From an uncultured Bacillota bacterium (GTDB lineage: Bacteria; Bacillota; DTU025; MWDF01): 64,000 nucleotides of DNA. Both the position numbers and the translations under genes were made by a program. The notes beneath the pieces were generated by a model, which searched no databases, had not been told where the DNA came from, and saw only the letters and a list, made by a program, of their open reading frames with translations. Where the stretch lies: NCBI GenBank assembly GCA_963823655.1, contig CAWGMK010000004.1, positions 32,001-96,000 of the forward strand. The letters run 5' to 3'. Below, in pieces: positions 1 to 64,000 of this stretch. Numbering within the stretch: the first letter of the stretch is position 1; the number at the start of each line of letters is the position of its first letter.

Positions 1-598
1 ATACGTCGGCATCATGGTCCATCTTCTTAAGCTCGGTCGCGCACTGCCATATGGCGGCCAGGCACACCCTGTCGTCCATGGATTTGCCTGCTATCCTGCC
101 GTTGGCAAGCTCTATGCTCTTCCTTCTGAAGCTAACGATGTCACCAACGCGTACAAGCTTCCTGAGCTCCTCTTCCGAGTAGCCGCAGTCGATGACTAGC
201 TCTTCCATCTTCCAGGCTTTCTTCCTGTCCTCATCCGTTTGAAGATGCGGGGGGCATGCCGAGAACACTCCGAAGATGTCCTTGCGGCCGTGGACGACCA
301 CTTCCATGGAAGGCAGTATGCGCTGGTCAATGCCGCCTACCTGTGTCACCCTCAGGAACCCGCCCTTTTCGATCCTTTTTACAATCATGCCGATCTCGTC
401 ATAGTGTGCGGCCAGCATTATCTTGGCCGTCCCGGGCGTCCTGCCCTTTTTCAGCATTACGATGCTGCCAAGCTTGTCCACCCTTACCTCGTCCACATAA
501 TCCTTGAAAAGGGATTTGACCAGCTCTGCCGAGTTGGTCTCGTGGCCGGACACGCCGTAGGTGTCCGAGAGCTTCATTACTACTTCTTTAAGCTCCAT
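1..598 (-). CDS. M42 family metallopeptidase (aminopeptidase/FrvX-like), truncated at the window edge
   Basis: Manual translation from ATG 598: MELKEVVMKLSDTYGVSGHE...IMLAAHYDEIG...GGID...GKSMDDRVC, the M42 metal-binding motifs. SD-like GAGGAG upstream. Not in the ORF track because no stop falls inside the window. Confidence 0.9.
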   Translation of the reverse strand, partial: MELKEVVMKLSDTYGVSGHETNSAELVKSLFKDYVDEVRVDKLGSIVMLKKGRTPGTAKIMLAAHYDEIGMIVKRIEKGGFLRVTQVGGIDQRILPSMEVVVHGRKDIFGVFSACPPHLQTDEDRKKAWKMEELVIDCGYSEEELRKLVRVGDIVSFRRKSIELANGRIAGKSMDDRVCLAAIWQCATELKKMDHDADV

Positions 599-677
599 TT
601 CCGAACTCCTCTCTGATGAGCTGGAATATACATTTATAATTCTACAATTATTCCCGTTCTTTTTCACCCGTAAGTGC

Positions 678-711
678 AAAAAAGCAGGCAGCCCCGCTCG
701 CTGCCTGCTTT
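678..711 (-). terminator. Intrinsic terminator
   Basis: Stem GCAGGCAGC/GCTGCCTGC with a 7-nt loop, followed by a T6 tract on the minus strand. Confidence 0.8.
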
Positions 712-774
712 AAGGGAGGTATTCGCATGTCTTCGCATTTACTCGTCTTGCCCGTGCTTGCTCTTACTTAATAG

Positions 775-799
775 AACGTGCGGGGTCAATAAAAGTTCC
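775..799 (-). promoter_or_regulatory. Putative ECF sigma promoter (GGAAC-N16-CGTT)
   Basis: Minus strand reads GGAAC TTTTATTGACCCCGCA CGTT. Same spacing as the motif at 28358-28382. Confidence 0.5.
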
Positions 800-824
800 A
801 TAGAATCTTTTTGGAAGGCAGCGG

Positions 825-1493
825 CTACTTGAACCTCTCTCCGCATTCGCTGCAGAAACGGGCTCCCGGCTGCGTCTTAGCTCCGCAGGCGGGGCATGTG
901 TCCATCACGGCGCGCGCTCCGCAGTTGCTGCAGAACTTGCCTTGCGTAACAGGCTTGCCGCATTCGGGGCAGACAATCGCTTTGGATTCGATCTTGCCCT
1001 CGAACACCTTGGTATCCTGAGCCTTCTCCTCGATATCCTGCACCATCTTCCTGGATTTGGCAGCAGCCACCTCTATATTTAGCCTGGGGGCGCACTCGGT
1101 GCACAGGCCTTCTTCCTCGTTGAAATCTGATTTGCACACCCAGCTGCGGCACCTCTGGCAGCGCTGGAAGTGGCCCTTGGCCTCGTTCATCGCGATTTCG
1201 AAGGCGCTTTCGTGCTCTTTCTGCCACTCGGGCGACATCCCGTGGAAACGCTCCGAGATCACGTCGGCCCCTCTTTCGATGCCCCAGCCCAGATTATGGC
1301 CGCGGCCTAATATGGAGGTTCCGATCGATATGCCGCGCGAAATCCCCCTGAGCATGCTTCCCTTCCTGTAAGTCTGGGATTCCACGAAATTGGTTTTGAA
1401 GCCGTCATTGCACTTGTCGCAGTAGAAGGTGAACTGGAAGCCCGCTTCGGTGCTGTTATCCTCGTAATTCCTTGTGAACGACTGCATAGGCAT
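825..1493 (-). CDS. Zinc-ribbon (double zinc ribbon) domain protein
   Basis: Many CxxC pairs, C-terminal CPECG...FCSNCG...CPACG...FCSECG. GGAGG SD. Confidence 0.8.
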   Translation of the reverse strand: MPMQSFTRNYEDNSTEAGFQFTFYCDKCNDGFKTNFVESQTYRKGSMLRGISRGISIGTSILGRGHNLGWGIERGADVISERFHGMSPEWQKEHESAFEIAMNEAKGHFQRCQRCRSWVCKSDFNEEEGLCTECAPRLNIEVAAAKSRKMVQDIEEKAQDTKVFEGKIESKAIVCPECGKPVTQGKFCSNCGARAVMDTCPACGAKTQPGARFCSECGERFK

Positions 1494-1505
1494 GTTTTTA
1501 CCTCC

Positions 1506-1838
1506 TTATCTGACTACCTTGCTTTTGCATTTGATACAAGTGGTTATTGTGTAGAGCTGGGTATTGCCGCACTTCTTATTTGTGCATGTGCCGAGCATCG
1601 ATGCCCCGCATTCAGGACACACTCTCAGGTGCGCTGCTACAGGCTTCGAACATGAGGGGCAACTCGCCTTCAGGTCAAGGCCGCACGAGGGGCACTTCAA
1701 GTAACCCTTCTCCAGCGGGCCCCGGCATTTGGGGCACCTCTGGACGAATGGATCCTCTGCGCCGCAGAACGGGCAGACCCTCGCGTCCCCGGGAACAAGT
1801 TTGTCGCAGTACATGCAGAAGTGCTTATAGACCGCCAT
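1506..1838 (-). CDS. Small multi-zinc-ribbon protein
   Basis: Start MAVYKHFCMYC after a GGAGGTG SD. Sequence is almost entirely CxxC repeats. Confidence 0.75.
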   Translation of the reverse strand: MAVYKHFCMYCDKLVPGDARVCPFCGAEDPFVQRCPKCRGPLEKGYLKCPSCGLDLKASCPSCSKPVAAHLRVCPECGASMLGTCTNKKCGNTQLYTITTCIKCKSKVVR

Positions 1839-1839
1839 T

Positions 1840-3039
1840 TTAAACACCTCCGGAAATCGGAGCGGCTCCTGCTTCGGCCAGAAGCCTATCCACCCATTTT
1901 CCATCCTCCGTATGAGCTATCCTGCCCTTAAACATGCTCCTGACCTTCACAAGCTCCGGCACGTCCTCCAGGGCCTGGAGGTAGCTTTCATTCCCGGGCT
2001 CCTTAAGTTTCTCCTCGCTTAGGTAAATCGGCTCCCTGCGGAATCCGATATTCGTTAGGCACCAGTTTAAATCCTCGACGAAGCCTGCAAAACCCGTTCC
2101 TTCGCACTTGAAGATGTATGCCGCCCTTGCGGCCTGCTCAGATGCCGAAATTGCGTCCATCACGCCCGTTTCGCCGATTTTGGCCAGCACCCATACATAA
2201 TCCCCGTCCAGCTCGCCCATCAGGCCCTTCTTGATGCCGAACGCCAATTCTTCGGCCGAACGGACAAGAGGCGCCAGCTTCGAGGAATTGACGAATCTCA
2301 TCATCGCGTCGGCTAAAGTCGGGGCCTTCTCCCTGAGCTGCCCCAGGACCACGGCCCTTCCATCGCGAAAGACCGCCGAGACCTGTTTGATGTCCGAATC
2401 GGATTCGAGGCCCAGCATCGTGCCCGCCATTTCGGCAAGCTCCTTGGAAAGCTGAGCCATAAGTTCAGGCATACGCCTCAGGAGGTGGTCCTTGCGCCTT
2501 CCCAGCATTGATATCGCAACATCCGGGCCCTTTTGCATCCTTATGTTAACTGCCAGGCCCTCATCGAGTATGTCCCTGACATAGGTATAAGGCAGCCTTT
2601 TCACTTTGCCGCTTCTTGAATCGGTTATAGAGGCATGGGTTGCATAAAGCCTCAACGTGCCGGGCCTTCTGCCCCTTCTAGCAAGGTCATACTCTATCTC
2701 TTCGAACGATTCCTGATGCTTCTCCAGTATGACGCTGTCTGAAAGCTTCCCCTTCTTGTACCACAGCCCTATCGTCTCAGCGGCCTTGTCGAACCTCCTG
2801 CCGAACTTGGACAGCCTGATCTGAGCCGAATTCGTAGAAAGCTTAATATCGCTATCGCCTGTTTCGAGCTTGCTTACCTTCCTTGCCGTCAACAGGATTT
2901 CCTTATCCGAGCCCCTTCTTATGGAAAGCAAATCTCCAGCCACCGTCACGATCGCAGCCTCGCTGCCCCCGCCGTCAAGTTCGCAGGCGCACTCGAAAAC
3001 CTCTTCAACCTTGCCCGCCGCAGCCGTTTTCTTATCCAT
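1840..3039 (-). CDS. Hypothetical protein, possibly with tandem bacterial PH-like domains
   Basis: 399-aa ORF with AGGAGG SD. Two similar beta-rich segments (SKFGRRFD; SMLGRRKD). Abuts the zinc-ribbon genes. Confidence 0.6.
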   Translation of the reverse strand: MDKKTAAAGKVEEVFECACELDGGGSEAAIVTVAGDLLSIRRGSDKEILLTARKVSKLETGDSDIKLSTNSAQIRLSKFGRRFDKAAETIGLWYKKGKLSDSVILEKHQESFEEIEYDLARRGRRPGTLRLYATHASITDSRSGKVKRLPYTYVRDILDEGLAVNIRMQKGPDVAISMLGRRKDHLLRRMPELMAQLSKELAEMAGTMLGLESDSDIKQVSAVFRDGRAVVLGQLREKAPTLADAMMRFVNSSKLAPLVRSAEELAFGIKKGLMGELDGDYVWVLAKIGETGVMDAISASEQAARAAYIFKCEGTGFAGFVEDLNWCLTNIGFRREPIYLSEEKLKEPGNESYLQALEDVPELVKVRSMFKGRIAHTEDGKWVDRLLAEAGAAPISGGV

Positions 3040-3215
3040 GTCGCCCTCCTATCTACCTAGATTTTAATTCTACTGACGACAATGAAACTCCTGCTATTGT
3101 GAAGTTAATTACTATTAGTTAATGTATTATTTTTAATACAATGCCGCGTAAGTATTTAAAAATATTATGCATTTCTGTTATTATCTCATTTGTGGAATTA
3201 AAAGGAGGATACCAA

Positions 3216-3647
3216 ATGCAGTCTACCGATTCACAGCAGATCATAGGTCTAATCATGAGATTGTCCGATAAGATCGAGAAGTCCTATGTCAAGAAGGCCC
3301 TGGACAAGAACATGGGAGACCTGACCCTCGGAGAGGCCCGGACCATTGACGCAATAAGCGATGACGGCTTCAAGACGATGAAGCAGATAGCCAAGTCGAT
3401 TTCGGTTGCCCCCAATGCGGCAACTGCGGTCGTCGACAGGCTTGTTGCCAAGGGCATTGCCGAGCGCAAGCCCGGCGAGACGGACAGAAGGCTTTGCCTT
3501 GTGAAGTTGACCCCCAAGGGAACTGACGTCCTCAAGAAGATCAACGTTACGATGAAGGCCGAAACGAAGGACTTCTTCCATTACCTGAGCGAAGAAGAGG
3601 CCAACTCCTTCTATCTTACGCTCGAGAAGATTCACGAGAACATCTAG
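3216..3647 (+). CDS. MarR family transcriptional regulator
   Basis: Winged-HTH motif VDRLVAKG...DRRLCLVKLTPKG. AAAGGAGG SD before ATG 3216. Confidence 0.9.
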   Translation: MQSTDSQQIIGLIMRLSDKIEKSYVKKALDKNMGDLTLGEARTIDAISDDGFKTMKQIAKSISVAPNAATAVVDRLVAKGIAERKPGETDRRLCLVKLTPKGTDVLKKINVTMKAETKDFFHYLSEEEANSFYLTLEKIHENI

Positions 3648-3671
3648 CTCGCGATAGGCCGACTAGACAGC

Positions 3672-3709
3672 AAGGGCGAACCCGTGGTTTTCCACGGGTT
3701 CGTCTTTTT
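3672..3709 (+). terminator. Intrinsic terminator after marR
   Basis: GGCGAACCCGTGG-TTTT-CCACGGGTTCGTC followed by a T tract. Confidence 0.8.
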
Positions 3710-3775
3710 CATTTTTGATTGTCCTCTTCACCGACTGTCTGTCAAGGCTTAGTGCCGGCGAAGCAAAGGCATGTA

Positions 3776-4453
3776 CTAGGGCGTCGGAAGAGGCATCGGT
3801 GACATGCTGCCCTTATAGGTTACCTCAATGCTTTCAAAAGTAGGCCCGTAGCCATAATCGATGCCCTCATCGTTGCGGGCTACCAGGTTGGGGCCCAGCC
3901 AGTCGGCATCATTGAATTGCAGGTCATAATCTGCGAACTCCACGTCATTCATGGAAAGCGTAATGTTCTTCCCGACCTTCTTCAGGACGTAGGTGTTATA
4001 GCCGTCCCTGTTCAGCCCGGGCACCGGTTCGTTGTGGGAAGTCCAATAGGTGGAACCGCTGTCATTATGGTCTCCGATATCGTAGTACTCCTCGTTATCG
4101 CCGATATTGTACATGTCCACATGAACGTCGCTTTCAGTAGTACCCCACCAGGTGCCGTCGCCAAGTCCCAGCCCTAGCCAGTAGTCGTGATCCTCGTCGG
4201 CATTGAGCCAGAAATTGACCGTCACCGTAAAGTCACCGGAGAATCTGAACGGGCAAGCCAGATTCGCATCCTGGATATTGACACCGTCTTCGTTAAATTG
4301 GTAACCGGCTTCTTCAGGGAACCAAGTGCCCTCGGCATTCGACAGGCCTTGCTCATCTGCAAAGCTGAAGAAGTAGACCTTCTCACCGCAGCCGGCAAGG
4401 GACAGGGCGAATACGAACACAAATATCGCTATACATAGCCTGAATGGCTTCAT
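3776..4453 (-). CDS. Acidic lipoprotein, predicted ConA-like beta-sandwich (paralog 1)
   Basis: Signal peptide with lipobox LAGC. Shares motifs with 4533-5195 and 61536-62186. Confidence 0.7.
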   Translation of the reverse strand: MKPFRLCIAIFVFVFALSLAGCGEKVYFFSFADEQGLSNAEGTWFPEEAGYQFNEDGVNIQDANLACPFRFSGDFTVTVNFWLNADEDHDYWLGLGLGDGTWWGTTESDVHVDMYNIGDNEEYYDIGDHNDSGSTYWTSHNEPVPGLNRDGYNTYVLKKVGKNITLSMNDVEFADYDLQFNDADWLGPNLVARNDEGIDYGYGPTFESIEVTYKGSMSPMPLPTP

Positions 4454-4532
4454 GCTTACGCCTCCTTCCAAAACATCAGACTCCATTGCGGTTACAGGAT
4501 ATCCATATGCGAAATCGCAGGGATCGCTCCGT

Positions 4533-5195
4533 TCAGATTATGCGGATGGGGAATTCCTCGGAGATGCCCCCGTCGTGTTTGATAACGACTTCCAATATGG
4601 ATATCTCGCCGCCGTTTTCGCCCGTCCATATCGAGAAGAAGTTCTCGGTCCCATCGTAATAGCTGGCGTCAAACGACCTTAGTTTCCTCCCGTTCAAAGA
4701 TAGCGTATATGTGTTTCCATTTTTCTCAAGTACCATATTGTTCTCACCGTCGTATTCAATGCCGCTAATAGGTCCATATAGCTGCCAGAATGCGTCATCT
4801 TCCTCTGTGAATTCGCCGAAATCCCAGCCTTCGCTCCAGTCAGCGTCGCCAAGGCACCAAAAATCCGCCTCTATCTTGTGGTTTTCGCTCCAAAGCACAT
4901 CGTCTTCAATAGCGATGATCAACCTGGCATGACTGTCCAAATCAACATCAAGGTTGAACCTTACATTAACGCTGAAATCCCCTGTGAAATTGACTGGCGT
5001 CGTTATTGCAACGTGCGACATGCTCAGCCCGTATTCGTCCAAATCGTAAACACCGTCGGAATCGTCATAATACCAGTCGCTAATATCGGCTGAAGGATCC
5101 GTGAAATCATAAGACCAGGTCTTGTTCAGGCAGCCAGTCCCAAAGGCCGCCAGTAGGATCAGGAACGAAATTGCCATGATCCTTGATAATCTCAT
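4533..5195 (-). CDS. Acidic lipoprotein, predicted ConA-like beta-sandwich (paralog 2)
   Basis: MRLSRIM... with lipobox GTGC, then KTWSYDF and NFTGDFSVNVRFNLD. AAAGGAGGT SD. Confidence 0.7.
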   Translation of the reverse strand: MRLSRIMAISFLILLAAFGTGCLNKTWSYDFTDPSADISDWYYDDSDGVYDLDEYGLSMSHVAITTPVNFTGDFSVNVRFNLDVDLDSHARLIIAIEDDVLWSENHKIEADFWCLGDADWSEGWDFGEFTEEDDAFWQLYGPISGIEYDGENNMVLEKNGNTYTLSLNGRKLRSFDASYYDGTENFFSIWTGENGGEISILEVVIKHDGGISEEFPIRII

Positions 5196-5445
5196 GCTTA
5201 TACCTCCTTTTTCCTGTTGTTCACTTAATGTATTTGACGTTATGTTTGTGACTCCTTGTACTAATAAAAAATACTCCCAGCTAATAGTCATATAGATCCA
5301 TACGTGCTACAATACTGCCACTTATTGCCCCGGTTCAAGTTTTGCCTTACTGGAGCCATCCCCGCAAACTAAGGGGGCCAGTGGATAGACAGAATATTTG
5401 GGATGCAAAAGAAAAGGCCCCGCTTTCTAAGCGAGGCCTCATATT

Positions 5446-5530
5446 TGGTGCGGGAAGTGGGACTTGAACCCACACGGAGTAACCCATACGCCCCTCAAAC
5501 GTACGCGTCTGCCAGTTCCGCCATTCCCGC
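5446..5530 (-). tRNA. tRNA-Leu(GAG)
   Basis: GCGGGAATGGCGGAACTGGCAGACGCG TACGT TTGAGGG GCGTA ...GGGTTCAAGTCCC ACTTCCCGC ACCA. Long variable arm and encoded CCA. Hairpin/T-tract terminator at ~5407-5439. Confidence 0.95.
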
Positions 5531-5586
5531 AATATCGACTGCGAAAAAGATTATCCTATAATATCGGTCTTGCTGTCAATATGCGC

Positions 5587-6573
5587 TCAGGCTTTATCCG
5601 GTTTCCTAAGATGGCATGCGCAGAAGTGCGCGCCGCCGAGGTCTATGAAAGCCGGCTCCTCCACTTTGCAGATGTCCATCGCATAACGGCACCTGGTGTG
5701 GAACCTGCAGCCGGACGGAGGGGATATCGGCGATGGCACGTCCCCTTCAAGTATGATGCGGTTCTTCGTGTAATCGGGATCCGGTACCGGTATCGCCGAC
5801 AGAAGCGCTTCGGTATAGGGGTGCATCGGTGTTGCGAACAGCGCGTCCTTGGAGCACATCTCTACGATCTTGCCCAGGTACATGACCGCTATCCTGTTGG
5901 AAATGTGTTTTACGACAGAGAGGTCATGGGCTATGAACAGGTAGGTAAGCCCCATCTTCCTCTGCAGGTCCTGCAGAAGGTTAATAACCTGTGCCTGTAT
6001 GGACACGTCAAGTGCTGAAACCGGCTCGTCGCAGATAATCATCTGCGGATCCACCGCAAGCGCTCTTGCCACGCCGATCCTCTGCCTCTGGCCGCCTGAG
6101 AATTCGTGTGGATAGCGCCTGGCATGTGTCGCATTGAGGCCGACGGTCTCAAGCAGGTCTACGACCTTATCTTCCCTTGCCTTGCCGCTAGCCAGATTGT
6201 GGACGATGAGAGGCTCTGCGATTATCTCACCGACTTGCATCCTGGGGTTCAGCGACGCGTAAGGGTCCTGGAACACCATCTGGAGGTTGCGCCTGATTTC
6301 CCTCATGCGCTCGCGCGACATGTCGAATATGCTCTCGCCGTTGAACTCGGCTCTGCCTGACGTCGGCTCCTCAAGCCTGATGATGACTTTGCCGGTCGTG
6401 GACTTGCCGCATCCGGATTCGCCAACTAAGCCCAGCGTCTCGCCCTTATTTACGTAGAAGGATATGCCGTCGACCGCGCGCACGGCGGCAACCTGCTTCT
6501 TTCTTAGTATCCCCCTGGTTATGGGGAAATGCTTGACCAGGTTATCTACCTTGAGTAGAGGTGTAGTAGACAT
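5587..6573 (-). CDS. oppF: Oligopeptide/dipeptide ABC transporter ATP-binding subunit (OppF/AppF)
   Basis: [20 protein letters not shown], and a C-terminal oligo_HPY domain with GCRFHTRC. Confidence 0.92.
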   Translation of the reverse strand: MSTTPLLKVDNLVKHFPITRGILRKKQVAAVRAVDGISFYVNKGETLGLVGESGCGKSTTGKVIIRLEEPTSGRAEFNGESIFDMSRERMREIRRNLQMVFQDPYASLNPRMQVGEIIAEPLIVHNLASGKAREDKVVDLLETVGLNATHARRYPHEFSGGQRQRIGVARALAVDPQMIICDEPVSALDVSIQAQVINLLQDLQRKMGLTYLFIAHDLSVVKHISNRIAVMYLGKIVEMCSKDALFATPMHPYTEALLSAIPVPDPDYTKNRIILEGDVPSPISPPSGCRFHTRCRYAMDICKVEEPAFIDLGGAHFCACHLRKPDKA

Positions 6574-6575
6574 AT

Positions 6576-7580
6576 CTAAGCCTCCTTGCCAGCGGGGCTA
6601 GCATCTTTGTAGTCTGTAACCATCCAGCATGCTACTTCGTGGTTCTCCCCGACTTTTACAAGGGGCGGCTGCTTTTGCAAGCAGATGTCCTTGGCATGAT
6701 GGCATCTCGGATTGAACCTGCAGCCTTCAGGCATGCAGAAAGGATTGGGTACGGTCCCCTCGATGACGTTGAGGCGCTCTTTGGTCTCGTTCAGCTTGGG
6801 TATAGAACCCAGAAGGCCTAGGGTGTACGGGTGCGTAGGGTTCTTGTATATGCTCCTTACGGCAGCCTTCTCGACTATCTTGCCGGCATACATGACTATC
6901 ACATCGTCCGCAAGGTCGGCGACCACGCCCAGATCGTGCGTAATCAGCATGATCGAGGCGTTGAAGTCATTCCTGACCTTCTTCATCAGGTCGAGGATCT
7001 GGGCTTGTATGGTAACGTCAAGAGCCGTAGTGGGCTCGTCTGCAATCAGTAGCTTGGAGTTGCATGACAGCGCCATGGCGATCATAACCCTCTGCCTCAT
7101 GCCGCCTGACATCTGGTGCGGATAATCATCTATCCTGCGCTCCGCGGAGGGGATGCCGACCTTTTTAAGCAGGTCGATTGCCTGCTGCCTTGCCTGCTTC
7201 TTCGTGACCTTCTGGTGAAGCAATATCGCCTCGCAGATCTGGTCGCCGATTGTGAACACGGGGTTAAGGCTGGTCATCGGCTCCTGGAATATCATCGAGA
7301 TGTCGTTGCCGCGCACACTGCGCATCTCCTTCTCGCTCTTCTGGAGAAGGTCTGCGCCCTCGAAGACTATCTTGCCGGACACTATCTTGCCGGGAGGGCT
7401 GGCTATCAGCCTCATGACTGAAAGCGACGTAACGCTTTTCCCGCAGCCGGATTCGCCGACTATTCCTATTGTCTTGCCCTTGTCCAATGTGAAGCTTATA
7501 CCGTCTACGGCCTTAACAACCCCGTCTTCAGTATAAAAGTATGTCCTGAGGTCCTGCACCTCAAGAAGTCTTTCTGACAT
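6576..7580 (-). CDS. oppD: Oligopeptide/dipeptide ABC transporter ATP-binding subunit (OppD/AppD)
   Basis: GESGCGKSVT, IFQEPMTSLNP, MSGGMRQR, HPYT. Confidence 0.92.
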   Translation of the reverse strand: MSERLLEVQDLRTYFYTEDGVVKAVDGISFTLDKGKTIGIVGESGCGKSVTSLSVMRLIASPPGKIVSGKIVFEGADLLQKSEKEMRSVRGNDISMIFQEPMTSLNPVFTIGDQICEAILLHQKVTKKQARQQAIDLLKKVGIPSAERRIDDYPHQMSGGMRQRVMIAMALSCNSKLLIADEPTTALDVTIQAQILDLMKKVRNDFNASIMLITHDLGVVADLADDVIVMYAGKIVEKAAVRSIYKNPTHPYTLGLLGSIPKLNETKERLNVIEGTVPNPFCMPEGCRFNPRCHHAKDICLQKQPPLVKVGENHEVACWMVTDYKDASPAGKEA

Positions 7581-7598
7581 GAAACTCCCTCCGAACTG

Positions 7599-8657
7599 CT
7601 AAATAAAGCGTATTAAGGCCGGATTCTCTATCCTGCCCGGGATTCTTCCCCTTTTTGCTATCGCCCTGTCACCGATCTCTTTGATGTCCATGGTCATATC
7701 TATCGGCTTCGCCGCGGAGATATAGCTGCCAACTCCAAAAGAATCGGCTCCCGCTTCGGCAAGCAACCTTATCCGATCCGGGCTTAGCCCTCCGGACACG
7801 AAGATCTTCACATGGTCGAAGCCTTCCTGGTCAAGCCTCGCCCTAACCTCACGCACGAGCCCCGCAGTGACTCCTCCGCGCTCGCCCGGCGTATCGAGCC
7901 TTATGCCCTGAAGCTTCTTTCCGAGCGCCCTTGCCACGTTTAGGGCCTCCTCGGCCTCATCTTTGAATGTATCTACCAAAATCGTCCTCGACTCCGAGGC
8001 GGGCATTATCTCATCGTACTTCTTGGCTACGGATACGGTGTCTCCTGCCACAAGGAAAACCGCGTGAGGGCATGTCCCTTTAGGGGCGAGGCCCATCAAC
8101 TTGGCTCCTAGTATGCAGCTTGCGCCGTCAGCGCCTCCGACTATCGCGGCCCTCTCCATGACAGGGGCCACAGCCGGGTGCAGATGCCTCGCCCCGAAGC
8201 TGATGAAAGTCTTATCGCCGGCAGCTTCCCTTATAACGCGGGCGGCGGTCGCCCATGCGCTGGAGCTTGCAAGCATTCCGAGAAGGGCCGTCTCATATAT
8301 GCCGAAGTCCGAGTATTTCCCGATTATGCGCATCACGGTATCCTTCGCCTTGAAAGGAGTGCCTTCAGGGATTGCCCAGACCTCTAGGTCCATGCCCTCA
8401 AACAGCGCAAGTACTTCCGGCAGCCCTGCGAAGATGCCGGTTTCACGGGGAAATACCTCGGCTGTGACAGGAGTGTCCGCTATGCCCATATCCGTGAGGA
8501 TCTCCTTCGTCTTCACGAAGTAAACGTCCGTAGTAAGGCCGTTCATAATTTCCTCATGGGTAGCGGAAAAAAGCCCTCTGTCTTTTCCCGGGTCGAAATC
8601 ATTGACTTCCTTGAGGGTGGATATGCGCTTTATCGTGGGCATACTTGTTTCCCCCAT
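7599..8657 (-). CDS. pncB: Nicotinate phosphoribosyltransferase (short, archaeal-like form)
   Basis: TTDVYF, FGARH, GTCPH, LVDTF, IRLDTP, IFVSGG, FGVGSYI, AKRG motifs. Confidence 0.85.
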   Translation of the reverse strand: MGETSMPTIKRISTLKEVNDFDPGKDRGLFSATHEEIMNGLTTDVYFVKTKEILTDMGIADTPVTAEVFPRETGIFAGLPEVLALFEGMDLEVWAIPEGTPFKAKDTVMRIIGKYSDFGIYETALLGMLASSSAWATAARVIREAAGDKTFISFGARHLHPAVAPVMERAAIVGGADGASCILGAKLMGLAPKGTCPHAVFLVAGDTVSVAKKYDEIMPASESRTILVDTFKDEAEEALNVARALGKKLQGIRLDTPGERGGVTAGLVREVRARLDQEGFDHVKIFVSGGLSPDRIRLLAEAGADSFGVGSYISAAKPIDMTMDIKEIGDRAIAKRGRIPGRIENPALIRFI

Positions 8658-8747
8658 AGCATTGATGAAGATAAACTATAAAAATTATACACTTTCCCAA
8701 ATACGATTCACAGTAGTTGCTATATAAGATATGCAAGCTTGCATACT

Positions 8748-9333
8748 CTATTCGATCGCGCCATAAGTCTTTGCATACATGTCCCATGCCTTGAGGACTC
8801 GCCTAACGAATTCCCGGGTCTCCTCGAAGGGTATGTCGGACAAATTGTCCGCCTCTCCGGACCAAGTATTGCCTTCGATCCAGCCGTCTACATTCCCCAT
8901 CCCTGCATTGTAGGCGGCAATCGCAGCTGCCGGCTGTTCGTAGTCGTCCAGCAGAGTACGAGATATAGTAGGACCCTATCATGATATTGAAGTCCGAGTC
9001 GAGCAGCATATTGTCGTAGTAGTTGCCGGTGCCAAGCGTTTCGGCAACCCATTTCCCTGTGTCCGGCATAACTTGCATAAGGCCTATGGCGCCGCTTTTA
9101 GACTTGGCAGCCGATCTGAAATTGCTCTCCACTTTAATCAGGGCCATTATCAAGTACGGGTCGATGCCGAAAGCCTCTCCGTATTGCTTGGCCTTGTCCC
9201 AATGAAGCTTAGGGTATGTCAGCCTGTTCGGCAGGTTCGTAAAGAAGAGAGCTGCGATCAGAATGGCCGCAATGACCCTGAAAGCCAGCAGCAGATATAT
9301 AGGTTTTGAGCCTTTTGCGGCTTTTGCCGACAT
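8748..9333 (-). CDS. Soluble lytic transglycosylase (SLT domain), one frameshift near 8965
   Basis: ALIKVESNF, SGAIGLMQVMPDT. The other frame continues IAAYNAG...IPFEETREFVRRV to TAG at 8748. Confidence 0.85.
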
Positions 9334-9334
9334 T

Positions 9335-9946
9335 TCATTTTCCTCCGGCAATTCTTAAAATCCTGTTTGCCCACATATCCATCTCTGCAGGGTCCCCCCT
9401 GGATATTACATTAACGTCCGCCAGCCTGCTCATCCTGTAGTCGCCGAGCTTGGCCTTCTGGGCCTTTATCCTCGAAAGGGCCTTTTCGGGTTCGATGCCG
9501 TCCCTTTTGGCGATCCTTTCGGCCGATGCCATCTCATCGCAAAATACTGCCACTACAAGGTCACAGAACTCATCCAATCCGGATTCGTACAGCACAGCCG
9601 CGTCGATCACTGCATAGTCCGGACGGCTTTTTGATCTCTCCAGATCCAGGATCATCTGCCTGATCTTCTCCCTGAATGCCGGGTGGACTATGCTGTTCAA
9701 CAGAGCAAGTGACCTGCTATTCGAGAAAACAAGGCTTCCAAGCTTGCCTCTGTCAAGGCTGCCATCGGCATTGAAGTAGGCATCTCCAAAGGCGTCATGC
9801 ACCGATTTCAGCAAAGGACTTCCAGGTTCCATGATACTTGCTGCTATGCTGTCACCGTCAAGAACCGCGGCTCCTTTATTCGCAAGGGCGGCCGATAGTG
9901 TTGACTTGCCAGATCCGCTCCTGCCTGTTATCCCGATTACTTTCAT
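9335..9946 (-). CDS. coaE: Dephospho-CoA kinase
   Basis: GITGRSGSGKST, LDRGKLGSLVF, LNSIVHP. Conserved coaE-slt order. Confidence 0.92.
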   Translation of the reverse strand: MKVIGITGRSGSGKSTLSAALANKGAAVLDGDSIAASIMEPGSPLLKSVHDAFGDAYFNADGSLDRGKLGSLVFSNSRSLALLNSIVHPAFREKIRQMILDLERSKSRPDYAVIDAAVLYESGLDEFCDLVVAVFCDEMASAERIAKRDGIEPEKALSRIKAQKAKLGDYRMSRLADVNVISRGDPAEMDMWANRILRIAGGK

Positions 9947-10046
9947 GCGAAGCTTCCTTTCGCGCTGAAGTAAATATCATTCTTCCACAGCAGCCCGCCA
10001 TTTGCAAGCGAAGCGCAAATCCGGCAGCTTGACATATGGGGAGCAT

Positions 10047-10080
10047 AAAAAGAAAGAGCCCCCCGAAGGAGGCCCTTTCA
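10047..10080 (-). terminator. Probable intrinsic terminator after the beta-barrel gene
   Basis: Imperfect hairpin GAAAGGGCC...GGCTCTTTC followed by TTTTT on the minus strand. Confidence 0.55.
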
Positions 10081-10095
10081 TATCAGGTTCTAGGA

Positions 10096-11902
10096 TTAGA
10101 ACTTGATTGTGAAGTTGGCACCGAAGGTATCCCAGTACATATCACCAACGGTATTGAAGTACGGGCCCCAAGGCTTCTTGTACTCAGCATGGCTGGACGA
10201 TACGCTGGCGAGACCGCTGTTGCCCCAGTATACTGTCGCTTTGGCATTGTCGCTTACCTTTATGTCGCCCTCTAGCTTGGCGTATACGGCGTGTACCGGT
10301 GTCGTTGATGAAGGTATAAGGCCTGTAGCGCGATAGGTGACCGTACCTTTAACAGTGACCATGTCAGACGCCTTGTACGTTGCATAAACGCTGGCTATCG
10401 GCTCGAATGAGAGAGCGGGTGTCGTTGCTACGTTCTTGGTGATGAACAACAGACCGGCGCTCCAGAGTCCGTTGATGGTGGAGTCGAGCTTCAACATGCC
10501 GATGGCTTCCATCGTATGTATCGGAGCGAATTCCTTCCATGTATAGCCGAAACGGCCGGCGACGAGGGTCGTGAGGTCCACGACGTACGGAACTGTCGTG
10601 TATTTGTTCTCATACTTGGCATAGATGCCGGCTGTTGCGGTGTTGGTGCCCTTCTGCTCGTAGGAGCCATAGGCTTCTACGTGGAGCGGGAACACTGCGT
10701 CATAGTATACGCTGCCGTATACCTTGTCATAACCGGTTCCGAAACCGTATGTGGCTACGCCGTCCCAGTTGGAGTTATAGCCGAGCTTGCCGCCCAGTGT
10801 TCCAATAAGGCCGACATACTTTGCCCTGAGCTCAGCGATTTCGCCATGGGCGAAACCGGACTGCCAGTTGATCTTGGAGTCGAGGTTGAGTCCGAGCTCT
10901 ACGGGTCCGATTGTCGCCGATACGTCGAGGTTGGCGTTGTTGCCGCCAAGAGCGTTAAATGACTCGAACCATACGCCGTTCTTGAAGATTAACTTTACGG
11001 GGCCAAGAACTGCGGTGGCGTTGGTTGTTACTTCCTGGAGGTCCCTGGTGTAGAAGGAAGGGGTGTCCTCGTCGAGGAGCGCGTCGGCGACGCCGTCCAT
11101 GCTCATCTTATAGGATACTTCGTCGATCGTTAAGACGGTGCCAAGCTTGATTTCCTTGACGCCTGCATAGGCTGCGAACGCCCATACATCGTCAGCGGCC
11201 CAGAACTGCATGCTGGGGATGAGAGAGTTGTCAAGGTCGGCGAAGTTGCCTACTGCAACCTGGAACTTGCCGCCGATTACGGGGATGGCGCCGGTCAATG
11301 AGGTCGACAGGCCCATGAAATACTGCATCGCTCTCATACAGCCAACCGAAGTCGGAGGTGAGGGTGAGGCCGAGAGGCAGGGCGGCTACGAGCTGAGCGG
11401 AGATCTTATAGTCGTCTCCTTCAGGAGCTGCGCTGGGAACTGGAACGAGGCTGTCGGATGTGTCATCCATTACGACCTGCGCTGCATAGCTGAGGTTCGG
11501 GGTGATGTTGCCCCACACCTTGCTGTACCTGTTGCCTTCGTTGTCACATCATCATAATTGAAGGTGCTGTCCAGGTTGAGGCTGAATGTGCTCTCAAGGC
11601 CGGTCCAGTACACATCATCGTTGTTGTCGCTGATCTCGAAGTTCAAGGGCGCGGTTGCGAACTTTACCCACCAGCCATCGGTTACGGCCAAGCCGCCCGA
11701 AAGGGTGAGGGGTGCATAAGCGGTCATGATCCCGGCCTCGTCGAAGTTGAAATTCAGCGAGAGGCTAAGGGAGTCGGCTACCGGTCTCATTGGCGTACGA
11801 ATAGCCGCCAGAGAAGGTGCCGGAGAGCTTGTAGTTGGCTGCTGCTGCCGGTATGGCGAGCATCATAAGGGCCACTACTGCAAATGCGAATATCTTCTTC
11901 AT
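10096..11902 (-). CDS. Secreted, putative outer-membrane beta-barrel/porin-like protein (~600 aa), split by three frameshifts
   Basis: Signal peptide MKKIFAFAVVALMMLAIPAAAA from ATG 11902 joins ORFs 11470-11790, 11231-11518 and 10096-11337. Alternating amphipathic strands rich in G/Y/F/W. Ends ...FGANFTIKF. Confidence 0.65.
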
Positions 11903-12369
11903 TTTGTATCCCCCTACTTATAATTTGTAATCGAGGATTACCGCCGCTAGTCTTGTGCTTCCAGGGGGATCGCCTCAAGAGTTTCCAAGTTGCCTCCCAA
12001 GGGCTCTTCCCTCCATATGCACTTATTTTCACGGCGTTGCCATACAGCGCACATTGTGCGACCCTACAGCCTGGGCCCGACCCGGAAACATGCGGGGGAG
12101 CACCTCCTTTCTCGCTTCCAAACCGGCTGAAATACATATAACCGCTTTAGCTGTGCTTAAGCGGATCTATGCGAGGTTCTGCAAGTCACATTCTACACGA
12201 AATGGCTATATTCCTGCAAGTTATCGAAAATTATTTTAGAATCATTCATTTTTTCGAATATATTCTTAAAAAATCGATATATGCAAATTCATGCCTTCCG
12301 CAGAATTAATATAATTAAAGCACCTAGCTCCCCGCAATGCAATATGAAAAGGAGCCTCCTTGCTTTCCA

Positions 12370-15072
12370 CTATTTGGCTTCTTTCCAGTTAGGGCCCATT
12401 CCGGCATCGGCAACTAGCGGTACTTCGAGGCTCACTGCGCCTTCCATTATCCTTTTTACCGTGTCAGCGGCCGCCTGCGCCTCTCCAATCGGCGATTCAA
12501 GGACCAGCTCGTCGTGTACCTGCAATATCAGCCTCGTTTTCCAGGACCCGGACATGAGCTCTTCCAGCAGCCTTATCATCGCTACTTTTATTACGTCGGC
12601 CGCGCTTCCTTGTATGGGAGCGTTCATAACTATGCGCTCCCCGAACTTCCTGGTATTGAAGTTGGCGTTATAGAGCTCCGGCACTGCGCGCCTCCTGCCC
12701 ATTATTGTAGAGACATACCCGAGCTTCCTCGCCTGCTCTATCGTGCGGGCGAAATAGTCCTTCACGCTTACATACCGTTTGAAATATTTATCGATGAACT
12801 CCTTTGCCTCAGCCTGCCCTATGCCGAGCGTGCGGGATAGCCCGAACTCCGACTGCCCGTAGATGATGCCGAAGTTGACAGTTTTCGCCGCGGTGCGCAT
12901 CCTCCTGTCAACCTGGTCCAAAGGCACCCCGAAGACTTCAGACGCCGTCCTCGTGTGCACGTCCTGTCCCAGCCTGAAGGATTCTACCAGCAGCGGATCG
13001 CCGCTTAAGTGGGCTAGTATCCTCAGCTCTATTTGCGAATAGTCCGCGCTTACTATGAGATTTCCCTCCGACGCCTTGAAGGCGGCCCTAATCTCGAGCC
13101 CCTCCTCGCTTTTAATCGGAATGTTCTGCATGTTGGGATCGGAGGACGAGAGCCTGCCGGTTACCGCTCCGGTCTGGTTGAACAGCGTATGTATCCTGCC
13201 TCCCTGCTTTGCCGCAAGGTCGGGCAGTACATCCACATAAGTGGACTTCAGCTTCGAAGTCCCTCTGTACTCAAGTATCAGGCCGATTATCGGATTGAAG
13301 GGCATAAGCCCCTCAAGCACGTCCGCGTCTGTGGAATAGCCCGTCTTCGTCTTCCTTGAGGAAGGCAAGCCCAGCTTATCAAAAAGCACCGTGCCCAGCT
13401 GTTTGGGTGATCCAATATTGAAATCGCCCCCGGCAAGGGCGTATATATCGGTCTCCAGCCGCTTCAGCCGGCCACCCATATCCTCCGAGATCTCGCGCAG
13501 CCTTTCGATATCTACATTTACGCCTGCGATCTCCATTGCGGACAGCACTTCTACAAGCGGCATCTCCACTTCATTGAAGAGCTTGGCTGTGCCCAGCGTT
13601 TCCAGCTCCTCCCCCATTACGCTCTCAAGCTTGTCCATCATCGCAGCTACGGCAAGCTTTGGCCCATGCGCTGGGCCGCCCTCCAGCACTGAGGGGGTTA
13701 TGCCGAAATACTTGAATAGAAGGTCTGTCGGGGCGTCGGTCCTGCCCAGCGGGTTAATCAGGAAGCTTGCCAGCATCGGGTCGAAGTGCATGCCCTTGAG
13801 CTCAGAGCCGTACCTGCTTAATATGGTCCTGGACGATTTGATGTCCCAGCCCGACTTTAGTACCTTGGCGTCCGTAATGGCCCCGGACAGCTTCTCGAGC
13901 ACATCTGTTAGCGCAAGCCCCGCGCCTCCTATAAGTGAGCCCTCCACATCTATGGCAATATCGTATGCTCTGCCTTCAAGGCCCAGAATCAGCCTTCTAG
14001 GAACGGAGCCCCAGCCCTTCCCCTCATAGACGAAGTCGAGAGACATGCGCCCCTTTCCCTTGGCTTCCTCCACGAACTGGCCCAAGCTGCCCAGGTCCGC
14101 GACCTCCACCACCTCATAAGAGGAGGGCTGGGACGCCAATGGCTTCATGAAAGCCTGGGCGGGCATGGAGCCGAAAAGCTCCGTCTGGGGCTTCTGCTTC
14201 TTGGGCGGCTTCTTCTCCATCTTGGAAAGGAGGTTTTTGAATCCTTTGCTCGCAAGGAAGTCCTTAAGGGCGCTTTCATCCACGACCGGCGATGCCGCCT
14301 CCGGGTCGAAGGAAATCGGCGCATCTACGTCTATGATGGCCAGCTTCTTGCTCAGAAGGGCCATCTGCGTGCCTTCCTTTAGAAGGGTTGTCGTCCTGTC
14401 CTGCTTCATCCCCTCAAGGTTCTTTAGTATGTCTTCGAGGCTGCCATACTCATTTATAAGCCTGACTGCGGTCTTCTCCCCTATGCCCTTGACTCCGGGT
14501 ATGTTGTCCGAAGTATCCCCGACAAGCCCTTTCAGGTCCGGCACTAATTCGGGGGCCACTCCGCAGGCTGCCAGCACTTCATCAGGCCCCATGAGATCGA
14601 ATTCGGACAGCCCCTTCTTGTTCATCATAAGCTTGATCCTGTCCGAGGCCAGCTGGTAGGAATCCCTGTCGCTGGTGACAATGGTTACATCGAACCCCTT
14701 GCCCTCCAGCCTTCTTGCCATTGTTCCCAGAAGGTCGTCCGCCTCGTACCCGACAAGCTCGACCACCTCCACCCCGAAAGCTTCGCACGCCTGCTTGATT
14801 ACGGGTATCTGGTCCCTGAGGTCCTGGTCCATGGGCTTTCTTGTGGCTTTGTAGTCTGCAAAGTCGGCATGCCTGAACACCGGCCCCGGGGAATCAAAGG
14901 CGCACACGACGCGCTCAGATTCTTCCTGCTCCATTATTTTGACGAGCATGTTGCAGAAACCCAGCACGGCGTTAGTCGGCTTTCCTGAAGGGTCGGTGAG
15001 AGTCGGGGGAAGCGCATGGTAGGCCCTATGGGCAAGGCTGTGGCCGTCTAAAAGAATAGTCCTGCCGGACAT
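12370..15072 (-). CDS. polA: DNA polymerase I
   Basis: 5'-3' exonuclease motifs (LLDGHSLAHRAYHA, EADD, DNIPGV) and polymerase motifs A (DYSQIELR), B (KTVNFGIIYG) and C (QVHDEL). Confidence 0.97.
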   Translation of the reverse strand: MSGRTILLDGHSLAHRAYHALPPTLTDPSGKPTNAVLGFCNMLVKIMEQEESERVVCAFDSPGPVFRHADFADYKATRKPMDQDLRDQIPVIKQACEAFGVEVVELVGYEADDLLGTMARRLEGKGFDVTIVTSDRDSYQLASDRIKLMMNKKGLSEFDLMGPDEVLAACGVAPELVPDLKGLVGDTSDNIPGVKGIGEKTAVRLINEYGSLEDILKNLEGMKQDRTTTLLKEGTQMALLSKKLAIIDVDAPISFDPEAASPVVDESALKDFLASKGFKNLLSKMEKKPPKKQKPQTELFGSMPAQAFMKPLASQPSSYEVVEVADLGSLGQFVEEAKGKGRMSLDFVYEGKGWGSVPRRLILGLEGRAYDIAIDVEGSLIGGAGLALTDVLEKLSGAITDAKVLKSGWDIKSSRTILSRYGSELKGMHFDPMLASFLINPLGRTDAPTDLLFKYFGITPSVLEGGPAHGPKLAVAAMMDKLESVMGEELETLGTAKLFNEVEMPLVEVLSAMEIAGVNVDIERLREISEDMGGRLKRLETDIYALAGGDFNIGSPKQLGTVLFDKLGLPSSRKTKTGYSTDADVLEGLMPFNPIIGLILEYRGTSKLKSTYVDVLPDLAAKQGGRIHTLFNQTGAVTGRLSSSDPNMQNIPIKSEEGLEIRAAFKASEGNLIVSADYSQIELRILAHLSGDPLLVESFRLGQDVHTRTASEVFGVPLDQVDRRMRTAAKTVNFGIIYGQSEFGLSRTLGIGQAEAKEFIDKYFKRYVSVKDYFARTIEQARKLGYVSTIMGRRRAVPELYNANFNTRKFGERIVMNAPIQGSAADVIKVAMIRLLEELMSGSWKTRLILQVHDELVLESPIGEAQAAADTVKRIMEGAVSLEVPLVADAGMGPNWKEAK

Positions 15073-15226
15073 AAAATCACCACCCGAAGGTATTTTTTCG
15101 AAAGTATCCTCCAACGGGAACAGGAATATGTGTTTTTGGAGTCATATATAATAGTAGTAACAATTTTTTGTACTAATTAAGGATAACATAAAGCAAATTC
15201 GATGAAGAAAGACAGGAGATACCAAT

Positions 15227-16618
15227 ATGAAGAAGTATACAAGCCTAATTGCAATGGTAACGCTCGTTGCATTGCTGGCGATCGGCGGATCTGCGGCAGC
15301 TGCAGTAAAGGAGCAGCTGAACCTGACGGTATATAATTCGAACCTCGCGCTTGTGAACATGGTAAGGCAGATGGAGATTCCTTTGGGAAACGGGGAGATC
15401 CTCTTCCCTCACATTCCGTCGAGCATAATTGCCAATACCGTTACATTCGAATCGCTCTCCTTCCCCTCCAAGGTTTGGGTAAGGGAGCAGAATTACGAGT
15501 TCGACCTGGTGAGCGAGTACAAGCTGCTTCAAAAGTTCGTTGACCAGAAGATCACGGTGGTAACAAAAGCCTCCATAGTCTACACCGGATACCTTATGAG
15601 CAGCGGCAACAACCCGGTCATCCTTTCCGAGCTTGAGGGCGGCAAGGGCGAGATATACTCAGTACAGCTTGGCGATATACAGTCCATAAGATACCCCAGC
15701 TTGCCTGAGGGCCTCATCACGCGCCCGACCCTTCGCTGGCTGACTACCAATAACACGCTGTTCAAAAACCAGCAGGTCAGGGTCAGCTTCCTTACAGAGG
15801 GGCTTTCCTGGAGCGCTGATTACGTAGCCTTATTGTCCGATGACGATAAGACCATGAACCTTACAGGTTGGGTAACCCTTACCAACTCCAGCGGCACGAC
15901 CTATGAGAACGCAAACCTGAAGCTCGTGGCGGGAGATGTTAACAGGGTAGATACGAGGGCCGATTACGAAATGATGGCCAAGGTGTCGGCGATGCCTTCA
16001 CCAACACAGGCGTCCTTCGAAGAGCGCGGCCTTTTCGAATACCACCTGTACGACCTGCAGTTCCCCACGACGGTGAAGAACAACCAGACCAAGCAGATAG
16101 GCTTCATGGGGGCTACTTCCGTGCCGGTAACCAAGTACTACACTTACTTCGGAAGGTACGGCTCCACGGATGTGTCTACAATAATTAGCTTCAAGAACGA
16201 CGCCAAGTCCGGATTGGGCATCCCCTTACCTGCAGGCATCATTAGGGTGAATAAGCTCGATGTCGACGGCACGCAGCAGTTCATCGGCGAAGACAGCATA
16301 GAGCACACGCCCAAGGACGAGGAAGTCTCTTTGTTCCTGGGCAACGCCTTCGACATCAAAGGCAGCTGGAAACAGGATTCTTTCAAGGATGTCTCCAAGT
16401 ACATCAGGGAAGAAACATACTCCATAGAGATCAGGAACCACAAGGACGAGCCTGTAACCGTCAAGGTGCAGGAGGAGCTCTCCTACTGGTCGCAGTGGAG
16501 CATAATCTCCAACTCGCAGCCCTATACACAGCTGGATTCGACCACGATACAGTTTGAGCCCAAAGTACCTGCTAACGGAACCGTTGTCATAACATACACG
16601 GTGCGTTATACCAAGTAG
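15227..16618 (+). CDS. Secreted DUF4139-domain protein
   Basis: Signal peptide, LTVYNSNLALV, EQNYEFDL, GLSWSADY, LKLVAGDVNRV, EYHLY, FIGEDSIEHTPKDE. Confidence 0.8.
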   Translation: MKKYTSLIAMVTLVALLAIGGSAAAAVKEQLNLTVYNSNLALVNMVRQMEIPLGNGEILFPHIPSSIIANTVTFESLSFPSKVWVREQNYEFDLVSEYKLLQKFVDQKITVVTKASIVYTGYLMSSGNNPVILSELEGGKGEIYSVQLGDIQSIRYPSLPEGLITRPTLRWLTTNNTLFKNQQVRVSFLTEGLSWSADYVALLSDDDKTMNLTGWVTLTNSSGTTYENANLKLVAGDVNRVDTRADYEMMAKVSAMPSPTQASFEERGLFEYHLYDLQFPTTVKNNQTKQIGFMGATSVPVTKYYTYFGRYGSTDVSTIISFKNDAKSGLGIPLPAGIIRVNKLDVDGTQQFIGEDSIEHTPKDEEVSLFLGNAFDIKGSWKQDSFKDVSKYIREETYSIEIRNHKDEPVTVKVQEELSYWSQWSIISNSQPYTQLDSTTIQFEPKVPANGTVVITYTVRYTK

Positions 16619-16688
16619 ATATATTCTTGCTAGAACAAGTAGATATGCTCATTTCAAGTCTTTAAAGTAGCGAAGATTCAGTTTATTA

Positions 16689-16726
16689 TAGAACCGGACA
16701 CATTTTAAGCAATGTGTCCGGTTCTA
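16689..16726. terminator. Perfect 16-bp inverted repeat (terminator or stabilising hairpin)
   Basis: TAGAACCGGACACATT-N6-AATGTGTCCGGTTCTA between the DUF4139 gene and nrdJ. Only a weak T tract follows. Confidence 0.5.
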
Positions 16727-16874
16727 GATTTTCCCAGCATAATATGCATATTCCATGCCAATCGCAGGTAAACATATTCATAATATCGAATATGGCGGGC
16801 CAAAGGGGCCGCAGTTCAATAATCAACCCAAAGCGAACCTGCTGCTTTGTCTTCACTATAGGAGGGGTTTTCAG

Positions 16875-19502
16875 ATGATGGCCATACCTAAGGACCTGAT
16901 GGAAAGAAAAATGAACCTTACCCCGGATGCATTGACCATACTTGAAAGCAGGTACCTCCTTAGGGACAAGGAAGGCAAGATAATCGAAACACCTGAGCAA
17001 ATGTGCGCCAGGGTCGCATCAGAGGCGGCCAAGGCCGGCGCTGAATATGAGAGTTCAAGGGGAAGCTACCAGGAGAGGTTCGACCTCTTCTACTGGATGT
17101 TAATCGAGGGGCTATTCTCCCCCAACTCGCCCACCTGGATGAACGCAGGCACGGCAAATCCTCAGAACGCGGCATGTTTCGTCCTGCCGGTGGAAGATTC
17201 CCTGGACAAGATATTCGATGCCGTCAAGAACGCGGCTCTCATTCACCAAAGCGGAGGCGGCACCGGCTTCGACTTCTCATCCCTCAGGCCGTCCGGCGAC
17301 GTCGTACGCTCCACTGGAGGCGTGGCGTCTGGCCCGGTCTCTTTCATGGCGGTCTTCAACTCCGCCACTGAGACGATCAAGCAGGGCGGGAAGCGCCGCG
17401 GGGCCAATATCGGCATACTCAGGGTAGACCACCCTGACATAGAGCGCTTCATCACATGCAAAGAGGATAACAACACCCTCACGAACTTCAATATCTCAGT
17501 GGCGCTGACCGACGCCTTCATGAAGGCTGTGGAAAGCGGCACCGAGTACGAGATATTCAACCCAAGAGGCGGCAACCCCGTAGCCCGCAAGGACGCCCGC
17601 TCCATTTTCCGCATGCTCGTAGAGCACGCCTGGAAGAACGGAGAGCCCGGCATCGTGTTCCTGGACAGGATCAACCGCGACAACCCTACACCGAACCTCG
17701 GGAAGATCTCCGCCACCAATCCGTGCGGCGAGCAGCCCCTCCTGCCCTATGAGGCCTGCAACCTGGGAAGCGTCAACCTCCAGAAGATGCTCTCAAGCAA
17801 ACCTTCCCTCCTTGATGCGCTCAACAAGGAGTATCTGCCCTCGGAGCTCGTGGCCGAATGCAAAAAGGAACTGGCAACAGAGCTTCCCAAAGTGGATTGG
17901 CCCCTTCTTTCCGATGTGGTCAAAGCCTCCGTCGATTTCCTCGATTCAATAATCGACGTAAGCGAATATCCTATTAAAGAGATCGATGAGAGGGTGCGCA
18001 CTACAAGGAAAGTCGGGCTCGGGATGATGGGCTTCGCTGATCTACTGATCATGCTGGGCCTCCCATACGGTTCCAGAAAGAGCGAGCTGCTCGCCGAGCT
18101 CATATCGCGCTTCATCACGGGTGAGGCAAGGCAGGAGTCGGCGAAGCTAGGAGCCGAGCGCGGTCCCTTCCCCGCCTTCGTGGGCAGCGTCTTCGACAAG
18201 CCGGGCAGCCCCAAGATGAGAAATGCGACCGTTACGACCATCGCCCCTACCGGCACTATAAGCATGATCGCAAACGCCTCCTCCGGATGCGAACCCCTTT
18301 TCGGCGTCGCATTTACGAAGCAGAACGTTTTGGGCGGAATGCAACTTACCCAGACCAACCCCATATTCTTTGAGGACCTTAAAAGGCGCGGGCTGCAAAG
18401 CGACGAGCTGACGGCGAAAGTCGCAGCCAACGGTGGCTCCGTCCGGGGCATCAAGGAAATTCCGGCCGACATGCAGGAGCTTTACATGACCGCGATGGAG
18501 ATCCCATGGGAATGGCATGTACGACTTCAGGCGGCGGTTCAAAAGGGCACTGAAAACGCCGTATCGAAGACCATAAACCTGATGAACGACGCAACTATGG
18601 ATGATGTCGGGGAAGCTTACATGCTCGCCTTCAGGCTTGGCTGCAAGGGCATGACAGTATACAGAAGCGGAAGCCGGGAGATAGAGGTTATCTCTTCGAA
18701 GACGGCAAAGCCCGCAGCAAAGGCCGCCTGTGAGGATGAGGATGAGGCTGACAGGAAGCCCTACACCGTCTCCACAGCGCTCTGGGGCATGGTAAAACCC
18801 ATAGAAAGGCCCGAGGAGCTGGCGGGAGTGACCAGGCGCGTAGCGACGCCGTCCGGCACCTTGTGGGCTACCTTGAACATGTACGAGGACAGGCCCTTTG
18901 AGATCTTCTGCCAGATAAGCAGGGCGGGAACCGACATATACGCCTTCACCGAATCAATTGCGCGCCTGATATCGCTATGCCTTAGGGCCGGAGTCGACCC
19001 TTCTGAGATAGTTAAACAGCTAAGAGGCATCGGAGGAAGCGGCCATACGGGGTTCGGCCCCAACAAGGTCTTGTCCGTTCCGGACGCCATAGGACGTATG
19101 CTCGAGCAGGTAATCGGAAAGCGTTTCGTATATCCTCAGGGGATGGAGACCAACACCCCCCTCGCCCTAATGGAAGCGGGCCTTTTGTCCCCTGAGCAGG
19201 AACATAAGGCCGAGGAGCCGCATGACTACCCGTCAGGGACCCCTCCTACCGGCGCCCACTCCGACAACGGCGCCTCACACGAGCCTCTCGCCCAGGCTTC
19301 ATTCGACTTCCCGAACGCAAACGGCGAGGGCCTGGACAGCGATGAGCCCGACTGCAGCGAAGAGGACGATTGTCCGGAAGGCTGCGAGTGCAGCGCAAAA
19401 CCCGCTCCCAGGATGGACCTTTGCCCCCACTGCGGCAACAACTCGCTTGTCTACGAGTCAGGGTGCGAAACCTGTATAGTCTGCGGTTACAGCCGCTGCT
19501 GA
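16875..19502 (+). CDS. nrdJ: Adenosylcobalamin-dependent (class II) ribonucleotide reductase with fused C-terminal domain and Zn ribbon
   Basis: PNSPTWMNAG, ACFVL, GGGTG, TNPCGEQ, EACNLGS, TIAPTGTIS, VSKTIN, TVYRSGSR. Ends CPHCG...ESGCETCIVCGYSRC. Confidence 0.95.
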   Translation: MMAIPKDLMERKMNLTPDALTILESRYLLRDKEGKIIETPEQMCARVASEAAKAGAEYESSRGSYQERFDLFYWMLIEGLFSPNSPTWMNAGTANPQNAACFVLPVEDSLDKIFDAVKNAALIHQSGGGTGFDFSSLRPSGDVVRSTGGVASGPVSFMAVFNSATETIKQGGKRRGANIGILRVDHPDIERFITCKEDNNTLTNFNISVALTDAFMKAVESGTEYEIFNPRGGNPVARKDARSIFRMLVEHAWKNGEPGIVFLDRINRDNPTPNLGKISATNPCGEQPLLPYEACNLGSVNLQKMLSSKPSLLDALNKEYLPSELVAECKKELATELPKVDWPLLSDVVKASVDFLDSIIDVSEYPIKEIDERVRTTRKVGLGMMGFADLLIMLGLPYGSRKSELLAELISRFITGEARQESAKLGAERGPFPAFVGSVFDKPGSPKMRNATVTTIAPTGTISMIANASSGCEPLFGVAFTKQNVLGGMQLTQTNPIFFEDLKRRGLQSDELTAKVAANGGSVRGIKEIPADMQELYMTAMEIPWEWHVRLQAAVQKGTENAVSKTINLMNDATMDDVGEAYMLAFRLGCKGMTVYRSGSREIEVISSKTAKPAAKAACEDEDEADRKPYTVSTALWGMVKPIERPEELAGVTRRVATPSGTLWATLNMYEDRPFEIFCQISRAGTDIYAFTESIARLISLCLRAGVDPSEIVKQLRGIGGSGHTGFGPNKVLSVPDAIGRMLEQVIGKRFVYPQGMETNTPLALMEAGLLSPEQEHKAEEPHDYPSGTPPTGAHSDNGASHEPLAQASFDFPNANGEGLDSDEPDCSEEDDCPEGCECSAKPAPRMDLCPHCGNNSLVYESGCETCIVCGYSRC

Positions 19503-19531
19503 TAATCCGAAGAACCGATAAATGTAAACAG

Positions 19532-19574
19532 AAAACGGGTGCATCTGCTTTGAGGGATGCACCCGTTCGTTCTT
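19532..19574. terminator. Likely bidirectional terminator between convergent nrdJ and ggt
   Basis: AACGGGTGCATC...GATGCACCCGTT with A- and T-rich flanks. Confidence 0.7.
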
Positions 19575-19600
19575 CTTAGATGCCCGGATTTGTAGCTAAG

Positions 19601-21193
19601 CTAATATGCTATGGCAAGCCCGTCTTTCCTGGACTCCGTTCCTGCAATGTATACCCCATTCACATGATCCCTCATGATCATCTGCCCGCCGCCGAACATC
19701 GCATTGGAGTTTTCGGCTACCGCATCGTAGCCCATGGCCGCCATCTTATCGAGGACGTTCGAAAGGCCCTTCTCCAGGTGCAGCTTTTTCCCCTCCGATA
19801 CTCGGAACCTGGGCATGTCTATTCCTGCCTGAGGGTTCATACCCAGATCAACGATTGCCGATATCAGCTGGGCATGCCCCTGGGGCTGCATGTCCCCTCC
19901 CATTACCCCGAACGGGCCCACGGGGGATCCGTCCTTCATAAGAAAGCCCGGTATTATCGTGTGGAACGGCCTCTTGCCGGGTGCAAGCTCATTGGGGTGC
20001 CCTTCCTCGAGGCTGAAGCACGCTCCCCTGTTCTGCAGGCTTATTCCGTGCTCGGGCACGACTATCCCGCTGCCAAAGCCCATATAGTTGGACTGTATGA
20101 GGGACACCATCATGCCGTCGTTATCTGCGGCGCACAGGTAGACCGTACCCCCTTTATAAGGAAGGCCTGTCTCGGCAAGCTCCATAGCCCTTCCCGGGTT
20201 TATAAGGCGCGCGCTCTCCTTCGCATATTCCTTGTCCAACATCCGGGCGACCGGCACATCGCAAACCGACATGTCGCATACTCTGCTGTGCGCGTCGGCA
20301 AACGATAACCTTAAGGCCTCGGCGATCAGATTTACCCTTCTGGGATCATCTGCAGGAAGGCTTCCCATGTCATATCTTTCCATGAGGTTTAGCGCCATCA
20401 AGGCAACTATCCCCTGCCCGTTGGGCGGAATCTCATATACGTCATAGCCCCTGTAATTCACCGATATCGGATCCACCCACTCGTTGGAATGCCCCGCGAA
20501 ATCCTCCTTGCAGAAGTATCCGCCGCCCTTGTTTGAAGCTTCGACTATCGCATCGGCAAGATGCCCCCTGTAGAAGCATTCTCCCCCGCTTTCGCCGATC
20601 TGCCTGAGGCTTCTTGCGATGGCAGGGCTCTTGAAAAGCTCACCTGCCCTGGGGGCCCTTCCATCCCTCATGAATGTGCTTCTGAAGCCATCGTAGGAGC
20701 CAAGCCTTGAGGGCGCGAAGCCCCAGAAATAAGCAGTGACTGGAGAGACCGGGTAGCCCTCCTCCGCCATTTTCGCCGCAGGCTCCAGCACATCAGCCAG
20801 CCGCATCCTGCCGAACTTCGCATTGATGTCGGCCCAGCCCTTGACGACGCCGGGCACTGTTATCGGCTCCCAGCCGAGCAGCGGCACGCTCTTATGGCCC
20901 TTTGCCCTTAACATGCCGGCATTTAGCGCTTTGGGGGCCCTTCCTGATGCGTTAAGGCCGTGCAGCTTCTTTCCGTCCCAGATAATGGCGAAGAGGTCCG
21001 AACCCAGGCCGTTTGAGGTGGGTTCTGTGACCACGAGGGCGGCAGCCATGGCCAGGATCGCGTCCGCCGCGTTTCCCCCAGACCTCAATATGTCATATCC
21101 GGCAAGCGCGGCAGGCGCCGTGCTTGTCGCCACAGCTCCGTGTTTTCCCATAACCGCGCTCCTTCTGGACGGGAATTCCTGCGTGAAATCCAT
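19601..21193 (-). CDS. ggt: Gamma-glutamyltransferase family Ntn-hydrolase (YwrD-like)
   Basis: GGNAADA, TVPG, PPNGQG, nucleophile motif GGTVYL, LQNRG, KRPFHTIIPG, GVMGGDMQPQGH. Confidence 0.9.
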   Translation of the reverse strand: MDFTQEFPSRRSAVMGKHGAVATSTAPAALAGYDILRSGGNAADAILAMAAALVVTEPTSNGLGSDLFAIIWDGKKLHGLNASGRAPKALNAGMLRAKGHKSVPLLGWEPITVPGVVKGWADINAKFGRMRLADVLEPAAKMAEEGYPVSPVTAYFWGFAPSRLGSYDGFRSTFMRDGRAPRAGELFKSPAIARSLRQIGESGGECFYRGHLADAIVEASNKGGGYFCKEDFAGHSNEWVDPISVNYRGYDVYEIPPNGQGIVALMALNLMERYDMGSLPADDPRRVNLIAEALRLSFADAHSRVCDMSVCDVPVARMLDKEYAKESARLINPGRAMELAETGLPYKGGTVYLCAADNDGMMVSLIQSNYMGFGSGIVVPEHGISLQNRGACFSLEEGHPNELAPGKRPFHTIIPGFLMKDGSPVGPFGVMGGDMQPQGHAQLISAIVDLGMNPQAGIDMPRFRVSEGKKLHLEKGLSNVLDKMAAMGYDAVAENSNAMFGGGQMIMRDHVNGVYIAGTESRKDGLAIAY

Positions 21194-21282
21194 CTGGCAC
21201 CTCCATTAAAACCTTTAACCAGATTGTATCAGACGGGCGCGGGCTAGGCATATGTTAGAATGGATTCACCAAAAGGAGGCAT

Positions 21283-22377
21283 ATGATGAGAGAAAGCCTC
21301 ATTACGCCGCATGGCCCGATAAGCTTCCCCGCCTTCCTGCCGGATGCGACATACGGCGCGGTCAAGGCGGTAGATTCGCAAGACCTTTTAGATGCCGGGG
21401 TCCCTGCCCTGGTAATGAACGCATACCATCTGATGCAGAAGCCCGGCAGCACGACGGTGTCGGCTTTGGGCGGCATACACGAGATGAGCGCATGGGACCT
21501 TCCTATAATGACCGACTCGGGAGGCTTCCAGGCATATTCCGTAATAAAGGACGACCCTTCCAGGGGAAGCATAACCAAGGACGGCATTACTATCCTGCCG
21601 GAGGGGGCCAAAAGGAAATTCGCCCTCACGCCGGAGAAGTCAATACAGATCCAGCTGGCTTACGGCTCCGATATATTAGTCTGCCTGGACGAATGCACCC
21701 ATCCCGATGATGACAGGCAAGTCCAGGAGGGCGCGGTAAAAAGGACCCTTGAGTGGGCCGCAAGGTGCAAGGCGGAGTTTGAAAGGCTGATGTCGCAGAA
21801 GCGCGCAAGATCCGGCAGGCCGCTGCTATACGCAGTCGTGCAGGGCGGCAACTACGAGGACCTCAGGCTTGAATGCTCAAGGGAGCTTTCATCCATGGGA
21901 TTCGACGGGATGGGCTTCGGCGGCTGGCCGCTTGATAAGGACGGAATGCTCATAAAGGATATCTTAAGGACAGTGCGCGAGGGGCTGCCGGAGAGCATGC
22001 CGCTTCACGCGCTCGGCATAGGCCATCCTGATTATGTGATTGAGTGCTGGAACCTGGGATATGACACTTTCGACTGCTCGCTTCCCACAAGGGATGCGAG
22101 GCGCGGCAGGCTCTATACCTCAAGGGCGCCTGTAACGGACGCCACATTCGACAAGCGCTGGTTCAAATACGCCTATATGCAGGATGAGAAGTTCATAAAA
22201 GATAGATCTCCGGTGCAGCCCGGCTGCGACTGTCCCGTTTGCAGGGATTACAGCGCCGGCTACCTGCACCACCTGATGAAAAACGGCGAAGCCCTGTTCC
22301 AGAGGCTCGCCACAGTCCACAATCTAAGATTTATGACCGCGCTCACAGAAGAGCTCGGCAGAAGGGGCAGGCCATGA
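21283..22377 (+). CDS. tgt: tRNA-guanine transglycosylase family protein (atypical pocket)
   Basis: FLPDAT, MTDSGGFQ, LDECT, VQGG, HALGIG, FDCSLPTRDAR, and Zn site CDCPVC...HNL. Confidence 0.85.
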   Translation: MMRESLITPHGPISFPAFLPDATYGAVKAVDSQDLLDAGVPALVMNAYHLMQKPGSTTVSALGGIHEMSAWDLPIMTDSGGFQAYSVIKDDPSRGSITKDGITILPEGAKRKFALTPEKSIQIQLAYGSDILVCLDECTHPDDDRQVQEGAVKRTLEWAARCKAEFERLMSQKRARSGRPLLYAVVQGGNYEDLRLECSRELSSMGFDGMGFGGWPLDKDGMLIKDILRTVREGLPESMPLHALGIGHPDYVIECWNLGYDTFDCSLPTRDARRGRLYTSRAPVTDATFDKRWFKYAYMQDEKFIKDRSPVQPGCDCPVCRDYSAGYLHHLMKNGEALFQRLATVHNLRFMTALTEELGRRGRP

Positions 22378-23199
22378 CCGAAATGGACATCAGGGAGGGC
22401 ATGGCGCCAACTACAGCGGAGAAGCTGGCAGATTCAGTGCTGGGGCCAGTCGCCAGGCGCTTCATCTCGAGGCCTCTTGTCGTGAGGCTCGCCGAACAGG
22501 AGCTATCCAAGAGAAGCGAAAAAGAAGCCTTCAAAGAGGTGAAGGGCAGGCTGCACCAGCTGCTCCTATCATTCGAAGCCAGGCCCGCTGAATACCTCAA
22601 GCTGGCCAATGACCTGGCTGTCGCGGCGGCCGTCTGGGCAAGATGAGCTTAGAAAGGTCGCTCACAAGGGGCTGATGCTGCATGCCAGCACAAGAGAGCG
22701 CCTCATTTTCATGGAAGATTTCTACCGCAGGGTTTTCGAAGGGAAGGCTTACTCCAGCGTCGTAGACCTCGCCTGCGGGCTCAACCCGTTGTCTTTGCCA
22801 TGGATGGGCCTGCCTGAAAACGTAAGCTATCTGGCCGCAGATGCTTCGGACGGGCCGGGCGCAGCTGTTAGGTCGTTCTTCAAAGCCTGGGGCACCGATG
22901 GAAGATTCCTCCACTGCGACCTGTCCCAAGGGCTTCCGGAGGGCCGCTTCGACGTCGCGCTCCTGATGAAGGCCCTTCCTACGCTGGACCGGATCAAGGA
23001 GGGGCTTGGAATCGAGTGCGTAGACGCAGTCGATGCACCGGTTGTCGTGGTGAGCTTCCCTACCAGGAGCCTGGGTGGCAAGCGCAAAGGCATGGGGCGC
23101 AGCTACGAAGAGGGCTTTTCAGTCGCCGCAGACAAGGCAGGCTGGTCATATACGAAAATCGAGTTTCCGGGCGAGCTCGCCTTCATAGTCAGGAAGTGA
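22374..23199 (+). CDS. 16S rRNA m7G1405 methyltransferase family (ArmA/Rmt/FmrO/Sgm), one frameshift near 22620-22640
   Basis: KEVKGRLHQL, HASTRERL, VVDLACGLNP, DVALLMKALP, VVVSFPTRSLGG..KGM..SY. ATGA overlap with tgt. Confidence 0.85.
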
Positions 23200-23205
23200 T
23201 GCTAA

Positions 23206-23950
23206 TTGGATAAGGGCAAGCTGCATGTTGTAGCCACTCCTATAGGCAATATGGGCGATATTACCGCAAGGGCGGTTGAGGTGCTCAAAAGCGCGGACAT
23301 CGTCGCAAGCGAGGATACCAGGACCACCGGGATATTCCTAAGCAGGCTGGGCATAAAAAGGCCGCAGCTCTCCTTCCATTCTTTCAATGAAGAGGCGGCG
23401 GGCATGCGCATCGTTACGGAGCTGGAGCTGGGCAAGAACGTTGCTTTGGTATCCGATGCCGGCACTCCCGGAATATCGGATCCGGGCTATAGCATAGTCA
23501 AGCTGGCAGTTGAGAAGGGCTATGAAGTAACCATGGCCCCCGGGCCAACCGCGCTAATAATGGCCCTGGTACTATCCGCGCTGCCTACATCGAGCTTCAC
23601 TTTCAGGGGCTTCCCGCCGAGGACGTCATCGAAGAGGAGGAAATTCTTCGGCGAGGACATCAGAAAGCCCCCATACTCTGGTATACTACGAGAGTCCGCA
23701 CAGGCTGGTCGAATGCCTGCAAGATATGCTGCAGGCCCTTGGCGATCGCAGGATCGCATTGTGCAATGACCTGACCAAGAAGTTCGAAAATGTCATAAGA
23801 TGCAATATTTCTCAGGCTTTGGTCATGCTTGCAGGTGAGAAAGCCCTTTTGGGCGAATATGTTATCGTTGTGGAAAGCGCAGTCAAAGACAAAGTCAGAA
23901 AACTAAAAGGCAACAAATTCAGGCCGGAAGGTGATGCAGATGGCGAGTAA
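23206..23950 (+). CDS. rsmI: 16S rRNA C1402 2'-O-methyltransferase, frameshift near 23665
   Basis: LHVVATPIGNMGDIT, SEDTR, VSDAGTPGISDPG, GFPPR. Second frame continues ...NDLTKKFE...GEYVIVV. Confidence 0.9.
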
Positions 23951-25110
23951 TGGAGGCAATTCCAGAGGTATCCTCGGTTGGCTGGTACTTCTGATAGTAA
24001 TACTTGGCATAGCTGCCGCATTTTTCGCTTTCAACCTTGATGAGCTGGCCAAGTATGAGTATTACAAGCTTACCTACAAAGTATCGGACGACCCTGCCGC
24101 AAAGGACTTCTCCGGGTTTTATTCCAGGAAATCGGGCAGCATTAGCGTCTCCATGGATATTCGGGCCTTCACCCTCTATGCCTTCCTTGAGGGCGTCGCG
24201 GGATATGAGGACGAGTACGGTGCCACGAAAAGCAAGGAGAGGCAGCAGCTCGACAACGATATGGAATCGAGGCTTGCCGCAGTTCCTGCAAGCAGGATCA
24301 AGCGCTGGAAGGACTTCTACGACAAGCATCCCTACAATGTCTATACATACTTGCATTACGTGCTTGCCCTCGGGACGCCCGCCGGAGTTCGAGTACATAA
24401 TCCCCAAGGCCGACATCGATGAAAAGGATTTCTTCATGCTGGGCGGATTCAACAAGGTGCTAAAGGACTTCTACGAGATACTGAAGATCGACGAGCTCTA
24501 TGCCTGGCATAAAAGCGCCGGCTTCTTCAAAGTCGTAGATGCTTATGACCTGGCCAAATTGCTCGAACAGCAGAAATTCGTGCATAAGTATCTGAGGATA
24601 GACTCGAGCAGGACGTCCCAGATATCGCTTAATGTAATCCCCATGCCCTATGAATCGCACTATGTCGCCTATTCAGTGACGTATGGGCACATGGCCTACT
24701 TAATAGACGGGCCGGACGCCTCGGACGGGAACCTTAATTGGCATGAGTACCTGCATGTATTCGTAAGCCCTGCCGTGAAGAACACGATTTGGGCCTATCA
24801 GTCGAAGTTCAACGACATCTTCGAGAGGAACCGACAGAAGGAATACGTTAAGGGCAGCTATGAGAGGCTTGATTCCTTCGTGGCCGAGTGCATCATAAGG
24901 GCCCTGGATCACAAAATCCAGGTAGCTTACGCGCCGTCATGGGCTAAGGACTCCTTACTGAAGAAGCTCAATGACATGGAGAAGGCCGAGATACTAAACG
25001 GCTTCGCCCTTATCCCATACTTCTCGCAGGAGCTGAGCAAATTCGAGACCGAAGGTGCAATAGACATAACGTCCTTCGTGAAGAAGACTTTATCCGATTA
25101 CACGAATTAG
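23940..25110 (+). CDS. Membrane-anchored HExxH protein (DUF4932-like putative metallopeptidase), frameshift near 24380
   Basis: N-terminal TM helix, then WHEYLHVFV and ECIIRA in the second frame. Start overlaps the rsmI stop. Confidence 0.6.
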
Positions 25111-25130
25111 GACAACCAAATATCAATATA

Positions 25131-25169
25131 CATAGGACAAGGGGCGCCGCTCGGCGCCCCTTGTCTATT
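25131..25169. terminator. Hairpin between convergent genes
   Basis: GACAAGGGGCGCC-GCTC-GGCGCCCCTTGTC. Confidence 0.7.
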
Positions 25170-25204
25170 CTCAGCACTTATTCTATCGGCTGCGCCAATC
25201 CAGG

Positions 25205-26413
25205 CTACTCATACCTCAGCGCGTCCACAGGCTGCAGGGCAGCCGCCTTGTTCGCAGGGTAAACGCCGAAGAACAGCCCGATGCCGATGGAGAATGTCAG
25301 GGCAAGTGCCACCGAATACCAGGGGATTAGCCCGGGCCATCCGGCCAGGCTGCTAACAAGGTAAGCTATCCCAAGCCCGAGTATTGTGCCGACCGCACCG
25401 CCTGTGAAGCTTATCATGACGGCCTCCATCAAGAACTGCGCCAGTATGTCCTTCCTCGTCGCGCCCAGCGCCTTTCTTATGCCGATCTCCCTTATCCTCT
25501 CCGTCACGGATACTAGCATTATGTTCATTATGCCGATGCCGCCCACTACCAGCGACACGGCGGCAATCCCTGCCAAAAGGCTTGTCAGAGTGCCTGTTAT
25601 CGTACTCAGGGTATCAAGGATGTCGGCCTGGTTGGCGACGTTGAAGTTCTCAGCAAACCCCATCTTGGCCAGAAGCGTCTTCTCCACAGCGTTCTGGGCC
25701 GCGGCCATGTTCTTGGCCTCATCAACCGATATATAGATGGTGCTCAGCTCGTCGTTGCCTGTCATGCGCCGCTGGACGGTAGTTATAGGAAGCAGCACCT
25801 GGTCCATCCTGACGCCGGTCATGGCTCTAAAGAAGCCGATCTGCACGGCCGTGTAGGTGCCCGCCACCCTGTACGTGGAGCCTAATATGTTCACCTGTTT
25901 GCCGACAGGCTCTTCTCCTTCGAAAAGGTCCGCCGCCATTTCGTCAGTTATCAGGCAGATTCTGTCTCCCCTTCTGATCTCATCCTCGCTGAATCCCCTG
26001 CCCTTTACTATCTCATAGTCCCTAACATCCAGATAATTGCCGGTGGCGCCTATGACGCTTACGTTAAGGGAAACCTTTCCATACTTGACCGCAACCCCGC
26101 CCTTAGATACTTCGCCTGCCGCAGCCTCTATCAGGGGAACGGTGCGTATCAGCTCATCTAGCACCGAGTTGTCCAGGACAGGAGTCTGCCTTGGCGATGA
26201 CACCTGTTTCTCCTCGCCCGGCATCACGAACAGGATATTGGAGCCCAAGCCCTCGATACTGCTCACTACCTCGGCCCTGGCCCCTTCGCCGATCGCTATT
26301 ATGATGATCACCGCAGCGACGCCAATTACCACGCCGAGGCTGGTTAAAAAGGCCCTCAGGGGATTGGTCCTGATGCCGTTTATGGCGAGCTTCGAAGCCT
26401 CATTAATCCTCAT
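25205..26413 (-). CDS. MacB/FtsX-like ABC transporter permease
   Basis: LGVVIGVAAV, GGIGIMNIMLVSVTERIREIGIRKALGA, YPANKAA..PVDALRYE. Confidence 0.92.
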   Translation of the reverse strand: MRINEASKLAINGIRTNPLRAFLTSLGVVIGVAAVIIIIAIGEGARAEVVSSIEGLGSNILFVMPGEEKQVSSPRQTPVLDNSVLDELIRTVPLIEAAAGEVSKGGVAVKYGKVSLNVSVIGATGNYLDVRDYEIVKGRGFSEDEIRRGDRICLITDEMAADLFEGEEPVGKQVNILGSTYRVAGTYTAVQIGFFRAMTGVRMDQVLLPITTVQRRMTGNDELSTIYISVDEAKNMAAAQNAVEKTLLAKMGFAENFNVANQADILDTLSTITGTLTSLLAGIAAVSLVVGGIGIMNIMLVSVTERIREIGIRKALGATRKDILAQFLMEAVMISFTGGAVGTILGLGIAYLVSSLAGWPGLIPWYSVALALTFSIGIGLFFGVYPANKAAALQPVDALRYE

Positions 26414-27107
26414 CGCCGTACACCCCTTTGGTACGGACGGTGTCTTTTATCAGCAGCCCGTCTCGAAACTGCATGTTCCTGTCCGCGTACGCCGCGATGT
26501 CCTTCTCGTGGGTTATGAGCACTATGGTCCTTCCTTCCTCGTTCATCCTGCAGAAAGCCTTCATGATGTCCTCGCTGTTCTTGGAGTCGAGGTTTCCGGT
26601 GGGCTCGTCCGCAAGGATCATCTTCGGCTCGAGCACCAGCGCCCTTGCGATCGCAACCCTCTGCTGCTCTCCGCCTGAGAGCTGCTTGGGCTTGTGATGC
26701 GATTTGTTCTTGAGCCCCAGGGCATCAAGCGCCTTTTCCGCCTTGCCGCGCCTTAAAGAGGACGGTGTGCCCGCATATGCCATCGGAAGCATGACGTTCT
26801 CAAGCGCTGTTAGCCTGGGCAATAGGTTGAAGGCCTGGAATACGAAGCCTATGTCGCGGTTCCTGGTCCTTGCAAGCTCGGTGTCCCCCATGCCTGATAC
26901 CAGATTTCCGGAGAGGTGATACTCCCCTGAGGTCGGCCGGTCCAGACAGCCCAATATATTCATAAGGGTGGACTTTCCGGATCCCGAGGGGCCCATGATC
27001 GCCACGAACTCTCCCTCTTCGATGCCGAAGTTAACGCCGGCAAGCGCCCTTACGCAGCCGTCACCCATCGGGTACTCTTTAACGAGGTCCTTTACTTCTA
27101 TTAGCAA
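26403..27107 (-). CDS. MacB/LolD-type ABC ATP-binding protein
   Basis: GPSGSGKST, LSGGEQQR, DEPTGNLD. Confidence 0.92.
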   Translation of the reverse strand: MLIEVKDLVKEYPMGDGCVRALAGVNFGIEEGEFVAIMGPSGSGKSTLMNILGCLDRPTSGEYHLSGNLVSGMGDTELARTRNRDIGFVFQAFNLLPRLTALENVMLPMAYAGTPSSLRRGKAEKALDALGLKNKSHHKPKQLSGGEQQRVAIARALVLEPKMILADEPTGNLDSKNSEDIMKAFCRMNEEGRTIVLITHEKDIAAYADRNMQFRDGLLIKDTVRTKGVYGDED

Positions 27108-27111
27108 AGGC

Positions 27112-28266
27112 TCACCTCCCGCCCGTCATCCGGGACCTGAGGTTGAAAAGCCCGCCGCCAGTTTGCGCCTCTTCATCGCCGGGCGTCGTATCCTGGTAAA
27201 TCGTCTCGCCGTCGGTTAAACCCTCTAGCACCTCCACCGAATCATCGCCCTCTTCGCCCAGCACTACCTGCCTTGCTACAGGTTTGCCCGAGCTATCTAG
27301 CGCAATTACCCAGAAGCTGCCGTCCTTCTCATAGGAGTAGCCGTGGGGGATAATGAGCGCGCCTGCCTTCTCATAGGCATTGATGCTGATGTCGGCGCTC
27401 ATGCCGGGCTTCATCTTGTAGTTCACGCCATCTATATCGACGCGCACCATGTAGCTGACCATGCCGCCCGACTTTATCGGGTTCAGGATAATCCCGGTCA
27501 CTGTGCCTTCGAATTCCTGCTCTCCCAGCGCCGGCACTATGACATCAACAGTCATGTCCAGCTTCACCTGGTTGACATCGAATTCCGATACAGGCGCCAG
27601 CACATACCACGAATCCACGGCGATGACCTCGGCTAGCGGGTTCGATGCTCCCGTCGAGGAAAGCTCCTGGCCCAATCTGCCCTCCAGTATCGTGAGTATG
27701 CCGTCAAAAGGCGCCCTGTAGGTAAGCTTGCCCTGGGCGTCCACCAGTTTTTTATATGAGCTTTCAAGCTGGGCGGTGTCCTTTGCAGGAGAAGCGCCGA
27801 GGCCTGGCACTATCGATGAGAGCATCGACAAGTCCATTGACCCCGAAACCTGGCGTACAGCATCCTGCTGGGCTGAGCTAAGCTCTGCTTGCGCCTTGTC
27901 TACTTCCTGCTCAAGCCCCGAGCTTTCGTACTTTACGATAAGGCCGCCCTTCAGCACCGTATCCCCGGGCCTTGCCTTCATCTCCGTCACCTTGACCGGG
28001 TAGGGTATGTAAAGTATGTCGCGCCTTCCCGCCTTCAGCTCGCCTGATGCGCCGATGGACCTTGTTATGCTTCCGGTCGTGGCCTTACCCTCCAAAAGCC
28101 CTTCGAAGGGATCAGCCAGAGAGTCCAGCCTCCTCTGACGGAAATACCTAAGCCCTAATAAAACCGCAACTACCAGTGCGGCGATTATGATTATCCTTAC
28201 GGTCTTGCTCTTTAGCAATCGAAGCCCTCCATTCGTGGTCCGCGTATGCTCTTCATGTGTGCGCAC
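27112..28266 (-). CDS. Membrane-fusion/periplasmic adaptor subunit (MacA/YknX-like); start uncertain
   Basis: N-terminal TM helix, lipoyl-like halves (APFDG), MKPGMSA, VEVLEGLTDGE. Confidence 0.8.
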   Translation of the reverse strand: MRTHEEHTRTTNGGLRLLKSKTVRIIIIAALVVAVLLGLRYFRQRRLDSLADPFEGLLEGKATTGSITRSIGASGELKAGRRDILYIPYPVKVTEMKARPGDTVLKGGLIVKYESSGLEQEVDKAQAELSSAQQDAVRQVSGSMDLSMLSSIVPGLGASPAKDTAQLESSYKKLVDAQGKLTYRAPFDGILTILEGRLGQELSSTGASNPLAEVIAVDSWYVLAPVSEFDVNQVKLDMTVDVIVPALGEQEFEGTVTGIILNPIKSGGMVSYMVRVDIDGVNYKMKPGMSADISINAYEKAGALIIPHGYSYEKDGSFWVIALDSSGKPVARQVVLGEEGDDSVEVLEGLTDGETIYQDTTPGDEEAQTGGGLFNLRSRMTGGR

Positions 28267-28357
28267 TACATGCGATAGAGATAATTGTATGCTATTGTTA
28301 GTTCGAATAATATGAGACCTTTATATTAACGAATTCTGCTTATAGATATCACCGGGC

Positions 28358-28382
28358 GGAACATAAACGGTTCTGCAACGTC
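28358..28382 (+). promoter_or_regulatory. Putative ECF sigma promoter (GGAAC-N16-CGTC)
   Basis: GGAAC ATAAACGGTTCTGCAA CGTC, about 40 nt upstream of a secreted-protein gene. Confidence 0.5.
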
Positions 28383-28421
28383 ATCCGTAATAGGATTATT
28401 ATGCTTGAAAGGCGGAGTGAG

Positions 28422-29003
28422 ATGAGAAAGGTATTTTATTCGGTCATACTGGCCGCAATATTCATGGCGATGTTGATGCCCGCATCCATTCTCCGAGCAG
28501 CGGAAGCGCTGCCGGCCGGACCTTTCTTGCAGTCCAATCAGAAGGCTACGATCGGCGGCTGGGAGATCCAAGTCTCCAACGGCATCAAATGGACCAAGGA
28601 GATGAAGAACACCTCTTCCTCGCAAGCCGGCAGCACAAGCAACCAAGCCGGTAACCAGCAAAGCAACAGCGCAAATAAGCAGACGCAGACGGCATCGAAG
28701 AAATCCCAGGACGGCATGACTTTCGCGCTGATACCTGTGACTATAAAAAACGTCTCCTCGAAGACTTCAAGCCTGCTTGTGGGAGTATGGAACTTCTACG
28801 ATTACACCGGAAAAGCATACCTGATGCTCACTCTGGGAATCGACTTCCTGCCGACAGAGGACCAGCTTAACATGAAGGAGTTCAAGCCCGGCGAGAGCCG
28901 CAAAGGCTACCTTCCCTTCGAGCTGCCTGACGGCCTGGACAAGAAGGACAAATACATGCAGCTGATAATACCCCTGATAGGCAGCGCCACCTGGAAGCTG
29001 TAG
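28422..29003 (+). CDS. Secreted DUF4352-like protein
   Basis: Signal peptide, Ser/Gln/Asn-rich linker, IPVTIKN, PGESRKGYLPFELP. Confidence 0.6.
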   Translation: MRKVFYSVILAAIFMAMLMPASILRAAEALPAGPFLQSNQKATIGGWEIQVSNGIKWTKEMKNTSSSQAGSTSNQAGNQQSNSANKQTQTASKKSQDGMTFALIPVTIKNVSSKTSSLLVGVWNFYDYTGKAYLMLTLGIDFLPTEDQLNMKEFKPGESRKGYLPFELPDGLDKKDKYMQLIIPLIGSATWKL

Positions 29004-29076
29004 CGCATCAGGGATTTCGATAGAAGACGCTCGGCCGAAACCGAGCGTTTTATTTTTGGACCCTAAATGGGCCATC

Positions 29077-29589
29077 CTATCTCCGAAGCAATGCCAGCAG
29101 CGCCTTAAGAAAAGCCGGCAGGTCGTCCGGCTTCCTGGACGTAACCAGGTTGCCGTCCACTACGACTTCCGCATCCTCCCAAAGCGCTCCCGCGTTCGTC
29201 ATATCGTCCTTGATGGCAGTATATGATGTCAGCTTCTTCCCCCTGGCCACGCCCGCCGACGCCAATACCCAGGGCCCGTGACAAATCGCACCCACCGGCT
29301 TGCCGGATTGGACCATCTCCCACGTAATGCGCTTCGCTTCCCTGTCCATCCTTATCTTATCCGGCGCGAATCCCCCTGGAATGACGAGTGCCGCGTAATC
29401 TGAGATGTTGATCTCCTGATATGTTTTACCCGCCATCGCCGGGTAGCCGTACTTGCCATTGTAGATCCTGCCCCTCTCGGCTCCTACTAGATCCACGTCG
29501 AATCCCGCCTCAAGGAATCTGTAGTACGGGTACATAATCTCCATGTCCTGGAACAAATTGTCCACAAATATCGCTACTTTTCCCGACAT
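29077..29589 (-). CDS. PfpI/DJ-1 family protein
   Basis: DMEIMYP, LVIPGGFAPD, GAICHG, VVVDGNLVTSRKPDDLP. Confidence 0.92.
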   Translation of the reverse strand: MSGKVAIFVDNLFQDMEIMYPYYRFLEAGFDVDLVGAERGRIYNGKYGYPAMAGKTYQEINISDYAALVIPGGFAPDKIRMDREAKRITWEMVQSGKPVGAICHGPWVLASAGVARGKKLTSYTAIKDDMTNAGALWEDAEVVVDGNLVTSRKPDDLPAFLKALLALLRR

Positions 29590-29812
29590 ATGATCCCTCC
29601 TTTAGTCATGGCCGTATTGCTGCATTCTACACGCCTTGGCACATACCTTCAATGCCTGCTCGGCGCCGCAGATATTAATATTCGGAGGAAATCATGTGAA
29701 AAGGAACTAAAGCTGCTCACTTTAAGTTTCTTATAATGTAACTACAAACACTATTGATATTTCTTGAGCAATATCTTAATATATTCACATAAATGAAATC
29801 AAACAGAAGGGG

Positions 29813-30112
29813 GTGATGCAAATGTCAAAGTTCCACGGACCGGATGAGCCGGTGTACACGATACAGGTGGCAGCAAGGCTGACATCCGTATCCCCTCCCA
29901 TGCTCCGATACCTCGAGAGGATGGGGCTTGTGCTCCCCACAAGGACCGAGGGCAACATAAGGCTCTACTCCGAAAACGACCTGGAACTTGTGCAGCGCAT
30001 CGCCTATCTCATCAGGGAAGCAAAGGTTAACGCCGCGGGCGTGAAGGTGATTCTCCAGATGGAAGTAGGCCGCGCAGTCATCATCAGCGATATCGATAAG
30101 GGCGATGAGTAG
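29813..30112 (+). CDS. hspR: MerR-family heat-shock repressor HspR
   Basis: PVYTIQVAARL, LRYLERMGLVLPTRTEGNIRLYS, VNAAGVKVIL. Lies directly upstream of dnaK. Confidence 0.8.
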   Translation: MMQMSKFHGPDEPVYTIQVAARLTSVSPPMLRYLERMGLVLPTRTEGNIRLYSENDLELVQRIAYLIREAKVNAAGVKVILQMEVGRAVIISDIDKGDE

Positions 30113-30179
30113 CCAAAACAGGCAACTCGAAATTTAAGAAGCAACAACTTTTACATATAAACCGAAGGAGAGGAATAAC

Positions 30180-32096
30180 ATGAGCAGAACAGTCGGAATC
30201 GACCTTGGTACAACAAACTCGGTAATAGCGGTAATGGAGGGCGGAACGCCCCAGGTTATAGTGAACACGGAAGGCACGCGCACGACGCCGTCTGTAGTGG
30301 CGTTCACAAAGAACAATGAGAGGCTCGTCGGCCAGCTGGCAAGGCGCCAGGCCGTATTGAACCCGGAGAACACCGTCTCATCGATCAAGAGATTCATGGG
30401 AAGGCGCTTCGACGAGGTCAGCTCCGAGCGCCGCAACATGGCATACAGCGTAGTGGCAGGCTCAAACGGTGAGGCTAGGGTAGACATACCGATAACAGGC
30501 AAGACTTTCTCCCCCGAGGAAGTATCCGCCATGATACTTGGCAAGCTCAAGGCTGATGCGGAGAAGTACCTCGGCGAGAAGATAACAAAGGCCGTCATCA
30601 CGGTGCCAGCCTATTTCAACGACTCGCAGAGGCAGGCCACAAAGGACGCAGGAAGGATCGCAGGCCTTGAAGTGCTCAGGATAATCAATGAGCCCACGGC
30701 GGCGTCGCTTGCCTATGGCATGGACAAGAAGGCCAATGAGACCATACTGGTATTCGACCTGGGCGGCGGCACTTTCGACGTCTCCGTACTTGAAGTCGGC
30801 GACGGCGTATTCGAAGTCAAGGCTACCAACGGCGACACACACTTAGGCGGCGACGACTACGACAGAAGAATCGTAGACTTCCTCGCCGACGAGTTCAAGA
30901 AGGCGAACGGCGTGGACCTCAGGTCCGACAGGCAGTCGCACCAGAGGCTAATCGAGGCGGCCGAGAAGGCGAAGATCGAGCTCTCACAGGTATTCGAGGC
31001 CTCCATCAGCCTGCCGTTCATAACAGCCACCGCGTCCGGCCCCCTGCACCTGGATACCAAGCTTACCAGGGCGAGGTTCGAGGAGATGACAAGGGATCTG
31101 ACCGACCGCTGCGTAGGACCGTTCAAGCAGGCCCTGACCGACGCGAAGCTTACCCCCTCCGACCTTGATGAGGTAATCCTGGTGGGCGGATCCACAAGGA
31201 TGCCGGTTATTCAGGAGCTGGTAAAGAAGCTAACGGGCAAGGAGCCTCACCGCGGAGTGAACCCTGACGAAGTAGTCGCAGTAGGCGCCGCAATCCAGGC
31301 GGGCGTGCTGGCAGGCGAGGTCAAGGATGTAGTCCTTCTCGATGTCACCCCCCTATCCCTTGGAATCGAGACGCTTGGCGGCATCAACACGAAGCTCATC
31401 GACCGCAATACTACTATACCTACAAGGAAGAGCCAGGTGTTCTCAACGGCGGCGGACGGCCAGACCACAGTCGACATAGTCGTGCTGCAAGGAGAGCGCG
31501 AGTTCTCCAAGGACAACAAGAGCCTGGGCCGCTTCCAGCTCTCCGGCATACCTCCGGCGCCGAGGGGAGTCCCTCAGATCGAGGTTACCTTCGACATAGA
31601 CGCCAACGGCATTGTAAACGTCAATGCCAAGGACAAGGGCACCGGCAAGGAGCAGAGCATAACGATTACGGCAAGCACGCAGCTTTCCAAGGACGAGGTT
31701 GAGCGCCTCGTGCAGGACGCAAAGCGCGCCGAGTCCGAGGATAAGGTAAAGCGCGAGCAGATAGAGCTCAAAAACCAGGCTGACCAGCTGGTCTACCAGG
31801 TGGAGAAGTCCCTGAAGGACACCGAGGGCAAGCTGTCCGCCGACGAGAAGGCCAAGGTCGAAGCCGAGATCGCAAGCCTGAAAGAGGCCATAAAGAACGA
31901 CGACTACGAGTCCTTGAAGCAGAAGATGGATGCGCTCCAGCAGGCCTCCTACAAGGTCTATGAGGAGATGTACAAGAAGTCTCAGCCCCAGGAGGGCGCA
32001 GGCGCCGGCCCCGAAGCCGGACCCGGCCCGGATGCCACAAAGAACGGCAAGGCCGACGAGGACGTAATAGACGCCGAGTTCAAGACCGATAAGTAG
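30180..32096 (+). CDS. dnaK: Chaperone DnaK
   Basis: [40 protein letters not shown]. Confidence 0.98.
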
Positions 32097-32117
32097 ACTT
32101 TAGATGGGTGGTGCCAG

Positions 32118-32654
32118 ATGAAAGACAAGGATAAGGCGGCAGAAGGCGCCGCTCAGCCCGAAGTAGTGTCAGCCGAGGAGGCGTCTCGCATCCTCGGCGA
32201 GCTCTCCTCCCAGCTGGATAAGGCAACGCGCGAGGTTAAGGAATACAAGGAAAGCTACCTTCGCGCAAGGGCCGACTACGACAACTTCAAGAAGCGCTCC
32301 GAAAGGGACGCAGACGATACGATAAGGCGCGGCAAGGCGGACTTCATGAAGAAAGTGCTCGACGTGATGGACGACCTTGAGAGGGCATCAGGCTCGGGCG
32401 CCGACTGCGATAACCTCCGCAAGGGACTTGAGCTTACGATAAAGAAGCTCGCAGGCGTTTTGCAGGCCGAAGGGCTAGTACCGATTGAAGCGCAAGGCAA
32501 GCCTTTCGATCCCGCGTTGCATGAGGCGGTTGCCGCAAGCGAAGCGGATGTCGATTGCGAGACCGTGACCGACGAGCTGAGGAAGGGCTACACATACTGC
32601 GGAAGCACTATAAGGCCCTCAGTAGTTAGAGTGTCTGTACCTAAGAAGGGCTAG
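32118..32654 (+). CDS. grpE: Nucleotide exchange factor GrpE
   Basis: RARADYDNFKKR, FDPALHEAV, KGY...IRPSVVRV. Confidence 0.95.
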   Translation: MKDKDKAAEGAAQPEVVSAEEASRILGELSSQLDKATREVKEYKESYLRARADYDNFKKRSERDADDTIRRGKADFMKKVLDVMDDLERASGSGADCDNLRKGLELTIKKLAGVLQAEGLVPIEAQGKPFDPALHEAVAASEADVDCETVTDELRKGYTYCGSTIRPSVVRVSVPKKG

Positions 32655-32761
32655 ACCAGGGCAAACGGGCGGCATGCCTGATATTCGGATTTCCAGTGCG
32701 CGGCGCCGCTTGAGCAGATCAGCTTAAGGCGCCGCGCCTTCTTCCCTAAGAGGTGATGATT

Positions 32762-33688
32762 ATGAACAAGAACTACTATGAGATCCTGGGCCTGAAAAAA
32801 GATGCCGCCGAGAAGGATATCAAGGCCGCATACAGGAAGCTCGCCAGGAAGCACCATCCGGATACCAATCCGGGAGACAAGGCAAGCGAGCTCAAATTCA
32901 AGGAAATAAACGAGGCCTACCAGGTACTTAGCGACGCAAAGAAGCGCAAGTACTTCGATAAGTTCGGGCCGCAGTGGGAGCAGATGCTCCAAGCCGGCAT
33001 AGACCCGGACCAGCCCCGCGCATGGGGCGGCGAGGGCAACGGCCCCGGCGGCTTCAGGGTGGAATACGGCGACTCGGGCGGCATCAACCTTGATGACCTG
33101 TTCGGAAACCTGGGCGGCGCGTTCTCAGGCTTCGGGGGTTTCGGCGGCGCAAGAAGGCAGAAGGCGAAGCCCGCAAAGGGCTCTGACATAGAAGCCGGCC
33201 TGACGCTGACACTTGAGGAGGCCGAGATGGGCGGCGAGAAGCCCTTCTCCATGGACTCAGGCTCCGGCGCAAGAAGGATTGAGGTCACCATCCCCAAGGG
33301 CACCAAGGACGGCGCGAAGCTCAAGCTTGCGGGCCAGGGCGCCCAGGGGCCGGCCGGTCCCGGGGACCTGATATTGAAAATCAGCATAGCCGAGCATCCC
33401 CTTTTCAAGGTTGCAGGGGACGATATCAGGCTCGAGTTCGAGGTGCCTGTCGAGGACGCCGTGCTGGGAGCGGAGGCCAAAGTGCCCCTTATGGGCGGCA
33501 GGACTGCCACGCTGACGATACCCGAAGGCACGCAGAACGGCAAAGTGTTCCGCATGAAGGGCGAAGGCCTGACCAAGCGCTCGGGCGGCAAAGGCGACCT
33601 GTTCGCAAGGATCAAGGTAATGCTGCCGGACAAGGCCACAGACGAAATAAAGGCGATATTCAGGCAGCTTAGGAGCAAGGACAAGTAG
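32762..33688 (+). CDS. DnaJ class B/CbpA-like co-chaperone (no zinc finger)
   Basis: J domain with HPD, G/F-rich linker, DnaJ C-terminal domain. No CxxCxGxG repeats. Confidence 0.9.
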
Positions 33689-33719
33689 ATCTGAGCAGGA
33701 ATTTCGGAGGTGAACGGAC

Positions 33720-36291
33720 ATGGCTTTGGAGAAACTGACGGTGAAGGCGAAGGAAGCCATCAACGACGCTTCCAGGCTCGCCTCCGCCAACGGAAATTCA
33801 TATATCGAAACATTACACATCTTAAAGGCGCTCGTATCGCAGGACGATGGCACTACAAAGCCCCTTCTTGCGAAGCTTGGCGCGTCCCCCGACGCCCTGT
33901 TAGGCGCCATAGATGCGGCAATAGCCAAGCTTCCCCGAGTATCCGGCCTTGCCGGCAATTACTTAAGCGAAGAAGCAAACCTGATGCTCCAAAGGGCCGA
34001 GCAGATAGCAGGCAATCTGAAGGATGAGTATGTCAGCACCGAGCACTTCCTGTTGAGCATATCCCAGGGCAGCTCGGACGCAAGCAGGCTGCTTAAAGAG
34101 GCCGGTGCCACTTATGACAGGATACTGGAGGCCCTTAAGGACATCAGAGGCTCGCAGCGCGTGACGGACGAGAACCCCGAGGATAAGTACCAGGCGCTGG
34201 AGAGGTACTCGCGAGACCTAACCGATCTGGCCAAGCGCGGGAAACTGGATCCCGTAATCGGGCGCGACGAAGAAGTGCGCCGCATCATACAGGTGCTTTC
34301 CAGAAGGACCAAGAACAACCCCGTGCTAATAGGCGAGCCCGGCGTCGGCAAGACCGCAGTCGTGGAGGGCCTCGCCCAGAGGATCGTGGCCAAAGACGTA
34401 CCCGAGGGCCTCGCCGACAAGCGCATAATGGCCCTGGACCTGGGCGCAATGCTCGCTGGAGCCAAATACAGGGGCGAGTTCGAGGACAGGCTGAAGGCCG
34501 TGCTCAAGGAGATCCAGGAGAGCGACGGCGGCATTATCCTATTCATCGACGAGCTGCACACGCTAATAGGGGCAGGCGCTGCGGAGGGCGCAATTGACGC
34601 TTCGAACATGCTAAAGCCCGCCCTTTCCAGAGGCGAGCTGCGCACCATTGGCGCCACTACTCTAGATGAGTATCGCAAGCACATTGAAAAGGACGCGGCG
34701 CTGGAGCGCAGGTTCCAGCCCATCTATATAGCCGAGCCCTCTTTGGAGGACTCGATCGCAATCCTAAGGGGCCTCAAGGAGAAGTATGAGCTCCACCACG
34801 GCGTCCGGATCAAGGACAATGCCCTGATCGCAGCCGTGATGCTTTCCTCAAGGTACATCTCCGACCGTTTCCTCCCCGACAAGGCCATCGACCTGATGGA
34901 TGAAGCGGCGGCAAAGCTGAGGACGGAAATCGACTCCATGCCCTCTGACATCGATAAGGTGGAGCGCCGCATACTGCAGCTTGAGATAGAAAAGCAGGCC
35001 ATGTCCAAGGAGACCGACCCGCTTTCCAAAGACAGGCTGGCCAAGATCGTTGAGGAGCTCGCAGGCCTAAAGGAGCAGTCAACCGGCATGAAGGCGCGCT
35101 GGGGCAACGAGAAGGCGCTAATTGCGAAAGTACGCGATGTAAAGGCTCGCATGGAGGATGCCCGGACTAAGGAGCAGCAGGCGGAAAGGTCAGGCGACCT
35201 CGCAAAGGCCGCAGAGCTCAGATACGGGATCGGGCTTGAGCTGAAAGCCGAGCTGGACAGGGCGAATGCCGAGATCACCAACCTCGAAGGAGGGCTGAAA
35301 TACCTGAAGGAGGAGGTCGACGAGGAGGATATCGCATCCGTCGTCGCCCGCTGGACCGGCATTCCGGTGTCCAAGCTCCTGTCAGGAGAGGCCCAGAAGC
35401 TTATAAACCTCGAGGATGTGCTTCGCAAAAGGGTAATCGGGCAGGATGAGGCCCTAAGGATAGTCTCGGACGCAGTAAGGCGCTCCCGCTCAGGCCTGGC
35501 GGATCCAAACAGGCCCATTGGCAGCTTCCTCTTCCTGGGACCAACAGGCGTGGGAAAGACCGAGCTTGCTAGGGCGCTGGCCGAATTCCTCTTCAATGAG
35601 GAGAAGGCCATGGTCAGGATCGATATGTCCGAATACCAGGAAAGGCACACGGTCGCAAGGCTCATAGGGGCTCCTCCCGGCTATGTGGGTTATGAGGAGG
35701 GCGGCCAGCTGACCGAGGCCGTGCGAAGAAGGCCTTACTCGGTAATCCTTTTCGACGAGGTCGAGAAGGCGCACCCGGAGGTGTTCAATGTTCTTTTGCA
35801 GCTTCTAGACGACGGAAGGCTCACGGACGGCCAGGGCCGCACCGTTGACTTCAGAAACTCGGTAGTGATCATGACATCCAATCTCGGCTCCGACATACTT
35901 GCCCAAAGCCGCGGCGACGAAGGCAGGGCCATGGTAATGGAGCAGCTGAGGCAGTTCTTCAGGCCGGAGTTTCTAAACAGGCTGGACGAGATTATCATGT
36001 TCAACAACCTCGACAGGTCTGCCATGGATTCAATAGTCGCAATGCAGCTTGCAAGGCTTAAGATCAAGGCTGACTGACAAGGGTGTAGAGCTGGAATGGA
36101 CGGCTGATGCGGTAAGCAAGCTGGCCGATGAAGGCTTTGACCCTGCATACGGTGCGCGCCCTCTGAAAAGGGCCATACAGAGGTCCGTCGAGAACCCCCT
36201 GGCAATGAAGATGCTCGACGGCACCATCAAGCCGAATTTGCCAGTAAGCCTTGCGCTGGACGAGGGCGGCAAGTTAACTTTCAGGCAATAG
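33720..36291 (+). CDS. clpB: Disaggregase ClpB, frameshift near 36062
   Basis: Two AAA+ domains (GEPGVGKT; GPTGVGKT) and a long M-domain. C-terminus [13 protein letters not shown] is in the next frame. Confidence 0.95.
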
Positions 36292-36298
36292 CGGCTAT

Positions 36299-36338
36299 CA
36301 GGGCTTTCCCCCCCAATCAAAGGGAAGGCCCTTTTTTT
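36299..36338 (+). terminator. Intrinsic terminator after clpB
   Basis: AGGGCTTTCCC...GGGAAGGCCCT followed by T7. Confidence 0.8.
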
Positions 36339-36544
36339 AAAACTTCACCTGGCGGAACCAGATCCTGCAAACGAAGGAATAATAATGACCGTTAACGGCA
36401 GAATAGACCAAGCAACAAAATGACACAATATTAGAGCCACTTCAGAACATCGCCTGAACTATAAAGGCCGAACAAAGACATTTATCGGAGCGACAAAAGA
36501 AATAGAGAATGTGCGTCGCTCATACTCACTTAGCTGGTCATTAT

Positions 36545-36594
36545 TAGTGCGCCGCCGGAGGCTCGAACTCGAACCCACTGCTTAGTAGCCAGTT
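36545..36594 (-). other. Degenerate tRNA 3' half (Lys-like), probable att-site scar
   Basis: Minus strand AACTGGCTACTAAGCAGTGGGTTCGAGTTCGAGCCTCCGGCGGCGCACTA gives an anticodon arm, T-loop GTTCGAG and acceptor 3' strand ending ACTA (cf. ACCA). No D arm or 5' half. Confidence 0.55.
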
Positions 36595-36691
36595 GGCGAG
36601 CTGTCTTCCGTCCGCACCAGTTTATCTAATGCTGTTATTGCAAATTCTTGTATGTACATCTCTTACCATAAGAGTTGAATAGGATGCTCCA

Positions 36692-37531
36692 TTATATGCC
36701 TCTTGAATTATCTGTTTCATCACCAGAGTATGAAGCCAGCCCATCTATCCAACTTTCAATAGTAGTATGCCAAATAGTCCAATTCCTAACAGACTTCGAA
36801 ATTCTGAACACTTCCGTTTCAAAAAAACTGACTATTCTATCCTCTTCTAACCCCTTCTCTTCTAAAACCCTCACAAGCTCCTTAAGAAGCCCAATTCCCT
36901 TAGCATCATCCCAATAGTAAAACCTATTCTTGCAGATGCCTTTTGCATAATGAATTTTCGCATATATTGGACCTTTCCTGCTGATTACAATAATTCCAGG
37001 TATCTTTGAAAGGAATTGTTCAACCGATTCATTTACAAGTTGACCGTCTTCTCCATATCTAAGATATGCATTTCTCCCCTTGTTTAGAGCTTCAATTATC
37101 TCTTCCATTTTATACTTTTGAACAAGCTTTTTTGCTTCTGCTTTTCCGACTTCATTAAGTGTATATGGAGATATCATTCTCTCAATATGCTCAATTAGCA
37201 AATTCGCTGATTGCTCCTTGATTTTTCTAACCCCATATGCCATTCGAAAAGCATCTTAAGCTGTTCTCTTCTCTCTTCAATTCCTCCATTTGCTTGCGTT
37301 GCTTCTCAATGGTTATGTTTTCATCGAGAAATTCAGCATTTTCCCCAAATTACACTGATCACAGCTTGTTATCAAGTTTAGTATTTCATTAGATCCGCTT
37401 TTAGCGACAGGAACCATATGATCAACGTGTAAAATAGCTTCCGGGGCTTTTCTTCCACAGTACTGACACGTGAATTTGTCTCGCTTGAACACTTCAAAGC
37501 GTGTTTTTTTGCTTAGTGGTTTTCTCGCCAA
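36692..37531 (-). pseudogene. HNH endonuclease with helical C-terminal domain; several frameshifts; AT-rich
   Basis: SKKTRFEVFKRDKFTCQYCG...HVDHMVPVAKSGSNEILNLITSCDQCNLGK, continuing through frameshifts into ORF 36692-37243. GGAGG SD before TTG 37531. Confidence 0.75.
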
Positions 37532-38283
37532 TTTGCATCCTCCATATGTTACTCGCCAGCTGAGCCAAATCAGGCCATTATCTCGATAGGCAAGATACTT
37601 CATTTCTACGTTTCGTCTTCAATGAGGGATTTCCTACCTGCCTTTGCTAATTTTACTATCTACTTCAAGTATATTTTATTGCGCTTCATCAACAAACCCT
37701 ACTACATGCACTCACTGTCCTTTGCTATGCACTTTTAATGCCACTCTTATTGAGTTGGCACATTTTGCTCTTTAGTGTCTTGACCTCTAGCCTAATTATC
37801 CAAATAGTGTGTTCTTCATCCTTACTGTCTTCGCATCAGTAATCCTGATACATTCCCTTGTTCCCTTTTCTGACGTTTTTATAGGCCACTTACTTCATCA
37901 GACTACTCAAATAAGAACCATACCTGGTGATATGTCAGGCCGTTTACTTTAGGCCACATCAAGCCGATCAATACAACTTGACCTCCTCAAAATAGGCATC
38001 TTTATGTGAGGTATCTCCCGTAATGAAGTTATGGCCAATCACATCGGGTATAAGTCCATTCGACTTACTATGGACTTTTGAACCTTTTTCACTATATCTA
38101 TCAATTTCTGGGCATCCTCTTTGAATGCTGACTGCAATGTGATTCTCTTTTCGCTGTTCACTCCTTGCTATCTCATATCAGATTACGTGAAAGAAGGAAT
38201 ATTAGGCCGTACGGGTGAAGGTGTCCTTTCCTGCTTCGTTGAAGTATATTGGATATAGATGGACAGCTAAGGAGTGATGCATC

Positions 38284-39638
38284 TTGAGGATGAAAGCCTT
38301 TGTGCCGATTGCGCTGGCATTGACACTAGCCCTGTTCCTGTCGCCCGCTTCGGCTTTCAATTATGACCTGAGCTTCTGGCTTTCCAGATCGCCCAGATCA
38401 TATGACCTGCTTGCGGACAAGCAGAAGGTTGCTGAGATCAATAATCAGATACAAAAGGCCGCAGCGACAGGCATAGTGGATCTTCTGGGATACCCTCAGG
38501 ATATCGACGGCTTCTCGATTACCGGATACCTGGCGCAGCCAACGCTTCCAAACGAACTTTTCCTTGCGGATGGCTCTGCGGCGCCTGCCGGGGCAATAAC
38601 GCAGATAATGGCCAAGTTCAAGCTGGAAAACGTTCCGGCCTGGGCGAGAGTTAGATTCGGCGTCGCTGTTACGAAATCAGACTTAAGGGTGCTTCCCGCA
38701 GCCGACAGGCTCTTTAACAAGCGCATGGGCGGCGTGGATGTCCTGCAGGCAGGACGCCTGCTGCCGGGCGAGCCCGTCGTCATACTGACTGAGACCACGG
38801 ATAAGACCTGGTTCTTCGTCCAGACGGCGAGGCAGCGCGGCTGGGTCGCCTCGATGCAAATAGCGCTGGCCTTCACAAGGGAGCACTGGCTCTCTTATGC
38901 GGCCTCGGATGAGTATCTTATCGTTACCGCCCCCTCCCTCTTCCTGGAGCAGGATTTGGGCTCGCAGGCGCCGTCGCTGATGGAGCTTCCGATGGGCACA
39001 AGGCTTCCCCTGGTGCCGGAATCCGCTATCCCCGATGCCGTGAAGAACCGCGGGACGTCGGACAGCTATGTTGTGCTGCTCCCTTCAAGAAGGGTGGACG
39101 GCAAGCTCAATGTGACGCCGACACTAATACCCAGGACTTCAGATGTATCCAATGGGATATATGGCGCTGTCGGGAGAAAATATTCTCAAAGCAGGCGATG
39201 AAGCTGGTGGGCACCAAGTACGGCTATAAGGGCTCCTCCGGAAGGGACCCTTACTTGCTGTTATCCGATGTCTTCCGCTGCATGGGCCTGGAGATGCCGC
39301 TGACTTCGACCGGCTACGATTCGCTTCCCTTCGCGTCGCTAAGCATCAAAGGCACAGCAGCCGATCTAAAGCTTTTAGCCTTCAGGAAGGCCGTGCCCGG
39401 CAGCATAATAATGCTCGACAACGGCCCCTCGATATACCTTGGCCAGTACGGCGAGGATGTCTATACGATAGCGGCCCTTGCCGAAGTGAGGATGCCGTCG
39501 AAGGCCAAGAACTCATTCGAACTGGTGAACATCCCCTTCAACGGGGTAAGCCTCATAGCTTTGAAGAGCGTCTATTCGGAGACGGGCAATGATTACTTCA
39601 CCGAGGCCCGTTTCCTGATGGAGCCCATATTGAAGTAA
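38284..39638 (+). CDS. Secreted SH3 + NlpC/P60-like protein with degenerate catalytic site, frameshift near 39170
   Basis: Signal peptide, SH3-like GEPVVIL...WFFVQT...GWV, LPMGTRLP, then NlpC-like YGYKG..GRDPY..DVFRCMGLEMP. Confidence 0.7.
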
Positions 39639-39656
39639 CTTCCCACATAATAAAAT

Positions 39657-39703
39657 CAGCAGGTGCCCGCAACATCGAAAGTGTCGCGGGCACCCTGCTT
39701 TTT
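39657..39703. terminator. Bidirectional terminator-like hairpin
   Basis: AGCAGGTGCCCGCAACA...TGTCGCGGGCACCCTGCTTTT between convergent genes. Confidence 0.7.
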
Positions 39704-39718
39704 AGAGCCCTTTGATTC

Positions 39719-40378
39719 TTAAGGATTCATATCCCTGTGTTCTCCGGTTACGTGATAGATGACCCATTCGCTGATATTGGTCGCATGGTCTGCGATCCTC
39801 TCCAGGAACCAGACCACGAACATGAAATTGATTATCTGCACCATCTGCCCCGGCATCTCGAAGGCATAGGTGAAAAGCTCCCGCATCAGGGCGTCTCTCA
39901 GATCATCCACCATGTCGTCCGCTTTGCAGGTATCCTCGGCGAGGACTACATCCTCCCTGACATACGCGTCCAGGCTGCCCCTTACCATATCGAGCGCCAT
40001 GCCGCTCATCCTCGGTATGTCTATGAGCTTCTTTATGTAGCGCTCGTCTTTCAGCTTTATTGCCACCTTCGCGATGTCTACCGCGTGATCGCCCAGCCTC
40101 TCAAGGTCCGTTGCGATCTCGTTTGCCGCAAGCACTTCCCTAAGATCCCTTGCCAGCGGCTGCTGCGTGGCTATGATCCTCGCGCACATGTCCTCTATCG
40201 CAAGCTTCATCGAATCGGCAATGTCGTCCTCATCGATTATCCTCTGCGCCAACGCCGCGTCCTGTTTGGCAAGGGCATTGACGGCGTCGGAAATGCTCCT
40301 TTCCACCTGTGCGCCCATCCTCAGTATCTGCTCGTGCAGCTGTCCCATCTCTGCGTCGAAATGTGTCCTTGAGCTCAT
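39719..40378 (-). CDS. phoU: Phosphate signalling protein PhoU
   Basis: QQPLARDLR, DLERLGDHA, LERIADHATNISEW. Confidence 0.95.
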   Translation of the reverse strand: MSSRTHFDAEMGQLHEQILRMGAQVERSISDAVNALAKQDAALAQRIIDEDDIADSMKLAIEDMCARIIATQQPLARDLREVLAANEIATDLERLGDHAVDIAKVAIKLKDERYIKKLIDIPRMSGMALDMVRGSLDAYVREDVVLAEDTCKADDMVDDLRDALMRELFTYAFEMPGQMVQIINFMFVVWFLERIADHATNISEWVIYHVTGEHRDMNP

Positions 40379-40396
40379 CGCCGTTCCCCTCCCTGA

Positions 40397-41170
40397 TCAA
40401 CCGAACCTTCCGGTTATGTAGTCTTCTGTCCTCTTATCCGCGGGCTTGTGGAATATGCCGTAGGTGGGCCCTTCCTCGATTATCTCGCCGTTTAGGAAGA
40501 AGGCCGTCCTGTCCGAAATGCGCCCTGCCTGCTGCATGTTGTGCGTGACGATGATAATCGTATATTCCTTCTTCAGCTCGCCTATTAGCTCCTCTATCCT
40601 GCCCGTCGACAAAGGGTCCAGCGCCGAAGTGGGCTCGTCCATCAAAATAACATCGGGCCCTACTGCAAGCGTCCTTGCTATGCAAAGCCTCTGCTGCTGC
40701 CCTCCTGATATGCCAAGGGCCGGCTTTCTCAGCCTGTCCTTCATCTCGTCCCAGAGGGCGGCGCTTTTAAGGCTTCTTTCCACTATCTCATCCAGCTCGG
40801 CCCTGCCTTTTGTACCGTGCACCCTGGGTCCGTATGCCACATTGTCATATACGGACATCTGGAACGGGTTGGGCTTCTGGAAGACCATGCCCACCTTGCG
40901 CCTCAGCTCCGTAACGTCGTAACCGGGGCTGTAAATGTCCTCGCCGTCTACTTCGATCAGGCCCTCGACCCTCGCTTCGGGTATGAGGTCGTTCATGCGG
41001 TTTATCGTACGCAGAAACGTCGATTTGCCGCAGCCCGACGGCCCTATCAGGGCAAGCACCGAGCTTTTCGCCACATTCAGGTTTATGCGGTTCAAAGCGC
41101 ACATGGTATCGTAACAGAACCTGAGCCCCTCGGCTTTTACCATGGGGCGGGCGATTTCCATCTGCTGCAA
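40397..41170 (-). CDS. pstB: Phosphate ABC transporter ATPase
   Basis: [44 protein letters not shown]. Confidence 0.95.
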
Positions 41171-42010
41171 CTACTTTCCACCTCTTCCCTGCGCCCGGGC
41201 AGCGAATGCCTCGGATACCAGGTTTAAAACCAGCACCAGGACCACAAGCACCAAAGCCGTGGCGAAGGCGCCATCTACCGATAAGCCCTCATGGGCCAAC
41301 ATATAAAGATGCATTGACAGAGTCCTTCCCGAATCCATAATCGATTTTGCGGCCATATCCGAAGAGCCCAGCGTGAACATCAAAGCTGCCGTCTCGCCGA
41401 CTACCCTTCCGATCGCAAGGACTACTCCCGACATGATCCCAGGGATCGCGGGCCTCAGGACTACGCCTTTTATCGACTGCCACTTGGTGGCGCCAAGAGC
41501 CAGGCTTCCCTCCCTGAATGAGCGCGGCACCGACTTGAGCGCCTCCTCCGTGGTCCTCATTATCGTCGGCAGCACTACAATGGAGGCTGTCAGCGCGCCG
41601 TTCGCCAAAGACCAGCCCAGGCCCAGGAGCTTCCCGAAGAAGACGAGGCCGAAGAGCCCGAAGACTATGGACGGCACGCTTGCCAGGTTCTCCGTCGCCG
41701 TCCTGATCAGCTTCACTACCAGGCCTTCTTTTGTGTATTCGTTCAGGTAGATGGCGGCCATTATGCCAAGAGGCAGGGCCACCACCAGCGTAAGCACAAC
41801 CAGATAAATGGTGTTTAGCATCATGGGCCATAGGCCGACTGCCAGGACGTCGTCCGGGTCGCCCGCTATAAGCTTCCAGTTGAGCGCGGGAAGCGCCCTT
41901 ACTGCGATATAGCCGATGATGACGATAAGTGACGCCACGGTAACCAGGGCAAGCGCCGTGATCAGGCCGAAGGCCAGCTTCTCCTGCGTTTTCCTTCTGT
42001 CTGCCATCAC
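41171..42010 (-). CDS. pstA: Phosphate ABC transporter permease PstA
   Basis: VPSIVFGLFG, EGSLALGATKWQ, GRVVGETAA. Confidence 0.92.
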   Translation of the reverse strand: MMADRRKTQEKLAFGLITALALVTVASLIVIIGYIAVRALPALNWKLIAGDPDDVLAVGLWPMMLNTIYLVVLTLVVALPLGIMAAIYLNEYTKEGLVVKLIRTATENLASVPSIVFGLFGLVFFGKLLGLGWSLANGALTASIVVLPTIMRTTEEALKSVPRSFREGSLALGATKWQSIKGVVLRPAIPGIMSGVVLAIGRVVGETAALMFTLGSSDMAAKSIMDSGRTLSMHLYMLAHEGLSVDGAFATALVLVVLVLVLNLVSEAFAARAQGRGGK

Positions 42011-42949
42011 CTGCGCCCCCTTCCTGAAACCGCCCTCACGGCGAGGTTTATGATCATGATGAAGACGAACAGGACGGCAGCTGCCGCAAACAATGCCGAA
42101 TAGTGCAGGGTGCCAGGCCTAACATAGCCCATCTCAAGAGCGATGTTCACCGTAAGCGTCCTAACTGCCGATAGAATGCCAGACGGCATGCTCGGTATGT
42201 TTCCGGCAACTAGTATCACTGCCATCGTCTCACCGACCGCCCTGCCTACTGCAAGCACGATTGAGGCCATGATCCCCGACTTTGGCGGCGGGAAGCAGAA
42301 CCTTGAAGAGCGTCTGGAACCTGGTTGCGCCCAAAGCCAGGCTCGCATGCCTGTAATCCTCAGGCACTGCCCTGATGGCGGCCTCCGAGACGCTTATTAT
42401 CGTCGGCAAAATCATGATTGCCAGCACAAGCGACGCGGAAAGCACGCTCATTCCCGTGCCCCCTATGAGCCTCACCGCCGGCACTATCACCATAAGGCCG
42501 AAGAAGCCGTAAACAACAGAGGGAATGCCCGCTAAAAGCCCCGCTGCCCTGCGCATAAGCGATTCTGCCCACTTGGGCGACAGTTCCGCGGCGAATATGG
42601 CGGACGCAAGCCCTATCGGCACTCCAATTAAAAGCGAAAGTGACGTCACAAGAAGGCTCCCGGTGATCATTGGAAGCAGCCCGAACTTCGGGTTCGACGC
42701 GGTGGGCCTCCATGACCTGCCGGTTATCATCTTGATTAGCCCCTGCTCTTTGATTGCCGGGTACGCCTCCTTGAAAACCATGGCAGTTATCAAGACAATG
42801 GCTGCCACCGAAAGGAAGGCACATATTGCCAGCAGATACTCCACCGGCCTGTCCTTCCTTCCGAAGAGGCTTCCTCTAAGGCGCCACCTATTCAATTCCG
42901 AAGGGGCCTTTTCACAGGCCCCCGGGCTAATGCCCATGTTATCTGGCAT
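42007..42949 (-). CDS. pstC: Phosphate ABC transporter permease PstC, frameshift near 42280
   Basis: LLAGIPSVVYGFFG, ASLALGAT. Second frame has GRAVGETMAV. Confidence 0.9.
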
Positions 42950-42967
42950 CGTTATGGCTTCCCTACC

Positions 42968-43804
42968 CTACTTCACTATGAAGGACTTGCTTATCAGGTA
43001 GTTTATTGCTTCCTTATCGGTTAGGCAGTACTCCAGGAAAGACTTGGCGGGTTCCTTGGCATCGCCCTTCGTCAGGAGCAGGAAGGGCCTTGCTATCTTA
43101 TAGGTGCCCTTGGCGAGGTTTTCCATATTGGCCACCACTGAGTCTATGCTGAGCGCATTGACCTTGTAGCTTGCCACTGTCCCGAGCGATATGTAGCCAA
43201 TGGCGTTCTTGTCCCCTGATACTGCCTGCGCCAGCTGGCCTGTCGAGTTCATGACTGCCGCGTAGATCTCCTCGTCGATTACAAGCTGGGCTCCCTTGGA
43301 GTCCTTGCCCAGGACCAGCTCCTCAAAGGCTCCCCTGGTGCCCGATGTGGATTCTCTTGTGTAGAGGTTGATCTTGCCCGCGTTTCCGCCAACTGCCTTC
43401 CAATCGGTTATCTTGCCGAGGAATATGTCCCTGGCCTGGGCCTTCGTCAGGCCCTTTACCGGGTTCGACTGGCTTGTGATTATCGCTATGCCGTCTATGC
43501 AAAGCGTATATTCCTTGAGCGATTTCTCCTCGTCCTTAAGCTCCCTGGACGACATGCCGATGTCGGCTGTGCCCTGCATCGCGGCCTCAATCCCCATGCC
43601 GGAGCCAATGGATTCTATTGTGATCTTGACGCCGGGGTTCTTCGCCATGAAAAGCTTCGCCAGGGCCTCCACGTACGGGGCCACTGAAGTGGATCCTGCA
43701 ATTGTGAGTTTGCCTGAAAGTGCTGCGGCAGATGCCGTGCCGGCAAGTAAAAGCGCCATCAGCGATATGACTGCAACTAGGGTGATTGTCCTTCTAATTC
43801 TCAT
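42968..43804 (-). CDS. pstS: Phosphate-binding protein PstS
   Basis: AGSTSV, GSGMG, DIGMSSRELK, RESTSGTRGAF, YKIARPF. Signal peptide has no lipobox. Confidence 0.92.
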   Translation of the reverse strand: MRIRRTITLVAVISLMALLLAGTASAAALSGKLTIAGSTSVAPYVEALAKLFMAKNPGVKITIESIGSGMGIEAAMQGTADIGMSSRELKDEEKSLKEYTLCIDGIAIITSQSNPVKGLTKAQARDIFLGKITDWKAVGGNAGKINLYTRESTSGTRGAFEELVLGKDSKGAQLVIDEEIYAAVMNSTGQLAQAVSGDKNAIGYISLGTVASYKVNALSIDSVVANMENLAKGTYKIARPFLLLTKGDAKEPAKSFLEYCLTDKEAINYLISKSFIVK

Positions 43805-43863
43805 CGATTTACCTCCTGTAATTTGACTCTTACATTTCCTTCAATTACAGGATAGCAACCGAT

Positions 43864-43902
43864 TGTTATGCGCAAATTATGTGAATGTTAAGTAATTGTT
43901 AA
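43864..43902 (-). promoter_or_regulatory. Pho box (PhoP/PhoB binding site) upstream of pstS
   Basis: Minus strand TTAACA-N5-TTAACA-N5-ATAATT-N5-ATAACA: four hexamers at an 11-bp period, matching the B. subtilis TT(A/T/C)ACA Pho box. Confidence 0.8.
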
Positions 43903-45611
43903 GCTTTTCCCCGCTTCAGCGGCAGGATGATTGAGAACGTGCTGCCGACGCCGGGCGCACTTTCGACCATCGCCCGCCCTCCCATTGAAATGGCTATGTG
44001 CTTGACGATGGAAAGGCCCAGCCCGGTGCCCCCCAAGCTGCCTTGACCTGCTCGTGTCGACCCTGTAGAACCTCTCGAACACCCTCGCCTGGTCCTCCTT
44101 GGATATGCCTATCCCATTATCCGATACTTCAAGCACCGCGTCAGGGCCCCTTCTAAAGGCCCTGATCTTGACCCATCCGCCGCTTTCCGTATATTTCACG
44201 GCATTGTCGGCAAGGTTCACCGCAAGCCTTCTTAGAGTGGCCCCGTCCGCATCCAGGATGAGGCCGTCCTCCGCCTCGATAGTCAGCGCGATATCCTTGC
44301 CAGCAGCAATAGGCGATATCATCTCTGCTGCGAAGCGTACTTCCTGCGCCAGGTCCGACTCCCCTTCCTGTACGCCCACGGATTCAATAGTCGAAAGCGC
44401 GATGATGTCGTCTACCAGCTTGGACATCCTGTCGGATTCCGAAACCACCGTCGCGAGGTACTTATCCCTTATGGCAGCATCGTCCTCGCCCATAAGGCTC
44501 TCAGCGAAGCCCCTTATCGAAGTAAGAGGCGTCTTCAGCTCGTGCGTTACATTGGCCACGAACTCGCTTCTCATCTTTTCGATCTTCCTTGACCCGCTTA
44601 TGTCCCTGATGCTTGCGACAGCGCCTGACAGGACGCCGTCCTCCCGGATTACGGGGCTTGCCACGATTGCGATCGGCGGGCCTCCCAGCTGGTCCTCGCA
44701 CTCCACAGGAATTCTCTCCTGCATGGCTTTTCTTAAGGTAGCCTCAAGCCTTGTGGACCTTATGCTTTCCAGTATATGTTCCCCATATTTAGCCTCGCCC
44801 TTCATCCCGGTAAGGAAGACTGCCTTATCGTTCATGAGGGTCAGATGCATGTCTGCATCGACGAAGACAATGCCGTCGGAAATCGAGGAGAGTATGCCTG
44901 TAAGCTGGGCCTTCTGCCCGGTCAGTCCCGTTATCGTGGAGGAGAGCCTGTCCGCCATCGAGTTGAAGGAGCTCGCAAGCCTTCCTTCAGGTCCGGATTC
45001 TGCCGATCCCATCCTCATCGCGAAGTCGCCGGCCGCGTACTTCTCGGAAAGGGCCGCCATCATGTCCATTTTCGCCGAAATGCCGCCGGAGATCCTGTAA
45101 GCCGCGATTATGCCAAGCACACCAAGCAGCGCGGTTATGCCCATTATCAGGCCAGTCTCCGCCTTCGCCGCCGCCATGGCCGATAGGAGCGGCACAGAGA
45201 GCCTTAGAATGCCCCCGTCCTCCATTTGACGGCGTAATAAAGGCTTGTGGCCCCTGCGGTGTCCGAAAGCCTTGTAGCCCAGCCCTCGCCCTTCTTCAGG
45301 GCATCTTGCACCTCGGGCCTGTATAGATGGTTTTCCATGGTAACGGGCAAAAAATCCGAGTCGGCAAGCACCGACCCGTCCTGTCCGATCATTGTGGCCC
45401 TGATCCCCAATTCTGCCTTCACGGCAGCCGCCGCGCTCTGCGGCTCCATCTGTGCGAAATATCGCTCATTTGCCACCGCGGAGAATGACTTCAGGTTCTG
45501 CAGCGCCGATGCCCTGATAGAGTCAGAAGACAGCCTCAGCGCCATGTAGCTTCCCGCAGCAATGCAGGCGAGCACCAGGACCGATATCCAAACGAAGGAC
45601 TTTCTTCTCAT
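43899..45611 (-). CDS. phoR: Sensor histidine kinase PhoR (frameshifts near 45220 and 44030)
   Basis: [14 protein letters not shown] and PAS domains, [37 protein letters not shown]. Confidence 0.9.
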
Positions 45612-46324
45612 TGTCTTTCCGCCTGCGGCGGGCTCATCCTGTAGCCTATGCCGCGAACCGTCTCTATCATGTCGGCAGCAGGAAAACCGATCTTCGATCT
45701 AAGATGGGTGATGTGCACATCCACAGTCCTCATGTCGCCGAAGTAGTCATAGCCCCACACTTCGCCAAGAAGCTTCTCCCTGGAGAAGGCAGTGCCCAGA
45801 TTCTGCGCCAAAAAAGAAAGCAGGTCGTACTCCTTCATGGTAAGGAAAAGCTCCCTGCCATCCGAGTACGCCCTTCTTGCGGACTTATCTATCCTTATGC
45901 TGCCAACTTCCAGCGTTGTGGCTGCAGCGGCATCTTCTATCTGCGGCATCGCCCTTCTTAAAAGTGCCCTGACCCTTGCCATCAGCTCGCTCATGCTAAA
46001 TGGCTTGGACATGTAGTCATCGGCGCCGATTTCAAGTCCGTACACCTTATCGGCGTCGGCGTTCCTGGCAGTGAGCATGATAACCGGCATCCTCGAAGTA
46101 TCCCTCGATGATCTGAGCCTGTGGAGCACTTCATGCCCGTCCATGACAGGCATCATAACGTCGAGTATGACCAAATCGGGCTTATGCTCGTCGATTGCGG
46201 CAATTGCCGCGGCCCCGTCGACCGCCTCCACAACTTCGTATCCCGATTTGCCAAGGCTGTAGGTGAGGAGCCTTCTTATGCTCTCCTCATCATCTACTAC
46301 CAGTACTCTCTGCTTGTCCTGCAC
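45608..46324 (-). CDS. phoP: Response regulator PhoB/PhoP (OmpR family)
   Basis: GTG start after CAGGAGG. VLVVDDE, ILDVMMP, GADDYMSKPF, RTVDVHI, TVRGIGY. Confidence 0.9.
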   Translation of the reverse strand: MQDKQRVLVVDDEESIRRLLTYSLGKSGYEVVEAVDGAAAIAAIDEHKPDLVILDVMMPVMDGHEVLHRLRSSRDTSRMPVIMLTARNADADKVYGLEIGADDYMSKPFSMSELMARVRALLRRAMPQIEDAAAATTLEVGSIRIDKSARRAYSDGRELFLTMKEYDLLSFLAQNLGTAFSREKLLGEVWGYDYFGDMRTVDVHITHLRSKIGFPAADMIETVRGIGYRMSPPQAERQ

Positions 46325-46361
46325 AAAAACCTCCTGAAGGCCCTTATCACAGTCAATAATT

Positions 46362-47549
46362 TCAGTCGCCGGACTTGAACTGGTTCCTTCCCGCATCCTT
46401 GGCGAACTGCAGGGCGCTCTCAGCCCTTTCAAGCAAGCCCTCTATCTTATCGTCCTCGGCGGGCTTGGCCGTCGCAACTCCTATGGACACGGTCACGCAG
46501 TCGCCGTCCCTGGTCTTGCCGCACAGCATATCGCTCTTCCTAACGCCATCCATTATCGACTGTGCGATGGCTTCTGCCCCTTCGGGGGTGGTGTCCGGCA
46601 GAAGCAGCAGGAACTCGTCCCCGCAGTATCTTGATCCAGGTTCATTCGTGCACCTGGTAATCACATCGGAGCCCCTTCTTACGGCCGACTTCAATACTTC
46701 GGCCACAGCCCTGATGCACTCATCCCCCATCGCATGCCCATACTTGTCGCTGAAGCTTTTAAGCTGGTCGATATCGACAAGCATCAGGGATATGGTGCCT
46801 TTGTTCCTCTTGGTCCTCGCCCATTCGTGCTCGAGGAGCGCATTGGTCCTCCTCTTGCTCAAAAGCCCGGTCAGCGGGTCAATCTCCGACTCCGACCTTA
46901 CCGCCGTCTTCGATACTTCCTGCTTAAAGCGGAAGGCGAACGCCTCCACCCTGTTGACATAAATAAGCCGGGAGATCAGGTATGTAAGGACTGTCGCGGC
47001 GGCCGCATCGATCGCGCTGAAGATCACCTGCTTGGAATCCGCCCCCATTCCGTATGTCGCAAGCACAAAGGCGACCGAGCTGATTATTGCCGCAATGAGC
47101 AGCCTCCACGGTTTCAGCCTCGGGACAAGCAGAAGGGAGAGCAAACCGAACACGAAGATCACCGAGCGTACCGGCATTTGCGGCGCCGTTGCGATTACTA
47201 TCGAGTAGACCACTATGAGGCCGCTTGCGAAGAAGTCCGCGCCCGTCCTCCTTCCGCTATTCCGGTACTCCCCGATAAGGCTTCTCAAATAGAAGTACAC
47301 GATAAGCAGGAGCGCCCCTGAAAGGCCGACGATGAGCGCAAGGTATCCTGCGCTTGCCCCCTTATAGGAAGCATCAAGCCCTACGATCATGTAAAGGGCG
47401 GAGAGCACGCACAGCACGCCGCCGAAAATGAGCATGAGCGGCGCCACTTTCTTCAGATACCACTCGTAATAGTGGTTCTCGAATGCCTCTGCCATGGACT
47501 TTGTACCGAATTGCGCGCCTGGTCTCGGGTCGAGCTCTTTCGCTTCCAT
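46362..47549 (-). CDS. Membrane-bound GGDEF-domain protein (variant CGDEF)
   Basis: About 5-6 TM helices, DPLTGL, VDIDQLK..DKYGH..GD, RYCGDEF, VTVSIG, AKDAGRN. Confidence 0.85.
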   Translation of the reverse strand: MEAKELDPRPGAQFGTKSMAEAFENHYYEWYLKKVAPLMLIFGGVLCVLSALYMIVGLDASYKGASAGYLALIVGLSGALLLIVYFYLRSLIGEYRNSGRRTGADFFASGLIVVYSIVIATAPQMPVRSVIFVFGLLSLLLVPRLKPWRLLIAAIISSVAFVLATYGMGADSKQVIFSAIDAAAATVLTYLISRLIYVNRVEAFAFRFKQEVSKTAVRSESEIDPLTGLLSKRRTNALLEHEWARTKRNKGTISLMLVDIDQLKSFSDKYGHAMGDECIRAVAEVLKSAVRRGSDVITRCTNEPGSRYCGDEFLLLLPDTTPEGAEAIAQSIMDGVRKSDMLCGKTRDGDCVTVSIGVATAKPAEDDKIEGLLERAESALQFAKDAGRNQFKSGD

Positions 47550-47629
47550 GCTTTTCACCCCGCAAAATCGAATTTGACGGAGCATGGGCCGGTTATGCCG
47601 GTAGCCGGCCCCTTGCCGCAAAGCAGAAA

Positions 47630-49082
47630 TTATACCCTTCGCCTCTCCAGTTCCTCTTTCAGAAGCTCATTTGCCTTCTTGGGGTTAGCGCGCCCCCTGG
47701 TGGCCTTCATAAGCCCGCCTACAAGGAAGGTAAGCGCGTTCTCCTTGCCGTTTAGGTAATCGGCGCACGGCCCGGGGTTTGCATCCAGCACGGCGACTGC
47801 GGCCTTCCTGAGCTCGTCGTCCCCGCTGATCTGCCCTAAGCCCTTGGCCTGCACTATGCCCTTCGGGCTCCCGCCGCAGTTGAAAGCCTCCGAGAAGACC
47901 TCCTTTGCGGTCTTGCCGTTGATCTCACCGTTTGCCAGCATGCCCAGAAGCTCTGCCATGCCGTCCGGGCCCAGCTTGCATGCCGATATCTCAGTGCCGG
48001 AGGCGTTCATTGCAGCCGCCAGCTCGCCTGTAATCCAGTTGGCGAGCATCTTCGCATCGGCGCCCAGCCTTCACTGCCCTTTCGAAGTAGTCCGAAAGCG
48101 CCGCGTCCTCCGAAATCAGGTAGGCTTCGTTCGAACCAAGGCCGTTTTCGGCCATGTACCTGAGCTTCTTCTGGTCCGGCAGCTCGGGTATGGTTGCCTT
48201 GACCCTTGCTATCCACTCATCGTCGATATTCAAAGTCACAAGGTCAGGCTCGGGGAAGTACCTGTAGTCGTGAGCCTGCTCCTTGGACCTCATGAACACG
48301 GTCTCCGACTTGGCATCGTCCCAGTGCCTGGTCTCGCGCCTGACTTTTCCTCCGGCCTCGTATACCGCGACCTGCCTTTTGGACTCGAACTCTATGGCCT
48401 TGTAGACAGACTTGAAGGAGGCGATGTTCTTCATCTCGGTCAGGGCCCAGAACTCGCTCGAGCCCGCGGGCCTTACAGAGATGTTCGCCTCGCAGCGCAT
48501 CGACCCCTCCTCCATCTTGACATCGGATACGCCTATTGCCAGCAAAACGCTTCTAAGCTTGGAGAGGTACGCCCTTGCCTCGTCAGCCGAACGCATGTCG
48601 GCCTCGGTGACGATCTCCATTAGGGGTATGCCGCACCTGTTGAAGTCTATCATCGAGCTTGCTGCGCTTGTTATATCGTCGCCGGCGTGGACCAGCTTGC
48701 CCGTCTCCTCTTCAAGGTGCACCCTTTTTATGCCGATGCGCTTGGTCCTGCCATCTACTTCTATATCCAGCCAGCCGTTCCTTCCGATCGGCATGTCATA
48801 TTGCGAAATCTGATAGGCTTTCGGAAGGTCGGGGTAGAAGTAATTCTTCCTGTCGAACTTGGTCCTGCCTGTTACCGTGCAGTTTAGGGCAAGCCCCGTC
48901 TTCATGCAGTACTCCACCGCCTTGCGGTTGAGCACGGGCAGCACGCCCGGCATTCCCAGGCACACCGGGCAGACTTGCGTATTGGGCGGCGCGCCGAAGT
49001 CCGTCTTGCATCCGCAAAAGACCTTTGATGAGGTCAAAAGCTCAGCGTGCACTTCTATTCCTACTACAGTCTCCCAGTTCAT
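47630..49082 (-). CDS. gatB: Asp/Glu-tRNA amidotransferase subunit B, frameshift near 48065
   Basis: [45 protein letters not shown]-terminal YqeY-like part is in the next frame. Confidence 0.95.
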
Positions 49083-50566
49083 TACCTTGCACCACCCTTC
49101 GGGACGGGCAGCTTCTCGACTACCCCTGCATGCCTCTCGACTCCGGACGCAAGCCTGAACAGCGTCTCCTCATCGAAGGCCCTTGCCGTCAGCTGCAGGC
49201 CGACTGGCATTCCGGAGGCCATGCCGCACGGCACGGAAAGGGCCGGAAGCCCTATTAGGTTCGCAGTGATCGTATATACATCGCTCATATACATCGAAAG
49301 GGGGTCTGCCGTCTTCTCGCCGAAGCGGAAAGCAACGCTTGGGGCCGTGGGCCCGGCTATCGCGTCGCATACCTGCAATGCCGCGTCGAACTCGTCCTTT
49401 AGCACGCGGCGCACTTTGAGCGCCTTGTTGTAGTAGGCGTCGTAGTATCCTGCCGAAAGGACGTATGTGCCCAGCATGATCCTCCTTTTGACCTCAGGGC
49501 CGAACCCGTGGCTGCGGCTCTTCTTCATGCAGGAGATGACATCCTCGGCGCTCCTGTCCCTGTAGCCGTACCTGATGCCGTCGAAGCGGGCGAGATTAGA
49601 GCTCGCCTCGGCGGTCGCCACCAGGTAATAGGCGGCAAGGCCCTTCATCGAGCTTGGAAGGCTGACCTCCACTATCTCTGCGCCCTCCGCTTCAAGCGCA
49701 TGCAGGGATTTGAGCACCTGATCCTTTACTTCTTCGTCAAGGCCGGGGCCGAAGTATTCCTTCGGAAGGCCGATCTTCATGCCCTTTATGCTCTTGCCGC
49801 AGGCCTGGACGACAGCCGGTGCGTCTTTGGGGGCCGATGTGCTCTCAAGCGGGTCGTAACCTGCAATCGACTCGAATACCAGGGCCGCGTCCTCGACGCT
49901 TCTGGCAAACGGGCCTATCTGGTCGAGCGAGGAGCCGAAGGCCACAAGCCCATACCTCGATACCCTTCCGTACGTGGGCTTAAGCCCGACTATGCCGCAG
50001 AAGGAGGCAGGCTGCCTGATGGAGCCGCCCGTGTCCGAACCGAGCGAGAACTGCGCGATGCCTGAGGCTACTACCGCAGCCGACCCTCCTGATGATCCGC
50101 CGGGCACGCGCTCCATGTCCCAGGGGTTCCTGGTGGGGCCGTATGCCGAATTCTCAGTGGAGGATCCCATGGCGTACTCGTCCATGTTCGCCTTGCCGAT
50201 GAGGACCGCGCCTTCAAGCTTCTTCGCCACTGTCGCATCATACGGCGGCACGAAGTCCTCCAGCATCTTTGAGCCGCAGGTCGTCCTCATGCCCTTCTTG
50301 CACATATTGTCCTTCAGGGCGTACGGCACGCCTGTCAGCGGCATGGGCTCTGCCCCGCCGCCCCTCGCCTCTTTCCAGGCCTTCTCAGCGGCGATCGCTG
50401 CGTTTCTTGCATCAGCCGTATCATATGCGTCAAGCAGCAGCGAGTGCATCAGGGGCTCAAGCTTTGCGGCCCTGCCCTTTGCGCTTTGGAGCGCCTCTAC
50501 CGGGCTCGCCTCGCCCTTCCTGAATGCGTCTGTGAGCTGCTTAATTCCCAGTTCGTAAAGTTCCAC
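49082..50566 (-). CDS. gatA: Asp/Glu-tRNA amidotransferase subunit A
   Basis: Amidase signature GGSSGGSAA...[12 protein letters not shown], and EVKRRIMLG. Confidence 0.97.
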
Positions 50567-50577
50567 AGCAATGCCCC

Positions 50578-50879
50578 CTATTCCCCTTCAGAGTTGTCCA
50601 TGATGCGAGGCACAAGGAAGAACTCGCCCTTTTTCAAAGGCGCGTTCATAAGCGCCTCTTCATGGGTGAGCCCAAAGACCGGCACATCCTCGCGCATTAC
50701 GTTCGTAAGCTCCAGCGCGTGCGACAGAGGCTCGCGCCCCTCGGTATTGACCTCTGCGACCTGCTCCGCATATTTCAGTATGCTTCCCAGCTCCAGGGCG
50801 TACCTGTTTGCGTCCTCCTCGCCCACGTCCAGCCTTGCCAGCTCCGCTATCTTCATGACCTCATCCCTGGTAATTCCCA

Positions 50880-50880
<1 letters not shown>
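50578..50880 (-). CDS. gatC: Asp/Glu-tRNA amidotransferase subunit C
   Basis: IAELARL, NVMRED, NAP...FFLVPRI. Confidence 0.92.
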
Positions 50881-52956
<2,076 letters not shown>

Positions 52957-52989
52957 ACCCCCTCCGGCGAATAGTTCAAATCGCGCAGC

Positions 52990-55331
52990 CTATGCCTTGC
53001 TCAAAGGGGCGAAGCTGAGAGCCAGCCTCTTTATCCCCTGGCCGTCGAACGCAACCGTTACTACAGTATCTCCCGCAGTCTTCGCGACGCTTACTACCGT
53101 GCCCTTGCCGAACACGGGATGCTTCACCTTGTCGCCGGCTTTGAAGCCCTTATACCCGCCGAGATCGCCCACGCCCTGCGCATTCCTGGCAACTCCGTTG
53201 CTGACGGGCCTTCCCGCCTGCGAGCCGTAATTGGGCTCCGAGCTTCTGCCGTATCCGCCCTGCCCCTGCGCCTGGCCCCCCACTCCCCACTTGCCGGAGG
53301 AGTAGTCCCTGCCGGGCGTTCGCCACATGGGAGAATCTCCCGGGATTAAGGCACTCGATTACATCCTGCGGCACTTCGCCCACGAATCTGGATAGCAAGT
53401 TGTTGGACGGCGTGCCGTAAAGCAGCCTGTATGCTGCGTTTATGAGGTAGAGCCTCTCCTTGGCCCTCGTCATGCCCACATAACAAAGGCGCCTCTCCTC
53501 CTCCAGCTGCTTCGGCTCATAAAGAGACCTTGCCAGAGGGAAGATGTTCTCCTCCATGCCTATCATGAACACCACAGGGAACTCCAGCCCCTTTGCCGAG
53601 TGCAGCGTCATGAGGCTGATGCTGTCCTCCGCGAAGTTCGTCCTGTCCAAATCGGTTAACAGCGCCACTTCTTCCAAGAAGGCATCGATGTTCCTGGGAT
53701 CGGGCTTCGAGCTCTCGCCCCAGCCATCAGGTGCGGGCCCGCCGTCTTCCAGAAGCTTGGCCGCGGCGTTCTGCCTGGCCTCGAACTCCTTTGATACTGA
53801 AAGCAGCTCGCGAAGGTTATCAAGCCTCGCCTCCGCCTCCAGGCTGTCGTCCGCCTTCAGCTCGGCGTAGTAGCCGGAATCCTGCAGTATGCGCTCTATG
53901 ACATCCCCAAGCCTGAGCACGCCTTTGTGCGCGATTAGGGAGTCTCCGAGCTTCACGAATGCGGCGACGAGCCTCTTGGACCTTTCGGCGCCCTTCTCCT
54001 CGGAGCCGAACTGCCTTGCGGCGTCCCACATCGATAAGCCCTGCTCACCGGAAAGCGCCCTAACCCTCTCCTCGGTCGTCTCGCCTATGCCGCGCCTTGG
54101 CACGTTGAGGATCCTGGCCAGCGCCACCGAGTCGTGCGGGTTCACTATGAAGCGCAAGTAGGCTAAGTACATCCTTGATCTCCCTGCGTTCGTAGAACTT
54201 GAGCCCGCCGATTATCCTGTAAGGGAAGTTGCTTTTTAAGAAGCGACTCCTCCACGATTCTTGACTGCGAGTTCATGCGGTAGAGCACTGCGAACTCAGA
54301 AAGCTTGCGCCCCTCGGATACAAGGAGCTTCTCTATCTCCCTGACTACGAAGGAGGCCTCCTCCCTCTCGCCGGGGGCGTTGAAAAGCAGCACCTTGGAA
54401 CCCTTGTCCCTCTCGGTCCAGAGGGTCTTCTTCTTGCGGCCGCGGTTGTTCGCGATGACGCCTGATGCCGCCTCTAAAATGTTGGCGGATGAGCGGTAGT
54501 TCTGCTCAAGCTTCACGACTTTTGCGTCCGGGTAGTCCTGCTCGAACTCCAGTATGTTGGTAGGGTCCGCTCCTCGCCAGGTGTATATCGACTGGTCGTC
54601 GTCGCCGACGACTGCGATGTTCCTATACTTGTCCGCGAGCATCTTTACCAGCATGTACTGGGCGTGGTTCGTGTCCTGGTACTCGTCTACCATGATGTAG
54701 CGGAACCTCTCCTGGTAACGGTCCAGCACCTCCGGCCTTTCAATGAACAGCCTCACCGTTTGCATTATGAGATCGTCGAAGTCCATGGAGCCGTTATCGA
54801 CCAGAAGCTGCTGATACTTCGCATATATGCCGGCGATGCTCTTCTGCCAGGCGTCCTTTGCCGCAAATTCGGCGGGCGTCAGAAGCTCGTTCTTGGCGTC
54901 CGAGATCATGCCCAGCACCGCGGCTGGCTTGTAGATGTCCTTGGACAGGTTAAGCTCGCGAAGCGCCCTGTTTACGGCCGCAAGCTGGTCGGATTCGTCG
55001 AAGATGGTGAACGAGCGGGGGTAGCCCAGAAGCTCCGCCTCGTTTCTCAATATCCTCACGCAGAAGGAGTGGAAAGTCGCAACCGTCACGTACCTGCCGT
55101 AATCGCCGGCGAGCTTCTCCACGCGGTTTCGCATCTCCTCCGCCGCCTTGTTGGTGAAAGTGACGGCAAGTATCGAAAACGGCGGTATGCCGTGGTCCGA
55201 ATCATGCTTGCTATGCGGTATGTCAAGACGCGGGTCTTGCCGCTTCCGGCGCCCGCAAGTATCAGAAGGGGCCCATCTACGTGACGGGCCGCCTCTATCT
55301 GTTTTGGATTAAGGCAATCCTCGCCTATCAA
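52990..55331 (-). CDS. pcrA: ATP-dependent DNA helicase PcrA/UvrD (three frameshifts)
   Basis: [52 protein letters not shown], and C-terminal Tudor-like HPVFGKG. Confidence 0.95.
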
Positions 55332-56870
55332 GCCCCGGCTACCTCCTCGGACAGAAGGCGTATGGCCTTCCTGACCCTATCAAGGCAGATATCTTTACCC
55401 AGAAGGTGCATGCTCTCGAACATCGGCGGCGTCACCCTCTTGCCAGTCAGAGCCACCCTTACTTGCATCAGGAAATCGCCCAGCTTCATGCCTGCCGCTT
55501 CGATCGCCGACCTGAAAGCCGCCTCAATGGCATCCCTCTCCCAGACCGATATGCCCTCGATTACCTTCTCGGCCTGGTTGAGTATGTTCAGGGAGAACGC
55601 AGCGTCGTGCGACTGCTTGTCGCGGAATGTGACGGGCTTCAAGGCCCACCTCGTCAGTGAACAGGAAGCCCAGCATATCAGGCGCTTCGGTAAGCCTTGT
55701 TATCCTGTCGTGGATCTGCGTCGTCGCCTCTTCCAGGAACTTTCTGTCGTACTTGTGGCCTGCGCAAACCGGAACCGCCTCGCATCCTAACAGGTCCGGC
55801 TTATGGCGCCCGTTCCAGCACTGAGGAAGCAGCCCTGCGTCCTTGATGAATGGCAGTATGCGGTCCGCAAGCTCGGGCACAGACATCTTCCTTATGTACT
55901 CGCCGTTGAACCAGTCCAGCTTCTTGATGTCGAATATCGCGTCCGACTTGGACAGGTTCTCCAGGCTGAATGCCTCCACAAGCTCGTCCATGCTAAACAT
56001 CTCGCGCTCGGTGCCGGGGTTCCAGCCCAGAAGCGCCAGGAAGTTTACAAGCGCTTCAGGGAGATAGCCCATCTGCCTGAACTCGCCGATGTAGACGGCG
56101 CCTGCCCTCTTGGAAATCTTCGTGCGGTCGGGGTTTAGCATGAGTGTGAGATGCCCGAACTTGGGCGCCTTCCATCCCATTAAATCATATATGACCAGCT
56201 GGTCGAATGTGTTTGTCAGGTGCTCTACCGCCCTCATCACGTGCGTCATGTCCATGAGGTGCTCATCGACGACTGTGGCGAAGTTGTAGACCGGAGAGCC
56301 GTCGGATTTGACTATGACGAAGTCTCCGCGCTCTCCCATGTCCTTGACCTGGTGCTCGCGCAGTATGTCGTCGAATTCGTAGACTTTGGCGGGCACCCTT
56401 ACTCTTATGACGGGCTTCCTGCCTTCTGCCTCGAAGCCTTGCCTCTGCTCTTCGGTGAGGTGGGCGCATTTGCCGTAGTAGCGAGGCGGCTTGCCCGCTG
56501 CCATCGCGTCCTCGCGCTCTTTATCCAGCTCCTCTTTCGAGCAGTAGCACTTGTAGGCGTGATCCCTGGAAATGAGGTCGTCTACAACCTTCTTGTAGGT
56601 GTCTTCGCTTTCCATCTGCCTGTAGGGGGCGTAAGGCCCACCCACATCCGGGCCCTCATCCCATCTTATACCCAGCCAACGCAGGCCCTCCAGCACGCCT
56701 TCCTCGGATTCCTTCGTGCTTCTGGAAAGGTCCGTGTTGTCTATCCTCATAACGAACTTGCCGCCCATTTTCCTGGCGTAGAGCATATTGTACAGAGCGG
56801 TCCTGGCGGTGCCCACATGGCAGTTGCCAGTGGGGCTCGGGGCGATTCTCACCCTTACTGCCTCGGTCAT
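55328..56870 (-). CDS. gltX: Glutamate--tRNA ligase, frameshift near 55645
   Basis: [12 protein letters not shown]-like [28 protein letters not shown]. Confidence 0.93.
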
Positions 56871-57068
56871 ATCCATCCCTCCTGTGCGCACCCCAAAAAA
56901 GGCGCGCCTATGTGCAGGTCCTAACTAAATTATTTTACCATAGCTACGGGCTGTTTGACTTGACGTGGGAATGAAAATGGGAACATCGACGGCCCCTTTT
57001 GGCGCAGCTTAAGGCATTTGGTCAACAGATGCTATAATTATTCTATTATGCCTTCTAAGGAGGACCAC

Positions 57069-57596
57069 ATGGAAGCATTCGATGCGATTCTGACAAGGCG
57101 AAGCATCAGGAAGTACAAACCGGTGAAGGTGTCGGATGAAAATGTCAAGAAGCTGCTGGAGTGCGGTTTCGCAGCGCCTACGGCCAGGAACAAGAGGCCT
57201 TTACATTTTCTAGTAATCGAGGACAGGGGCCAGCTTATCGCGCTTGGCGCAATGCATGTCTTCACCGCGATGGTCGCCCAGTCCGCGCTGTCCATACTCG
57301 TGTGCGGGGATCTGGGCCTTGAGGACAGAAGGCAGTTTCTGGACCAGGACGGCTCGGCCGCGACGCAGAACATCCTGCTGGGAGCGCATGCTATGGGCCT
57401 TGGGGCGGTATGGTGCGGCGTACCGAAGGACGGCGAGCGCGAGATAGCCATAAGGGGCATCTGCGGCTTGCCTGAAAACATTGTGCCGGTATCGCTTGTG
57501 GCAATCGGCGTGCCTGATGAGAAGAAGGATGCGCCTGACAGGTATGACGGCACAAGGGTGAGGCAGACCGCTGGTAACGGTATAACATTGGCATAA
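57069..57596 (+). CDS. Nitroreductase family protein (extreme C-terminus possibly frameshifted)
   Basis: ILTRRSIRKY, APTARN, QNILLGAHAMGLGAVWCG. Confidence 0.9.
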   Translation: MEAFDAILTRRSIRKYKPVKVSDENVKKLLECGFAAPTARNKRPLHFLVIEDRGQLIALGAMHVFTAMVAQSALSILVCGDLGLEDRRQFLDQDGSAATQNILLGAHAMGLGAVWCGVPKDGEREIAIRGICGLPENIVPVSLVAIGVPDEKKDAPDRYDGTRVRQTAGNGITLA

Positions 57597-57623
57597 CTTG
57601 GCAATCATCCACGGAAGGGACTA

Positions 57624-58337
57624 ATGATGGATACGATACTATTCGACTTGGACGGCAGCTTGCTGCCCATGGATCAGGACGCCTTCGTCAAAGCATATTT
57701 CAAGCAGCTGGCATTGAAGCTCTCCCATTACGGCCACACTCCGGAGAAGCTGATAAAGGGCGTTTTATACGGTACGGATGCGATGTTGGCAAACGACGGC
57801 TCCATGACCAACGAGGCGAGGTTCTGGATTGCCTTTGAGCAGGTTATGGGAGATGGAATACGCTCGCAGGAGGGCCATTTCGAGGACTTCTACCGAAACG
57901 AGTTCAACGGTGTGAAGGAACACACCCAGCCTTCGCTGCTTGCCGACCTGATCATCAAGTCCGCAAAGCGGAAAGGCTACCAGCTGGTGCTTGCCACAAA
58001 CCCCATATTCCCCCAAGTGGGCACATACGCCCGCATGGGATGGGCGGGGCTTGACCCTTCGGATTTCTCGCTGGTTACGACTTATGAGGCATTTTGCAGC
58101 TGCAAGCCCAATCTCGCCTACTACCGCGAGGTGCTGGCCAAGATTGGCTCACAGGCTGCTAACTGCCTGATGATAGGCAATGACGTCAAGGAGGATATGT
58201 GCGCCGCCGAAATTGGCATGGACGTATTCCTGCTCACCGATTGCCTAATCAACAAGGAGGGCAAGGATACCTCAGCTTACAGGAGCGGAAGCATGGCGGA
58301 CCTGTTTGATTTCATCGAAGCGCTGCCTCAGCTTTAG
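57624..58337 (+). CDS. HAD-family hydrolase
   Basis: FDLDGSLL, LATNP, CKP, MIGND...D. Confidence 0.88.
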   Translation: MMDTILFDLDGSLLPMDQDAFVKAYFKQLALKLSHYGHTPEKLIKGVLYGTDAMLANDGSMTNEARFWIAFEQVMGDGIRSQEGHFEDFYRNEFNGVKEHTQPSLLADLIIKSAKRKGYQLVLATNPIFPQVGTYARMGWAGLDPSDFSLVTTYEAFCSCKPNLAYYREVLAKIGSQAANCLMIGNDVKEDMCAAEIGMDVFLLTDCLINKEGKDTSAYRSGSMADLFDFIEALPQL

Positions 58338-58342
58338 CCCTT

Positions 58343-59458
58343 CTAAAGCTTCACGCTGATCAGCTCGTCCGAATCCAGGACGAGGATTCCGCCCGGGACG
58401 CTGAATATGTCCACATTCCCGTTTGCCCCGGGTACGCTTATCTTCGCTTTTTCGGATAAGGTCATCCCCAAGAATGGATGATCCCATCCTCCACCGGCAC
58501 ATAGAACCCGCCCGGCGCCTTTATGGGCTTGCCTGTAGCCTTCTCGGACAAACGCCCGCTAAGCTTGACCTTGCCTGATTTTGCGTCTATAAGGCTAAGC
58601 CCGGTGCGATCCTCTTCTATTAGCAGCAAGGCCCCATCATTGCCCAAAACCAGGAATGACGGCAGCTTCGATTGCAATCTCCAGGCAACGTCGTTGGGCT
58701 TCTCTGTCGACCATGACAGAAGCCCTGCATTGGCGTCCGCTAGGACCACCTGATCGGGGCCAGTCACGACCGCAAATTCAATATTGATGTCCGGTATCGG
58801 GGGCTTTGGCATGACGTGGTTCAAGTAGCTTACGACTGAGCCATCTGCGAGGCTTACCAGGTTAATGAACTCGAAGCCGATTGTAACGTCTGTTTCGAAC
58901 ATCCTTATCATTTTGCCTATGGTTAGTACTTTGTCCTGATCCATGAATTCCAGGAACCGAACCGGCCCCGGCCTTACGGGAAATCAGGTAGAGCAGTCAT
59001 AGGATGGGGTTGTCTGATTCTCGGGGTAGTGCTCCCACAGAAGCTCCCCATCGCCGCTGAAGGCCTGCGTTCCGTATCCGGTGCCCATTATTATCGCCCC
59101 GTCCGGCGTTGGCATTATGGAATAAATCTGAGCGTTCGCCTCGAACGCACACTCCAGTCAGCCATCTACTCCCAGTTTCGTAAGTTGTGACCCGTATGCC
59201 GCGAATACCTCGCCTTTGGGGCCGAATGCCAAAAGCTCCACATCGGCCGGGGCCTCCCAGTACCACGACTCCTGCCCGTCCTTGCCGATTGCGATCACCT
59301 CGGCGTCTGTTCCCACTACGACGGAGCCGTCGCCAGAGACCGCAATGCAGTTGGCCTCGACCTTATATCTCCAGCTTATCGAGGCTGCTTCGGCGGCTGC
59401 AGTCAGCGCTTGCCGCGAATACAAGCAGCATAATCGCTGCAATCATAAGTCTTTTCAA
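58343..59458 (-). CDS. Secreted PQQ-like beta-propeller protein with two in-frame TGA codons (candidate selenoprotein) and three apparent single-base insertions
   Basis: GGAGGTGA SD, TTG start, signal peptide, repeats DGQESWYW / DG*LECAF / DGELLWEH. ORFs 59158-59442 and 58462-58944 are in one frame, interrupted only by TGA at 59160 and 58986. Confidence 0.6.
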
Positions 59459-59554
59459 AATGCGGCTCACCTCCGTTCCTACAACGATGCTTTTATACCG
59501 AGATATTACTTTATCGCTGACCCTTTCTCAACTATAGCCCATGCTTTACGGATA

Positions 59555-60838
59555 TCAGGACTTGGCGCCTTCTGCGTTGTTGATTTTCCTCGCGTTCTCC
59601 TCGATGTTCATGATCTGGGGAATCGACGCTACCAGCAGGCTTAGCAAAATGCATATGGCACCTGCCATCACATACCATATCCGGTTTCCGAACGCATCCG
59701 ATACCGGACCGGCGATCAAAAGGCTCAAAGGCATCATGGCAGCCGCCCCCGCGTTGATTATCGAGAAGACGCGCCCCTGCATGTCCTGATTCACAGTTGA
59801 TTGTATGATGGCGATAACCGGACCGTTGCAGAATACCTGCATGAAACCTGTAATGAAGCAGCCCGCCAGAAGCCCCATATACAATGACACCGGCGATAGC
59901 CCCATGAGCATGACGCCGACTCCCATGCCAAGCAAACCAAGCAATGTCGTCCTTATCCTCTTCTTGAAGCCGCCCCAGGCAGAAAGTATCGCACCTCCCA
60001 CAATTGCGCCGATTCCCATCGCAGTCTCCGTCCACGCAAGCTCGATTGCCCCCAGCCCGAAGTCCTTCGTAACCAGCAGCGGCATTAGCGAACCGACGGG
60101 GGCGAACAGGAAGTTCAACAGCATCGCGAACATGATGAGCCCAAGAAGACCCGACCAGCTGCGGATGTACTTCAGGCCTTCAAACAAGTCATGGAAGTAT
60201 GTCGTGCGCGCAACATCCCCGCGCATCTGCGCAACCTGGCGCGGAGGCGACGGTATCTGCACGACTAATAATGTGAGCACTGCGAAGAACGCGGTGCCGA
60301 GGTCTATGGCAAGGACTCCTTGCGTCGGCAGCACCATGATGAGAAGTGCGCCCAGCGGCGGGGCGATTATCGCCATGATCCCCTGCAGGGCCTGGTTGAG
60401 GCCCCCTACCCTGGTAAGATGCCTCTCGGGTACAAGAAGGCTCGTGGACGCTATCATCGCCGGCTGATGGAAAGCGCCTCCAAGAGAGCGGATCATGAGG
60501 ATGATGAACACATGCCATATCTGCACGGCATCGAGCATGAACAGGATCATGAGCACACCGGTGGCAACGGCCACGGACGTGTCGGCGACTATCATTATCA
60601 TGCGCCTGTTAAGCCTGTCTACAAGCGGGCCTATGAAGGGCGCAGCCACTATCTGGGGAAGCACCGCCATTATCGTTGCCGTCGCCAATACTGTCGCAGA
60701 GCCCGTCTTCTGGGTCAGCCACCACACCAGGGCGAACTGGACCAGGGATGAGCCCAAAAGCGAAAGCGCCTGGCCGATCCAAATGAGGAAAAACCTGCCC
60801 GCCCACCGTTCGTCCGGAATACCCTGCCCTATGCTCAT
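59555..60838 (-). CDS. MFS transporter, DHA3/Mef(A)-like
   Basis: IWIGQALSLLGS..VQFALVWWLT..TGSA, DRLNRR, QSTV..DMQGRVFS. Confidence 0.88.
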   Translation of the reverse strand: MSIGQGIPDERWAGRFFLIWIGQALSLLGSSLVQFALVWWLTQKTGSATVLATATIMAVLPQIVAAPFIGPLVDRLNRRMIMIVADTSVAVATGVLMILFMLDAVQIWHVFIILMIRSLGGAFHQPAMIASTSLLVPERHLTRVGGLNQALQGIMAIIAPPLGALLIMVLPTQGVLAIDLGTAFFAVLTLLVVQIPSPPRQVAQMRGDVARTTYFHDLFEGLKYIRSWSGLLGLIMFAMLLNFLFAPVGSLMPLLVTKDFGLGAIELAWTETAMGIGAIVGGAILSAWGGFKKRIRTTLLGLLGMGVGVMLMGLSPVSLYMGLLAGCFITGFMQVFCNGPVIAIIQSTVNQDMQGRVFSIINAGAAAMMPLSLLIAGPVSDAFGNRIWYVMAGAICILLSLLVASIPQIMNIEENARKINNAEGAKS

Positions 60839-60890
60839 CTGCGGCTCTCCTTTTCGATAAGGCATTCTTCTACAAAGCTTGCAGCCTGCC

Positions 60891-61274
60891 CTAGGAAATC
60901 CTGTCCGCTAACGCCTCTTTTAATTTCGGGTCGATATCCAGAATTCCTTTAACCCTTATGGATTCGATCACTTCCCTGGCAAGACCCGGCTCTATATCCC
61001 GGGCAAGGCGCAGCAGCCCGATAATAGTCAGCTTCAGGCGCTCGTTTCTCGCCTTGTAGCCTTCAAGCTCGGCTTTTGAGTACACAAGCACACCGACTAC
61101 AAATGATGAGCGGCGTATCGCCTGCTGCAGCTCCATGTCATGCCGTTCCAGCTGATTGCGTATCGCGGTCCTTATGAAGTCCGTGCGGTTGGAGTAAAGG
61201 GCCTCCTGGACAAGAAGGTCCACTTTGCCAAGGTCCACCGCCGACATATTGATAGTTACTTTCTCAGTATCCAT
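60891..61274 (-). CDS. CopG/RHH family transcriptional regulator
   Basis: TEKVTINM..VDLGKVDLLV...YSNRTDFIRTAIRNQL. Confidence 0.85.
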   Translation of the reverse strand: MDTEKVTINMSAVDLGKVDLLVQEALYSNRTDFIRTAIRNQLERHDMELQQAIRRSSFVVGVLVYSKAELEGYKARNERLKLTIIGLLRLARDIEPGLAREVIESIRVKGILDIDPKLKEALADRIS

Positions 61275-61307
61275 GGGTTTCCCTCCGCGATGTAAATGCT
61301 AAAATAA

Positions 61308-61326
61308 CATCCATATACCATCCACA
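61308..61326 (-). promoter_or_regulatory. Direct repeat upstream of the CopG-family gene (putative autoregulatory operator)
   Basis: CATCCA repeated at an 11-bp period (61308, 61319), about 35-50 nt upstream of the ATG. Confidence 0.45.
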
Positions 61327-61535
61327 TGGCTGATATTCTCATGAATATCCCGTTATGTCAAGCGTCGCAAATGCAAGCCCAAGTGACGGCTTCAATACCA
61401 TAAAGGACCATTGCAAAGCCGCATAACCGGCAAAATGCCCTATCCTATGGATTTTCCTGCCATATTGCGTCCATTTTAGAGGAGTTCTTGTAAAACGTGT
61501 CCAATTGGTATTTAGTACAGGAAAGGAGCATATGC

Positions 61536-62186
61536 ATGAAGCTTACTCGTATAGCATTGGCAGCGCTGTTAGTACTGGTTGCGTTGTTATCTGCAGGCTG
61601 CATGAAGACATGGTCATTAGACTTCACCAATAATACGGGCGGTTGGAATTCCCTAATAGGTTGGGAAGACCCCGGAATCAACTCGTGCGGCGATTACGGC
61701 CTGCTCCTAAGCGGCGTAACCTTGATGGGAAACTACGGTTTCACAGGCAATGTCGAATACTCTGTGACTTTCGATCTTGATGTGGCGCCCGGCAACGAGT
61801 TGGAAAAGTTTGAGATCTACCTGGGAAACGGGACTGACCCCGCGGCGCAGTTTCTCAAGGTGAAATTCGAACAGGTGGGCAACAGCTCCAGCGAGTACTA
61901 TGCCATGTTCGACAACGGCACTAAGATCCACGATGCCATCTATATCCCGGGAACAGTCTATAGCGGAAGCAATACCGTCAAGATCGTGGTGGAGGAGGGC
62001 TTTGTGTCCTTCTACATGAACAACGCGGTGCTTTATGAGGACTACGCTATCGGCAATTACTCTGCCCCGTTCCTGGTTCCATACGTGTTCGTCCAGCAGG
62101 GCTCCCCTGAGGAAGATGAGGAGCTGCTGATGCTCAAGAGCCTGAAAGTGAAATATTCGGGAGATAAGCAGAGCATGTTCACCTAA
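61536..62186 (+). CDS. Acidic lipoprotein, predicted ConA-like beta-sandwich (paralog 3)
   Basis: Lipobox SAGC, KTWSLDF, FTGNVEYSVTFDLDV. GAAAGGAG SD. Confidence 0.7.
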   Translation: MKLTRIALAALLVLVALLSAGCMKTWSLDFTNNTGGWNSLIGWEDPGINSCGDYGLLLSGVTLMGNYGFTGNVEYSVTFDLDVAPGNELEKFEIYLGNGTDPAAQFLKVKFEQVGNSSSEYYAMFDNGTKIHDAIYIPGTVYSGSNTVKIVVEEGFVSFYMNNAVLYEDYAIGNYSAPFLVPYVFVQQGSPEEDEELLMLKSLKVKYSGDKQSMFT

Positions 62187-62220
62187 CAAGAGCGCAAAAC
62201 AAGCATTCCTCCTTCAGCAC

Positions 62221-62250
62221 AAAGCCGGCCCTTAAAAGGCCGGCTTTGCA
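62221..62250. terminator. Hairpin between convergent genes
   Basis: AAAGCCGGCC-N7-GGCCGGCTTT. Confidence 0.65.
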
Positions 62251-62275
62251 ATACAGTATGGTATCAGGCTTATCT

Positions 62276-63622
62276 CTAGTGGTCAGTGGACCCTGTGAAG
62301 TTGAACTTGGCGACCTTTATTGCCGGCACCATATACCCGCTTGGTATGTTGGAATTGCCGCCGTACAGCTTCCTCTTTGAGCTGATGAGCTCTACGCTTC
62401 TGAACACGCCGTCCAGTATGGAATCCGTGAAGCGCAGGTTCCTGAGCGGCTTCGTGATGACGCCGTTTTCAATGAGGAAAGTGCCGTCCTTGGTCATGCC
62501 TGTGAACATCGTCTTTATCGGATGTATCGGGTTCACATAGTGGAACCTCGTAACATATATGCCCCTCTTGGTGGCCTTTATCATCGATTCGATGTCGGAA
62601 TTGCCCCCAGCGAGCCTCAGGTGCATGGCCTGGTTTGCGAACATCACGCCCGGCGGCATCGCATGTCCCGTCGACTTGGTGCCCGCAAGCATTGCCGAAG
62701 ACGAGTCGAACAGCATCCCTGCCATAACCCCGTCTTTAATGATCTGCACCCTTTCGCGCGGCGTTCCCTCATAGTCGAAGGGCATCTGTATCGTGTCCGA
62801 TTCCAGCCCGTCATCCTCGATGCTTATAAGCGGGCTGGTCACCTGCTGGCCCATGCGCCCTGACGCGAAGCTCTTGCCCTCGTAGTAGCTCATGCCGTTT
62901 ATGCCGCACATCGCAAGTACGTTTAGCATCGTGTCAACCGCGTTCGACTCGAATACCACTTCATACTCGCCCGCCTCTATTGGCTGCGGGTTTGCGCTTC
63001 TTACGCACTTGTCCACCGCAGTGCCTGCGACTGCCGCGAAATCCAGGTCCTTCACATCAACCGAGACCTGGTCGCTGAGGCCCGTGCCGCCTGCGGCGCT
63101 CATCGCAACGACCTTGTAGTAGGCGGCAGTGCCCAGATTGTAAGCAAGCACCCCTTTGGTGTTCGCAACCAGCGTACCCGTCTCAGCGGCCCTCACGGTC
63201 CCGCTTGCAATGACTCCCGCGGCATCAGCCTTGCTTATCGCGACTCCCGCCGCCTCCGCTATGTCATAAGGCGAGAACTTCGCAGTAGATTCCCTGTATG
63301 AGTCCACCTTCTTGTACTCTGACGGCCCGGGCATCCCCGCATAGCTTGGGCTGTCCGGCAGCTCGCTGGCGATCGCGTTCGCCCTAACAAGCGCCGATTG
63401 CAGGTCCTCGAGGTGGTTGGTCCTTACGACGCCCACCTTCTTGCCCCTTGCCACCCTTATGGTGAAGTCTGTGTTGGACAGCACGCTGTTCTGGTGGATT
63501 TCGGAGTTGGAGAAGCGCGCAAGCTTTACATCGGAGTCCACTGCGACTACATCGACTTCAGCGCCCTTGATCCCCCTTAGGACGTCCAGGACGGCCCTTT
63601 CTATCCTTTCCCTTCCTACCAT
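62276..63622 (-). CDS. TldE/PmbA family protein
   Basis: ARFSNSEIHQN, PFDYEG, STGH, YVTRFHY, TGMTKDG, NLRF. Confidence 0.88.
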   Translation of the reverse strand: MVGRERIERAVLDVLRGIKGAEVDVVAVDSDVKLARFSNSEIHQNSVLSNTDFTIRVARGKKVGVVRTNHLEDLQSALVRANAIASELPDSPSYAGMPGPSEYKKVDSYRESTAKFSPYDIAEAAGVAISKADAAGVIASGTVRAAETGTLVANTKGVLAYNLGTAAYYKVVAMSAAGGTGLSDQVSVDVKDLDFAAVAGTAVDKCVRSANPQPIEAGEYEVVFESNAVDTMLNVLAMCGINGMSYYEGKSFASGRMGQQVTSPLISIEDDGLESDTIQMPFDYEGTPRERVQIIKDGVMAGMLFDSSSAMLAGTKSTGHAMPPGVMFANQAMHLRLAGGNSDIESMIKATKRGIYVTRFHYVNPIHPIKTMFTGMTKDGTFLIENGVITKPLRNLRFTDSILDGVFRSVELISSKRKLYGGNSNIPSGYMVPAIKVAKFNFTGSTDH

Positions 63623-64000
63623 TTGCCAACACCTACTTTCACGTTCCTGAACCTTGCGGGCGCACAGCCGTGCCCTACGTGGGCCACTTGCATGGGCTCG
63701 CCCTTTCCGCAGTTGGGAACGCCCCAAAGCACCCATTCGGACTCGTTCGCCACGCCGTCGCAGCTTCCCCAGAACTCCGGGGTCTTGCCGGTGTAGGTCG
63801 GGTTCTTGACTAATCCCGTAACCTTGCCGCCTTTGATGCGCCAGCCTATCTCGCAGCCGAACTGGAAATTGATCCTGGTATCGTCAATGCTCCAGCTCTT
63901 GATGCCTGTCATCATCACGCCGTCCTCGGTGCCTGCTATCAGCGACTCCAGGGTCTCGTCCCCAGAGGCGAGGCAGACATTGGTCATCCTAACCATGGGA
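63616..64000 (-). CDS. tldD: TldD family protein, C-terminal part
   Basis: RMTN, SWSIDD.R.NFQFGCE, CGKGEP.Q...GH..APARF. Overlaps the tldE start. Confidence 0.88.
   Translation of the reverse strand, partial: PMVRMTNVCLASGDETLESLIAGTEDGVMMTGIKSWSIDDTRINFQFGCEIGWRIKGGKVTGLVKNPTYTGKTPEFWGSCDGVANESEWVLWGVPNCGKGEPMQVAHVGHGCAPARFRNVKVGVGKW

Follow-up and report, generated by a model that had tools for sequence, protein, structure and literature searches.

A gene of an uncultured Bacillota bacterium (assembly GCA_963823655.1, contig CAWGMK010000004.1; genome G000 below), at positions 21283–22377 of the stretch analysed here, is by its sequence and genomic context a true second TGT paralog and not the tRNA enzyme. 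The subfamily to which it belongs, marked by the motif GGWP in an altered base pocket, is linked or fused to enzymes of the ribosomal decoding site in four phyla. On balance, these features favor a catalytically competent guanine-exchange enzyme that acts on helix 44 of 16S rRNA, possibly on m7G1405. We know of no base exchange and no 7-deazaguanine in any rRNA.

The window, a stretch of 64,000 nucleotides of the contig, contains the following features at this locus:

21273–21279, + strand: Shine–Dalgarno-like AAGGAGG, read from the letters, 3 nt 5′ of the ATG at 21283 and 6 nt 5′ of a second ATG at 21286
21283–22377, + strand: TGT paralog ("TGT2", GGWP type), intact ORF of 364 aa; Pfam TGT (PF01702), 320.8 bits
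22374–22646, + strand: Rmt/FmrO-like 16S rRNA methyltransferase, N-terminal piece of 90 aa, from tblastn to intact same-genus genes
22630–22633, + strand: frame break in the Rmt-like gene, one extra base relative to contigs of related strains
22609–23199, + strand: Rmt/FmrO-like methyltransferase, C-terminal piece (SAM-binding and catalytic domain); Pfam FmrO, 142 bits
23206–23769, + strand: rsmI (16S rRNA C1402 2′-O-methyltransferase), N-terminal piece; TIGR00096, 153.5 bits
23661, + strand: frame break in rsmI, one extra base relative to contigs of related strains
23663–23950 (listed ORF 23726–23950), + strand: rsmI, C-terminal piece in a second frame; tblastn and TIGR00096, 43.8 bits
23931–25110, + strand: downstream HEYLH (HExxH) gene in two frames, 23931–24422 and 24037–25110, with an extra base near 24371

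The genes follow one another as closely as a previous reading, made from the sequence only, had described. The TGA of the paralog overlaps the ATG of the Rmt-like frame (ATGA, 22374–22377), 6 nt separate the end of that frame at 23199 from the TTG start of rsmI at 23206, and the next gene begins, at 23931, before the rsmI frame ends at 23950. The proposed operon therefore stands as far as its genes, overlaps and motifs are concerned; the earlier reading had been silent on the splitting of three consecutive genes (Rmt-like, rsmI and HExxH), each of which lies in two frames in this assembly. All three are single-frame in six of six same-genus genomes. Using contigs from four public runs of three studies, which represent strains roughly 95–99% identical, we found the extra base at 22630–22633 absent from all four runs, that at 23661 absent from the three runs covering it (X1, X2 and X4), and that at 24371 absent from both covering runs. 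Dropping base 23661 restored an rsmI frame that reads ...ESPHTLVYYESPHR and so matches the relative L027. A break in the C5 run at 23668–23672 was also considered and rejected, since the contigs place the extra base at 23661, outside any homopolymer. Against one same-genus genome, genes of the 64-kb window that are otherwise conserved change frame in at least 13 places. Because the related-strain contigs lack the extra bases and frame breaks occur throughout the window, the three one-base insertions are probably assembly errors rather than gene decay, and on the same grounds we rejected the view that the module is decaying into pseudogenes in this genome.

The fold of the paralog is not in doubt. 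Besides PF01702 (cut-off 26.3 bits), it matches the superfamily profile TIGR00449 with 302.4 bits (cut-off 47.6), and its best solved matches are 2ash (212.3 bits) and the E. coli and Z. mobilis Tgt chains (~200 bits). It is 35–41% identical to tRNA Tgt and retains the zinc subdomain. The more specific models were not reached, namely the Tgt equivalog TIGR00430 (294.9 bits against a cut-off of 306.75), the archaeosine TGT (TgtA) model TIGR00432 (107.8 against 350) and the DpdA model NF041059 (25.3 against 200); comparison with the solved archaeosine TGT chain 1iq8 gave just 43.6 bits.

Relative to bacterial Tgt as represented by the Z. mobilis, E. coli and T. maritima structures, the paralog shares the fold family, the catalytic Asp pair, DSGG and the Zn site. 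The motifs read earlier from the sequence (DSGG, FDC and the Cys/His zinc site) are indeed all present, as is LDEC, with catalytic D78, D136 and D264 equivalent to D102, D156 and D280, Q187 and G213–G214 equivalent to Gln203 and Gly229–230, and C315/C317/C320/H346 forming the Zn site. Across 44 clade members, D78, S79, G80, G81, Q83, Q187, G188, G213 and G214 are conserved in 100%, D136 in 98%, D264 in 95% and the Zn ligands in 89–98%.

The differences from bacterial Tgt concentrate in the pocket and at the N-terminus. Replacement of the specificity loop by GGWPLD, a claim of the same reading, was borne out by alignment: GGWPLDK aligns to the GGLS/AxGE of solved Tgt chains (GGLSIGE, GGLAVGE), with W215–P216 in place of Leu231–Ala232, the latter position now a proline without an NH, and K219 in place of Glu235. 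Its Leu at the Met260 position and its short N-terminal segment were likewise correctly read, the paralog having about 16 N-terminal residues fewer than canonical Tgt. The canonical GGL(A/S)VGE pocket, with its Leu231/Ala232 switch, Glu235 and Met260, is therefore not found in the paralog. These changes extend to the clade, where W-P replaces L-A/S, Met is changed to Leu in 93% of members, and conservation is lost for the canonical Glu, which all 59 canonical rows share. Three Arg residues at canonical positions 18, 69 and 244 (numbering of the G000 copy) are conserved in canonical Tgt and not in the GGWP clade. In canonical Tgt, the switch peptide presents its NH to guanine and its C=O to preQ1, and Glu235 holds it in place (PMC3660597, in part). 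With Trp-Pro for Leu231–Ala232 and no Glu235, the pocket of the paralog would be unable to offer an NH to guanine N7.

A separate canonical tgt, which the sequence-only reading had proposed looking for next to queA, is present elsewhere in G000: it scores 529.2 bits on PF01702, carries GGLSVGE and lies between queA (371.4 bits) and yajC (81.1 bits), so the paralog is not the only tgt of this genome. A canonical-type TGT match of at least 380 bits was also found in 24 of 26 carrier genomes, with fragments in one and none in one, and the paralog never lies beside queA here. Phylogenetic analysis placed 41 of 45 GGW rows in one clade with a support of 99 (FastTree, 138 rows); in an IQ-TREE quick tree of 68 rows, with row groups taken from the earlier FastTree, the 28 TGT2 rows fell on one side of a branch with an SH-aLRT of 99. 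GGWP occurs in 120 of the 120 best near-length matches, and at least 3,245 clusters at 90% identity were counted at E ≤ 1e-80 among 8,000 scored candidates. Public records, where they name GGWP family members, call them Tgt, and one GGWPLD protein record gives the cultured species Longilinea arvoryzae as its source.

The tgt/rmt/rsmI neighbourhood, whose conservation had been named as a check, reaches well beyond the genus. A second family of the order has the module in a rearranged form, and it also occurs in Chloroflexota, a Chthonomonadaceae MAG and a Coatesbacteria MAG. The paralog adjoins the Rmt/FmrO gene in 6/6 same-genus genomes, in 4/4 genomes of the other family, in 10/15 loci from other phyla and in 25/28 Chloroflexota carriers from an even sample of 151 genomes; of the remaining Chloroflexota pairs, two of the 28 lie on different contigs and one is 1.3 kb apart. 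Four of the 15 other-phylum loci have no gene for any of the three rRNA enzymes within about 5 kb of the paralog. Adjacency of rsmI was seen in 6/6, 4/4, 5/15 and 10/27 genomes of four sets, and an RsmF-type gene lies upstream in divergent orientation in 6/15 loci and beside the cluster in 3/27 sample genomes. The gene orders observed are TGT-FmrO-RsmI, RsmI-TGT-FmrO, FmrO-TGT and RsmI-FmrO-TGT, sometimes with a divergent RsmF. Clustering of the ORFs within about 5 kb at 20 loci revealed nothing common across lineages except FmrO, RsmI and RsmF, and no base-biosynthesis gene or transporter shared across lineages.

Among 41 relatives, FmrO is present in 12 of 12 genomes with the paralog and in none of 29 without it, and within one genus species have both genes or neither. 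FmrO was found in 26/26 carriers and in 0/14 control genomes, and the 151 Chloroflexota genomes comprise 28 with both genes, 121 with neither and two with FmrO only, where it lies at contig edges or is fragmentary; because related genomes share their history, fewer independent events lie behind all these counts than the figures suggest. The arrangement is far beyond chance. Three TGT-FmrO fusions (P0005, P0152 and P0153) are 57–60% identical, colinear over about 638 aa and found on several contigs, and P0151 is an independent TGT-FmrO fusion. An RsmI-TGT fusion, P0010, was seen just once, on a contig of 5.8 kb, and misassembly could account for it.

These data bear on the most serious alternative, that the paralog has stayed with tRNA and inserts another base (preQ0, queuine or another salvaged base) or acts on another tRNA or position, its methylase neighbourhood reflecting co-regulation. 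The 35–41% identity to tRNA Tgt and the zinc subdomain leave room for a tRNA substrate, all catalytic and Zn residues are kept, the TIGR00430 score falls just below its cut-off and the public records name family members Tgt. In the TGT family, altered pockets change base preference (PMC3660597 and PMC5699537, both in part). We nevertheless regard this alternative as unlikely, at perhaps one chance in a handful: a canonical tgt-queA pair coexists in nearly all carriers, the three Arg residues of canonical Tgt are not conserved in the clade, and co-regulation alone is insufficient to account for an otherwise rare Rmt-like gene in all carriers and for the maintained fusions. Departure of the GGWP subfamily from the tRNA queuosine pathway appears somewhat the better supposition, taken as part of the whole explanation that we propose below.

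ArmA/Rmt-family enzymes form m7G1405, RsmI forms Cm1402 and RsmF belongs to the m5C1407 family, all in helix 44 of 16S rRNA. In the window, the FmrO match of the partner covers profile positions 73–253 of 255 within its C-terminal piece; the N-terminal 90-aa piece alone has no Pfam match and shares a frame with the C-terminal part in same-genus genes. An intact relative of the partner aligns over its full length to Sgm (residues 12–274 to 14–281, 139.6 bits) and gives 110.3 bits against RmtB, in an alignment that takes in the N-terminal domain. The motifs KLHQ, HxSTxER, DxACGLNP and SFPTxSLGGRxKGM are conserved across 20 sequences, and Pfam FmrO scores of the partners range from 136 to 236 bits. 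By sequence, the partner thus looks like a genuine 30S enzyme. It does not reach the curated Rmt equivalog NF000466 (cut-off 250), on which the window piece scores 156.3 bits and five intact relatives, including the fusion P0005, score 175.3–224 bits, and it therefore falls outside the curated m7G1405 family. Like Rmt, ArmA and Sgm of aminoglycoside producers and resistant pathogens, the partner is full length with conserved motifs; unlike them, it is chromosomal in lineages of anaerobic digesters, sediment and soil, and accompanies the TGT paralog in every carrier, the two fragmentary FmrO-only genomes apart. No aminoglycoside biosynthesis genes lie beside it in the loci read. A complex prediction for the intact same-genus paralog and its Rmt-like partner, with input alignments of 33 and 20 rows, respectively, and no controls folded, scored 0.00 against a mark of 0.32.

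The rsmI gene of the window shows true homology in its N-terminal piece up to near 23660–23697, and its C-terminal piece is matched by residues 207–301 of the L027 RsmI (tblastn). Split in this way, its two pieces score 153.5 and 43.8 bits on TIGR00096 (cut-off 167.9), and an intact same-genus RsmI scores 209 bits. G000 has no rsmI other than this copy, the gene is intact in relatives, and some Chloroflexota have a second rsmI inside the cluster. The RsmF-type neighbour combines PF01189 with the RsmF N, C and PUA domains, and so has all four RsmF domains. Compared with housekeeping RsmI and RsmF, the RsmI of the relatives passes its profile and the RsmF is complete in its domains; the difference is that both are tied here to an accessory pair, with RsmI fused to the TGT in one sequence. 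The HEYLH gene, which has an N-terminal hydrophobic segment and whose intact relative matches DUF4932 weakly (23.3 bits, below the cut-off of 28.7), was found in the genus only and thus lies outside the conserved module.

A second alternative is that paralog and partner have both been retargeted to another nucleic acid, RNA or DNA, and that the rsmI/rsmF context is historical. The sub-threshold NF000466 scores of the partner (175–224 bits) fit such a shift, and DpdA, a tgt paralog that moved to DNA, where it inserts preQ0, and whose substrate was first predicted from gene clustering, offers a precedent (PMC5699537, in part). The paralog of the window has little sequence relation to DpdA, as its 25.3 bits on that model indicate, and its neighbours are rRNA methyltransferase genes rather than DNA-metabolism genes. 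Given also the full-length alignment of the partner to Sgm and RmtB, N-terminal domain included, and the three different helix-44 enzyme genes that flank the pair in various lineages and gene orders, we consider joint retargeting improbable.

A touch less credible again is a non-catalytic role, in which the paralog would serve as an RNA-binding or targeting subunit for the methyltransferases, much as QTRT2 does for QTRT1. Fusion to and translational coupling with a methyltransferase would suit such a subunit, as would loss of the Glu235 switch, but the nucleophile, the acid/base Asp, DSGG, Gln and Gly-Gly are kept at 95–100% in the 44 clade members, which is unexpected for a scaffold. As for transfer, the window TGT and RsmI are 51–57% and 55–61% identical to Chloroflexota copies and only 46–47% and 45–51% identical to those of another family of their own order, which suggests that they were transferred as a cassette. 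That the three genes merely travelled together once, in an arrangement without functional meaning, is very hard to credit, since linkage persists while gene order varies between lineages, species of one genus have both genes or neither, the TGT-FmrO fusions are conserved at 57–60% identity, and identities of 45–60% exclude that the counts stem from one recent clone.

The preferred reading thus remains a guanine-exchange enzyme of the decoding site. A non-tRNA target such as 16S rRNA, already suggested from the window alone, gains support from comparative genomics, namely the paralogy, synteny, fusions, FmrO co-occurrence and rsmF. From paralogy, clade, catalytic residues, altered pocket, linkage, co-occurrence and fusions, we infer an RNA substrate, a position, an order of two reactions and an inserted base. 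The module would consist of the paralog and an Rmt/FmrO-type m7G1405 methyltransferase, often with RsmI (Cm1402) or RsmF, and would act on the small subunit at the 5′ strand of helix 44, within 16S nucleotides 1402–1407. The three 16S genes of G000 read CCGCCCGTCACACC, so the target site is ordinary. In the proposed sequence of events, the Rmt-like enzyme would methylate N7 of G1405, removing a hydrogen-bond acceptor and making the base a better leaving group; the paralog would then attack C1′, release the base and insert a 7-substituted 7-deazaguanine, for example salvaged preQ1. This two-step scheme, in which a dedicated paralog exchanges the m7G left by the Rmt-type enzyme for a 7-deazaguanine-type base, is tentative, and we would put it at about one chance in four. 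Methylating a base just to remove it looks wasteful; alternatively, each enzyme might have a nucleotide of its own, or the two might work on separate populations of ribosomes.

Base supply was also considered. G000 has QueT, and QueC, QueF and YhhQ were not found, so preQ1 would be available to it only through salvage. True QueC occurs in just 3 of 26 carriers, and a 7-deazaguanine would therefore need salvage in most of them. Queuosine genes give no indication of the incoming base, since the canonical Tgt present in nearly all carriers requires a source of 7-deazaguanine in any case.

In openly searchable main texts, we found no paper linking TGT to FmrO/Rmt genes or to rRNA and no description of an rRNA transglycosylase or an rRNA 7-deazaguanine. 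The portion consulted of a 2016 review (PMC5699537) makes no mention of such a paralog.

Because GGWP members, where named, are annotated as Tgt, reconstructions of the queuosine pathway in which they are counted are probably wrong in many Chloroflexota and some Bacillota. The partner, for its part, resembles 16S-RMTase resistance genes, so a housekeeping module may be entered as resistance when the resistomes of wastewater and digesters are surveyed. TGT enzymes are known on tRNA and, as DpdA, on DNA. If the proposal is correct, rRNA would be the third class of TGT substrate, and the ribosome would be modified in a chemically new way exactly where aminoglycosides and decoding meet. Under the two-step scheme, this would be the first instance of base exchange in ribosomal RNA, and some environmental members of the "aminoglycoside-resistance methyltransferase" family would in reality perform the priming step of a housekeeping pathway for the decoding site.

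The TGT paralog heads a row of four plus-strand genes and is preceded by a divergent one:

19601-21193, minus strand: gamma-glutamyltranspeptidase gene, divergent, preceding the TGT paralog
21283-22377, plus strand: TGT paralog, intact, 364 aa
Frame end at 23199, plus strand: Rmt/FmrO-like methyltransferase gene, second in the row
TTG start at 23206, end at 23950, plus strand: rsmI, third in the row
23931-25110, plus strand: HExxH-motif gene, fourth in the row

The coupling proposed by the sequence-only reading was borne out: an ATGA read at 22374-22377 ties the paralog to the next gene, 6 nt separate the Rmt-like frame end from the rsmI TTG, and rsmI overlaps the HExxH gene. That reading had missed that these last three genes are each divided over two frames in the assembly of the genome under study (G000); all three are single-frame in 6/6 same-genus genomes. 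Strain contigs from four public runs of three studies, ~95–99% identical to the window, have exactly one base fewer at 22630-22633 (4/4 runs), at 23661 (X1, X2 and X4; contigs of X5 do not reach it) and at 24371 (X1 and X2; contigs of X4 and X5 do not reach it). Set against one same-genus genome, the 64-kb window contains 13 or more conserved genes or parts of genes that switch frame, for example near 8955, 36050, 39170, 48064, 52100, 53350, 54200, 55200 and 55632. Since related contigs lack the extra bases, breaks abound window-wide and relatives are single-frame, we read the three breaks as probable assembly errors in genes intact in the organism. The assembly seems to carry about one indel per 5 kb, and its gene calls need caution. 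The gene starting inside the end of rsmI (counterpart L027:8651-9823; 390 aa if intact) carries HEYLH and, at the N-terminus, a hydrophobic segment; DUF4932 matches it weakly, below the cut-off (23.3 bits). The gene was found in the window's genus alone (6/6 genomes), not in other carriers.

G000 holds two TGT-family genes. The separate canonical tgt that the earlier reading proposed to look for (529.2 bits, motif GGLSVGE) lies in the classical arrangement, flanked by queA (371.4 bits) and yajC (81.1 bits). The adjacent queA ORF (L001:2616-3479, contig C13) covers only profile positions 48–322 of 322, its N-terminus probably lost to another frame break. The paralog scores 320.8 bits against Pfam TGT and 294.9 against the curated Tgt equivalog (cut-off 306.75, not reached), and falls far beneath the cut-offs of the archaeosine TGT and DpdA models. 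A canonical-type match of at least 380 bits is also present in 24 of 26 carrier genomes; the canonical TGT is fragmented in one of the remaining two and absent from the other. A full QueC match, QueF and a YhhQ-type transporter were not found in G000, which encodes a QueT-type transporter (G000:C13:521196-521648) ~12 kb from the canonical tgt; from this pattern, the organism seems to depend on salvage for its queuosine precursor. Full-length QueC occurs in only 3/26 paralog carriers. Bacterial Tgt is among the closest known proteins: the paralog shares its chemistry but differs in clade, pocket and gene context. We consider it unlikely that it is a tRNA enzyme with altered specificity.

An exhaustive HMMER search returned 9,319 relatives (E ≤ 0.001). 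A FastTree built from 138 full-length rows grouped 41/45 GGW-motif rows in one clade (support 99), distinct from a canonical clade (82 rows); a quick IQ-TREE without outgroup (68 rows, groups defined from the earlier FastTree) set the 28 paralog-clade members off by a branch with SH-aLRT 99. Among 8,000 candidates scored in a larger protein collection, at least 3,245 clusters (90% identity) matched at E ≤ 1e-80, and GGWP was present in 120/120 best matches. Clade proteins are named Tgt where their sources name them, and one comes from cultured Longilinea arvoryzae. Record titles assign the carriers in the window's genus to uncultured Clostridia/Bacillota MAGs and the others to many Chloroflexota and one MAG each of Chthonomonadaceae and Coatesbacteria. 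The window paralog and RsmI are nearer to Chloroflexota copies (51–57% and 55–61% identity) than to those of another family of its own order (46–47% and 45–51%), which suggests that the module, rsmI included, was transferred between phyla as a cassette. As a separate curiosity of the TGT family, nine proteins (P0157, P0160-P0167; ~1,350–1,390 aa; Tsukamurella in 3/9, where named) combine TGT with an MMPL membrane domain (PF03176).

Conservation of the tgt/rmt/rsmI neighbourhood extends beyond the genus, to another family of the order and to other phyla, in changed orders. All six same-genus genomes show GGT | TGT-FmrO-RsmI-HExxH | FtsX; 4/4 genomes of the other family share RsmI-TGT-FmrO, and a fifth, fragmentary one has a TGT fragment beside FmrO. 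Of the 15 other-phyla loci, 10 have FmrO next to the paralog and 5 have RsmI there; four (L046, L049, L050, L052) have no rRNA enzyme gene near the paralog, and their genomes carry FmrO elsewhere. The window rsmI is the sole copy in G000. In 10/27 published Chloroflexota carriers rsmI abuts the TGT-FmrO pair, the gene order taking three forms; a second rsmI lies elsewhere in three of these 10. RsmF acts at C1407. A divergent upstream gene belongs to the same blastp cluster in 6/15 other-phyla loci, and one scanned member has RsmB/F catalytic and RsmF N-terminal, C-terminal and PUA domains. The RsmF N-domain is matched in only 4/27 Chloroflexota sample genomes, and one such match adjoins an FmrO gene in 4/4 and the TGT cluster in 3/4; two Chloroflexota genomes have RsmI-TGT-FmrO-FmrO'-RsmF in a row. 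Comparing loci from several lineages revealed no common neighbours beyond FmrO, RsmI and RsmF. NCBIfam assigns RsmI to C1402 and Rmt to G1405.

An intact same-genus partner aligns full length, N-terminal domain included, with both Sgm and RmtB (139.6 and 110.3 bits), and 20 partners keep KLHQ, HxSTxER, DxACGLNP, LLKxLP and SFPTxSLGGRxKGM. The partners score 175–224 bits against the curated Rmt model (cut-off 250, not reached); by sequence they are relatives of resistance enzymes outside the curated Rmt set. Rmt/Sgm enzymes are the closest known proteins to the partner. In several Chloroflexota the first FmrO gene is followed in tandem by a second, diverged paralog, and in three sampled genomes an RsmF-type gene comes directly after that:

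L039:5505-6029, second FmrO paralog
L042:7944-8750, second FmrO paralog
G131:C1:1117597-1118250, second FmrO paralog
G203:C4:22359-23006, second FmrO paralog
G185:C101:2419-3060, second FmrO paralog

All three G000 16S genes carry CCGCCCGTCACACC, where, in E. coli numbering, G1405 lies between C1404 and U1406. This context resembles G34-U35 of Tgt substrates. A joint retargeting of paralog and partner to another nucleic acid seems improbable.

When the paralog is aligned to the solved Tgt of T. maritima and E. coli, its GGWPLDK falls on GGLSIGE and GGLAVGE. Across 44 clade members, the Asp, Ser, Gly and Gly of DSGG, the Gln of DSGGxQ, Gln187, Gly188 and Gly213-214 are 100% conserved, Asp136 98%, Asp264 95% and the zinc ligands 89–98%. 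The paralog would still carry out base exchange, and a role as a non-catalytic subunit is improbable. The Glu235 equivalent, present in 100% of 59 canonical rows, is not conserved in the clade, which has also lost three arginines conserved in those rows and ~16 N-terminal residues; the Met260 position is Leu in 93% of members. As described in PMC3660597, the Leu231/Ala232 peptide of Z. mobilis Tgt presents NH to bound guanine and carbonyl to preQ1, and Glu235 holds either state. Proline at position 232 leaves no NH to expose and nothing for Glu235 to hold. We infer that the paralog would recognise neither of the bases it handles by hydrogen-bonding to N7; on this reasoning, such a pocket would suit N7-methylguanine or a 7-deazaguanine.

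Among 151 evenly sampled Chloroflexota genomes (paralog called at E ≤ 1e-85), the paralog occurs in 28 (one, G093, unpublished), FmrO in 30 and neither in 121. FmrO was found in 28/28 carriers; of the two FmrO-only genomes, one has its match 518 nt from the start of a contig and the other a fragment with stops. The pair lies within 342 nt in 25 carriers, at 1.3 kb in one and on separate contigs in two. FmrO occurs in exactly the 12 of the window's 41 relatives with the paralog (0/29 others), one genus splitting into both-gene and neither-gene genomes, and in 0/14 control genomes. The two are also fused:

P0005, TGT-FmrO fusion, 628 aa
P0152, TGT-FmrO fusion, 641 aa
P0153, TGT-FmrO fusion, 643 aa

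These three clusters are 57–60% identical and colinear over ~638 residues, and two have two members each, from different contigs and sources. A long linker marks P0151 (709 aa), a separate TGT-FmrO fusion; G070 has FmrO-TGT inside one 646-aa open frame, and P0010 (710 aa; known from just one sequence, on a 5.8-kb contig) fuses RsmI to TGT. Mere hitch-hiking of the genes is scarcely credible. P0154 (696 aa; 2 members on 1 contig) joins RsmE domains (PF04452, PF20260; the 16S rRNA m3U1498 methylase family) to a TGT domain without canonical or GGW motif, and may represent either a further fusion of an rRNA enzyme with TGT or an artefact of gene calling.

Among freely accessible main texts, we found no paper that links a TGT to FmrO or describes one with rRNA as its substrate, nor any such TGT in the portion of PMC5699537 covered. 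The discovery logic is that of DpdA, another of the closest known proteins, which sits on an unrelated branch. As far as comparative genomics reaches, the evidence supports the earlier proposal of a non-tRNA target within a decoding-site module. On balance, the paralog may well be an rRNA-directed guanine transglycosylase on helix 44, working with the Rmt-like enzyme. In the version we prefer, tentatively, the Rmt-like enzyme would first methylate G1405, and the TGT paralog would then swap the base.

Follow-up and report, generated by a model that had tools for sequence, protein, structure and literature searches.

What does the TGA at positions 58986-58984 encode? On the minus strand, the frame around it reads ...WEHYPENQTTPSYD-C-S-T-[TGA 58986-58984]-FPVRPGPVRFLEF-M... 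and stays open without a stop into the open reading frame (ORF) at 58462-58944. An earlier note on this DNA had proposed that the TGA is a selenocysteine (Sec) codon in an exported, PQQ-like propeller protein. In the present study, we examined the window (the whole stretch of 64,000 nucleotides) together with the genome that contains it, G000 (2.3 Mb, 13 contigs; the window is C4:32001-96000), and compared the locus with its relatives. The in-frame TGA after Cys-Ser-Thr was reproduced on the minus strand, as was the hairpin at 58971-58950, whose loop starts 21 nt past the TGA. We estimate a probability of about 0.88 that this TGA encodes Sec in a member of a lineage-restricted and undescribed-looking family of exported, eight-bladed BamB/PQQ-like propellers, as judged from sequence comparison. 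The selenoprotein reading of the earlier note is upheld by the family-wide TGA, the hairpin and the Sec genes; as assembled, the window copy contains breaks in its frame. Absent from the note are a second in-frame TGA (59160-59158), the signal peptide and the final 41 codons, the latter two being out of the propeller frame.

The earlier note had called for a check of the genome for the Sec genes, and these were found. The genes for tRNA-Sec (selC; 76 bits), SelD, SelA and SelB are grouped at C6:98054-104116 of the same genome, outside the window contig. The selD gene itself contains one in-frame TGA in the context G-U-A-A-K, and the assembled selB lacks one letter in an A-run. SelA was found in 7/7 relatives that carry the propeller family. 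A codon-usage scan for further read-through TGAs returned mostly assembly lesions and was too strict to recover the propeller family.

When the read-through protein was compared with its own genome by tblastn, six paralogs were obtained, each with a TGA after a Cys at the aligned place. Related genomes extended the comparison that the earlier note had proposed: the TGA is conserved at the aligned site in 27/27 gene copies from 8 genomes (7 copies in G000 and 20 in G001-G007) and in 9/9 further public contigs, some of which are probably from those genomes, and the hairpin is conserved as well. The 20 copies outside G000 are all open frames of 360-467 amino acid residues with exactly one TGA each. 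In every copy, an invariant Cys (TGC 58993-58995, minus strand, in the window) adjoins the TGA as C-U or C-x-x-U, with 0 or 2 residues between them. The other invariant alignment columns are structural Gly, Trp and Pro residues and a Gly-Pro-Val.

The family has a narrow distribution. When 40 related genomes were searched in six frames, each of the 6 other species in the genus had 2-4 copies, and G007, from a second family of the order, had one; the other 33 genomes had none. With a profile built from 19 members, the family was detected in 8/21 genomes of the order (the whole class in the collection), namely all seven of the genus, G000 included, and G007; the remaining 13 genomes had none. 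In a phylum sample of 401 genomes, matches at E <= 1e-25 were limited to the sampled genus members and G007. Carrier genomes contain 1-7 copies, which are divergent paralogs. The tree resolved five subfamilies plus a distant member from G007, and the context of the Cys-Sec pair differs among the subfamilies: ..EDC-U-FPT.. (spacing 0) in A, and ..EECDT-U.., ..TGCDT-U-IPI.., ..YDC[AS]T-U.. and ..ECD[FY]-U-GL.. (spacing 2) in B, C, D and E, respectively. The window copy, a subfamily D member, clusters with G001:C36 and G003:C6 (support 95/98; 38-39% identity); its branch length is 0.97, versus 0.14-0.28 for these two nearest relatives. With the window protein as the query, no relatives were found in public genome or metagenome contigs; a subfamily-A protein and alignment found some. 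A match to the pattern 'CU.....GPV' at 10133-10198 of the window was discarded as an off-frame artefact inside the ORF 10096-11337.

The hairpin of the window copy is CCGGGGCCG / GTT / CGGTTCCTGG (58950-58971, minus strand). Its core stem pairs 58969-58964 with 58958-58953 and encloses the loop 58963-58959 (GGTTC), which contains an invariant G and a conserved T. Folded alone, the hairpin has an energy of -17.1 kcal/mol (z -0.94), and 31/200 shuffles are equally stable; singly, it does not rise above shuffled sequence, and the case therefore rests on comparison. We used a gap-free, TGA-anchored alignment of 24 sequences (A1). Across the six stem positions (columns 30-35 with 41-46), 97.9% of the 144 cells form standard pairs, versus 92.9 +/- 1.1% in shuffles, none of 500 of which reached the observed value, and 23-74% with slid partners. 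At the outer pair, where the third base of the codon preceding Gly meets the first base of the one following Ser, 12 sequences have GC, 4 AU, 3 UA and 2 GU, and 3 are unpaired. Double changes were seen in 1 of the 6 pairs only. In the loop, G37 is invariant and T38 is present in at least 90% of the sequences. The stem always starts 14 nt past the TGA, and its core of 6 bp is G+C-rich.

The stem coincides with the conserved peptide Gly-Pro-Val-Arg/Trp-Ser; thus, part of its conservation could stem from constraint on the protein. The choice among synonymous codons is also restricted there. Gly is encoded by GGG or GGA only, with the A solely opposite U; in every sequence, the codon for Arg/Trp has GG as its last two bases and that for Ser/Phe/Leu has a final C. 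Two further genes of this genome, selD (GGUCC/GGC/GGACC) and one for a Prx-type selenoprotein (CUCGGC/AGUU/GCCGAG), carry hairpins comparable in size and spacing. No Rfam model matched within 58200-59600 at E <= 1. In bacteria, the loop G-U of the SECIS is the contact for SelB. From the alignment, the stem-loop downstream of the TGA is a conserved, SECIS-like RNA structure with covariation.

Three other explanations of the TGA were weighed. The codon might be read by means other than Sec, either through a code reassigned to Trp or Gly or through near-cognate read-through, and in favour of this a database protein, P0011 (342 amino acid residues), shows W at the Sec site. The simplest account of this W is gene calling with a table in which TGA means Trp. 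However, TGA accounts for 39% of the ordinary stops of this genome (646/1643 long frames), and among the 54 tRNAs detected by ARAGORN the UCA anticodon occurs only in tRNA-Sec, the anticodon of tRNA-Trp being CCA; the genetic code is thus standard, and these data rule out a reassigned code. Moreover, a pattern permitting Cys or Trp at the site gave no confirmed case among 241 million metagenome records and found 5 relatives, all with TGA. We therefore regard a non-Sec decoding as very improbable. Scarcely credible, in our view, is the explanation by two genes, in which the TGA would be the ordinary stop of a half-propeller gene with a second gene just downstream. It draws on the public gene calls, which split the locus in two: the database entries are halves, consisting of N-terminal fragments of 149-151 residues that end at the Cys motif and C-terminal fragments of 177-210 residues that start just past the TGA, all unnamed or 'hypothetical', with P0011 as one full-length entry. 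It also draws on the ATG at 58944 of the window, 13 codons past the TGA. Yet no GGAGG-like site precedes this ATG, which bears out the argument of the earlier note that a strong Shine-Dalgarno sequence is lacking there, and an ATG near the junction is absent in most subfamilies. The two parts are always contiguous and in one frame, the codon between them is TGA, not TAA or TAG, in all 27 copies across the five subfamilies and the distant member, the hairpin stays at a constant distance from the TGA, and both parts jointly model as one closed, eight-bladed propeller. On both sides of the TGA, 7/7 ortholog pairs differ predominantly at third codon positions; between L029 and L030, for example, the differences at the three codon positions number 29/19/60 upstream and 30/20/104 downstream. 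As for a sequencing or assembly error that created the TGA in the window, errors do exist elsewhere in the assembly, but the identical codon is present in all paralogs and orthologs, and the independent metagenome contig X1 covers the TGA with no listed change. The chance of such an error is practically negligible.

We next consider the protein that a Sec reading of the TGA would give. The read-through protein of the window passes the cut-off of the Pfam family PQQ_2 (PF13360; 33.2 bits, cut-off 27.6), and so does L044, its nearest intact relative (32.8 bits); the intact paralog P0001 scored 25.9 bits, under the cut-off. The fold was modelled with AlphaFold (AF2) from the ortholog L044, not from the window copy, and the model has 33 strands with a pLDDT of 87 and a pTM of 0.83. 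By Foldseek, the L044 model matched the designed eight-bladed propellers Cake8 and Tako8, BamB (TM 0.66-0.70) and Bacillus YxaL (about 0.6); the sequence identity to the BamB and YxaL structures is 14-17%. BamB proper was considered and rejected, with TIGR03300 at 16.1 bits (285.2 required) and NF008351 at 12 bits (423 required). NCBIfam has no family for the window read-through protein or for P0001, and the paralog P0002 gave BamB and GcvT matches only, far under the cut-offs. All 18 intact aligned members have a basic and then hydrophobic N-terminus, and a lipobox is absent in most members when inspected by eye. Together, the PQQ_2 match, the eight-bladed model and the signal peptide agree with the exported PQQ-like propeller suggested in the earlier note. 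The genome also carries an Omp85/BamA homolog (137 bits), which indicates that the exported protein probably reaches the periplasm or outer membrane.

The only invariants that look functional are the Cys and the Sec at a spacing of 0 or 2. The loop that holds them is the lowest-confidence part of the L044 model and leads into a long strand. Pfam gave no thioredoxin-type match and no redox domain or cofactor motif, and the model is an all-beta propeller, not a thioredoxin-like fold around the dyad. We infer that the pair may form a selenenylsulfide redox centre or a ligand site for a soft metal or chalcogen. By the known bacterial mechanism, SelB with Sec-tRNA(Sec) would bind the hairpin and deliver Sec at the UGA, and read-through would yield a single protein of about 360 residues. 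The predicted N-terminal signal peptide would carry this protein across the cytoplasmic membrane, where the Cys-Sec pair, in a flexible loop just ahead of a propeller strand, could act as the redox or ligand site.

A Cys homolog is the usual hallmark of a selenoprotein family, and none was found in our searches, which were non-exhaustive. The earlier note had expected homologs with either Cys or a conserved TGA at the aligned site; the conserved TGA was observed, and the Cys alternative did not turn up. Cys-aligned homologs were absent from the best 150 matches of a profile search of 1.84 billion representatives, a list crowded by giant PQQ-repeat proteins that match in the N-terminal half only. 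In two word-indexed searches, covering 5.8 billion proteins, the fragments and P0011 were recovered but no Cys homolog. Six-frame searches, including the 401 genomes of the phylum, returned TGA forms only, and the scan of metagenome contigs with the Cys/Trp-permitting pattern confirmed no Cys form.

The family is apparently uncatalogued. A full-text literature search returned no publication describing a selenoprotein of the propeller, PQQ or BamB type. The words 'propeller', 'PQQ' and 'WD40' do not occur in the main text of a 2026 AEM review (PMC13188914), nor are these folds mentioned in the main text of BSepDB (111 families; PMC13326102). The main text of the deep-Sep paper contains none of the three words either, and its Table 3, with nine new families, includes no propeller (PMC12013277). 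This agrees with the statement of the earlier note that no PQQ-like propeller selenoprotein family was known, as far as NCBIfam and the main texts of these recent papers go. According to the Discussion of the deep-Sep paper, every known selenoprotein now seems to have Cys homologs, and its filter may discard selenoproteins without them (PMC12013277). Current selenoprotein finders depend on Cys-containing homologs, and whole families can escape such filters. The present family, with a non-enzymatic-looking, exported propeller in several paralogs and Sec as the only form in all searches, is distinct in this respect; these properties would explain its annotation as half-genes.

The window copy as assembled is unable to encode the full protein, as it contains two frame breaks and a second TGA. 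A Shine-Dalgarno-like GGAGGTG (59468-59474, minus strand; direct reading of the sequence) lies 9 nt upstream of a TTG start (59458-59456), with which a putative signal peptide begins (MKRLMIAAIMLLVFAAS..., 59405-59458, minus strand). The signal peptide is one base out of the propeller frame, and one surplus letter is located at about 59400-59420; the signal peptides of the orthologs are continuous and of equal length. The main propeller frame (58465-59409, minus strand; 315 codons), recognized by frame reading and by the PQQ_2 match, contains two in-frame TGAs and closes at a third TGA (58464-58462). This third TGA appears as a stop because of surplus letters at 58476 and 58458, which form the C-terminal frame break (58458-58476, minus strand) in comparison with related metagenome contigs. 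The final 41 codons (58468-58346, ending ...ISVPGANGNVDIFSVPGGILVLDSDELISVKL; 58343-58468 on the minus strand with the TAG at 58345-58343) are in the frame of the signal peptide; matched by eye to the aligned C-termini of the orthologs, they look like the final propeller strands. For a continuous gene, one letter near 59400-59420 and two near 58458-58476 would have to be dropped.

Contigs of three metagenome runs (X1, X2 and X17), which are 88-99% alike over 58300-59500 at a low depth of about 2-14, were used to examine these breaks; they represent related strains, and some of their differences are unlisted. X1 and X17 lack the letters at 58476 and 58458, and X2 lacks 58476 and ends before 58458. 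Without the two letters, the propeller frame joins the tail frame, and the intervening length equals that of the orthologs. No metagenome contig covers the N-terminal break (59400-59420). A further run, X3, gave no contig in this region; among public runs, none contained more than 0.16 of the sampled words, and no RNA run with the stretch was listed. Within 58919-59169, the X1 contig has 2 other letters in 251. In the assembly, indel lesions cluster, also in genes that must work: the single groEL copy is split into four frame pieces. The damage to groEL and selB, both essential genes, points to assembly error, and since the contigs lack the C-terminal surplus letters and groEL is frame-broken, the frameshifts of the window copy may be assembly errors. 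Programmed frameshifting was rejected, as the N-terminal breaks of four copies share no slippery motif.

It is nevertheless conceivable that the window copy is a dead pseudogene, with real lesions and a TGA that is a relic undecoded in this strain, which would leave the reading of the family uncontradicted. Besides its two frame breaks and extra TGA, this copy has a nearly invariant Trp replaced and a long terminal branch. Of the 7 copies in G000, 5 are frame-broken (four of them in the signal-peptide region) versus 0/20 in the relatives, which could mean real decay, and rpoB, rpoC and polC are open in the assembly; indels are therefore not everywhere in it. On the other side are the broken groEL and selB, the absence of the C-terminal surplus letters from contigs of three metagenome runs, and the U-x-x-C and rare perfect hairpin that accompany the second TGA. 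Furthermore, in 58721-58846, downstream of both TGAs, differences from the related strains fall at third codon positions in 9/10 cases for X17 and 4/4 for X1 (hand count), 13/14 in all, which indicates purifying selection rather than decay. On balance, we consider a pseudogene unlikely. For the three surplus letters, we favour assembly errors or lesions private to the strain over ancestral features or ancient decay.

The second in-frame TGA (59158-59160, minus strand) replaces a residue that is K, R, E, T, A or S in other members. It reads U-L-E-C, with the Cys three residues on, in place of the nearly invariant Trp. By folding, a perfect 7-bp hairpin (GCGTTCG / AGG / CGAACGC; 59132-59148, minus strand), a candidate second SECIS, begins 9 nt past this TGA; its energy is -13.8 kcal/mol (z -1.8), and 9/200 shuffles equal it. 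Such hairpins occur in this genome after 0.63% of TGA triplets and at 0.66% of sampled positions. No hairpin was found at this site in the 25 other members scored (one more member had no match to the anchor motif), and the loop of the second hairpin lacks the G-U of the family. X17 has no listed change in 59106-59187, versus 21 in 59188-59335, with 2 of 23 differences unlisted; X1 covers the second TGA too close to its contig end to count. Compensating local indels as the source of this TGA were rejected by eye, because the read frame keeps the spacing of the invariant Gly and the Cys at the Trp position and the shifted frames do not.

We tentatively consider TGA 59160-59158 a possible second Sec site, at somewhat less than even odds. 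The alternative is a nonsense lesion accompanied by two coincidences. If it is a Sec site, the change from Trp to Cys would have given U-x-x-C while a private 7-bp SECIS hairpin evolved. A wider proposal, that the family is Sec-only with no Cys counterpart anywhere and that new Sec sites are still arising in it, including this one from a Lys/Arg-type position, is similarly tentative. If true, it would mean that a Sec site arose without a Cys ancestor and has been captured in a single lineage.

Compared with known systems, the proposed recoding resembles the E. coli fdhF type in its in-frame UGA, the downstream hairpin within the ORF, the loop G-U at about 21 nt and the full selA/selB/selC/selD set in the genome. 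It differs in that the host protein is new, there is no Rfam match and the 6-bp core lies on Gly-Pro-Val-Arg/Trp-Ser. BamB (YfgL) and YxaL share with the family an eight-bladed, PQQ-like propeller fold and export with a signal peptide, whereas the family fails TIGR03300, has 14-17% identity, comprises several paralogs and mostly lacks a lipobox. To our knowledge, neither BamB nor YxaL has a Cys-Sec loop.

Selenoproteins with C-x-x-U or U-x-x-C have thioredoxin-like folds with the dyad at a helix N-terminus, and mammalian thioredoxin reductase has a vicinal Cys-Sec (G-C-U-G) on a flexible C-terminal tail. The dyad of our family has the same spacings, 2 in subfamilies B-E and 0 in A, and thereby matches known selenenylsulfide redox centres in geometry, but lies in the loop of a beta-propeller. 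In quinoproteins of the methanol dehydrogenase type, which have about 600 residues, a disulfide between vicinal Cys residues lies beside PQQ. They and the present family both combine a PQQ-type propeller of eight blades with a neighbouring chalcogen pair, a likeness that we take as a lead only; in contrast, the mature family proteins have about 340 residues, and Pfam returned no match at E <= 0.01 to the PQQ enzyme repeat family.

Almost all bacterial selenoproteins are redox enzymes, and their folds are few. The family would provide a new structural setting for the Cys-Sec dyad, and its compact putative SECIS, which doubles as a conserved peptide, would be a model for RNA and protein constraint on shared codons. 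For annotation, the 20 intact genes in the seven species genomes and the copies in G000 need to be joined across the TGA.

The gene neighbourhood is not conserved across the subfamilies, and the neighbours of the window copy (MFS and HAD) are not beside the relatives. The sole neighbour with homologs, which are weak, is a 229-residue ORF near the window copy; these are beside subfamily C. The records of the relatives are named 'uncultured Clostridia bacterium' or 'Bacillota bacterium', and the isolate name of the latter suggests a sludge digester. One metagenome contig with a relative is recorded as 'activated sludge metagenome'.

The Sec genes of the source genome (G000) are clustered on contig C6, where tRNA-Sec, selD (with a Sec codon of its own), selA, and selB were found. 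Two frames are needed to read selB (positions 4300-6220 of L027, a stretch of this contig, corresponding to C6:102200-104116), and the frame break appears to consist of one A missing from an A-run near C6:102950.

Frame-broken genes were also found within the propeller family itself. In seven other species genomes all 20 copies are open, whereas G000 contains four further broken paralogs, at C12:61950-63100, C7:232448-233560, C10:181480-182650, and C6:299900-301024; the break lies within the signal-peptide region in three of the four. A database protein from JGI, P0011 (342 aa), is a full-length member of the family in which the Sec position is occupied by W; the likely origin of this residue is a gene call made under a table in which TGA encodes Trp.

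Outside the window, the sole groEL match in G000 (C13:173440-175015) is in four pieces in differing frames, one of which contains an in-frame TGA; a gene broken in this way indicates that indel errors are clustered in the assembly. Also outside the window, a guaA-like frame at C10:507750 and a dnaE-like frame at C10:80034 each have an in-frame TGA inside, and these TGAs more likely reflect errors of assembly than Sec codons.

Another TGA-containing gene, which we take from its motif rather than from an HMM to be peroxiredoxin-like, is located outside the window on the minus strand of C7 (150430-151146). Its in-frame TGA is at the catalytic position (..DFTFV-U-ATE..), and the gene contains a 6-bp hairpin with the loop AGUU. 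Within the window, a match to the pattern C-U-5 residues-GPV at 10133-10198 (minus strand) was rejected as an artefact, being in the wrong frame inside ORF 10096-11337.

Directly upstream of the window propeller gene and on the same (minus) strand are genes for a 436-aa MFS transporter and a 127-aa RHH_8 regulator, at 59555-61274. On its other side, the genes for a HAD hydrolase and a nitroreductase are convergent with it. No member of this neighbourhood recurs beside relatives. The lipoprotein-like 229-aa ORF at 61497-62186 (plus strand), with a cleavage-site Cys, could not be assigned to any family in Pfam. Directly upstream of subfamily-C propeller genes at four loci (L042, L045, L046, and L047), it has weak homologs with 22-24% identity.

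The cell envelope of G000, whose relatives are filed under Clostridia/Bacillota, is probably diderm; an Omp85/BamA homolog (137 bits) was found outside the window at C10:441658-442536.
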